A stretch of 26,720 nt of DNA from a virus. Its lineage: Duplodnaviria; Heunggongvirae; Uroviricota; Caudoviricetes. This document shows, in pieces, positions 1 through 26,720 of this stretch. A program made the translations under genes and the position numbers. Below the pieces are notes generated by a model. The model was not told where the DNA came from, did not search any database, and was given only the letters and a program-made list of their open reading frames with translations. The stretch is taken from the IMG/VR virus record IMGVR_UViG_2734482772_000016, positions 1 through 26,720 of that record; one strand, 5' to 3'. Positions within the stretch are counted from its first letter, which is position 1, and the number at the start of each line of letters is the position of its first letter.

Positions 1-393
1 ATGTCTGAACCCTTATCAGGCGGCGGAGCTGTGGCAGTCACCATCGGTGGTGCCAGTGTGTTTGGCCTTCTCACCAATACCGATTTCGGGGTTGTGGTGG
101 GCGCGTTTGCCGGAGCGCTTTTTGTTGTCACGCAGCAGAAAGAAATCCCGGTATGGCGAATGGCTATCCACCTGCTCGTCGCGTTTGTGGTTGGCGTTCT
201 GGGGGCTGGCGTGGCTGCGTCACTGATGCAGTGGCTGACCCACTACAACGACAAGCCACTCGATGCATTGTGTGCGGTCGGTGTCTCGGCGTTATCCATC
301 AAGATACTGACCTTTCTTTATCAACAGGAAATTTCATCGCTGTTCGGCCTGTTTTCCAGACTGCGCGGCGGAGGGGGTGGAAATGGAAAGTAG
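1..393 (+). CDS. putative holin (small multi-pass membrane protein)
   Basis: 130 aa with three to four glycine-rich hydrophobic segments (GGAVAVTIGGASVFGLL, FGVVVGAFAGALFVV, LLVAFVVGVLGAGVAASLM) and a charged Gly-rich C-terminus; sits just upstream of the endolysin. Confidence 0.5.
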   Translation: MSEPLSGGGAVAVTIGGASVFGLLTNTDFGVVVGAFAGALFVVTQQKEIPVWRMAIHLLVAFVVGVLGAGVAASLMQWLTHYNDKPLDALCAVGVSALSIKILTFLYQQEISSLFGLFSRLRGGGGGNGK

Positions 394-679
394 CCTTGCC
401 GGTATCGTGAACGTCTGGCTGTGTCTCGCCATTGTGCTGGGGTTGTTTGTGTATCGCCGCCACGGTGCAGCGCATAAACCGATGATTACCTGGCTGGCGT
501 ACTGGCTGATGCTCGGCTACGTCATCATCCCGTTCCGCTGGCTGTCCGGTACGTACACACATTCCAGCTGGCTGGTTGTGGCGCTGAATCTGGTTTTCTG
601 TGCGCTTATCGTGTGGGCGCACGGGAATTTGTCAAAAATCCTTTCGTTACTGAGGCATCCACATGAAATCAAAAGATAA
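377..679 (+). CDS. small membrane protein of the lysis cassette (holin or antiholin partner)
   Basis: 100 aa with three predicted transmembrane segments (LAGIVNVWLCLAIVLGLFVY, WLAYWLMLGYVIIPF, WLVVALNLVFCALIVW); overlaps both the upstream holin-like gene and the downstream endolysin. Confidence 0.4.
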   Translation: MEMESSLAGIVNVWLCLAIVLGLFVYRRHGAAHKPMITWLAYWLMLGYVIIPFRWLSGTYTHSSWLVVALNLVFCALIVWAHGNLSKILSLLRHPHEIKR

Positions 680-1208
680 AATTTTTGATGAAGTCCTGGG
701 CAAAGAAGGTGGTTATGTCAATCACCCGGATGATAAGGGCGGTCCGACCAAATGGGGCATTACGGAAAAAGTCGCCCGTGCCCACGGATACCGTGGTGAT
801 ATGCGCGATTTAACCCGCGAGCAGGCGCTGGACATCCTTGAAGCCGATTACTGGTACGGTCCGCGATTCGACCAGGTCGCCGCATTATCCCCTGATATTG
901 CCGCAGAGCTGTGTGATACCGGTGTGAATATGGGGCCAACCGTGGCGTCCAGAATGCTTCAGCGCTGGCTGAATGTGTTCAATCTGCGCGGCAGGCTGTA
1001 CCCGGATATGGACGCAGACGGACGCATCGGGCCTCGTACCATCAGTGCATTGCGCGCCTTCCTGAATAATCGCGGTCAGGACGGTGAACGGGTGATGCTG
1101 ACGGCCCTGAACTGTACGCAGGGGGACCGCTATCTGGAACTGGCGGAGAAACGCGAGGCTAACGAATCGTTTGTTTATGGCTGGCTGAAGGAGCGCGTGG
1201 CGATATGA
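663..1208 (+). CDS. endolysin, glycoside hydrolase family 108-like N-terminal domain with C-terminal peptidoglycan-binding domain
   Basis: 181 aa; the N-terminal stretch DEVLGKEGGYVNHPDDKGGPTKWGIT matches the conserved GH108 (DUF847-type) muramidase motif as I recall it; the C-terminal half resembles a PG-binding module; no signal or SAR segment. Confidence 0.8.
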   Translation: MKSKDKIFDEVLGKEGGYVNHPDDKGGPTKWGITEKVARAHGYRGDMRDLTREQALDILEADYWYGPRFDQVAALSPDIAAELCDTGVNMGPTVASRMLQRWLNVFNLRGRLYPDMDADGRIGPRTISALRAFLNNRGQDGERVMLTALNCTQGDRYLELAEKREANESFVYGWLKERVAI

Positions 1209-1387
1209 CGCGTCAGCACTGGACCCACAGAACGCCACGTAAAGCCGCGCGCTGTGTTCTGGCCCTGTTTCTGGTGATGTTGCTTCCGGTGGGATGCACA
1301 GACATTAACAGAACGGGACAGCTGTTAGACGCGGCGGCGCAGGTCTGCCGGATTATTGACGGCATCCGGCAGTGTTCACAGAACTGA
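1205..1387 (+). CDS. small putative lipoprotein (possible Rz1-like outer-membrane spanin or other lysis-associated lipoprotein)
   Basis: 60 aa; basic N-region, hydrophobic core and a lipobox-like LPVGC followed by a roughly 29-residue mature peptide; start overlaps the endolysin stop (ATGA). Confidence 0.35.
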   Translation: MTRQHWTHRTPRKAARCVLALFLVMLLPVGCTDINRTGQLLDAAAQVCRIIDGIRQCSQN

Positions 1388-1614
1388 TTTTTCGAAGGTC
1401 TGACACAGTGAGCATTATCAGATTTACAGAATACAGAGGTTCAGGAGGTGCTGGCGCTGTCATGGTGCTCGCTGAACGCATCACCCATTTTTACCGTCAG
1501 TACGGTACACATGATGGCACGGTCATTGAACTGGATACCGGGAAAAACGTGTTTGTTCTTGAAAATCCCGACGAAGTTCAGCGCAGGATTGAACAGGCTC
1601 AGAAGGACACTTAA
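1372..1614 (+). CDS. hypothetical phage protein (start uncertain; alternative ATG at 1462 preceded by AGGAGGTG)
   Basis: Open frame on the late-gene strand between the lipoprotein and the gp27-like gene; no recognisable motif. Confidence 0.3.
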   Translation: MFTELIFRRSDTVSIIRFTEYRGSGGAGAVMVLAERITHFYRQYGTHDGTVIELDTGKNVFVLENPDEVQRRIEQAQKDT

Positions 1615-2114
1615 TGGCGTGGTCACAGGATATCAGGGACAAAGTCCGTAACGGGTACATCTTTGACCAGCTTCCGCTGGATATCGTCGCCATGAAGTTC
1701 GCCGTGCCGCACGACACCGCGCGGCGCTGGAAAACGCAGGCGATGAAGAACGGCGACGACTGGGACAAGCTGCGGGCCGCTCACGCGCTCGCCGGTGACG
1801 GACTGGAAAGTGTCGCCCGCACCGTGCTTATCAGTCTGGTGGTGAAGTGTCAGACGACGCTTGAACGGCTGAACCAGAACCCGGACATCCCGCCGCAGGA
1901 GTCCGTCGAACTGCTGGCGAGTCTGTCCGACAGTCTCAGTAAGGCGGTGGCCAGCAGCAAAAAAATCCTGCCGGAAACCGACCGGCTCGCCACGGCACTG
2001 GAAGTGGTGCAGCGGCTCGGCGCGTTCATCAAGGAGCGTCACCCGGCACAGTATGCCCCGTTTCTTGAGGTGCTCGAAGGCTTCGCTAAAGAGCTTGAGG
2101 ATAATTTCAGTTAA
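1614..2114 (+). CDS. Mu gp27-like protein (DUF1804-type), candidate small terminase subunit
   Basis: 166 aa, AAGGA-like ribosome-binding site upstream, sits just upstream of the large terminase apart from the inserted methyltransferase, as gp27 does in Mu; N-terminal region looks helix-turn-helix-like. Confidence 0.6.
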   Translation: MAWSQDIRDKVRNGYIFDQLPLDIVAMKFAVPHDTARRWKTQAMKNGDDWDKLRAAHALAGDGLESVARTVLISLVVKCQTTLERLNQNPDIPPQESVELLASLSDSLSKAVASSKKILPETDRLATALEVVQRLGAFIKERHPAQYAPFLEVLEGFAKELEDNFS

Positions 2115-2120
2115 CCACAG

Positions 2121-2150
2121 CGGCCCGGTTTTCCGGGCCGTCTGATATTC
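2121..2150 (+). terminator. candidate intrinsic terminator or RNA stem-loop
   Basis: Perfect 8-bp GC-rich stem CGGCCCGG (2121..2128) and CCGGGCCG (2133..2140) around a TTTT loop, followed by the T-containing run TCTGATATTC; lies in the 46-bp gap between the gp27-like gene and the methyltransferase. Confidence 0.4.
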
Positions 2151-2160
2151 GGGATTTGTA

Positions 2161-2901
2161 ATGCAAAAACAGATTATTGGTAACGCAACGTTGTATTGCG
2201 GTGATGTTCTTGATGTGCTGCCGGCGTTATCCGAACGTTTTGATGCCGTCATTACCGACCCGCCTTACAGCAGTGGTGGCACACATAAATCAGACCGCAG
2301 CATGGCCCCTTCGGACAAGTATGTCGGTCACACCCAGTATGCCGAGTTCAGCGGGGATAACCGCGACCAGCGCAGCTGGGCATACTGGAGCACCCTGTGG
2401 ATGTCCGGGGCTGCCCGCCTTGTGCGCCCCGGTGGTTATGTCATGGTGTTCAGTGACTGGCGACAGCTTCCCACCATGACCGACGTTTTTCAGGCCGGTG
2501 GTGTGCTGTGGCGTGGTCTTGTTGTCTGGGATAAAACGCAGGCTTCCCGTGCGCCACACACCGGCTATTTCCGGCATCAGGCCGAGTATGTGGTCTGGGG
2601 CAGCAACGGAAAACTCGACAAATGTCCGCACGGTGGCCCGTTCCCGGGTGTGATTACGCAGCGTGTTGTCCCGTCCGAAAAACTGCACATGACCGCAAAG
2701 CCGGTTCAGCTGATGGCCGAGCTGGTTAAACCGCTGGCACCGGATGCGCACGTTCTCGATCCGTTTATGGGAAGCGGCACCACCGCCATCCCGGTACTTG
2801 CCCGTGGCGGACGGTTTACCGGCATTGAAATGACTAACCAGTATTTTGATATCGCCTGCGCACGTATCGAAAAAGCGCAGGCAGAAGCAGCGCAGGTGTG
2901 A
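2161..2901 (+). CDS. orphan DNA N6-adenine (amino) methyltransferase, beta-class
   Basis: 246 aa; catalytic motif IV DPPY near the N-terminus (VITDPPYSSGG) and SAM-binding motif I FxGxG near the C-terminus (DPFMGSGTT), the beta-class circular permutation. No endonuclease partner on either side. Confidence 0.85.
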   Translation: MQKQIIGNATLYCGDVLDVLPALSERFDAVITDPPYSSGGTHKSDRSMAPSDKYVGHTQYAEFSGDNRDQRSWAYWSTLWMSGAARLVRPGGYVMVFSDWRQLPTMTDVFQAGGVLWRGLVVWDKTQASRAPHTGYFRHQAEYVVWGSNGKLDKCPHGGPFPGVITQRVVPSEKLHMTAKPVQLMAELVKPLAPDAHVLDPFMGSGTTAIPVLARGGRFTGIEMTNQYFDIACARIEKAQAEAAQV

Positions 2902-2902
2902 C

Positions 2903-4543
2903 GTGGCAAAACGTAAACTTTCCATTAAAGAGTTTCAGAGAAGCCTGCAGGAGTACATCGCCAACCTCCGCCAGACCATCGAGGCTGAATGTCTGGGGTT
3001 CGATGTAAACCCGCAGGCCACACAGGCCCGCCGGGCGGCAGTCTGTGACCCGGTGACGGGCTACGATTATTTTGTCGAAAACTATTTCCCGCACTACGTC
3101 CGCAACCCGGCAAAAAGCGAGCTGCATAAATACCTGTTCAGCCGTCTGCCACAGGTTGTGGCAAGCCCGGACCCGGAGAACGACGCCATCGCCGCGCCCC
3201 GTGGTGAAGCAAAATCCACGCTGGTGACTCAGTTGTTTACCCTGTGGACCATTATCCGGGCCATTAAGCATTATCCGGTCATCATTATGGACAGTATCGA
3301 CCAGGCTTATCCGATGCTGGAAGCCATCAAGGCTGAACTGGAATTTAACCCCCGTTTAAAAAACGATTTCCCGGAAGTGTGCGGGCAGGGTCGCGTCTGG
3401 CGTATGGGGACCATCGTCACGGCCAACAATATCAAGGTGACCGTTGCCGGTAGTGGTAAAAAGCTGCGTGGTCTGCGCCACGGTCCGTACCGTCCTGACC
3501 TGGTTATCCTCGACGACATCGAGAACGACGAGATGGTGCGTAACCCGGAGCAGCGCGACAAGCTGCATGACTGGCTCACCAAAACCGTGATGCCGCTGGG
3601 CGAGGCTGGTGGTAAAACAGATATTATTTATATCGGAACCATCCTGCATTACGACTCCGTACTGTCGCGCACACTCAATAACCCGATGTGGAAAACGGCC
3701 CGTTTTAAGGCCGTCATTCAGTGGCCTGCCAATATGAAGCTGTGGGACGAGTGGGAAGAACTCATCCGCAACAAACAGCCGGAAGCAGCAGAGGCACTTT
3801 ACCGACAGAACGAAGCCGACATGCTCGCCGGGTCGGTGGTGTCATGGGCGGCGCGTCCCCTGCTGGCACTGATGAAAATCCGTGTCCGTGACGGTCATGA
3901 CACCTTTGATTCTGAATACCAGAACGACCCGGTCAGCGGTGAAGATGCGCTGTTTGCGGGCTGCATTAAGTTCTGGGTTAACCGTCTTGATGAATGGGTG
4001 TTTTATGGTGCTGTTGACCCCAGTCTCGGGAAGAAAAACAAAAACCGCGACCCGTCGGCCATTCTCGTGGGGGGCTTTAACCGCTTTACCGGCATTCTGG
4101 ATGTGGTTGAAGCCGATATCCGCCGACGTCTACCAAACAAACTTATCGAAGACGTGATTAAGTATCAGCGGGAATACCACTGTCTGTGCTGGTCGTTTGA
4201 GTCCGTCCAGTTTCAGGAGTTTCTGCGTACCGTGCTGGTTGAGCGTTCGGCGGCGCTGGGCGTGCCGGTTCCGGCGCTGCCGGTCATCCCGCTGGAGGAT
4301 AAAGCGCTGCGTATTGAGTCCCTTCAGCCGCATATGGCCAACGGCCTGATCCGCATCAGTCCGGCACATCAGACGCTGATTGACCAGCTGCGCCACTACC
4401 CCAAAGCCGACCACGATGATGGCCCGGACTGTCTGCACATGCTGTGGACGCTGGCGGTATCGCGCAGCGCAAAATTTCAGATACACACCCCACGCAGCAG
4501 CGGGCGTGACCGTGGCGGGCGTTTTGGTTCAGGAGGATGGTAA
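2903..4543 (+). CDS. terminase large subunit (Mu gp28-like)
   Basis: Deviant Walker A-like segment APRGEAKST, acidic Walker B-like LVILDDIEND, correct position upstream of the portal. Start chosen as GTG 2903 (AGG seven nt upstream, two nt after the methyltransferase stop); the longest ORF starts at 2846, overlapping the methyltransferase by 56 nt. Confidence 0.8.
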   Translation: MAKRKLSIKEFQRSLQEYIANLRQTIEAECLGFDVNPQATQARRAAVCDPVTGYDYFVENYFPHYVRNPAKSELHKYLFSRLPQVVASPDPENDAIAAPRGEAKSTLVTQLFTLWTIIRAIKHYPVIIMDSIDQAYPMLEAIKAELEFNPRLKNDFPEVCGQGRVWRMGTIVTANNIKVTVAGSGKKLRGLRHGPYRPDLVILDDIENDEMVRNPEQRDKLHDWLTKTVMPLGEAGGKTDIIYIGTILHYDSVLSRTLNNPMWKTARFKAVIQWPANMKLWDEWEELIRNKQPEAAEALYRQNEADMLAGSVVSWAARPLLALMKIRVRDGHDTFDSEYQNDPVSGEDALFAGCIKFWVNRLDEWVFYGAVDPSLGKKNKNRDPSAILVGGFNRFTGILDVVEADIRRRLPNKLIEDVIKYQREYHCLCWSFESVQFQEFLRTVLVERSAALGVPVPALPVIPLEDKALRIESLQPHMANGLIRISPAHQTLIDQLRHYPKADHDDGPDCLHMLWTLAVSRSAKFQIHTPRSSGRDRGGRFGSGGW

Positions 4544-4546
4544 TTA

Positions 4547-6142
4547 ATGGCACAGCTTGTTGATATTTACGGACGCCCGCTGAAACGTGAGGCACTCAAA
4601 ACAACGCAGTCGGTCAGAGTGGCGGAACGGCTGCGCATTTATCCCGACCACCCGTCCCGTGGTCTGAACATCAGAAAACTGCCGCGTATTCTGGAAGCAG
4701 CCGAACGCGGTTATCTTCCGGCGCAGGCGATGCTGTTTGCGGATATGGAAGAACGTGATGGCCATCTGTTCGCCGAGATGGAAAAGCGCAAAAAAGCGTT
4801 GCTGACGCTGGACTGGTCGGTGGAGCCGCCCCGCAATGCCTCGAAGGCAGAAAAGGAGCTGGCCGCCGCCGTGGATGAATGGCTGCACGGCATCCCGGAC
4901 ATGGAGGACATCATCCTCAACGGGATGAGCAGTGTCGGTTACGGCTTCAGCTGTCAGGAAATCAGCTGGGCGTTCGTGGATAAAACATGGTTACCGGATG
5001 CGGTGACGCTGCGCCCGCATAACTGGTTCATAACTCTGCCGGAACACAATGACGAACTCCGGCTGGATGACGGCAACCGTGGGGAAGACGGTAAGGACGG
5101 TTCCGCATTGTGGCCGTTCGGCTGGCTAGTTCACCGTTACAACGCCCGGTCGGGGTTCCTGGGTTCATCCGGCCTGTTCCGCGTACTGGTCTGGCCGTAT
5201 CTGTTTAAAAACTTTGCGCTGCGTGATATGGCGGAATTTCTGGAGATTTACGGTCTTCCAGCGCGCATTGCGTACTATGCACAGGGCACCAGTGACGAAG
5301 ACCGGGATAACATTCTTGAGGCGCTGGTCAATCTGGGTCATGAAGCGGTGGCAGCCCTGCCGCAGGGTAACGAAATCGAGTTCAAGGAAGCCGCATCCGG
5401 CGGACCGGAGGCGTTCATGTCGATGGTGGAATGGGCGGAGCGTACCACCTCAAAAGTGATTCTGGGCAGTACGCTGACCAGCCAGGCCGACGGTAAAACC
5501 TCCACCAACGCACTGGGTAATGTCCATAACGAGGTCCGGCACGACATTCTGACCGCTGATGCACGCCAGCTGTCCGGCATGTTCAGCAGTCTGATACAGA
5601 TGATGGCCAGTCTCAACGGCTGGCAGGATATCCCGTCACGCCGTCTTCCGCGCCTGGTGTTTGATGTGCAGCAGGAAGCTGACATTAAGGGCGTGGCGGA
5701 AGCCGTCAGCGTGTTGCTCAACAATGTGGGGATGAAGGATATTCCGGCGTCGTGGGTGCGCAAAAAAACCGGCATCCCCACCCCGAAAGACGGCGAAGAG
5801 GTGCTGGTGCCGGTGGCACAGTCTCTCCCTGTGCAGGCTGGCCTCAGCCAGCTGCGTGAGCGGATGAATGTTGCCGCACTCAGTCAGCAGGACAACGGGG
5901 AGGACGACCCGGCACAGAACGCCATCGACCGGGCAGAGCTTCCGGCAGAGGCCATCGCGCAGGGGATGAACGAACTGGTGGCCCCACTGGTGCAGGCCAT
6001 ACAGGAAGGCCGGGATGCAGACGAGGCTATGAACGTACTGGCGGAAGCGTGGCCGGAGCTGCCGGATGAAACGTTGCGGCAGTTGCTGACGCAGGCATTC
6101 TTTGTGGCGGATATCTGGGGGCGACTGAATGCCGACTGTTGA
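4547..6142 (+). CDS. portal protein (Mu gp29/H-like, DUF935-type)
   Basis: 531 aa directly downstream of the large terminase with a ribosome-binding site (GGAGG, then ATG at 4547); size and position fit a Mu-type portal. Confidence 0.8.
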   Translation: MAQLVDIYGRPLKREALKTTQSVRVAERLRIYPDHPSRGLNIRKLPRILEAAERGYLPAQAMLFADMEERDGHLFAEMEKRKKALLTLDWSVEPPRNASKAEKELAAAVDEWLHGIPDMEDIILNGMSSVGYGFSCQEISWAFVDKTWLPDAVTLRPHNWFITLPEHNDELRLDDGNRGEDGKDGSALWPFGWLVHRYNARSGFLGSSGLFRVLVWPYLFKNFALRDMAEFLEIYGLPARIAYYAQGTSDEDRDNILEALVNLGHEAVAALPQGNEIEFKEAASGGPEAFMSMVEWAERTTSKVILGSTLTSQADGKTSTNALGNVHNEVRHDILTADARQLSGMFSSLIQMMASLNGWQDIPSRRLPRLVFDVQQEADIKGVAEAVSVLLNNVGMKDIPASWVRKKTGIPTPKDGEEVLVPVAQSLPVQAGLSQLRERMNVAALSQQDNGEDDPAQNAIDRAELPAEAIAQGMNELVAPLVQAIQEGRDADEAMNVLAEAWPELPDETLRQLLTQAFFVADIWGRLNADC

Positions 6143-7295
6143 CGATGTTGACCTGGGTTATGCGTACACCCTGAAGCCGGAAGAAGCGATTAAGTATTTC
6201 GAAAGCAAGGGATACGTCATCGGCTTCCGCTGGCACGATGTGAAGGACATCGCACACGCCCGGGCGTTCACGGTGGCGGGCGTGCTGAAACTGGATGTTC
6301 TGAAGGATATCCGTGATGGCCTGACGGCGGCACTGGCTGACGGCGGGACGTTCCGGGAGTTTGCCGCACAACTGGAGCCGCTGCTGGAGAAAAAAGGCTG
6401 GCTGGGTAAGCGGCTGATTGTGGACGAGGACACCGGCGAACTGTACGGCAGACAACTGACGCCGCGCCGGTTGCGCACGATATTTGATACCAATATTCAG
6501 TCGTCATATAACGCCGGACGTTATCAGCAGCAGATGGCGAACGTGGCTGACCGGCCTTATTTTGAGCGCGTGGCAGTGATGGACCTTCACACCCGCCCGA
6601 AACACGCCGCCCTGAACGGTTTTACCGCCCGGGCGGATGATCCTGTCTGGGCGTTTTTATATCCCCCGGACGGTTATCACTGCCGCTGCCGTATCCGGGC
6701 GCGTTCGGCGTCGGATGTGGAGAAATATGGCCTGACGGTACAGAGCAGCGAGGGGCGACTGGTTGAGGTTGAGCAGGAATATGGCCAGCCGGGCCAGACC
6801 ATCAGAACAATGGGGCTGAAGATGCCGGACGGCTCCGTGTATACCGCCGACCCGGGCTTCGGTTTTAACCCCGGCAAAGTGGCATGGCAGCCGGAACTGG
6901 AAAAATACGATTACCGCAGCGCCCGCCAGTATGTCACCGGCACACTGACCGGGCCGGATTTTGCCCGGGGACTGGCGAACGTCAGCGAACTGGATGCGCG
7001 CCAGCGATATCCGCTGGCCATCCGTTCACCGGAACAGGTCGCCGCCACGGGCGCTGCACGGCAGACGGTAAACCTTACGGCTGACGTCATGAAGCGCCTC
7101 AGTGCAACAGACACGTCCCCGACCGCCGCCGACTATGTGCTGATGCAGCAAACCATCGAACGGGCGGAGCATGTCACGCAGGACGGTAACGCGTGGCGGT
7201 ATGCGTTACAGTCGGGCGACCGCTGGTCAGTGGCGACGGTGGGGGATGACGTGCTGACAGACTGGGTTATGCAGGACACACCGGAGGCATCATGA
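6129..7295 (+). CDS. head morphogenesis protein (Mu F/gp30-like)
   Basis: 388 aa, overlaps the portal stop; position and size match Mu F. Confidence 0.75.
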   Translation: MPTVDDVDLGYAYTLKPEEAIKYFESKGYVIGFRWHDVKDIAHARAFTVAGVLKLDVLKDIRDGLTAALADGGTFREFAAQLEPLLEKKGWLGKRLIVDEDTGELYGRQLTPRRLRTIFDTNIQSSYNAGRYQQQMANVADRPYFERVAVMDLHTRPKHAALNGFTARADDPVWAFLYPPDGYHCRCRIRARSASDVEKYGLTVQSSEGRLVEVEQEYGQPGQTIRTMGLKMPDGSVYTADPGFGFNPGKVAWQPELEKYDYRSARQYVTGTLTGPDFARGLANVSELDARQRYPLAIRSPEQVAATGAARQTVNLTADVMKRLSATDTSPTAADYVLMQQTIERAEHVTQDGNAWRYALQSGDRWSVATVGDDVLTDWVMQDTPEAS

Positions 7296-7843
7296 GCAGC
7301 GGTAAACTGGATATTAAGATTGATTTAAGCGCGTATAACACCACGCTGGGGAAACTGATTCGTTCCGTGAAGGACCGGCGCGACCTGATGACGGCGCTTG
7401 CAGGCTCCATGCTGGATGCGGTTGAGACTAACTTTGAACAACAGGGTCGCCCGAAATGGATGGGCTGGAGTCCGGCCTATGCGAAACGGCGCGGCCCCGG
7501 GCAAATCCTTCAGAAGTCCGGACGACTGGCTGCCAGTATCCGCTCTGCGGTTAACAATAACGAGGCCACGGTCGGGACAAACGTCCGTTATGCCCGTATC
7601 CACAACGAAGGCGGCGAGATCCGCCATCAGGCACGGACGCAGAACCTGTATTTTAAACAGTACAAAAACGGCAGCGTCAGCAGCCGTTTTGTGAAAAAGC
7701 GCAACAGTAATTTTGTGCAGAGCGCAACGGTCGGAGCGTATACGGTCAACATGCCAGCGCGCCCCTTCCTTCAGCTCGTGCAGGACGACATCGACGAGCT
7801 GGAGAACACCGCAAACCGCTATTTTGCGCGTGTGATTGACTGA
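7292..7843 (+). CDS. virion morphogenesis protein (Mu G-like)
   Basis: 183 aa, ATGA overlap with the F-like gene; Mu G position. Confidence 0.7.
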   Translation: MSSGKLDIKIDLSAYNTTLGKLIRSVKDRRDLMTALAGSMLDAVETNFEQQGRPKWMGWSPAYAKRRGPGQILQKSGRLAASIRSAVNNNEATVGTNVRYARIHNEGGEIRHQARTQNLYFKQYKNGSVSSRFVKKRNSNFVQSATVGAYTVNMPARPFLQLVQDDIDELENTANRYFARVID

Positions 7844-7998
7844 ATGGCGACAAACGCGCTGTAATCGGCTGTGACAGCATAAACGCTTCATGGATGAGGC
7901 ATAACAGCACCGCATCCCATAAATGCCGTCAGAATCGTTTTTAAAAGGGTTTTAAAAACGGTTTTATTTCCCCTTTTATCCTTTCGCGTTATGGCAGG

Positions 7999-8013
7999 GT
8001 GCTGAACACCCTC
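7999..8013 (+). promoter_or_regulatory. copy A of a repeated 15-bp motif GTGCTGAACACCCTC; candidate late-promoter or activator-binding element
   Basis: Exact 15-mer also present at 19915..19929; both lie in the only real intergenic gaps of the late region, 31 to 39 bp upstream of a start codon; contains the imperfect dyad GTGcTgaaCAC. Confidence 0.35.
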
Positions 8014-8043
8014 CACAGTACCCCGGCTTCCCCTTCCGTCATC

Positions 8044-9168
8044 ATGCCGCGTATGAAACTGAAAATTGCGGCGTTAAGCCTCGAAATTACTAAAGCAACC
8101 CACAGCGAAATCCAGCTGTTACCGGCAGGCGAGTTCAGCGCGGTGGATGGTCGCCCACATACCGATGAAGTCGAAAGCGGTAAATGGGTGCTGACTGCTG
8201 AACTGGCCGCGCAGCTTGTCGCACAGGTGGCCGCCCGCGCCACGCCTTTTGTCATTGATTACGAACATCAGACGCTGCGCGCCGTAAACAACGGCAAGCC
8301 CGCACCGGCGGCGGGCTGGTTCAGCCAGGTGGAATGGCGTGAAGGTTCGGGCCTGTATGCCATCGGTGTGGAGTGGACGGAGAACGCGGCGGCCATGATT
8401 GCCGCCGGTGAGTACAAATTTATTTCCCCGGTATTTGGATACAACCGGCGCGGCGAAGTCATCGAACTGTTACACGCCGCACTGACCAATACCCCGGCGC
8501 TGGACGGTATGGACGCGGTCATGCTGGCTGCGGCCAGCCGTCTGGCGAGTCTGTCAACTGAAACGGAGACCACAACAGTGGATGAAGAACTGTTAAACGA
8601 TTTGCTGTCCAGTCTGCGCTGGATGCTTAACCTCCCGGTTACCTCAACGGCGGAAGATATCAAAAACGAGCTGCAAAAGGTCGTTGACATGATTTCGAAC
8701 GGTCAGGGAACGGCGGCGGCATCCGTCAGCCTGCTGGCCCTGCTGAATCAGAAAGACGAGCAAATCGCCAGCCTGTCAGCCAGTGCCTATGACCCGTCAA
8801 AACACATTTCCCTTGCTGCCTTCGAAGAACTTCAGGGGCGTTATGCCGCACTGGCGCAACAGTCCGGTGAGGCCGAAGCCGGGGCACTGATTCAGGCGGC
8901 GCTGTCTGACGGGCGACTGCTTCCGGCACAGGAAGGCTGGGCGAAAGATTACGCCAGCCGCGATATCAACGGCTTTAAGTCCTGGCTGGATAACGCACCG
9001 AAACTTGTTGCGCTCAGTCAGACCCAGACCGGCGGCAAACCACCCAAAACGCCGTCGCCTGCCCCGGCGCAGATTAAAACCGGCGATGACGTCGATGTTG
9101 ATATCGCCATTTGTTCAATGATGGGCGTCGATCCAGAGGATGTCGCCCGTTACGCAGGAGATGAGTAA
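8044..9168 (+). CDS. head maturation protease/scaffold protein (Mu I-like)
   Basis: About 375 aa with an N-terminal protease-like region and a C-terminal Ala/Gln-rich helical scaffold-like region; start set at ATG 8044 (MPRMKLKI) because the longest ORF begins at a GTG inside the repeated motif. Confidence 0.75.
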   Translation: MPRMKLKIAALSLEITKATHSEIQLLPAGEFSAVDGRPHTDEVESGKWVLTAELAAQLVAQVAARATPFVIDYEHQTLRAVNNGKPAPAAGWFSQVEWREGSGLYAIGVEWTENAAAMIAAGEYKFISPVFGYNRRGEVIELLHAALTNTPALDGMDAVMLAAASRLASLSTETETTTVDEELLNDLLSSLRWMLNLPVTSTAEDIKNELQKVVDMISNGQGTAAASVSLLALLNQKDEQIASLSASAYDPSKHISLAAFEELQGRYAALAQQSGEAEAGALIQAALSDGRLLPAQEGWAKDYASRDINGFKSWLDNAPKLVALSQTQTGGKPPKTPSPAPAQIKTGDDVDVDIAICSMMGVDPEDVARYAGDE

Positions 9169-9564
9169 ATGGATCGCAATACCCCCTATCGTGACGGCGA
9201 ACTGAACCCGGTGCCGGTTGCCGCTGCGACCGAAATTTTTGGTGGTCATATGGTGGCCGTTAACGCATCCGGTTATGCCGTTCCGGCCAGTGCCACGGCC
9301 TCACAGATTACGCTGGGCGTGTCTGATGGCTGGGTGGATAACAGCAAGGGCAGTGATGGCGACGCCACCGTTCTAGTGCGTTGCGGCAAAGATTTTCTGA
9401 TGGTGAACAGCACCTCAGACCCGGTCACACAATCGCAGGTCGGCAAGCTGTGCTACGTGGAAGACAGCGTAACCGTGGCAAAAACCGACAACAGCAGCGC
9501 CCGTCCTGTCGCAGGGAAAGTGATCGGCATCTGTGGCGATGGCGTCTGGGTTCATTTCAGTTAA
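9169..9564 (+). CDS. hypothetical capsid-module protein (possibly a decoration or accessory head protein)
   Basis: 131 aa, start abuts the I-like stop (TAAATG), ends just before the major capsid ribosome-binding site; no motif recognised. Confidence 0.45.
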   Translation: MDRNTPYRDGELNPVPVAAATEIFGGHMVAVNASGYAVPASATASQITLGVSDGWVDNSKGSDGDATVLVRCGKDFLMVNSTSDPVTQSQVGKLCYVEDSVTVAKTDNSSARPVAGKVIGICGDGVWVHFS

Positions 9565-9574
9565 GGAGCAAAAC

Positions 9575-10483
9575 GTGTTAGTCAACGTTAAAAACGTCAA
9601 ACAGATTTTTATCAATCTGAAGGCCACCTTCCAGAAAGCCTTCGACCAGTCACCAACTGACTGGCAGAAGGTGGCAATGGAAGTGCCATCAAACGGCAAG
9701 GAAAATGACTACAGCTGGTTAAGTCGTTTCCCGAAAATGCGCGAGTGGATTGGTGACAAGGTCGTTAAATCACTGGCGGCATTTAACTACACCATCCGTA
9801 ACAAGGACTGGGAAGCCACGGTTGAAGTCGATCGTAACGACATCGAGGACGACCAGATTATGGGCTATGCCCTTCAGGCAAAAGGAGCCGGACAGTCGGC
9901 GGCAGAACTCCCGGCAGATATTGTGGCGTCCCTTATCAGTAACGGTTTTACCAATCCCTGTTACGACGGCCAGCCGTTCTTTGATACCGACCACCTGGTC
10001 GCCGGTAAATCGGTGTCCAACAAAGGCACCAAAAAACTCAAAGTTGGCTCGCTTGCCGAAGCGAAAGCCTCCTACGGTGCCGCCAGAACTGCCATGCGTA
10101 GTCTGAAAGATGACGAAGGCGCATCCCTTAAAATTCGCCCGAATCTGCTGGTTGTGCCACCGGCGCTGGAGGATGACGCGAACTACCTGATGACCGCCGA
10201 GAAGTTCCCGGACGGTACGCCGAACCCGTACCGCAATACCGCCGAAGTGCTGGTGATGCCGGAGCTGGCGTCGGATTCTGCGTGGTTCCTGTTTGACACC
10301 ACCAAACCGGTGAAACCGCTGATTTATCAGCTGCGTAAAAAGCCTGTTTTTGTGGAGCAGACGGACTACAACAGCGACAACGTGTTCAAGCGTAAGAAGT
10401 TCCTGTTTGGTGCCGAAGCGCGCTGTAACGGCGGTTACGGCTTCTGGCAGATGGCATTTGGTTCAGATGGTACGACGGAGTAA
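9575..10483 (+). CDS. major capsid protein (Mu T-like)
   Basis: Strong ribosome-binding site AAGGAG (9563..9568) six nt before GTG 9575; about 300 aa in the Mu T position. Confidence 0.8.
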   Translation: MLVNVKNVKQIFINLKATFQKAFDQSPTDWQKVAMEVPSNGKENDYSWLSRFPKMREWIGDKVVKSLAAFNYTIRNKDWEATVEVDRNDIEDDQIMGYALQAKGAGQSAAELPADIVASLISNGFTNPCYDGQPFFDTDHLVAGKSVSNKGTKKLKVGSLAEAKASYGAARTAMRSLKDDEGASLKIRPNLLVVPPALEDDANYLMTAEKFPDGTPNPYRNTAEVLVMPELASDSAWFLFDTTKPVKPLIYQLRKKPVFVEQTDYNSDNVFKRKKFLFGAEARCNGGYGFWQMAFGSDGTTE

Positions 10484-10486
10484 TGC

Positions 10487-10819
10487 ATGGAAAAGGTGAT
10501 TGAAATTACCGCCCGCCGTGAGGGTTTTCGCCGCTGCGGTGTGGCACACAGCGCAACCACGAAGGCATGGCCTGCGGATGCGTTCACCCCGGAACAGCTG
10601 GCGGTGCTGAAGGCTGACCCCATGCTGATTGTGGTCGAACGCGATAAAGCGTCCGGCCAGAACGACGCGGCCCGGGGTAATGAGCTGGCCGCACAGCTGG
10701 ATGCCGAACGCCAGAAAGTTAGCGAACTGACGGCGCAGCTGGAAGAAGAGCGCGGGAAGGTCCGGGAACTGACAGCTGCGCTTAAAGCAGCGCAGAAAGC
10801 GGACAAAAAGGAGAAGTAA
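10487..10819 (+). CDS. hypothetical head-tail module protein (Mu gp35 position) with C-terminal coiled coil
   Basis: 110 aa; C-terminal heptad-like charged repeat (QLDAERQKVSELTAQLEEERGKVRELTAALKAAQKADKKEK). Confidence 0.45.
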   Translation: MEKVIEITARREGFRRCGVAHSATTKAWPADAFTPEQLAVLKADPMLIVVERDKASGQNDAARGNELAAQLDAERQKVSELTAQLEEERGKVRELTAALKAAQKADKKEK

Positions 10820-10822
10820 CCC

Positions 10823-11254
10823 ATGTCTTACGCCACACCGGAACAGTTCATCAGGGCGTTCAGTGAACGCGAGGCGCGCACACTGACGGATGAAAACATG
10901 ACGGGATTCATCGACGAAGAAAAACTGGCTTCCGCGCTTGCGCGCGCCAGTGCCCAGATTGATGGCTATCTGGTGGGGCGTTACCGGACCCCGTGGCCTG
11001 ACAGCCCGGGGATTCTGGTGGGTTACTGCTGCGATATCGCCCGTTATCACCTGGCGACCGATTACCGTATCAGCTCAGAAGAAATTCAGATGCGCTACCG
11101 GGACGCCATCCGCTTTCTGGAGAAAGTCGCGGCAGGACAAATCAACCTCGGGCGGGATACGTCCGGCAGCGTGATCCCGTCATCGTCACAGGTGCGTATC
11201 CGCTCCGGCTCCCGTCAGTTCGGGCGTGAGTCCACGCGGGGAGGTGCATTCTGA
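10823..11254 (+). CDS. Mu gp36-like protein (DUF1320-type), head-tail joining candidate
   Basis: 143 aa in the gp36 position, immediately after the gp35-like gene. Confidence 0.6.
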   Translation: MSYATPEQFIRAFSEREARTLTDENMTGFIDEEKLASALARASAQIDGYLVGRYRTPWPDSPGILVGYCCDIARYHLATDYRISSEEIQMRYRDAIRFLEKVAAGQINLGRDTSGSVIPSSSQVRIRSGSRQFGRESTRGGAF

Positions 11255-11889
11255 TTACTGAAATTGAACGGGCGCTGGTTGAACGTCTGCGTTGTGGTCT
11301 GGGGAAAATGGTGCGGGAAGTCCGCACCTATGCCGGTGAACTGGATGAAGACCCGGGCCGGATTGTTCGCAGCCTTCCGGCAGCCTGGGTGACGTTCGGC
11401 GGCATCGCGAAAACCGAACGCTATTCCACGTCACGCCAGAAATACATTGCCACCGGACGCTTTGTGGTTGTGGTGGGTGATTACAACACCCGCAGCGAAC
11501 AGAGCGCCAGACAGGGAGGCACCGTCCGGGATGAGGTCGGTACAAACCTGCTGGTTGAATCCGTCCGTCGCCTGCTGATCGGTCAGGATTTGGGGCTGGA
11601 GATTGATTATTTCGAACCCGGGCGGGTCAGGACGCTGTTTAACACTGGCGTGGCAGAGCGGGCAATGTCCGTGTTTGCCTGTGAGTTTGATACCCGCTGG
11701 GTGGAGCACGCGCTGGAAAACGGCAAATGGCCGGAGCGCGGTGCAGAAGCGGATATGGCTTTCAACCGTTACCACGGCCGTCTGTCAGACCCTGACCCGG
11801 ATTTACTGCGAATTGGTACGCAATACGGCGCAGATATCTGTGGTCTGGATGAATTAAGAGAGCAACAGCATGAACAAAATGAAGGTTAA
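11251..11889 (+). CDS. Mu gp37-like protein (DUF1834-type); probable non-AUG start (CTG 11251 or ATT 11254)
   Basis: The frame is open from 11230; the first ATG is at 11308, but 19 conserved-looking codons (LITEIERALVERLRCGLGK) and a GGGAGGTG ribosome-binding site (11239..11246) lie upstream and overlap the gp36-like stop. Confidence 0.55.
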   Translation: MITEIERALVERLRCGLGKMVREVRTYAGELDEDPGRIVRSLPAAWVTFGGIAKTERYSTSRQKYIATGRFVVVVGDYNTRSEQSARQGGTVRDEVGTNLLVESVRRLLIGQDLGLEIDYFEPGRVRTLFNTGVAERAMSVFACEFDTRWVEHALENGKWPERGAEADMAFNRYHGRLSDPDPDLLRIGTQYGADICGLDELREQQHEQNEG

Positions 11890-12103
11890 GGCGGCTCCCG
11901 GGATGAAGTTCCCGATGGAGGATAACGCCCGGAAATACATCACCACGGAAGCGGTGATCGTTGAAAACACCGCTTATTACCGGCGCGCTGTTCAGGATGG
12001 TGACCTGATTCTGGTGGCTGAAGAGCCTGAAACGGCAGAACAGGACACCGGACCAGAAAAAGCGAAGGCGAAGAAAGAGAAACAGGTGGGCTCCGATGAG
12101 TGA
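11870..12103 (+). CDS. Mu gp38-like small protein
   Basis: 77 aa with a Lys/Glu-rich tail; overlaps neighbours on both sides, directly upstream of the sheath. Confidence 0.5.
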   Translation: MNKMKVKAAPGMKFPMEDNARKYITTEAVIVENTAYYRRAVQDGDLILVAEEPETAEQDTGPEKAKAKKEKQVGSDE

Positions 12104-13517
12104 AATTCAGTTTGACACCATTTCGGGCAGTATCCGTAAGCCCGGTGTGCATTTTGAGTTTAATACCCGGCTGGCCGTTAACACGTTGCCGGGTAACGAA
12201 CAGCGTGTTCTGGTGATTGGCCCGATGCTGCCTGATGGCACCGCCACCCCCCTGAATGCGGTTTCCGTGTATTCCGAAGACGAAGCGGATTTGTATTTCG
12301 GGGCCGGTTCACTGGCCGCAGCAATGGCGCGCGCGGCCATTAACGCCAACAGCTATCTGCAACTGGATGTTATCGGTATTGCAGACGGTGGTGCAGGAAA
12401 AGCGGCAACAGGCGCAGTTAAAGTCACCGGCACTGCAACCAGCAGCGGTACGCTGTCGGTATGGATTGCTGGCGAGCAGATCGCCATTAATGTGGACGTC
12501 GGGGATGAACCGTCGAAAATCATTCCGGCACTGGTGACGGCAATGACGCAGACGCCATCGCTTCTGGTCACGGGGGAATACAAATCTGACACCTCTCAAC
12601 TGACAGTGACCGCCCGGACCAAAGGTACCTGGGGGAATGATATCACCCTGTCGGTATCCACCACTGCAACCGGCCTTGTAGTGGCTACCACGCCGATGGC
12701 GAGCGGCGAAATGGACCCGGATATTCAGCCCGCACTTGATGCGGTCTTTGCTGCCGGTCACAACATTCTGATTTGTCCGTTCAGTACCACGCCAGCCCTT
12801 GCCGCCCTGAAGCAGCACCTGGAGAAAACCGGGAACGCGATGGAACAGCGTGGCGCGATTGGTTGTGCGGGCTGGACAGGTAGTCTGGGAAACGGGATCA
12901 CCCTGGCAGCCGGTGTGAACAGCGGGCGCGTGTCTGTCCCCTGGTATCGTGGTTCTGTGATGCTTCCTGCTGTGCTGGCCGCCATCTACGGCGCAGTAAT
13001 GGCGAGCGAAGAAGACCCGGCACGCCCGCTGAACTCGCTGGCGCTGTCCGGGCTGGATGTGGTCGCCATGTCACAGCGCGAAAGCCGTAACGAGCAGGAA
13101 AGCGCCCTGCATAACGGCCTGACACCGGTTGAGGTTGGACCGGGTAATACGGTGCAGATTGTGCGTGCGGTCAGTACCTACACAGTGAACGCTCAGGGTG
13201 TGGCTGATGTCTCGTTACTGGATATCACGTCCATCAGAACGCTGGACTACACCCGCAAGGCGTGCCGCGAACGTATCAGCCTTCGCTTCCCGCGTGAAAA
13301 ACTCAGCACCCGAACCATCGCAAAAGTGGAAAGCGAACTGTATGACGTGCTGCTCAAGCTGGAGGAGTCTGAAATTCTGGAGAATGTGGAAGCGAATAAG
13401 GCAAAACTGCGCGTTCAGCGAAACGGGAAAGATGCAAATCGCTTGGACTGCGCGATCCCTGCCGACGTGGTTAACGGCCTGCATGTGTTTGCCGGTCGCA
13501 TCGACATGATTTTGTAA
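12096..13517 (+). CDS. contractile tail sheath protein (Mu L-like)
   Basis: 473 aa directly upstream of the tube gene; size and position fit a sheath. Confidence 0.8.
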   Translation: MSEIQFDTISGSIRKPGVHFEFNTRLAVNTLPGNEQRVLVIGPMLPDGTATPLNAVSVYSEDEADLYFGAGSLAAAMARAAINANSYLQLDVIGIADGGAGKAATGAVKVTGTATSSGTLSVWIAGEQIAINVDVGDEPSKIIPALVTAMTQTPSLLVTGEYKSDTSQLTVTARTKGTWGNDITLSVSTTATGLVVATTPMASGEMDPDIQPALDAVFAAGHNILICPFSTTPALAALKQHLEKTGNAMEQRGAIGCAGWTGSLGNGITLAAGVNSGRVSVPWYRGSVMLPAVLAAIYGAVMASEEDPARPLNSLALSGLDVVAMSQRESRNEQESALHNGLTPVEVGPGNTVQIVRAVSTYTVNAQGVADVSLLDITSIRTLDYTRKACRERISLRFPREKLSTRTIAKVESELYDVLLKLEESEILENVEANKAKLRVQRNGKDANRLDCAIPADVVNGLHVFAGRIDMIL

Positions 13518-13529
13518 GGAGCCTGATAA

Positions 13530-13904
13530 ATGTCCCTGAAAGAATATATCGGCTCGATTGTGTTGGAAATTGACAGCCAGGAAATCGAGATCACCGACCT
13601 TGATGTTCAGATCAACACCGGGCGAAAGCTGGTCAAGACCATGAACAAAACCGGCAGGGCTAAAGGCTTTGCCCGTGGCATTGCCACCTACGAACTGTCC
13701 GTTTCGGCGGTTATTCCTGATACCAACGAGCCGGACTGGGAAAATCTGGAAGGTGTGAAAATCTCGCTGTACCCGCTCAGTAACAGCGGTAAACGCACCT
13801 CTTATCTGGACTGCTTCACAACCGAAGTGGGTGAGAAATACACCGTCGATAATGAAGCGAAAATTGATATCAAAATGGCTGCACTCAGGAAGGTGGAAGG
13901 ATGA
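13530..13904 (+). CDS. tail tube protein (Mu M-like)
   Basis: 124 aa immediately after the sheath gene with a ribosome-binding site (AAGGAG upstream of ATG 13530). Confidence 0.75.
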   Translation: MSLKEYIGSIVLEIDSQEIEITDLDVQINTGRKLVKTMNKTGRAKGFARGIATYELSVSAVIPDTNEPDWENLEGVKISLYPLSNSGKRTSYLDCFTTEVGEKYTVDNEAKIDIKMAALRKVEG

Positions 13905-14284
13905 CGATTATCGCTACACAGACCGGCGAACTGTCCGATGGTCTGGTTTTTAACGGCACCATTCATAAAAACTTTGAGCTGCGTCTGCCGGTCATGCGTG
14001 ATAACGGGCAGGCACTGGAAGAAACTGAAGAACGCTTTCAGACAGTGGACGGCTTCGCGGCGGATTATTACTACCGCTGTGCGGTAATGGCGGCAACGCT
14101 GGTCCGTCTGGGGGATATTCCGCAGGAAGAACTGACGGCGGAGCTGTTGCACGACAACATGACGCCGGAAGATTTTAATATTCTGCTGGCATCACGCAAC
14201 GTCCTGAAGGTAAAGCGGAGCGGCGGGAATCCCGGCTCGCCGGACTCCGGCTCGCAGTCCTTATCCTCGGGCGCTACGGAATAA
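13901..14284 (+). CDS. tail assembly chaperone
   Basis: 127 aa acidic protein between tube and tape measure; ATGA overlap with the tube gene. Confidence 0.55.
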   Translation: MTIIATQTGELSDGLVFNGTIHKNFELRLPVMRDNGQALEETEERFQTVDGFAADYYYRCAVMAATLVRLGDIPQEELTAELLHDNMTPEDFNILLASRNVLKVKRSGGNPGSPDSGSQSLSSGATE

Positions 14285-14298
14285 CCGAAGAACAAATC

Positions 14299-14457
14299 AT
14301 GACCATGAGCCGTCCCGAGCTGGACGGCTGGCTTGCCGCCGTTGACAGGCTGAACGGCGGCGGCTCAGGAAGAAAGGACACCTCACAGACCACCCGCCTG
14401 TCATTTAAATCCCTCAGAAAGAAACGCAGAAAAGGTAAACAGAAAAATGGCCGGTAA
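14299..14457 (+). CDS. possible -1 frame extension of the tail chaperone (or independent small basic ORF)
   Basis: The -1 frame relative to the chaperone is open from 14179 to 14457; it contains an ATG at 14299 and ends with a strongly basic tail (KSLRKKRRKGKQKNGR) overlapping the tape-measure start. Confidence 0.3.
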   Translation: MTMSRPELDGWLAAVDRLNGGGSGRKDTSQTTRLSFKSLRKKRRKGKQKNGR

Positions 14458-16720
14458 TTTCAAAGTTGGCATGACCCTGACTGCGAAGGACGAAGCCTCG
14501 CAGGTTCTGGAAAAGGGACAAAAACAGGTTATCAAAGCCACCGAAGGTGTAACAAAGGCAACCCGGAAGGCAGGCGCAGAGCAGACGCGTACCGGGCAGG
14601 AAAGCGTTAACAGCACGAAAAAGGCGGCAAAAGAGATACAGCGTGCCGCCCGTGCCCGGGAAACGCTCGGTATTCGTGCAGAACGCGAGATCCGGCGTGA
14701 AATTTATCAGACGGTTGCCAGCTATAACCGTCTGGCCCGCGCCGGTTTTGAATCTGCGCAGGAGCAGGAGCGCGCCATGCAGGCCACCCGGGAAAAAGCC
14801 CGGGCACTCAAGCGTGAACTGGATGGCGTCACTCAGGCTCAGATGAAGATGGCGAAAACGCCTGTTATCCCTGAACGGGGGCGTTTTGCGCGTGCGGCTG
14901 CATTTGGCGGGAATGCCGTGACAATAGGTGGTGGTATCGCGGCAGGTGCTGCCATTATGGCGCAGCCGGTCAAAAAGCAGATGAGCTACGAACGCCAGCT
15001 GGCAATGATGGCCAATACCGCCTTCAGTGATGGCGGGCTGGAGGGGCGCAAAGCCGGTCTTGAGCAGATGAAAAGCAGCATCCGTAACGCGGTGACCTAT
15101 GGTGGCGGCACAAAAGAGGATGCAGCCGAAACACTGGATGCCCTGCTGAAAGATGGCGGTATTTCATTTGACACAGCCAGCAAGTGGCTACCTGAACTGA
15201 TGAAATACGCCACGGCTTCTGGTGCATCAGCGACAGACCTGGCTAATGTGATGCTTAAGGGCAAAAAGACCTTTGGATTCCGGGATGAAGATATTTCCAC
15301 TGTCCTGAATATGGCGATTGCGGCAGGAAAAGAAGGCAGCTTTGAACTGAACGATATGGCCCGCTGGTTATCCCAACAAATGGGATCTGCGTCAGCTGCG
15401 GGAATGAAAGGCAAGGATGATTTCGTCAAGATTCTTGCGCTGAATGAAGCCGCCGCGATCACGGCTGGTAGCAGTGATGAAGCAGGGAATAACGTGGTTA
15501 ACCTGCTGGCTAAACTGACCAGCCATGATATTGAAACTGCGGCAAAGAGCATTGATTACAACGGTAAAGGGATTGATTTTTCAGGTACGCTGACTGAAGC
15601 GCGCAAGCATGGGCTGGATCCGATAGACGCGCTTTCCAGCCTGATAGATAAAATCGTTGCCAACGATAAACGCTATCAGGAGTTGCAAAAGAAACTGTCA
15701 TCTGCCCGGGATAAAGGTGAACAGACGGCTGTTTACGATTCGATGGCAAAACTCCTTGAAGGCTTTGGTGTCGGGAAACTGGTTGCAGACCGTCAGGCGT
15801 TGATGGCGTTGTTAGCCTACCGTAACAACCCGGAATACCGTAAGAAGGTTGAAGACGCGATTAATCAGCAACGTACCCTGCCGGAAGGCCAGCGCGCGGG
15901 GGATGTTGATTTCAGATTCATATCCGGCCTCAATGATTTTAAAACCGAACAGGCTAAAAACACGCTTGAATTTTCACAAATGGACAGCATGAAAAAGCTG
16001 GCTGATGCGTCCGGTACTGTGGCCGATGCCATAAGCTGGGCGGGTGAAAAGTTTCCGGGGCTGACCACGGCGGTGGTGGGTGCCACAACTGCGATTGAAG
16101 CGATGACCGCAGCGGCTCTGACATGGGCCGGGATCAAAATCCTGACCGGGGGTAAACCCGGTGGCAAGACTGGCGAGGTTGTTGGTGATGTAATTGAAAA
16201 CACGGTCAAAAAAGGCAAAGGATTTAAATTCCCCGGTATTGCCGGTGGCCTGCTTTCTTTAGGTGGCACTGTTACGGCACTGGCCACCGCAACCAGCCCG
16301 GAGGAAGACGCCGCCGTCGAAGGAAGCGAAGAACGCTGGAAACGCATCCGCGCCCGATACACCCAGGAAGAAATCGACGCAGCCCGCAAAAAATACCAGC
16401 CATGGTGGCAGTTTGGGGAAGGCTATTCCACCGAAAACGAAGAATGGTTGAGGCGCTGGGAGGAAGACAGGAAAAAAGCCGCAGCTGATGCCCTGCCATC
16501 ACCGGCGCAGGTTAACAAAGCCGCAGGAAACATAAAGCCTGAACCGGCATCAACTCAACCCGGACGCATCACCCAGCCGGAATACCTCACGCACTGGGGG
16601 CCACCTGCCAGCCCCATTAATTTCACCACACAACTGGTGCTCGATGGTCAGGTCGTGGCGGAGGCAGTGAACAAATACAACCTTCAGGACGGTAACAGAG
16701 GTACGGGAGGAACTTACTGA
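14447..16720 (+). CDS. tail tape measure protein
   Basis: 757 aa, largely Ala/Lys/Glu-rich helical sequence with a hydrophobic Gly-rich segment; directly downstream of the chaperone. Confidence 0.8.
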   Translation: MAGNFKVGMTLTAKDEASQVLEKGQKQVIKATEGVTKATRKAGAEQTRTGQESVNSTKKAAKEIQRAARARETLGIRAEREIRREIYQTVASYNRLARAGFESAQEQERAMQATREKARALKRELDGVTQAQMKMAKTPVIPERGRFARAAAFGGNAVTIGGGIAAGAAIMAQPVKKQMSYERQLAMMANTAFSDGGLEGRKAGLEQMKSSIRNAVTYGGGTKEDAAETLDALLKDGGISFDTASKWLPELMKYATASGASATDLANVMLKGKKTFGFRDEDISTVLNMAIAAGKEGSFELNDMARWLSQQMGSASAAGMKGKDDFVKILALNEAAAITAGSSDEAGNNVVNLLAKLTSHDIETAAKSIDYNGKGIDFSGTLTEARKHGLDPIDALSSLIDKIVANDKRYQELQKKLSSARDKGEQTAVYDSMAKLLEGFGVGKLVADRQALMALLAYRNNPEYRKKVEDAINQQRTLPEGQRAGDVDFRFISGLNDFKTEQAKNTLEFSQMDSMKKLADASGTVADAISWAGEKFPGLTTAVVGATTAIEAMTAAALTWAGIKILTGGKPGGKTGEVVGDVIENTVKKGKGFKFPGIAGGLLSLGGTVTALATATSPEEDAAVEGSEERWKRIRARYTQEEIDAARKKYQPWWQFGEGYSTENEEWLRRWEEDRKKAAADALPSPAQVNKAAGNIKPEPASTQPGRITQPEYLTHWGPPASPINFTTQLVLDGQVVAEAVNKYNLQDGNRGTGGTY

Positions 16721-18069
16721 TGGGCTGGGCTGAAAACCTGCAAAACGCTTCCTTTCGTGGCGTGCAGTTTGAGGTGCTGAATACTGACGAACAAATCAGC
16801 CGCGACCATGCGGTCTATGAATACCCGTTTGTTGACGGGGCGGATTTGCACGACCTCGGACGCAAGGCGCGACCATTCCGCATGACGGCGTTCCTGTGGG
16901 GCGATGACTATGAATATAAACTCGGAAAACTGACCGCCGCCCTGGACGAAGGCGGCGATGGTGAACTGATTCATCCGGTTTATGGCTCTGTGCCGTCGGT
17001 GATTGTGACCGGCTACAGCATCCGCCATGACGCAGAAAGCCCGGACAGCTGCACCATTGACATGAGTTTTCTGGAAAACCGCACTGGTAGCGCGTTGTTC
17101 AGCACCCCGTTACCGGAGCTGTTCGCGCAACAGTTGTTTGATGAACTGGACACTTTACAGGCGCGGTTAAGTGATTTTTTTGATGCCGTTACTGCACCTT
17201 TAAATACCGTTAACAGCATGATTAAAAAAGCCCAGACAGTGCGTGCCACACTGGTGAATACCCTGCTGTCGTTCAAAAGTGATTTTGTCTCCACTGTCGA
17301 TAATATCGTGTCACTGGCAGGCGAACCCGGAAAATTTATCAATGAACTGGCAGAGGTGCTGGAAATCCACACATCAGATGTCGGGCAACCGGTGCCGGTT
17401 CTGCAACGTGTTGATTCTGCCACCCGGACCGGGTTGGCAGGAGAGACGACCGTCGCCAGTTCTGCGACAGTGATGAACTGCTGGAATAAGGTCATCACTG
17501 ATATGGATGAATTTGTTGCGCTGCCTGTTGCCCTGGTCAGTGGCGATAAAGTACCGGAGGTGGTACTTCCTGCGGATGCCTCGCCAGACGATGTGCAGGA
17601 TGTGAAAGCAGTTTACGCAACACAGGCCGCATCTGAACTGGCCAGTGTTGCAATGGCGATACTGGTTGATGATGCGCAGTCAGAACAGCTGATACCGGCG
17701 GATATCGGGCGACTGGTCGGAGATGTGCGCACCCGCTTACAGGCAGCCATCACGCTGTTCCGTGAACGCTATGAAGGCGAACGCGAACGGATAACCGAAA
17801 CCGCATCACCGCTGGGACTGATGTACCCGGAAATCATTCAGAGCATGAAAAACGTGGCGGCATCCGTGCAGGATGTCGGCCTGCTGGTTCTGTCACGCCG
17901 CCCACCGCTGACGCAGAAACAGGTGCAGGCGGACAGCTGTCTGCTGTTGCTGGCGTGGCAGTGGTACGGTGATTACAGCCGTGCGGCAGAGCTGCAACGT
18001 CTGAACCCGCAGTTGCGTGACCCGAACAACATAACCGCCGGGATGGTGATTAATGCCTACGCAAAATAA
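16720..18069 (+). CDS. Mu gp43/N-like tail protein (DNA circularisation protein N-terminal domain family)
   Basis: 449 aa, TGATG overlap with the tape-measure stop; Mu N position. Confidence 0.65.
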   Translation: MGWAENLQNASFRGVQFEVLNTDEQISRDHAVYEYPFVDGADLHDLGRKARPFRMTAFLWGDDYEYKLGKLTAALDEGGDGELIHPVYGSVPSVIVTGYSIRHDAESPDSCTIDMSFLENRTGSALFSTPLPELFAQQLFDELDTLQARLSDFFDAVTAPLNTVNSMIKKAQTVRATLVNTLLSFKSDFVSTVDNIVSLAGEPGKFINELAEVLEIHTSDVGQPVPVLQRVDSATRTGLAGETTVASSATVMNCWNKVITDMDEFVALPVALVSGDKVPEVVLPADASPDDVQDVKAVYATQAASELASVAMAILVDDAQSEQLIPADIGRLVGDVRTRLQAAITLFRERYEGERERITETASPLGLMYPEIIQSMKNVAASVQDVGLLVLSRRPPLTQKQVQADSCLLLLAWQWYGDYSRAAELQRLNPQLRDPNNITAGMVINAYAK

Positions 18070-19264
18070 CGACGACAAAATCAGCCTGGTCATTGCCGGA
18101 AGGTCGCATTCTGACTGGAGCAGTTATCGTATTGACAGCGATTTCCTGAAAGCTGCCGACGGCTGGCAGCTTCAGCTGGGGCTGCCTGAAAAGGTGTTCC
18201 CGGCGGATATCGTCCGGGGCGCACAAATCCGGTTGCAGGTGGGAGATGAAACGGTGCTCAGTGGGCGCATAGACAGCGTGCGCCGTAGTGTGTCCCGTCA
18301 GAGCTGCACGCTGGCCCTGTTCGGGCGTGATGATGCCGCCATCCTGGTGGACTGTGCCGCGCCGGTGTTCAGCGCCAACCAGCTGACGCTGGACGAGGTC
18401 ATCGACAGGATTGTCAGACCGCTGGGGATACAGCGCATCCGTATTCAGGCGTCCGGTGTGTCACGTAATGACAAGGTCGTTATAGAGCCGGGGATGCGTG
18501 CGTGGGATGCACTGGCCAAAGCTGCCGCCGGTCGCGGCTTATGGCCGTGGTTTGAGCCTGACGGGACGCTGGTTGTGGGTGGTCCAGACTACACTACCAC
18601 GCCGGTGGATACGCTGATTCTGAAGCTGGACGGCACCGGGAACAACGTGATGGAGCTGGACGATACCCGGTCCATTAACGGCTGTTTCTCCGAACTGACG
18701 GTGCTGGCCCAGAGCCACGCCCGCCGCGCAGACAGCAAGAAACAGGTGGCCGTGGTGCCGCTGGATATCTGGAACGAGGACGGCAGCGTGCGCACATTAT
18801 CCGGGCAGGACAGCGGTAATACGGACAGTGGTCAGACAGGCATTCATAACATGAAAGCCGTGGCCACCGACCCCACCGTGGATTATTACCGCCCGCAGAT
18901 TATCACCCAGGGCGACACCAGCAATCTGGAGCAGGTGAACTGGCGCGCAAAAAAAATGATGAGTGATGCCCGCCTGTCGGGGCTGGATATCGTCGCACTG
19001 GTTGCAGGTCATCGCACGGCAGATGGTGTTCTGTGGCAGCCCGGCCAGCGGGTGCGGATTGTCAGCGAACTCCACGGCATTGATGCCATCTTTTTCCTGA
19101 TGGGGCGTGAGTTCAGCGGAGGCCGGAACGGGCAGACAACCCGGCTTCGCTTTAAGGAGGACGGCGTGTGGATACCTGACGCCTTCCCGCGCGAGAAGAA
19201 ACGCCATCACCGCAGGGGCAAAAAGAAAAAAGAGGTCGCCATTGTTAAGGTCTGGGAGAAATGA
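18053..19264 (+). CDS. baseplate hub protein (Mu gp44/P-like, late control D-like)
   Basis: 403 aa overlapping the upstream gene by 17 nt; Mu P position. Confidence 0.7.
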   Translation: MPTQNNDDKISLVIAGRSHSDWSSYRIDSDFLKAADGWQLQLGLPEKVFPADIVRGAQIRLQVGDETVLSGRIDSVRRSVSRQSCTLALFGRDDAAILVDCAAPVFSANQLTLDEVIDRIVRPLGIQRIRIQASGVSRNDKVVIEPGMRAWDALAKAAAGRGLWPWFEPDGTLVVGGPDYTTTPVDTLILKLDGTGNNVMELDDTRSINGCFSELTVLAQSHARRADSKKQVAVVPLDIWNEDGSVRTLSGQDSGNTDSGQTGIHNMKAVATDPTVDYYRPQIITQGDTSNLEQVNWRAKKMMSDARLSGLDIVALVAGHRTADGVLWQPGQRVRIVSELHGIDAIFFLMGREFSGGRNGQTTRLRFKEDGVWIPDAFPREKKRHHRRGKKKKEVAIVKVWEK

Positions 19265-19914
19265 TGTGGGACAAGGTTAATCAGCGCATACAGCAGGCAC
19301 TGGCCGCCGTTCGCCAGGCATTCAGGGTGGTAACCGGTACGGTGGACAGTTCGACCAAAGTACAGCTACTTCAGCTGAACGGGCTGGCAGGCGAACAGCT
19401 GGACGGTGCGGAGTATTTTCAGCATTACGGCCTCACCACATCCCCGCCGCCCGGCTCGATGGGTATTGCCGTTCCGCTGAATGGTAATACCTCCCATACC
19501 GTCGTCGTGGCCACAGAGCACGGCGCATATCGCCTGACGGAACTGAAACCCGGCGAGGTGGCGCTGTATACCGACGAAGGCGCGAAAATCGTACTGAAGC
19601 GCGGGCGGGTTATTGAGCATGAATGTGATGTTTATCGCGTGAAATGCAAACGCTATGAGGTTGAGGCAGAGGAAAGCGCCGCATTCACAACACCGTTACT
19701 GACAGCCAGTGACAAGCTGACGGTGGAAGGCAAAATCACCGGCAACGGTGGCATGGCCATCAGTGGGGGCAAGGGATACACTGCCACCTTTGAAGGCAAT
19801 ATCAACCATGTGGGTGGAGTGATTACCTCCGTTGACGTCACCATTAATGGCGTTAAAATCGGAACGCATAAACACGATACCCCTCACGGCATATCTGGCC
19901 TGCCGCATAATTAA
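19261..19914 (+). CDS. baseplate central spike (Mu gp45-like, gpV-type)
   Basis: 217 aa with a C-terminal Gly-rich beta-helix-like region ending in a His-rich apex (GTHKHDTPHG), typical of metal-binding spike tips. Confidence 0.7.
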   Translation: MMWDKVNQRIQQALAAVRQAFRVVTGTVDSSTKVQLLQLNGLAGEQLDGAEYFQHYGLTTSPPPGSMGIAVPLNGNTSHTVVVATEHGAYRLTELKPGEVALYTDEGAKIVLKRGRVIEHECDVYRVKCKRYEVEAEESAAFTTPLLTASDKLTVEGKITGNGGMAISGGKGYTATFEGNINHVGGVITSVDVTINGVKIGTHKHDTPHGISGLPHN

Positions 19915-19929
19915 GTGCTGAACACCCTC
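19915..19929 (+). promoter_or_regulatory. copy B of the repeated 15-bp motif GTGCTGAACACCCTC
   Basis: Exact repeat of 7999..8013, one nt after the spike stop codon and 38 bp upstream of the gp46-like start. Confidence 0.35.
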
Positions 19930-19967
19930 ACCTGATTCTGACCTGTCCATGCTGCCAGACTGGCGGC

Positions 19968-20318
19968 ATGGACCAGACGATTTCACCTGCAACCGGCGAC
20001 TACGAACGCCGCCGGATTTATACACTCCATAACGCGGTTTATCTGCGACTGGCGACGCCGCTTGGCAGTTACTGGGCGGATGCGTCGCTGGGGTCACGCC
20101 TGCACGAGCTGAAGCGGGAAAAAGACGTTTCCCGTGTTCATAAGCTTGCGGCGCAGTATGCCAGCCAGGCACTTCAGCCCCTGCTCGATGACGGGCGGGC
20201 AAAATCCATTACCGTTGACACAAAACCGGGGCAGCGCGGCTGGTTGTTGCTGTTAATCACCGTCACGGATAACGCGGGCACACCGCAGACGTTTGAACAC
20301 CCTGTGAGGATTATGTAA
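19968..20318 (+). CDS. Mu gp46-like baseplate protein
   Basis: 116 aa, ATGTAATG junction with the downstream J-like gene; gp46 position. Confidence 0.65.
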   Translation: MDQTISPATGDYERRRIYTLHNAVYLRLATPLGSYWADASLGSRLHELKREKDVSRVHKLAAQYASQALQPLLDDGRAKSITVDTKPGQRGWLLLLITVTDNAGTPQTFEHPVRIM

Positions 20319-21397
20319 TGCCGTTTCCTGTTCCGGGCGTTGCTGAAAACACAGAACGCCAGCTACGTGATATCGCTAACGCCCTGCCGGGCGAAACCAT
20401 CGACACCGGTGCTGACAGCGATTACCGCATTCGTGCAAATGCCGTATCCGGCGTGGCTGACGGGCTTTATATGCATCAGGGGTGGATACTCCGTCAGGTG
20501 TTTCCTGACACGGCAGACCCTGAATATCTGGAGCTGCACTGTCGTACGCGCAATGTTTTTCGTAAAAAAGCAACGGCCTCATCCGGTCCGGTAGTGATTA
20601 CCGGCGCACCCGGTAAGACGCTGCCAGCCGGTGCGGAAATTCGTGGTGAAGGTGTCAGCGTGGCCACCACAGCAGACTGCACCATCGGTGATGAAGGCAG
20701 CGCAGAGGTGACGGTAAAAAGCACCGCCACGGGTGCACAGACGAATGCATCCACGACGCAGACGGCAACGCTGGTCAGCCCGCCGGAAGGCATCAACAGC
20801 ACGGTGACGATTAAATCCCTGACCGGCGGAACGGACAGGGAAAGTGACGCCGACCTGCTGGCGCGTTATCTGGATATTCTGCGCAGGCCGCCCGCTGGCG
20901 GTAATAAATATGATTACAAACGCTGGGCGCTGGAAGTTGACGGTGTTACCTCTGCATACGTGGAGCCGTTACGTCGTGGCCCCGGTACGGTTGATGTGGT
21001 TATCACTTCTGCAAATGATTTACCGTCACAGGAGCTGATTAACGCGGTGATGGCCCATATCAATGATGTCCGCCCGGTAACGGCGAAGGATACAATGGTA
21101 CTGGCACCAACGAAAAAAAACGTTGATTTTGTTGTCAGAATAAAAACCAGTGGCCTTACTGTTGAACAGATAAAACCACAGATAACTGAAGTTATCACGG
21201 ATTTTATGAACCGACTGGAACCGGGGCAGGAATTAATTATTTCACAACTGGAAACTCAGATTTCATTAATTTCTGGCGTCAGTGATCGGCGGATTATTAT
21301 GCCGTCAGATAATGTAAAAGCAGTTGTCAATGAATCCACATGGGAGTGGCTGCGTCCGGGGAGTATTGATATCCAGCCATTTCCCAGGGAGAGTTAA
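20318..21397 (+). CDS. baseplate J-like wedge protein (Mu gp47-like)
   Basis: 359 aa; size and position match the baseplate J family. Confidence 0.75.
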   Translation: MPFPVPGVAENTERQLRDIANALPGETIDTGADSDYRIRANAVSGVADGLYMHQGWILRQVFPDTADPEYLELHCRTRNVFRKKATASSGPVVITGAPGKTLPAGAEIRGEGVSVATTADCTIGDEGSAEVTVKSTATGAQTNASTTQTATLVSPPEGINSTVTIKSLTGGTDRESDADLLARYLDILRRPPAGGNKYDYKRWALEVDGVTSAYVEPLRRGPGTVDVVITSANDLPSQELINAVMAHINDVRPVTAKDTMVLAPTKKNVDFVVRIKTSGLTVEQIKPQITEVITDFMNRLEPGQELIISQLETQISLISGVSDRRIIMPSDNVKAVVNESTWEWLRPGSIDIQPFPRES

Positions 21398-21400
21398 TAC

Positions 21401-21973
21401 ATGAATACGGTTGATTTATTCCGTGCCATGTTACCGCCGGTCAGCTATGACCCGAACGGGAAATATATTTCAGCAGAACTGAACGCAGAAGCAGCCATTA
21501 TGGATGAAGTAAAAGCGTCAGCTGCACGAGTGCTCGCATCTGTCACACCATTTTACGCATCCATGACGCTGTCTGACTGGGAACGAGTGTATGGAGTAAT
21601 ACCCCGCGATGGTGCCACACAGCAGGAACGCCGAGAAAATATTCTTATAAAGATGGCTGCAACTGGTGGGTTATCTATCCCTTATTTTAAACAACTTGCA
21701 GCCAGCCTCGGGTACACCATAACAATTACTGAACTCCATCCATTCAGAACGGGGGTAAACCGATGTGGTGATCGTCTCTATATAACAGATGCCCGATGGA
21801 TTTGGCAGGTTAATGTCACAGGAAGCAAAACGCCAGCTTACAGATTCAGAACCGGAGTATCTGCAGCCGGGGAACCGTTACTTTCCTTTGGTGCCCCTGT
21901 ACTGGAAGAAACATTTAAAGACCTTAAACCCGCTTTTACTTATTGCCATTTCACATATAAGGAGGAGCAGTAA
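21401..21973 (+). CDS. Mu gp48-like tail protein (DUF2313-type)
   Basis: 190 aa between the J-like gene and the tail fibre; ribosome-binding site GAGAG before ATG 21401. Confidence 0.6.
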   Translation: MNTVDLFRAMLPPVSYDPNGKYISAELNAEAAIMDEVKASAARVLASVTPFYASMTLSDWERVYGVIPRDGATQQERRENILIKMAATGGLSIPYFKQLAASLGYTITITELHPFRTGVNRCGDRLYITDARWIWQVNVTGSKTPAYRFRTGVSAAGEPLLSFGAPVLEETFKDLKPAFTYCHFTYKEEQ

Positions 21974-22713
21974 TGCAAAATCTGATGCCCCCGATAAATA
22001 CACCGGATCAATTGTTTCATGATGGTGACCCCACTCAGGGGATAGAAGGAACCATCGTAACTGCTGATTATTTAAATAATCAGCAGGGAGCAACCCGTGA
22101 TTTACAGCAGGAACTCCTTAATGTTCTTGGTGATGCACATATTCAACCTGACCCCAAAAAAACGGATCAGCTACTTACCGCGCTTCGTGCGTTGCTGTTA
22201 AGCCGCAAAAACCCATTTGCCGATATCAAATCGGACGGCACGGTGAAAACGGCTCTCGAAAACCTTGGATTAACCAACGCGATAATTGGTGATACCTGTA
22301 AAGAAGCAGGGTTCTACTTAGGAAGTGAACTTGCCCCTTATCTTATGCATGAGGACACTCACACAGCCATCCGCCTGGTAACGTTGGATAGCGTCCGTCG
22401 AGTAACAACCACTACTTACACTATTAATTATTACGCGAATGGCTTAATTCAGATTTTAGGTATGACCCCAACAGTAAGCTCTTTGACTCCCCAGACCATG
22501 ACATTCCCAGTGGCGTTCCCAAATGCTTGTGTTCGGTTTGCATTGCACAACCAAGAAAGTGGCGTCCCATCCTACAACATGGCGATGTATTCTAATTTAA
22601 GCAGAACGGGCGTGAAGATATGGGGAGTGGCGAACATTCTTGGCAACGGTGGAAGCCCGACGCTGGGCGCGCTACCGAACGCTGAAATCTCTTATGAAGC
22701 ATGGGGTTACTGA
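21973..22713 (+). CDS. tail fibre protein, currently expressed form (constant N-terminus joined to a variable C-terminus)
   Basis: 246 aa with an AAGGAGG ribosome-binding site; the candidate crossover site lies inside the gene at about codon 98 and is followed by a Ser/Thr/Gly/Asn-rich receptor-binding-like region. Confidence 0.7.
   Translation: MQNLMPPINTPDQLFHDGDPTQGIEGTIVTADYLNNQQGATRDLQQELLNVLGDAHIQPDPKKTDQLLTALRALLLSRKNPFADIKSDGTVKTALENLGLTNAIIGDTCKEAGFYLGSELAPYLMHEDTHTAIRLVTLDSVRRVTTTTYTINYYANGLIQILGMTPTVSSLTPQTMTFPVAFPNACVRFALHNQESGVPSYNMAMYSNLSRTGVKIWGVANILGNGGSPTLGALPNAEISYEAWGY
22254..22278 (+). repeat. candidate left crossover site (gix/hix-like) of an invertible tail-fibre segment
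   Basis: TCTCGAAAACC-TT-GGATTAACCAAC: the left half GAAAACC matches the hix/gix half-site as I remember it; it pairs in inverted orientation with 24211..24238. Confidence 0.35.
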
Positions 22714-22714
22714 T

Positions 22715-23152
22715 ATGACATTTTTCTACAGTGCAGCACATAATATTTTTGTTTCAGATATTAACAAAGAGAGCTATGAGGATGCTGGATCGTGGCCAGC
22801 AGATGCAAAAGAAGTTTCAGATGAATTATTTTATCAATATTCGCAAAATCCACCGAAAGGCAAAATTCGCTCCCATGCAGATGGCCTGCCCATCTGGGAA
22901 GATGCCCCGCCTATGACTGAAGAAGAACTTATTCTGAAAAATAAGAATGAAAAACAAATTCGTATCGATGAAGCCAATAATTATATGCACGGTAAGCAAT
23001 GGCCAGGTAAAGCGGCTATTGGTCGTCTGAAAGGTGAGGAACTGGCGCAATATAATTTGTGGCTGGATTATCTGGACGCACTGGAGCTGGTCGATACTTC
23101 CGGTGCGCCAGATATTGAATGGCCTACGCCTCCGGCAGTTCAGGCCAGATGA
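22715..23152 (+). CDS. tail fibre assembly protein (Mu U-like)
   Basis: C-terminus DTSGAPDIEWPTPP is the characteristic tail-fibre-assembly ending; start is either ATG 22715 or ATG 22694. Confidence 0.65.
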   Translation: MTFFYSAAHNIFVSDINKESYEDAGSWPADAKEVSDELFYQYSQNPPKGKIRSHADGLPIWEDAPPMTEEELILKNKNEKQIRIDEANNYMHGKQWPGKAAIGRLKGEELAQYNLWLDYLDALELVDTSGAPDIEWPTPPAVQAR

Positions 23153-23726
23153 CATCCGGCGCGGTGCTGGTATCTGTTGCCGTCACCGCGTCAATGTAAT
23201 CCAGCACAGCGTTAAGTCGGGTGGTTTCTGCCTGCGTCAGCTTCCGCCCGGCCTGCAATTTCAGTTGAATCAGACTGATGGAAGCCATTGCAGCATCAAT
23301 CAGCGACTGGCGCTGTGCTTCTGCTGCGTCTACTGCGGCACTATGCTGTGCCTCAGTATCTGTCACCCATTTCTCACCATCCCATTTATCATATGGTGTT
23401 AACGGGGCAATAGTGGTTGTATTTTCAGGGTAATCACCCAGAGCTGTGATTTCTTTCGATTCTCCTGTTTCGGTGCTATAGATGATTTCACCGCGATGGT
23501 CTGCAACATATTCCCACCCGGTTGAATCTGCATTGCGGCAGATTGCAAAACCGTCCTTGTGCTCACCCGGTGCATCAGTGCTGGAATGCGCAGGGATACC
23601 AAAACCAGCAACAAGATACTCAACTGATAACGTCATGTATTCGCGCGTTTCTCCATCATAGTTGTAGACCGTTATCTGACCATCTGTTGTTGCATATCCG
23701 TTTTCGTCTAAAATCACCTGTTCCAT
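23124..23726 (-). CDS. alternative tail fibre assembly protein (U'-like), inverted orientation
   Basis: 200 aa on the - strand ending DTSTAPDVIWPELPEA; convergent with and overlapping the + strand assembly gene by 29 bp, as in the Mu G / P1 C segments. Confidence 0.65.
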   Translation of the reverse strand: MEQVILDENGYATTDGQITVYNYDGETREYMTLSVEYLVAGFGIPAHSSTDAPGEHKDGFAICRNADSTGWEYVADHRGEIIYSTETGESKEITALGDYPENTTTIAPLTPYDKWDGEKWVTDTEAQHSAAVDAAEAQRQSLIDAAMASISLIQLKLQAGRKLTQAETTRLNAVLDYIDAVTATDTSTAPDVIWPELPEA

Positions 23727-24263
23727 TTATGCGGTCCTCACAATGTAGTTAAACGCAATGTTTCTCGGTCGATTCTCCAGGGCCGTTGGAACCTGTGATG
23801 AAGCATCAAATGTAAACCCACCATTTTTATACCCGGATGTGTTTGATGCGGCTGTAAGTACAAAATTAGTGGTATCTCCAGCCGATGACTCACTCCATCC
23901 AAATACCCCAGTCATTTGCCTTGCTGTGTTTTGATTATATGAGTTGGATACTATGCGAACTGTTCCGGAGATATTTCTTATGGCATCTTCCTGGGCGCTC
24001 ATTAGCTTGCGCCCGCTATCTACACCTCGCCCATCATCCCAACCACGAATGAATTCACCCCGCAGGTCTGGAAGGACGCCGGATGGATAAACAGCAGCCA
24101 ACGCAGGTAGTAACGTTTTATTGAAAGATGAACCGTTGCACTTCATCCATCCTGTTGGTGGTGTAGCCAGTGGATATGGTACAGGTACACCAACGGGTAA
24201 CGCTGAGCCTTCTCCCAAACCAACGTTTATGAAAATGCAGAAATAACAAGCAAATGGCATCAT
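23727..24263 (-). CDS. alternative tail fibre C-terminal variable domain (S'-like), silent in the present orientation
   Basis: 178 aa on the - strand with a Ser/Thr/Asn/Gly-rich C-terminus; its 5' end runs across the candidate right crossover site, so it would be expressed only as a fusion after inversion. Confidence 0.55.
   Translation of the reverse strand: MMPFACYFCIFINVGLGEGSALPVGVPVPYPLATPPTGWMKCNGSSFNKTLLPALAAVYPSGVLPDLRGEFIRGWDDGRGVDSGRKLMSAQEDAIRNISGTVRIVSNSYNQNTARQMTGVFGWSESSAGDTTNFVLTAASNTSGYKNGGFTFDASSQVPTALENRPRNIAFNYIVRTA
24211..24238 (+). repeat. candidate right crossover site (gix/hix-like), inverted relative to 22254..22278
   Basis: Reverse complement reads TTTTCATAAACG-TT-GGTTTGGGAGAA; right half GGTTTG and the core resemble the hix/gix consensus; 12 of 19 positions match the left site in the alignment I made. 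Confidence 0.35.
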
Positions 24264-24289
24264 TCCTGCTTTTGTCAGGGTGATCTACT

Positions 24290-24385
24290 ATGTTTATAGG
24301 CTATGTACGCGCATCAACAAATGACCAGGACACCGATTTACAACGCAATGCGTTGAGCTGTGCAGGATATGAGCTGATTTTTTGA
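24290..24385 (+). pseudogene. truncated serine DNA invertase (Gin/Pin/Hin family) N-terminal remnant
   Basis: MFIGYVRASTNDQDTDLQRNALSCAGYELIF, then a stop: close to the Gin/Pin N-terminus (xLIGYVRVSTNDQxTxLQRNAL, catalytic Ser retained). Removing one T from the T6 run at 24378..24383 gives FEGKSSA, resembling Gin FEDKLSG, then another stop. No sequence encoding the conserved WKLDRLGRS or helix-turn-helix region follows. Confidence 0.6.
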
Positions 24386-24578
24386 GGGTAAATCATCAGC
24401 ATGAGACTAATAATTTAGCGTCCAATTCTGGGCTTTTGGGTTGCGCGCTCTCCGCCCAGAATTGTTCGCCAATTAGCCCAGAAAAAAACGCGAAGTTACA
24501 CATGAATCAATTCCTTCTGCTTTTAATATGGTTTATCTGGTCACTGCACCAGTTCCGTTTTAATTTTTTGCACCTGAC

Positions 24579-26720
24579 TCAAAATTGCCGCATATCCGGC
24601 ATTCCGGGGGGTAAATCTTTCGGCACAGGCGCATCCGGTACAGGTTGTGTGGCACCACAGTTCCAGTTAATCACTGGCGCATCACCGTTCACATCCGACT
24701 CCCCTTCCAGATGAATGTGCGTACCATTGAGAAATATGCTTCCGTCCTTCGTCAGCACCAGCCTTGCCTTACCACAGCAGAGTTCAAGATGCTCACCGGC
24801 AGAATAAACTGCTGTTTGTCCGGTGTTTTCCTTCATTGTCTTGCCCACCGAGAAGGTGACGTTATTCCCCACATTGACGCTGTAGCCCATTCCCACCATC
24901 AGTGATTTATGCAGCCCTACCTGTGAGGACTGCAACAACGCCACCGAGGTATTCATAATGCCGCCTACCGTCGTCTGGTAAGCCACACCCACCGTCAGCG
25001 CACGAATGATCCCCACCTTTTCAACCTGGTTTGATCCCACTTTGATAATCTGGTTACTGCCCACCGTTTCCACCTGGTTGACACCAACCGTCTGTATCTG
25101 ATTAACGCCAATGTTCTGGATCTGGTTATTGGTAACGGTGATCGCCTGGTTGTTACCTATTTTTTCGGCATGGTTGTTTATCACATCAGTGGTGCGGTTA
25201 TTCAGCACCTCGGTGTTCATGTTCTTCTGCGCGTGGATGTAGACCTGTTCTTTCCCTGTCGCATCGTCAAACTTCAGTTCATTAAACCCGCTGCCCTTAT
25301 AGGTTTTCGAGCGGATCGTCATCTGCGTCTTCGTCCCCGGCAGGCTGCCGGGGGTGCGGTTTTCCTGGTGGTAGGTACGCCCCATAATGATCGGCTGGTC
25401 CGGATCGCCGTTGAGGAAGTCCACAATGACCTCCTGACCCACACGCGGTATCGCCAGGTTACCAAAGCCGGTGCCTGCCCACGCCTGTGCCACACGGATC
25501 CAGCATGAACTTTCCTGGTTTGACGGGTTATAGCGGTCCCAGTTAAATTTCACCCGCACGCGGCCATGTTCATCACAGAAGATTTCCTCGCCTGCCGGTC
25601 CCGTCACGACGGCGCTCTGCGGGCCGTCCACCAGCGGTTTCAGCAACGGCTGTGGCCGCCATGTCCGGTCTGCCGGGATTACCGCAAAGTGGTTATCCAG
25701 CGTGGTGCCTGAACCCCTGCGTCCCGGTACCGCCTGCGGCTGTTCGCCGTGAAGATCGCTCGCCACCACCTGCCATTCCCGGTTCAGGTTCGCCTGCGGA
25801 TGCCCCGTCAGCACAATTCGCCGTCCCGGCCATATCTCCGGCGAACGGCTTGTTCCGCGCGCCACTTCTGCGTTGTTGCGCCAGCCATCCATCTGCCAGC
25901 GGGCAAAGTTCTGCCCGTGGGCACCCTTGAAACGTCCGGGGTAGTCATACACTTCATACTGTGTGCGCTGGTAATCCTGGTACTGGCCTTCCTGATCAAA
26001 ACGCCCTGCCCAGCCGGGTCGTTTAAAGGTGTAGTCTTTGGTCACCACGGAAGAAGGGCGGATTTGTGCGCTGTAGCGAAACTGGCTGATGCAGAGGGTG
26101 CTCACCTCGGTACGGGTGTTCGGATTCCAGGGGATCTCAAAGGACTCCGGCAGATAACGCACGGTATCGCACAGGACCAGGCTCTGGTCGGTACTTTTTT
26201 GCGCGTGCTCCTCATAAAAGAAGATGCCTTCCTCCGCCGCCATCCGGCACAGGAAATCGTAATCAGTCTCACCGTACTGGACACAAAACTCACGGGAAGG
26301 ATGTGGCTCGCTGAACAGCGGGCTCCACTCGGTCACCCCGTTTTCCTGCAATATCGTGCCGAGGATGCTTTCGATGTCCTCATTCTGGAAGATACGGAAG
26401 TTCTGGCGCAGCCCTGTGCGCCACAGCGGTGGGCACACCTTCATGCTGTACAGCATCTGGTTTTTGTCGTTCTCCCCCAGTTCAAACCAGGTCACCATAC
26501 CTTTCACCCGGCGCTGTACGTCATCGCCCTGCCATATCGTCAGGTAGGCCATTTTGTCGAGGATCTGCTGGAATTCAAGGGAGAGAAACTGCTGGCTGAC
26601 CAGAGAGAGATCGAGGGAAAAAAGCGAAGAGAGTGACTGGTTCAGATGAAAGGAGACCACCGCAAAAGCATCCGGTGGCAGGCCGTCCACTTCCAGCGTG
26701 AAACGTAATCCGGTTGACAT
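24579..26720 (-). CDS. vgrG: type VI secretion system tip/spike protein VgrG, no C-terminal effector extension
   Basis: 713 aa with a gp27-like N-terminal region, an OB-fold-like middle and gp5-like beta-helix repeats (IGNNQAITVTNNQIQNIGVNQIQTVGVNQVETVGSNQIIKVGSNQVEKVG); ends shortly after the repeats. Confidence 0.9.
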   Translation of the reverse strand: MSTGLRFTLEVDGLPPDAFAVVSFHLNQSLSSLFSLDLSLVSQQFLSLEFQQILDKMAYLTIWQGDDVQRRVKGMVTWFELGENDKNQMLYSMKVCPPLWRTGLRQNFRIFQNEDIESILGTILQENGVTEWSPLFSEPHPSREFCVQYGETDYDFLCRMAAEEGIFFYEEHAQKSTDQSLVLCDTVRYLPESFEIPWNPNTRTEVSTLCISQFRYSAQIRPSSVVTKDYTFKRPGWAGRFDQEGQYQDYQRTQYEVYDYPGRFKGAHGQNFARWQMDGWRNNAEVARGTSRSPEIWPGRRIVLTGHPQANLNREWQVVASDLHGEQPQAVPGRRGSGTTLDNHFAVIPADRTWRPQPLLKPLVDGPQSAVVTGPAGEEIFCDEHGRVRVKFNWDRYNPSNQESSCWIRVAQAWAGTGFGNLAIPRVGQEVIVDFLNGDPDQPIIMGRTYHQENRTPGSLPGTKTQMTIRSKTYKGSGFNELKFDDATGKEQVYIHAQKNMNTEVLNNRTTDVINNHAEKIGNNQAITVTNNQIQNIGVNQIQTVGVNQVETVGSNQIIKVGSNQVEKVGIIRALTVGVAYQTTVGGIMNTSVALLQSSQVGLHKSLMVGMGYSVNVGNNVTFSVGKTMKENTGQTAVYSAGEHLELCCGKARLVLTKDGSIFLNGTHIHLEGESDVNGDAPVINWNCGATQPVPDAPVPKDLPPGMPDMRQF

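Follow-up and report, generated by a model that had tools for sequence, protein, structure and literature searches.

The window analysed here is a stretch of 26,720 nt from a Mu-like prophage of E. coli. It carries a methyltransferase gene between a gp27-like gene and the large terminase gene, the position given by an earlier sequence-only reading of this DNA. The gp27-like neighbour on the 5' side is a DUF1804 gene at 1614-2114, and terL follows from 2903 on the 3' side. The locus holds the following genes and features.

1614..2114, + strand: DUF1804 gene, Mu gp27-like, encoding a putative small terminase or DNA-binding protein (Pfam PF08822 1.8e-52; phrog_756 1.8e-67)
2120..2141, + strand: GC-rich hairpin with a 9-bp stem, GCGGCCCGG/CCGGGCCGU (2120-2128 paired with 2133-2141), and the loop UUUU
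2150..2892, + strand: present/absent cassette of about 743 nt, delimited by junction alignments; empty sites carry the 7 nt TG(T/C)ATAC instead
2161..2901, + strand: methyltransferase CDS (ATG 2161, TGA 2899-2901), 246 aa, beta-class N6_N4 amino-methyltransferase
2257..2268, + strand: catalytic motif IV DPPY, aa 33-36, from reading the sequence
2764..2784, + strand: SAM-binding motif I FMGSGTT, aa 202-208, likewise
2894..2905, + strand: putative coupling junction AGGTG-TGA-C-GTG, identical in sequence in empty-site prophages
2903..4543, + strand: large terminase gene terL (phrog_38 1.1e-143; TIGR01630 2.4e-24), with the GTG start of the sibling RefSeq annotation

The open reading frame at 2161..2901 is real, and its product is confirmed as a beta-class SAM-dependent DNA amino-methyltransferase with intact motifs, in agreement with the initial assignment. 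DPPY precedes FMGSGTT as first described, and this order of motif IV and then motif I in the translation is that of the beta class. Pfam PF01555 (N6_N4_Mtase) matches the protein at 6.5e-23 (82.3 bits against a gathering cutoff of 26.7), phrog_67 at 1e-55 and PADLOC MTase_II, spanning the full length, at 1.6e-64; NCBIfam likewise returns methyltransferase matches. Among 60 aligned homologues TDPPYSSG is invariant, as are D200, F202, G204 and S205 in the motif I region, with L199, P201 and M203 nearly so, and two loops, one at aa 37-70 behind DPPY and one at about aa 125-140, hardly vary between enterobacteria and distant relatives. The AlphaFold2 model (pLDDT 84.9) has the Rossmann-type methyltransferase fold of solved beta-class enzymes. 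The 45 best Foldseek hits to it are without exception DNA methyltransferases of the beta class, led by CcrM (6PBD), M.BceJIV (8URK) and M1.HpyAVI (5HFJ) at E values of about 1e-16 to 1e-15. Allele differences cluster at aa 64-109 and were considered as a specificity switch. This idea was rejected, and as the differences lie in or just before a family-variable helix, outside the conserved loops, the cluster is treated as a recombination patch.

A sequence search of the PDB agrees with Foldseek on beta-class relatives, and its top match is deposited as 'DpnA'. This match, a distant similarity over the full length to the PRK13699 subfamily and the use of ssDNA or RNA by certain beta-class enzymes (PMC7544214, PMC7736820) could point to an enzyme acting on ssDNA or RNA, like DpnA, M.EcoGIX and M.EcoGII, or otherwise not on dsDNA. 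Such an activity is very improbable. The PRK13699 model (NCBIfam NF010253) is matched at 75.6 bits against a cutoff of 244, and the named relatives are all DNA enzymes. In addition, we know of no obligatory single-stranded stage in Mu-type replication or headful packaging.

The GC-rich hairpin that had been seen ahead of the gene exists at 2120-2141 (fold of 2095-2200: -32.8 kcal/mol, z = -2.5), but it does not belong to the insert. Junction alignments find it also in the methyltransferase-less prophages L003 and L004, so it is not part of the cassette and is instead a conserved element of the prophage backbone between DUF1804 and the next gene. Yersinia and other loci retain it, 5' of either the methyltransferase or terL, and the changes in its stem are compensatory. 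Because empty sites have it too, it was rejected as a terminator or regulator belonging to the insert, and for lack of a proper T-run it did not pass a terminator scan. The hairpin could, however, attenuate transcription into the methyltransferase gene. Rfam and tRNA scans gave no matches in the window. Only 11 nt of the cassette lie 5' of the methyltransferase ATG. On the 3' side, the final codons and stop of the gene are backbone sequence doubling as the Shine-Dalgarno sequence, or ribosome-binding site, of terL, and the junction CAGGTG-T(G/A)A-C-GTG is kept in Yersinia and Serratia loci. The gap between this stop and the terL GTG, given as two nucleotides in the sequence-only reading, is one nucleotide (C 2902).

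About 20 E. coli prophages that are nearly identical leave the slot between DUF1804 and terL unoccupied, the distance between the two genes in E. coli-type prophages being either 788 nt or 52 nt, and the genes abut in B3 and several IMG/VR Mu-like loci. Siblings lacking the methyltransferase include UMNF18 and Z1323CEC0014. The methyltransferase gene is therefore dispensable for the phage. It is nonetheless under strong purifying selection (dN/dS 0.04-0.08, similar to terL), and an exact-protein look-up finds the identical protein on at least 1000 contigs. As the same slot is filled in the same arrangement in prophages of Yersinia (83% identity) and Serratia (77%), the gene is an old resident, and deletions could equally well account for the empty sites in E. 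coli. Mu-like, HK97-like, P2-like and BPP-1 phages carry homologues, whose positions differ and include the interval between holin and endolysin, the neighbourhood of tail sheath genes, the site after ogr and prophage ends. The gene belongs to a very large family that phages carry at many genome positions. No sequenced phage was matched in a megablast search with 1300-4700.

Two complete sibling prophages, E2348/69 (in eutC) and Ec55 (in ypdF), allow the gene content to be judged by annotation. Their listed genes are all phage genes, and no endonuclease, com or mom is annotated in either, so that the lack of a restriction endonuclease gene first noted for the present DNA holds for whole annotated prophages. 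With DUF1804 and terL as its flanks and no endonuclease in the annotated siblings, the methyltransferase is an orphan. No Com zinc-ribbon ORF lies between 2114 and 2161, and the locus is not a Com-controlled modification operon of the Mu com-mom type.

The gene had been described as a moron, and in the sense of an extra gene between normally adjacent phage genes (Hendrix) this holds, the empty siblings having a 52-nt gap. The remaining attributes of a moron are missing. A scan of 1-8000 for sigma-70-like promoters gave 0 sites against 3.8 expected, and the gene ends within the ribosome-binding site of terL. Its base composition is also that of its surroundings, with a G+C content of 57.2% in the cassette against 60.1% in DUF1804 and 56.1% in terL, and a GC3 of 62% against 66-76% in the flanks. 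Without a promoter or terminator of its own and with flank-like G+C, the gene is cargo of the late lysis-packaging operon and not a classical moron. In sibling prophages, a Mor-family activator lies 5' of the genes from holin to tail, all of which share one strand. The shared strand, the absence of promoter-like sites in 8 kb and the stop inside the terL ribosome-binding site make late co-expression with the packaging genes, as originally suggested, the natural reading of this layout.

The target base is most likely N6-adenine. DPPY is the motif typical of N6-adenine enzymes, while beta-class N4-cytosine enzymes typically carry SPPY or SPPF, and here DPPY is invariant across the family. The closest matches in both sequence and structure are adenine enzymes, and relatives are labelled adenine-specific in JGI annotation. 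An N4-cytosine methyltransferase is improbable against this background, even though PF01555 holds both kinds of enzyme, a bdelloid rotifer N4C methyltransferase (8S9M) ranks with the best matches by structure and by sequence, and the target base of the Burkholderia phage homologues was left open by their describers (PMC3091744). A literature search found no measured activity, target base or recognition sequence for this protein or its close family, and nothing on the RefSeq protein accession, the E2348/69 methylome, Bpm of BPP-1 or methylomes of Mu-like prophages.

The sequence-only reading had further hinted at a very relaxed specificity, which cannot be derived by homology. The M.EcoGII-type homologue of 352 aa from phage 1720a-02 aligns only at motif IV and motif X/I (34% over 56 aa), so that catalytic and SAM motifs are all that is shared and full-length similarity is lacking; the second "DNA adenine methyltransferase" of the same phage shows no similarity. 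The Hia5/Hin1523 enzymes are alpha-class and, by their description (PMC3299994), set apart from the beta motif order, lack of com and DUF1804-terL position found here. B3 ORF48, also alpha-class, has no significant similarity either. The CcrM model (NCBIfam NF050803) is matched at 56.1 bits against a cutoff of 830, with an alignment confined to the C-terminal SAM region. As M.EcoGII, Hia5/Hin1523, M.EcoGIX and CcrM are not close relatives, specificity is not transferable from them.

Other observations bear on whether the enzyme, with class and late expression as proposed, might have a very relaxed specificity or none, like M.EcoGII, Hia5 and M.EcoGIX (SAY). In two P2-like loci with homologues (L097 and L002), a Com zinc-ribbon gene lies directly 5' (PF10122 at about 1e-11), and homologues of about 55% identity in P2-like phages lie behind this translational regulator (see also PMC3091744), which also controls Mom, a cytotoxic protein, and is found ahead of the non-specific Hia5/Hin1523 (PMC3299994). 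A protein of 246 aa leaves little space for a separate recognition domain, and both promiscuity and silence in the lysogen are frequent among methyltransferases of prophages (PMC4659465, PMC5778455). Relaxed specificity is a possibility to be taken seriously, though an unlikely one. No proven non-specific enzyme is closely homologous (the M.EcoGII type, PRK13699 and the alpha-class Hia5 all falling short), the near-invariant loops fit a defined DNA contact equally well, the nearest solved relatives recognise specific sequences (GANTC, GTWWAC, GAGG), and the com gene is absent here. If specificity is relaxed, the phage would be protected against many restriction systems together, the enzyme would be toxic outside lytic growth, and it might serve as a small new tool enzyme. 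A wider proposal, bolder and rather unlikely, is that the whole beta-class family of about 250 aa comprises compact adenine methyltransferases of low or no specificity, which replace Mom in transposable and P2-like phages and are gated by Com in the P2-like phages and by the late operon here. E. coli prophages would then have two independent lineages of broad-spectrum anti-restriction methyltransferases, M.EcoGII being the other, and m6A footprinting would have a candidate reagent of smaller size.

Taken together, the locus encodes a solitary beta-class, most likely N6-adenine, methyltransferase that is carried as late lysis-packaging-operon cargo by a Mu-like prophage and probably pre-methylates progeny DNA against restriction; we infer both the adenine target and the anti-restriction role. 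The gene would be off in lysogens. On induction, transcription may reach it by read-through from a Mor-dependent late promoter 5' of the holin genes and through the backbone hairpin, and its layout suggests translation just before terL and translational coupling to it. The enzyme, probably a homodimer as other beta-class enzymes are, would then act on phage copies that have been replicated and are embedded in the chromosome, and on the host DNA beside them, methylating both just ahead of headful packaging. The progeny DNA would reach the next host premodified and could evade those restriction enzymes that are methylation-sensitive at its sites. This would be the role of Mom in Mu and of the alpha-class methyltransferases in FluMu and B3, taken over by an unrelated enzyme at another position and free of Com control.

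Alternatively, a gene beside the terminase could serve mainly in a phage-internal epigenetic role, as a packaging mark or in late-gene timing. Dam methylation acts in P1 pac cleavage and in Mu mom transcription, and in prophages of E. coli, Yersinia and Serratia the gene lies directly 5' of terL and appears to be coupled to it; a homologue in an E. coli HK97-like prophage likewise lies just 5' of HNH-TerS-TerL. Such a role is nevertheless quite improbable, as many near-identical prophages do without the gene and homologues sit at unrelated genome positions, so that linkage to packaging is not a property of the family.

The gene is already annotated in RefSeq as a DNA methyltransferase and is an ordinary, familiar kind of phage cargo. 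Solitary phage methyltransferases shape the host reach of temperate phages and therefore the spread of phage cargo, and the present prophage transposes into genomes of E. coli pathotypes, EPEC E2348/69 among them. Near-identical prophages with and without the gene form a natural test series for the benefit of the enzyme to the phage.

Among known systems, Mom of Mu, acting with Com, would be the functional analogue, as a late DNA modification that protects the progeny DNA of a transposable phage. [quoted passage not shown] Hia5, Hin1523 and Nma1821 (FluMu, Pnm1) and B3 ORF48 are solitary adenine methyltransferases of Mu-like prophages without mom, likely with the same counter-restriction role (PMC3299994). 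They differ in being alpha-class (Dam-like, with DPPY near aa 190) and in lying behind com, in the mom position or, in B3, mid-tail. M.EcoGII and M.EcoGI, the non-specific adenine methyltransferases of lambdoid and Stx prophages, are beta-class and prophage-borne as is the present enzyme, and lysogens keep M.EcoGII silent, its presumed time of action being lytic growth (PMC5778455), as we infer for the gene described here. M.EcoGII is longer (349-352 aa against 246 aa) and is encoded between Q and stx in lambdoid phages, and the two belong to different subfamilies.

CcrM (GANTC), M.BceJIV (GTWWAC) and M1.HpyAVI (GAGG family) share fold and motif order with the present enzyme (query-normalised TM 0.65-0.76), but identity is just 21-24%, CcrM has an additional C-terminal domain, and they serve the cell (cell cycle, regulation, R-M) and are not phage cargo. 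Closer relatives are gp20 of Burkholderia phage KS5 (whose Com is gp21), the methyltransferases paired with Com in an E. coli P2-like prophage and in phage Chuche, and Bpm of Bordetella phage BPP-1. These belong to the same family, with 43-55% identity over nearly the full length; no published specificity for them was found in the literature. Like the present enzyme they are solitary, phage-borne proteins of about 250 aa, co-oriented with late genes, whereas the gene described here has no Com and occupies the DUF1804-terL slot of a Mu-like prophage, with probable coupling to terL. For these relatives, the describers predicted protection of phage DNA from restriction (PMC3091744).

[quoted passage not shown] The genes concerned lie in the window as follows:

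1614-2114, DUF1804 gene (Mu gp27-like)
2161-2901, + strand, methyltransferase of 246 aa (ATG at 2161, TGA at 2899-2901)
2903-4543, terL

In the protein, DPPY occupies aa 33-36 and FMGSGTT aa 202-208, i.e. motif IV before motif I as in the beta class. Profile matches are to PF01555 (6.5e-23), phrog_67 (1e-55) and, over the full model length, the PADLOC Type II methyltransferase model (1.6e-64). An AlphaFold2 model based on 60 homologues had a mean pLDDT of 84.9, with two low-confidence loops (aa 37-70 and 131-137). Its best structural matches were beta-class DNA methyltransferases (CcrM, M.BceJIV, M1.HpyAVI and a rotifer N4C enzyme, with TTHA0409, M.MboIIA, M.RsrI and M.PvuII also among the top matches), and a PDB sequence search agreed. 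Motifs, profiles, model and structural matches therefore confirm the sequence-only reading of a beta-class enzyme placed between these two genes.

The first 24.5 kb of the window belong to the late region of a transposable, Mu-like E. coli prophage, in the order holins, GH108 endolysin, small ORFs, DUF1804, methyltransferase, terL and DUF935 portal, followed by Mu F-like and G-like genes, protease, major head, contractile tail, baseplate and tail fibres. Positions 1300-4700 are 99.9% identical to prophages of E. coli Ec55 and other strains and 98% identical to the prophage interrupting eutC in EPEC E2348/69. Within about 24400-26720 the prophage reaches its right end, near 24500, and is followed by host DNA matching a T6SS vgrG/Rhs region. 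This site differs from eutC (E2348/69) and ypdF (Ec55), as expected because the phage transposes. Imperfect inverted repeats at 24411-24498, which contain GCCCAGAA, are candidate end-binding sites for the transposase. The right end of the window holds tail-fibre modules only. These opposed tail-fibre and tail-fibre-assembly modules are arranged much as in the Mu G segment, an imperfect inverted repeat of 16 nt lies at 22628-22643/24456-24471, and neither the window nor any annotated sibling has an invertase gene:

within 21973-24263, + strand, tail-fibre module with Gp53-like C-terminus and Caudo_TAP
within 21973-24263, - strand, tail-fibre module with Collar and Caudo_TAP

The stretch around the methyltransferase was found in 55 of 5,426 complete E. 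coli genomes. In 35 of these a single match spans 80% or more of its length, with the methyltransferase annotated in every row listed, while in the others the flanks are 96.5-97.6% identical and the gene is missing, which provides a new, naturally occurring series of prophages that carry or lack it. Junction alignments, which define the cassette boundaries exactly for the first time, show sequence common to filled and empty sites until 2149 and again from about 2893, with 7 nt, TG(T/C)ATAC, replacing roughly 743 nt in empty sites. Both the upstream GC-rich hairpin and the last codons and stop of the methyltransferase (CAG GTG TGA) thus belong to the backbone. The latter double as the terL Shine-Dalgarno sequence, and this position of a stop codon within the terL ribosome-binding site is likewise new. 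The close junction noted earlier stands, with one base, not two, between the stop and the terL GTG at 2903. The CAGGTG-T(G/A)A-C-GTG motif is kept in Yersinia and Serratia loci.

The hairpin, present as the sequence-only reading described, lies outside the cassette and occurs in empty sites too; its backbone origin is a new observation. It recurs just upstream of whatever gene follows, be it the methyltransferase (Yersinia and two IMG/VR loci) or terL (empty sites and L120), and the Yersinia locus has compensatory changes at the stem base. Mu-like prophages of this lineage keep the form GGCCCGG-N4-6-CCGGGCC at the border preceding the packaging genes:

2120-2141 in the window
2321-2342 in L003, a prophage lacking the methyltransferase
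about 3960-3981 in comparison locus L085
about 5004-5027 in comparison locus L120
about 5047-5069 in comparison locus L121

It stands about 20-27 nt upstream of the next start codon, is found once per prophage and has no proper T-run. Possible roles are attenuation, stabilisation of an mRNA end or protein binding. Another small variable spot abuts DUF1804 upstream, where an ORF of unknown function (phrog_7691, 1372-1614) varies in length and content among otherwise near-identical prophages (L003 1609-1815, L004 1610-1930) and is annotated as 153, 207 or 321 nt.

No sigma-70-like promoter was matched on either strand of window positions 1-8000 (3.8 expected from shuffles), and cassette G+C (57%) is similar to that of the flanks. 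The layout therefore points to late-operon cargo that is co-transcribed and translationally coupled, and not to a self-contained moron. The lack of promoter matches in these 8 kb also fits activator-dependent late transcription as one long operon.

The DUF1804-methyltransferase-terL arrangement is shared with one Yersinia and one Serratia prophage (83% and 77% protein identity), whose lysis cassettes differ. Comparison with these two and with a divergent E. coli-type locus gives a dN/dS of 0.04-0.08, as low as in terL, and a dS roughly double that of the flanks. The gene is real, intact and under selection. Two alleles circulate in E. coli with flanks 98-99% identical (L101, L103, L110, L113 and L115 compared), the middle third of the gene (2350-2490) being about 87% identical. 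The 14-15 amino-acid changes cluster at aa 64-109, in and just before a helix variable across the family. Doubled dS and this apparent recombination patch both suggest that alleles have been exchanged by recombination.

The family is very common and already annotated: the exact protein occurs in at least 1000 public contigs, and scoring covered more than 7,500 homologues. The homologues are carried as phage cargo in varied settings, which include:

between holin and endolysin, Salmonella Mu-like prophage
before HNH-TerS-TerL, E. coli HK97-like prophage
at a P2-like prophage end adjoining the portal gene, Delftia
between invertase and tail sheath gene
after ogr, E. coli P2-like prophages
phages Chuche, BPP-1 (bpm) and Smp131
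Burkholderia, Ralstonia, Mycobacterium and Gordonia phages

The Salmonella enterica homologue (62% identical; L088-L090, 4001-4753) lies within the lysis cassette and has 4-nt start/stop overlaps with the holin and endolysin genes on its two sides, an unusual place for a methyltransferase. The DUF1804-terL gap (window 2115-2902 compared with L088, L136, L137 and L123-L131), already recognised as variable in Mu-like genomes, is a cargo hotspot that elsewhere holds:

nothing, the genes abutting, B3 and some IMG/VR loci
a reverse-strand ORF (orf25), D3112
three small ORFs, a Klebsiella phage
other genes, Salmonella

B3 ORF48 is unrelated to the methyltransferase.

Very relaxed specificity had also been hinted at. 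The enzyme aligns with an M.EcoGII-type protein (the 352-aa homologue of phage 1720a-02) at motif blocks alone, falls below the cutoffs for PRK13699 (75.6 bits against 244) and CcrM (56 against 830), and differs by description from Hia5/Hin1523, which are alpha-class and com-linked (PMC3299994); the hint therefore cannot rest on homology. Relaxed specificity is rather unlikely but still a live reading, because the protein is small and in several P2-like loci a homologue overlaps an upstream Com zinc-ribbon gene, as exemplified by KS5 gp20/gp21 (PMC3091744). Against it, the loops that probably touch DNA hardly vary within the family, and the closest relatives of solved structure recognise specific sequences. 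Specificity is worth determining, although nothing in the sequence marks the enzyme as unusual.

In the annotated siblings an activator of the Mor family is encoded upstream of the holin genes and no endonuclease, com or mom is annotated, in keeping with the solitary, phage-borne enzyme first described. From this layout, the gene would be silent in the lysogen, transcribed late, together with the genes for lysis and packaging, and translated just ahead of terL. The enzyme, with adenine as its presumed target base, would then methylate the phage copies made by replication, prior to headful packaging, leaving progeny DNA pre-protected in the next host. Mom has been shown to have the role proposed here, and the alpha-class methyltransferases found in its place in FluMu and Pnm1 have been proposed to protect in the same way (PMC3299994).

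Follow-up and report, generated by a model that had tools for sequence, protein, structure and literature searches.

Putative activator boxes at the late promoters of a Mu-like Escherichia coli prophage and predicted leaderless starts of gene I and gp46

Late transcription of phage Mu proceeds from promoters located before the lysis genes, gene I and the baseplate/tail genes (PMC4461284). The Mu C site is a 16-bp imperfect dyad centred at -43.5, and the promoters have a recognisable -10 element and no typical -35 element (PMC2582627). The Mu middle promoter Pm is activated by Mor, which belongs to the same protein family as C; Pm likewise has its dyad box before the -35 region and is transcribed by sigma-70 RNA polymerase (PMC2582627; bioRxiv 10.1101/2025.05.02.651988). 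Pm drives the C operon, whereas the promoters predicted in the present work would drive structural (late) genes and, as with the C-dependent late promoters of Mu, would be served by one phage-encoded activator of the Mor/C family. The cI transcript made from PRM of lambda is a leaderless mRNA of an E. coli phage, and at Mu mom a hairpin sequesters the start of the gene and is opened by Com.

The late regulon of an uncharacterised Mu-like prophage is predicted here to consist of three promoters together with one activator. Mu late promoters are a known kind; the box, the branch of the Mor/C family and the prophage family considered here are undescribed in the literature searched. In that literature, the coverage of which is incomplete, neither the box nor leaderless late mRNAs of Mu-like phages were found to have been described. 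If confirmed, the leaderless late mRNAs predicted here could represent a variant of the Mu late promoters.

The prophage and its repeated 15-mer

The window, by which we mean the whole stretch of 26,720 nucleotides that was analysed, belongs to a Mu-like prophage that is annotated between yfcC and pta in strain 160-11H1 (L001; L001 position = window position x + 12301). The gene order in L001 is repressor, Mu transposase, AAA ATPase, GemA-like gene and one gene of the 'Mor transcription activator family', followed by the lysis, head, tail and baseplate genes. Window position 1 corresponds to the first holin gene, and the activator gene and the activator–holin spacer lie outside the window. The G-I region was matched in 55 of 5426 complete E. 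coli genomes (~1%) at 90–100% identity, three of them at 100%; EPEC E2348/69 is among the E. coli genomes with the prophage. At the DNA level the G-I region matched no isolated phage, relatives being found at the protein level only, and an Rfam search of the whole window gave no match either.

A preliminary description of the window had reported an identical 15-mer in two intergenic gaps, and both copies were confirmed; the rest of the window holds only sites with at least three mismatches to GTGCTGAACACCCTC, three being the number found in the next-best matches. The two copies and the genes that follow them are:

7999–8013, + strand: 15-mer copy A, GTGCTGAACACCCTC, exact match
8053–9168, + strand: protease/scaffold gene, homologue of Mu I (Pfam Mu-like_Pro, 330 bits)
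19915–19929, + strand: 15-mer copy B, GTGCTGAACACCCTC, exact match, beginning immediately downstream of the TAA that ends the gp45/V-like gene
19968–20318, + strand: gp46 (baseplate wedge) gene (Pfam GP46)

Copy A is contained in the 209 bp that separate the G-like from the I-like gene (7844–8052) and copy B in a gap of 53 bp (19915–19967). Both gaps are real, but they are not the only sizeable ones, as had been stated, because a further 53-bp gap (11255–11307) occurs, from which the box is absent. The distance from the 15-mer to the start codon had been given as 31 to 39 bp; with the protease start annotated in RefSeq (8053, not 8044), the end of the 15-mer precedes the ATG by 39 nt at the protease gene and by 38 nt at gp46 (19968), a near-identical spacing. 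The N-terminus of the protease is kept from residue 1 on in relatives. Extending the motif search to the early region and the lysis promoter, which are missing from the window, revealed a third copy with one mismatch, GTGCTGAACACCCCC, at L001 12141–12155, ~160 bp before window position 1. It lies between the activator operon and the holin gene, 147 bp upstream of holin, and the host flanks of L001 contain no additional copies.

The length of the repeat is by itself not beyond chance. The window contains a second exact 15-mer pair, GCTGGATATCGTCGC (1676–1690 and 18982–18996), with both members inside genes, as well as three exact 14-mer pairs, all coding. Among the first 120 exact matches of the 15-mer in IMG/VR, 96 fell in unrelated coding contexts, and the matches outside the relatives were mostly coding, in unrelated contexts and at approximately the rate expected by chance; as exact-pattern scans of IMG/VR with 14- and 15-mers return mostly chance matches, only contigs with several matches are informative. 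The significance of the 15-mer therefore stems from its location, the third copy and its conservation in relatives. Although these other pairs and coding matches are what a functionless repeat would look like, the comparative data refute a chance origin, as the copies are intergenic, a third copy exists and the box is kept at three positions across genera while the flanks diverge; we consider the probability of mere coincidence to be negligible.

Activator box and promoter anatomy

The 15-mer overlaps by 13 bp with a 16-bp box, an imperfect dyad with the consensus GCTGA-N6-TCAGC, and we consider it likely that the 15-mer is part of a putative activator box of the late promoters. The predicted elements of the gene I promoter (P_I) and the gp46 promoter (P_46) are:

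8001–8016, + strand: P_I box, GCTGA-ACACCC-TCCAC, predicted centre at -43.5/-44.5, among the top three weight-matrix matches
8017–8024, + strand: -35 region of P_I, AGTACCCC, shared with the lysis copy (CAGTACCC) and containing no TTGACA-like hexamer
8040–8045, + strand: -10-like hexamer of P_I, CATCAT (A at position 2, T at position 6), box positions 40–45
19917–19932, + strand: P_46 box, GCTGA-ACACCC-TCACC, rank 2 among the weight-matrix matches, kept before gp46 in diverged relatives
19956–19961, + strand: -10-like hexamer of P_46, CAGACT, box positions 40–45

The conserved dyad differs from the one first proposed (GTGcTgaaCAC, extended in copy A to AGGGTG...CACCCT), the arms of which are offset by 4.5 bp; the left arm of that dyad is absent in relatives (e.g. 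ctaccGCTGAACCCCC), and box position 8, within its right arm, varies between A, C and T. The same letters would give the transcript a stem-loop, AGGGUG-CUGAA-CACCCU, that could act as a terminator, a stabiliser or a protein-binding hairpin. The 6-bp stem of copy A does fold (-12.5 kcal/mol, z = -2.2), and so does the longer stem of the lysis copy (-20.6 kcal/mol, z = -4.5), in which one stem pair is changed from G:C to A:T. However, copy B remains unfolded with the same 15-mer (-0.9 kcal/mol), the left arm of the stem is missing in all diverged relatives that keep the box, and GCTGAACTCCC, found in the lysis copy of about half of the close relatives, introduces a U.U mismatch into the stem. Moreover, no T-run follows the 15-mer, a terminator scan of the + strand found none, and the stem-loop has no match in Rfam. 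The fold itself thus stands for copy A, but the stem is not conserved, and a role as an RNA element is extremely improbable compared with the reading as an activator box.

To describe the promoters as a group, we stacked 29 of them in an ungapped alignment anchored at the first G of the box; 12 belong to gene I, 12 to the lysis genes and 5 to gp46. The information content is high at positions 1–16, and positions 17–23 are moderately conserved. The hexamer at positions 40–45 has A41 and T45 in 27 of the 29 promoters, and further downstream C51 (24/29) is followed by A52 (18/29). The first base of the box and that of the hexamer (-A---T) are 39 bp apart, as at Mu Pmom, which places the centre of the box at -43.5 from the expected start, as predicted by this spacing. 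The -10-like hexamer of the lysis promoter is TACCCT, and relatives have CACACT, TAGTAT, CAGTAT or GACAAT at the position of the P_46 hexamer. Two features speak against the reading as activator-dependent promoters: the -10-like hexamers of P_I and P_46 are weak, and none of the three prophage copies has a perfect right arm (TCCAC, TCACC and CCAGC vs TCAGC). A -35 element is absent, as in the C-dependent promoters of Mu: box positions 17–22 match TTGACA at 1–2 of 6 positions, and a sigma-70 scan (including 7800–8150) found no -35/-10 pair at copy A or B. A sigma-70 match at 19832–19859 (TTGACG, 16 nt, TAAAAT; 10/12), which lies in the gp45/V-like coding region ~55 bp upstream of copy B, may have arisen by chance, as 0.3 such matches are expected per region.

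A position weight matrix (PWM) built from the boxes of relatives only, with the prophage's own sites excluded, was applied to both strands of the 40.6-kb prophage locus. It ranked the three prophage sites first to third, with 19.9, 18.7 and 17.9 bits, and the next match scored 12.7 bits. Mononucleotide shuffles of the locus yielded a best score of 20.4 bits once in 30 trials, indicating that a single PWM site is not decisive alone. The fourth match (window ~13766, 12.7 bits) is intragenic, does not have the hexamer/ATG geometry and was taken as a chance match. We also rejected as a third site the 10-mer TGAACACCCT, which had been suggested as a related motif near the baseplate J-like start. 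It occurs exactly at 20294–20303, where its codons encode F-E-H-P-V at the gp46 C-terminus (FKHxV in relatives), the GC that is invariant in the left arm is missing from it, and it lies outside the top 15 PWM matches, all of which points to a coding coincidence.

The resemblance to Mu is thus one of architecture. A 16-bp dyad at -43.5 from the predicted start, a -10 without a -35 element, several copies heading the lysis, head and tail operons, and a Mor/C-family activator encoded in the same phage upstream of the lysis genes are all found in the prophage. The lysis and I promoters have extra box-adjacent bases in common, CAGTACCC here and a 10-bp lys/I match in Mu. The box itself, GCTGA-N6-TCAGC, is unrelated in sequence to the Mu box (TTAT-N6-ATAA/ATAACCCC), and no similarity to the Mu C boxes TTATgccccaATAA and ATAACCCCAG was found, suggesting a different specificity within the same architecture. 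The tail promoter precedes gp46 here and P/gp44 in Mu. No mom promoter was found in the prophage, and the PP box of Mu could not be located by eye in Mu 27480–27720. The preliminary description had proposed that the two copies are equivalent to the late promoter sites before the Mu head and tail genes, a proposal now supported by the box, by the fixed spacing of the hexamer and by the co-occurrence with a Mor/C gene at three Mu-like positions.

The activator and conservation of the box in relatives

The activator gene (L001 11331–11798, 155 aa) is located ~0.5–1 kb upstream of the window start. Its product matches Pfam Mor (PF08765) with 28.5 bits, just above the cut-off of 24.9. In the PDB, the best match of the profile of its family is the Mu 'Late transcription activator C' (9l0x, E = 9e-4), compared to E = 0.77 for Mor. 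The protein is 28% identical to Mu C and 20% to Mor and carries an insertion of ~19 aa relative to C. No Mor/C signal was obtained for the hypothetical ORF in Mor's position (L001 10893–11228), and the E. coli prophage contains only one recognisable Mor/C gene. The region upstream of the activator gene (L001 11240–11330) has a terminator-like hairpin and a near-consensus promoter, TGTACAgg.GATCA...TATAAT, that contains GATC; this promoter with its GATC is conserved between the E. coli and Edwardsiella lineages.

Among close relatives in IMG/VR, with activators 92–100% identical, the box is kept at the lysis and I positions with few variable sites, the lysis copy reading GCTGAACTCCC in about half of them. 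More diverged activator homologues (36–81% identity) were collected with their loci from reference genomes of Trabulsiella, Xenorhabdus, Photorhabdus, Intestinirhabdus, Buttiauxella, Morganella, Serratia and Lonepinella. In each of these taxa, the box is present after the activator gene and in the G-I gap, as GCTGAAC-CCC(C/T)TCA(G/A)C or a lineage variant, while the non-coding flanks have diverged; among the first seven, the activators are only 36–55% identical, yet the box is kept. At the P_I position, 12 lineages retain it, as do 62 of the 67 distinct upstream sequences in IMG/VR. Contigs with several matches to GCTGAACCCCCTCA are all Mu-like and have the same box between gp45 and gp46, with gp46 proteins 57–72% identical to that of the window.

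In two phages, the box is different. Klebsiella phage ST405-OXA48phi1.1 (activator 41% identical) has the variant ACTGAAGCCCnTCAAC at the same three positions, and Haemophilus phage SuMu (activator 33% identical) has the dyad GTGGAAG..CTTCC, again at the same three positions. These variants indicate that the box drifts as the activator diverges, the series being GCTGAAC, ACTGAAG, GACGAAC, GCTGAAT and, in SuMu, GTGGAAG..CTTCC. Such natural box/activator pairs of graded specificity could be of use in studies of Mor/C recognition or as orthogonal switches. The SuMu dyads are found at 1040–1100, 9470–9530 and 21465–21520 (L359).

The drift also bears on whether a host factor, e.g. a protein of the CRP family, binds the box instead of the phage activator. 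With arms of 5 bp around a 6-bp spacer, the box has TGA...TCA in common with TGTGA-N6-TCACA, the consensus of CRP. However, its left arm has C where CRP needs G, and a centre at -43.5 corresponds neither to the class I nor to the class II position of CRP. Phages of hosts with essentially the same CRP have different boxes (GCTGAAC in E. coli vs ACTGAAG in the Klebsiella phage), the box changes with the divergence of the activator, and its occurrence is limited to the starts of late operons in phages with a Mor/C homologue. Binding by a host factor is therefore very unlikely, and we return to the phage activator as the probable ligand.

A conserved block within the G-I gap, cgtttttaaaagggttttaaaaacggtttta (window 7930–7970), is kept in all relatives examined and resembles the Mu sequence at the position annotated 'gyrase cut site' (the strong gyrase site, Mu 17879–17880). 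It is probably the equivalent of the Mu strong gyrase site, located ~40 bp upstream of the promoter box. Its presence means that the gap has DNA functions other than that of a promoter, and the box might accordingly be the site of another phage DNA-binding protein, acting as a repressor operator or in packaging, transposition or nucleoid organisation. The gyrase-site-like sequence is, however, a separate block, and the fixed 39-bp spacing from the box to the -A---T hexamer and the start codon is expected of a promoter element, not of a structural DNA site. In addition, all three copies are intergenic and have the same orientation (+ strand), upstream of operon-first genes. We consider a site of this other kind unlikely and retain the reading as an activator box.

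The observed features are a conserved sequence, a constant spacing, an activator gene found along with the box and the lack of a Shine-Dalgarno sequence; from them we infer that the activator binds the box, that the promoters depend on it and where transcription starts. The late activator of the Mor/C family encoded by the prophage itself would bind the 16-bp box, and after induction the activator dimer on the box would recruit or activate sigma-70 RNA polymerase and thereby turn on the late genes. Three promoters are predicted to depend on it, one before the lysis genes, one before the protease/scaffold gene I (copy A) and one before the baseplate gene gp46 (copy B).

The relatives in Xenorhabdus, Photorhabdus and Morganella have two tandem Mor/C paralogues (L025, L026, L030 and L031 at ~9900–10000; L071, L112). 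In these two-paralogue relatives, a related box, ACTGAACCCCTTCAAC, with the hexamer at the same spacing, precedes the gene for the late activator, suggesting a cascade from Mor to C like that of Mu.

Predicted leaderless starts and the hairpin at the gp46 start

The spacing rule places the predicted starts of P_I and P_46 at the start codons. The distance from the hexamer to the ATG is 7 nt for gene I and 6 nt for gp46, and the A of the gp46 ATG lies exactly 43.5 bp from the centre of the box. Among distinct upstream sequences from IMG/VR, the ATG occupies box positions 52–54 in 62 of 67 for P_I and in 37 of 54 for P_46. Gene I and gp46 also have the weakest and second weakest pairing with the anti-Shine-Dalgarno sequence among 30 late genes (+1.2 and -1.5 kcal/mol, respectively), whereas most other late genes reach about -4 to -12 kcal/mol. 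The lysis promoter, by contrast, has a predicted leader of ~108 nt, and GGAGA precedes the holin start. Applied to Mu, the same spacing rule would put the PI start ~26 nt before the I start codon, which itself follows a purine-rich, Shine-Dalgarno-like stretch, compared to a predicted leader of 0–1 nt here.

Considering the ATG at the predicted start together with the weakest anti-Shine-Dalgarno pairing, we somewhat favour the prediction that the starts of gene I and gp46 are leaderless. Transcription from copies A and B would begin at the A of the ATG or no more than 1 nt from it, and both genes would be translated from leaderless mRNAs. This would be similar to lambda cI in that the predicted transcript begins at the A of the AUG and has no Shine-Dalgarno sequence; unlike lambda cI, the genes concerned are the first genes of late structural operons, and the geometry, predicted from sequence, is kept throughout a broad phage family. 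Two points argue in the opposite direction. Leaderless mRNAs are generally translated weakly in E. coli, and while the start codon of gene I and gp46 is ATG in almost all relatives, gp46 of the Klebsiella phage is an exception with GTG, which is a counter-indication to leaderless translation. In SuMu, the sequence before gp46 is TATCCT, 6 nt, ATG, the same leaderless geometry. For Mu-like prophages of Enterobacterales and beyond, the arrangement can be put as an annotation rule: box, 39 bp, -A---T hexamer, 6–7 nt, ATG.

At gp46, the start codon is also part of an RNA secondary structure:

19945–19973, + strand: RNA hairpin, GUCCAUGCUGCCA-GAC-UGGCGGCAUGGAC, 13 bp, -24.9 kcal/mol, z = -6.3

The -10 hexamer lies at the apex of this hairpin and the AUG in its 3' arm. 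To assess covariation, 24 diverged sequences were aligned without gaps; 91.7% of the cells are paired and 7 of 11 pairs are altered on both sides, values reached by none of 500 shuffles, and controls in which the position was slid pair at 31–39%. Internal mismatches comprise 15 G.U and 1 A.C, suggesting that the structure is formed by the sense-strand RNA and not by DNA. In the Klebsiella phage, the GUG start codon is accompanied by a matching change from CAU to CAC in the 5' arm. The hairpin is widespread in Mu-like contigs, and an analogous one is present in ~15 of 37 gene I lineages (~40%), P_I of the window being without one.

Because the 5' arm is upstream of the predicted start, the hairpin can be formed only by read-through transcripts, i.e. 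those starting upstream of 19945. The arrangement resembles Mu mom in having a conserved RNA hairpin over a start codon in a Mu-type late region, and it differs in that there is no Com homologue or Com site here and in that the -10 element occupies the loop, making the hairpin impossible in the promoter's own transcripts. Our best guess is that, in read-through transcripts, the hairpin keeps the start codon silent or serves to stabilise or process the RNA. A more general proposal, which we regard as tentative and rather doubtful, is that in a large Mu-like clade gp46, and in many lineages gene I as well, is leaderless with the -10 element in the loop of a conserved hairpin formed by read-through RNA only, the AUG being within or next to its 3' arm, such that the first gene would be translated solely from the transcript of its own promoter and silent in read-through RNA. 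If this were true, translation would depend on where the transcript began. The hairpin enclosing the promoter -10 and the leaderless geometry could, if confirmed, amount to a variant of the Mu late promoters and to an unusual control of late structural genes.

Two minor observations concern other parts of the late region. At the right end, adjoining pta, window 23000–24300 (L001 35318–36578) carries frameshifted or partial tail-fibre-assembly and tail-fibre pseudogenes in the RefSeq annotation, and this copy of the prophage may be unable to make infectious particles. The small annotated ORF at 14299–14457, between the tail-chaperone-like and tape-measure genes, has almost no Shine-Dalgarno pairing (-1.0 kcal/mol) and may represent a frameshift extension, as is typical of tail chaperone genes, and not a gene in its own right.

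Follow-up and report, generated by a model that had tools for sequence, protein, structure and literature searches.

Textbook invertible fibre segments belong to phages that have their own invertase. The locus described here raises the question of whether such a segment can still switch when the invertase gene beside it is a stub of 31 codons. It lies in a window of 26,720 nucleotides, by which we mean the whole stretch of DNA analysed, from a virus of the Caudoviricetes (IMG/VR record IMGVR_UViG_2734482772_000016). The initial annotation recognised the segment and took it to be probably locked because its invertase is truncated. We think it likely that the locus is instead an orphan e14-type fibre switch of a Mu-like prophage, driven in trans. 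The copy in the window carries a hybrid left site.

Fibre module and crossover sites

The module begins with a tail fibre ORF of 246 aa (21973-22713, + strand; Pfam Gp53-like_C). Its constant N-terminus (21973..22266, +), which has PHROG tail-fibre N-terminal matches, ends at a crossover core; it is 97% identical to that of all sister prophages as far as 22271 and is also common to two relatives with a long non-invertible fibre (L018 and L019). The variable C-terminus that is now expressed is gp53-like (22267..22713, +; Pfam PF21882, 2.6e-8) and is followed by its assembly gene (22715..23152, +; Pfam Caudo_TAP, 1.3e-27; PHROG 188, 3e-53). The silent cassette on the − strand consists of a fibre C-terminus of the tail collar type (23727..24221; Pfam Collar, 3.6e-13; PHROG 523, 3e-69) and a second assembly gene (23124..23726; Pfam Caudo_TAP, 1.1e-32; PHROG 105, 1.9e-92), which converges on the first with an overlap of 29 nt. 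The silent C-terminus has no start of its own, and the extension of its ORF to 24263 is read-through. When the segment was inverted in silico at the cores, the constant part joined the − strand exon in frame (TALENLGLGEGSALPVG; 262 aa, no stop). The ORFs, the profile matches and this in-frame fusion bear out the layout that had been proposed from the letters of the sequence, namely a constant N-terminus followed by two convergent C-termini with assembly genes, as in G and P segments, and the Caudo_TAP and Collar matches agree with the assignment of the − strand ORFs to fibre and assembly functions. The description as a classic G segment holds for the layout but not for the affinity, as the module is nearer to the P segment of e14 than to the G segment of Mu.

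The left crossover site occupies 22253..22278 (CTCTCGAAAACC TT GGATTAACCAAC; core 22265-66) and the right site 24210..24235 (TTCTCCCAAACC AA CGTTTATGAAAA; core 24222-23), so that the initial annotation had placed both cores accurately. The right site is identical at 26/26 nt to the right site of e14 in E. coli K-12 and includes CCTTCTCCCAAACCAA, the repeat at which PinQ and PinE invert e14 (PMC12529663). The outer half and core of the left site are canonical, with a 14/14 match to e14. The 12-mers of the sites by themselves occur at the frequency expected by chance; the sites are nevertheless not chance matches, since these 26/26 and 14/14 agreements with e14 are correctly placed and in frame.

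In contrast, the inner half of the left site is non-canonical. GGATTAACCAAC matches the canonical GGTTTGGGAGAA at 5/12 positions and lacks the T4-C5 present in every other half-site compared; the incomplete identity between the two sites had thus been noted correctly. The inner half GGTTTGGGAGAA is found in e14 and in every sister prophage, whereas GGATTAACCAAC is found only in the window and in four other loci (L013, L020, L021 and L025). The expressed cassette is 98.6% identical to the cassette of an e14-like element (L013) and 95% identical to a cassette that is not part of an invertible segment (L021). GGATTAACCAAC also stands behind non-site outer sequences in non-invertible fibres, indicating a coding role and not that of a recombination half-site.

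A truncated invertase gene at the end of a mobile prophage

The stub (24290..24385, +) comprises 31 codons and a TGA, encodes MFIGYVRASTNDQDTDLQRNALSCAGYELIF, and contains a T6 run at 24378-24383. Its product is 84% identical to residues 1-31 of Pin (tblastn) and 77% identical to those of Gin, and it matches the PHROG DNA invertase family at 8.5e-18. Serine recombinases of the resolvase/invertase type consist of a catalytic domain of about 140 aa and a C-terminal helix-turn-helix. The 31-aa product has the catalytic-serine motif YVRAST and nothing further of such an enzyme, and tblastn with Pin and Gin queries found no other part of an invertase elsewhere in the window at E<0.9. The adjacent invertase is therefore represented by residues 1-31 only, as had been stated from the ORF list. 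The spacer between the right site and the stub (24236..24289, +) is homologous to the region upstream of pinE in an alignment with e14 and Mu, with 2-4 differences per 54 nt among relatives. Beyond the stop codon, a last, out-of-frame remnant of invertase homology extends over 24386..24400 (+), and all phage invertase genes match only as far as 24399-24400.

The T6 run and the TGA are unchanged in 20 complete genomes, which excludes both a sequencing error and a lesion peculiar to one strain. They recur in 10 other aligned loci, two of which are about 10% divergent, and dropping one T would add only 6 codons. The suggestion that resequencing of the T6 run might restore an intact gene was rejected on these grounds.

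The stub lies close to the right end of the prophage. Invertase homology ceases at about 24400, some 5 nt ahead of a conserved 95-nt Mu-type end (24406..24500) that contains three TTCTGGGC repeats and closes with the last phage base at 24500 (...GTTACA), 115 nt past the stop codon of the stub. In an alignment of 10 loci, the sequences diverge exactly after 24500 into host DNA that differs in each. The window matches E. coli host DNA at 100% from 24501 onward; the host vgrG gene for the type VI secretion spike (24579..26720, −; Pfam Phage_GPD and Gp5_trimer_C), 100% identical to E. coli vgrG-rhs loci, lies outside the element and marks the insertion site of the window's prophage, downstream of vgrG. 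The 95-nt end also terminates relatives with other fibre modules.

Of 5,426 complete E. coli genomes, 20 carry an identical stub and end, at 11 or more different insertion sites, whose neighbours include mhpT, melA, scpC, RHS, yeiP, pta, eutC, hokB, IS4 and pphA. The copy in strain E2348/69 is a complete 35.7-kb prophage with a Mu transposase, a MuB-like ATPase, Mor and structural genes, in which the stub is the sole gene flagged as pseudo. The window has the Mu-type profiles Pfam Phage_Mu_Gp48 and DUF1804 and does not include the early region. The structural genes and the common end at many sites, together with MuA and MuB as seen in the E2348/69 copy, identify a Mu-like transposable phage. 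A Mu-like 5-bp target duplication was not found, and two relatives have direct repeats of 4 nt (CACT and CTGA) if TG...CA ends are assumed; short duplications of this kind also fit transposition. The stub thus belongs to the conserved right end of a mobile Mu-like prophage lineage and is not a product of local decay.

Among sequenced phages, no intact relative was found: matches stop at 24400, and there was no match to the phage body at or above about 85% identity. L018 and L019 were considered as the ancestral state with an intact invertase and rejected, having a single non-invertible fibre of 792 aa, no site and no stub.

Inversion in sister prophages and a probable source of the invertase

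Sister prophages with the same stub occur in both orientations. Two clonal isolates (L001 and L011) carry the prophage at the same site (yeiP) with flanks that are 100% identical and differ by a block of 1,874 bp that is exactly inverted, the exchange being limited to the core and the shared inner half-site. In a second strain pair with another cassette pair (L003 and L008), a block of 1,921 bp is inverted at 99.7% identity. The repeat shared at the inversion junctions is 15-19 nt long.

These comparisons involve assembled genomes only, and with so short a repeat one might ascribe the orientation differences to RecA-dependent recombination at short inverted repeats or to choices made during assembly. 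We regard this as very improbable. Efficient homologous recombination needs more than 15 nt, in two independent cassette pairs the breakpoints map precisely to the core and inner half of canonical pix sites, the remainder of the sequence is 99.7-100% identical, and an assembler yields either orientation only with read support.

The precise inversion of 1,874 bp between the clonal yeiP isolates means that the stub does not freeze the switch, contrary to the initial annotation. For the lineage, it contradicts the view that the invertase decayed in the window's prophage, that the host-range switch was frozen thereby and that the module is a dead remnant. Such a view can point to a real stub with no remainder in the window and to the observation that pinE mutants of e14 are locked (PMC12529663). 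It can also point to the single orientation in four E2348/69 assemblies, which persists despite three pin-like places on that chromosome; as all four have the same orientation throughout, this comparison is uninformative about inversion within the strain. It must contend, however, with the same stub in 20 genomes, at many insertion sites and in prophages that are otherwise intact, and with pin-like loci on all carrier chromosomes. We therefore consider a switch frozen by the stub unlikely.

Since flipping has occurred in sister prophages despite this stub, the invertase for the switch is probably borrowed from other resident prophages. Each carrier chromosome has 1-7 additional pin-like loci, counted solely as the difference in matching places between a query that includes the 3' 441 nt of pinE and one that omits it, so that some could be pseudogenes; there are three such places in each of the clonal isolates and one in tcmA_3. 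The possibility of an invertase acting in trans, which had been left open at the outset, accordingly holds. PinQ, from the Qin prophage, acts in trans on the P segment of e14 and inverts it at the repeats TTGGTTTGGGAGAAGG and CCTTCTCCCAAACCAA (Kirigo et al., NAR 2025, PMC12529663). By this precedent and the presence of the pin-like loci, resident Pin-family invertases probably do the flipping.

State of the window's copy

Whether the window's own copy can invert depends on its left site. One explanation is that a cassette exchange placed the C-terminus of a non-invertible fibre (GLTNAIIG...) behind the core, leaving one good left half-site, and that the copy is locked by this site. We judge this to be finely balanced. 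The divergence of GGATTAACCAAC from the other half-sites and its occurrence in non-invertible fibres point in that direction, and removal of one repeat blocks inversion of e14 (PMC12529663). The outer half and core are intact, however, and invertase dimers can use imperfect sites. Furthermore, two different phages (L020 and L025) have the same hybrid site beside an intact invertase gene, so the site may still be functional.

We found no flipped junction (0 occurrences) of the window's cassette in the 5,426 E. coli genomes or in IMG/VR, GTDB representatives or JGI metagenomes. The unflipped junction was present in about 8 genomes plus 3 and 15 contigs, most of the metagenome contigs that carry it being too short to judge whether the module is invertible. 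The absence of flipped copies is weak evidence, because only about five examples of the cassette stand in a demonstrably invertible context. The hybrid left site may be impaired, and the window's copy may be slow or locked owing to this site and not to the stub.

Putative enhancer within the stub

The invertase family requires a Fis-dependent enhancer in cis. The Hin enhancer is a 65-bp element with a Fis site at each end, located in the part of the gene that encodes the N-terminus, at about 100 bp from hix, with ATTTA and TAATG between the Fis sites (PMC3798978, PMC2724282). By homology of position, a 65-bp Fis-dependent recombinational enhancer is predicted at 24311..24375, within the stub. 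This stretch includes GATTTACAACGCAATGCG at 24335-24352 and, distally, a match to the Fis consensus, GTGCAGGATATGAGC, at 24360-24374; pinE, gin and L020 have this motif at the equivalent position. The centre of the proximal Fis site (24311-24325) would lie about 95 bp from the core of the right site; a Fis motif scan gave no fit to the degenerate consensus there. The motif occurs by chance 4.2 times per kb, and only its conserved position is informative.

The region 24210-24400 has no indels across the lineage. Counts of substitutions per sub-region revealed no excess conservation of the enhancer: L015 differs at 10/65 positions in the enhancer versus 3/54 and 7/98 in the flanks. As the enhancer is no more conserved than its flanks, selection on it leaves no mark in these counts, and it may have been retained simply because the deletion happened to end where it did. 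Its position suggests that the stub may act as an enhancer.

Discussion

We propose that a Mu-like prophage of E. coli bears at its right end an e14-type, P-segment-like invertible cassette that would retain only its cis-acting parts, namely two crossover sites and a Fis-dependent enhancer lying within codons 1-31 of a truncated pin-like gene. The enzyme would be supplied in trans by Pin-family invertases of co-resident prophages, and fibre switching in the lineage would thus hinge on the lysogen's other prophages. In the window, the expressed cassette would have been replaced, the newcomer carrying a non-canonical inner half-site into the left site, and inversion of this copy is probably poor or absent. 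A further-reaching version is that the stub has been kept as a cis Fis enhancer, that the invertase gene was shed with switching made obligatorily dependent on co-resident prophages, so that one phage would rely on another for its choice of receptor, and that unrelated phages have exchanged the whole segment, with the crossover sites as the exact breakpoints; we put this forward tentatively, with the balance slightly against it.

The orphan switch driven in trans would represent a mobile phage lineage with only sites and a likely enhancer that yet flips in nature. If this is true, the fibre type of a lysogen, and hence the host range of its progeny, would be set by other prophages in the cell, and annotation pipelines would mis-score such modules as dead. 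A truncated recombinase gene beside inverted sites does not by itself imply a frozen switch, and the quality of the sites counts at least equally.

Among known systems, the P segment of e14 in E. coli K-12 (ymfQ-stfP-tfaP / tfaE-stfE-pinE) resembles the window in gene order after the YmfQ/Gp48 baseplate gene, in its short fibre of about 210-250 aa, and in its crossover sites, apart from the left inner half. The two are 84% identical in DNA over the silent exon and onward to codon 31 of pin. Whereas e14 resides at icd, the module in the window belongs to a Mu-like transposable prophage and lies at its right end; its homology to the sites and to the 5' end of pin and its ymfQ-stf-tfa order are those of the P segment, and its location is not. 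The window's pinE equivalent also loses its frame at codon 31 and breaks off at about codon 37.

Like the G segment of Mu with gin, and also the C segment of P1 with cin, the window has an invertible fibre module; as in Mu, this lies near the right end of a Mu-type phage, and the Fis motif has the same position in gin. In contrast, Mu has a full gin followed by com and mom before its end, where the window has just 115 nt; the constant part of the fibre gene has about 98 codons in the window and far more in Mu; and the window's sites are of the e14 type, unlike the gix sites of Mu.

The inversion of e14 by PinQ offers the closest functional parallel, in that another prophage's invertase would flip the fibre segment here as well, and the sister prophages carry the same repeats. 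Whereas e14 retains its own pinE, the element in the window has no invertase, and supply in trans would be obligatory. Finally, the stub retains a stretch equivalent to the Fis enhancer in the 5' end of hin at the same spacing, with the ATTTA...AATG centre of Hin; the gene around the window's stretch is dead, and by its position the stretch may have a corresponding activity.

Results

The late region of the Mu-like prophage occupies positions 1–24500 of the window. Its last structural genes are a baseplate J/gp47 gene (20318–21397) and a Gp48/YmfQ gene (21401–21973; Pfam Phage_Mu_Gp48, 2e-30), which is followed by the fibre module. The module consists of a 246-aa fibre ORF with a Gp53-like_C domain (21973–22713) and an assembly gene (22715–23152; Caudo_TAP) on the + strand, and, on the − strand, a second assembly gene (23124–23726; Caudo_TAP) and a fibre C-terminal exon without its own start (23727–24221; tail collar domain). 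The left crossover site (CTCTCGAAAACC TT GGATTAACCAAC) has its core at 22265–66 and the right site (TTCTCCCAAACC AA CGTTTATGAAAA) at 24222–23, and in-silico inversion at these cores gave an in-frame fusion of the 98 constant codons with the − strand exon. The initial annotation had described sites at these positions, this layout and a 31-codon invertase stub, and the ORFs, domain matches and tblastn searches upheld it in every detail. The 3′ ends of the convergent assembly genes share 29 nt (23124–23152), and an overlap of ~28–29 nt is also found in annotated relatives. Elsewhere in the prophage, an N6/N4 DNA methylase gene (Pfam 6.5e-23) is located at 2161–2901, directly upstream of terminase; the right end lacks com/mom, which Mu carries there.

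The stub ORF (24290–24385) stops just past a T6 run. In tblastn searches, its 31 residues matched Pin and Gin at 84% and 77% identity, respectively, and no further Pin or Gin sequence was detected in the window, confirming that the invertase is a true stub. Homology to the intact invertase genes of phages and e14 stops at 24399–24400, and the conserved Mu-type right end spans 24406–24500. Ten aligned loci from complete E. coli genomes have the same structure through base 24500 (...GAAGTTACA), past which each immediately enters different host DNA; from 24501 onward, the flank in the window matches E. coli vgrG-rhs loci at 100% identity. The stub marks the phage's edge; it is no local lesion. 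The phage collection searched contained no sequenced phage with the same right end.

The motif TTCTGGGC occurs three times in the right end, once direct (24424–24431) and twice inverted (24454–24461 and 24476–24483). Since relatives have it at their left end too, these repeats are probably transposase-binding sites. The stub (24290–24382) has its top PHROG match in family 8275; this “DNA invertase” profile spans just 51 positions, so that short fragments of invertases seem to be a recurring feature of phage genomes. A stretch of 78 nt separates the vgrG stop codon from the insertion point, which lies downstream of the gene (flank, 24501–26720). In other E. coli the same flank DNA continues directly into an RHS core/DUF6531 gene, so that the insertion splits the type VI spike gene from its Rhs effector.

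The initial annotation had further proposed that the stub probably locks the switch. This was not borne out, as stub-bearing sister prophages occur in both orientations. Two Swiss strains, 20KM0223N from a dog and MEI148-20EC from soil, have the prophage at one shared position beside yeiP, and their flanks (1.6 kb and 3.8 kb on the two sides) match at 100% identity. The segment between their sites (1,874 bp) is exactly inverted, likewise at 100% identity, the exchange is limited to the core and the shared inner half-site, and the two assembly genes are annotated on swapped strands. In a second pair with a different cassette pair, EPEC E2348/69 and tcmA_3, a 1,921-bp block is inverted at 99.7% identity. 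These two strain pairs demonstrate that prophages with this very stub as their invertase have undergone site-specific inversion.

The window copy differs from its sisters at the left site. The left inner half is GGTTTGGGAGAA in e14 and all sister prophages and GGATTAACCAAC in the window; the two match at 5/12 positions, and GGATTAACCAAC lacks the T-C present in every other collected half-site. It forms the beginning of the expressed cassette (GLTNAIIG...), which is 98.6% identical to a cassette in an e14-like element and 95% identical to one in a prophage without an invertible module. In metagenome contigs, GGATTAACCAAC is preceded by unrelated non-site sequences, which identifies it as ordinary coding sequence, not as a half-site. 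By our estimate, the window copy is about as likely to be locked or very slow as not. Besides the divergent inner half, this reading is favored by the junction counts: the unflipped junction of this cassette was found in ~8 of the 5,426 complete E. coli genomes, 3 IMG/VR viral contigs and 15 JGI metagenome contigs, and the flipped junction in none of these collections nor among GTDB species representatives. However, only ~5 of the unflipped cases lie in a demonstrably invertible context, and two of the unflipped cases (L020 and L025) have intact invertase genes alongside; both points make a lock less certain. If the window copy is locked, the cause is the left site, not the stub.

Three ~42-kb contigs (L023, L024 and L026) each end 34–94 nt past the left crossover site; the assemblies could have broken there because of mixed orientations or repeated cassettes.

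Pin/Gin/Hin-type invertases require an enhancer that is bound by Fis and located in cis. In Hin, this element covers 65 bp of the N-terminal coding region at ~100 bp from the nearest site; a Fis site stands at either end, and ATTTA and TAATG lie in the interval (PMC3798978, PMC2724282). The stub contains GATTTACAACGCAATGCG at 24335–24352, which would place the equivalent 65-bp enhancer at ~24311–24375, wholly within the stub, with the inferred proximal centre ~95 bp from the right core. A stretch at 24360–24374 fits the degenerate Fis consensus (G, Y-R, Y-R, C over 15 nt; PMC7166090), as does the same position of pinE, of gin and of one further intact invertase gene. None of the 11 sequences has an indel between 24210 and 24400. 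The placement, the Fis match and the absence of indels suggest that all cis elements for inversion in trans are kept, the truncation leaving ~25 nt past them. Two findings weaken this reading: the proximal Fis site does not fit the consensus, and the enhancer stretch is no more conserved than its flanks.

Cross-complementation within the Pin/Gin/Hin-type family has long been established. In the carriers, pin-like loci were counted indirectly, by the difference between a genome search with the conserved 1.9-kb phage stretch alone and one with the same stretch plus the 3′ 441 nt of pinE. Every carrier had extra places with the pinE part, 1–7 per chromosome: three in each of the two clonal isolates (20KM0223N and MEI148-20EC), three in E2348/69 and one in tcmA_3. 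The pinE part was matched in 61%–89% of all 5,426 genomes. A 2025 study showed that PinQ from prophage Qin acts in trans on the P segment of e14, inverting it at TTGGTTTGGGAGAAGG / CCTTCTCCCAAACCAA, and reported this segment inverted in 33% of 562 E. coli genomes (PMC12529663). The same repeats are present in the sister prophages. The suggestion that an invertase could act in trans was judged right, and the interpretation in the initial annotation is supported in part.

The region from stub to phage end (24264–24500) is present at full length in 20 of the 5,426 complete E. coli genomes, at insertion sites including mhpT, melA, scpC, an RHS region, yeiP, pta, eutC, hokB, an IS4 copy and pphA. 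The E2348/69 copy is a 35.7-kb prophage with a repressor, Mu transposase, MuB-like ATPase, Mor and a full lysis and structural gene set, in which only the stub is flagged as a pseudogene. Direct repeats flank the prophage ends (TG...CA), CACT in E2348/69 and CTGA in MEI148-20EC (positions 6936 and 42671 of locus L022, 3472 of L041 and the right end of L011); these two relatives have 4 nt, whereas 5 nt is typical of Mu. Two copies, L010 and L011, are 99.97% identical at different chromosomal sites. Together, these results indicate a mobile phage lineage that has been spreading while carrying the stub. The T6 run and TGA are the same even in two prophages that are ~10% divergent in the stub-end region (L014 and L015, one with a different baseplate gene); the truncation thus dates far back and arose only once. 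Other fibre modules, either one 792-aa fibre or a DUF4376 gene, occur in relatives that share the constant fibre part and the 95-nt end; the e14-like module, clipped pin gene included, was therefore gained in one piece beside the phage end. In the sister prophages L018 (923–3301) and L019, the constant fibre part is common up to 22272 and is followed by one 792-aa non-invertible fibre, annotated in RefSeq as a partial gene and a separate gene, and the same 95-nt right end.

Discussion

Our analysis makes it likely that, in this phage lineage, the e14-type switch with its invertase stub is flipped in trans by the invertases of other prophages. The genetics of the 1980s and the PinQ work of 2025 make the trans mechanism plausible. 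If true, fibre switching would depend obligatorily on other prophages. A literature search on Mu-like prophages and truncated invertases found no description of a mobile phage lineage keeping the switch without the enzyme.

Two loci, L020 (2493–4649; a P2-like prophage) and L025 (3193–5353; an IMG/VR contig), have the whole invertible segment in common at 95% identity. Their homology stops exactly at both crossover sites despite different invertases (86% vs 58% identity to Pin), which suggests that phages trade the segment as a cassette.

The gene order of E. coli K-12 e14 is ymfQ, stfP, tfaP, then tfaE and stfE on the opposite strand, then pinE. The window is identical to e14 over 26 nt at the right site and in the outer half and core of the left site, with 84% DNA identity from the silent exon through pin codon 31. 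The G segment of Mu is a functional analogue, more distant than e14. The constituent parts are of known kinds: a P/G-type fibre switch, a Fis enhancer, cross-acting Pin-family invertases and a Mu-like prophage.
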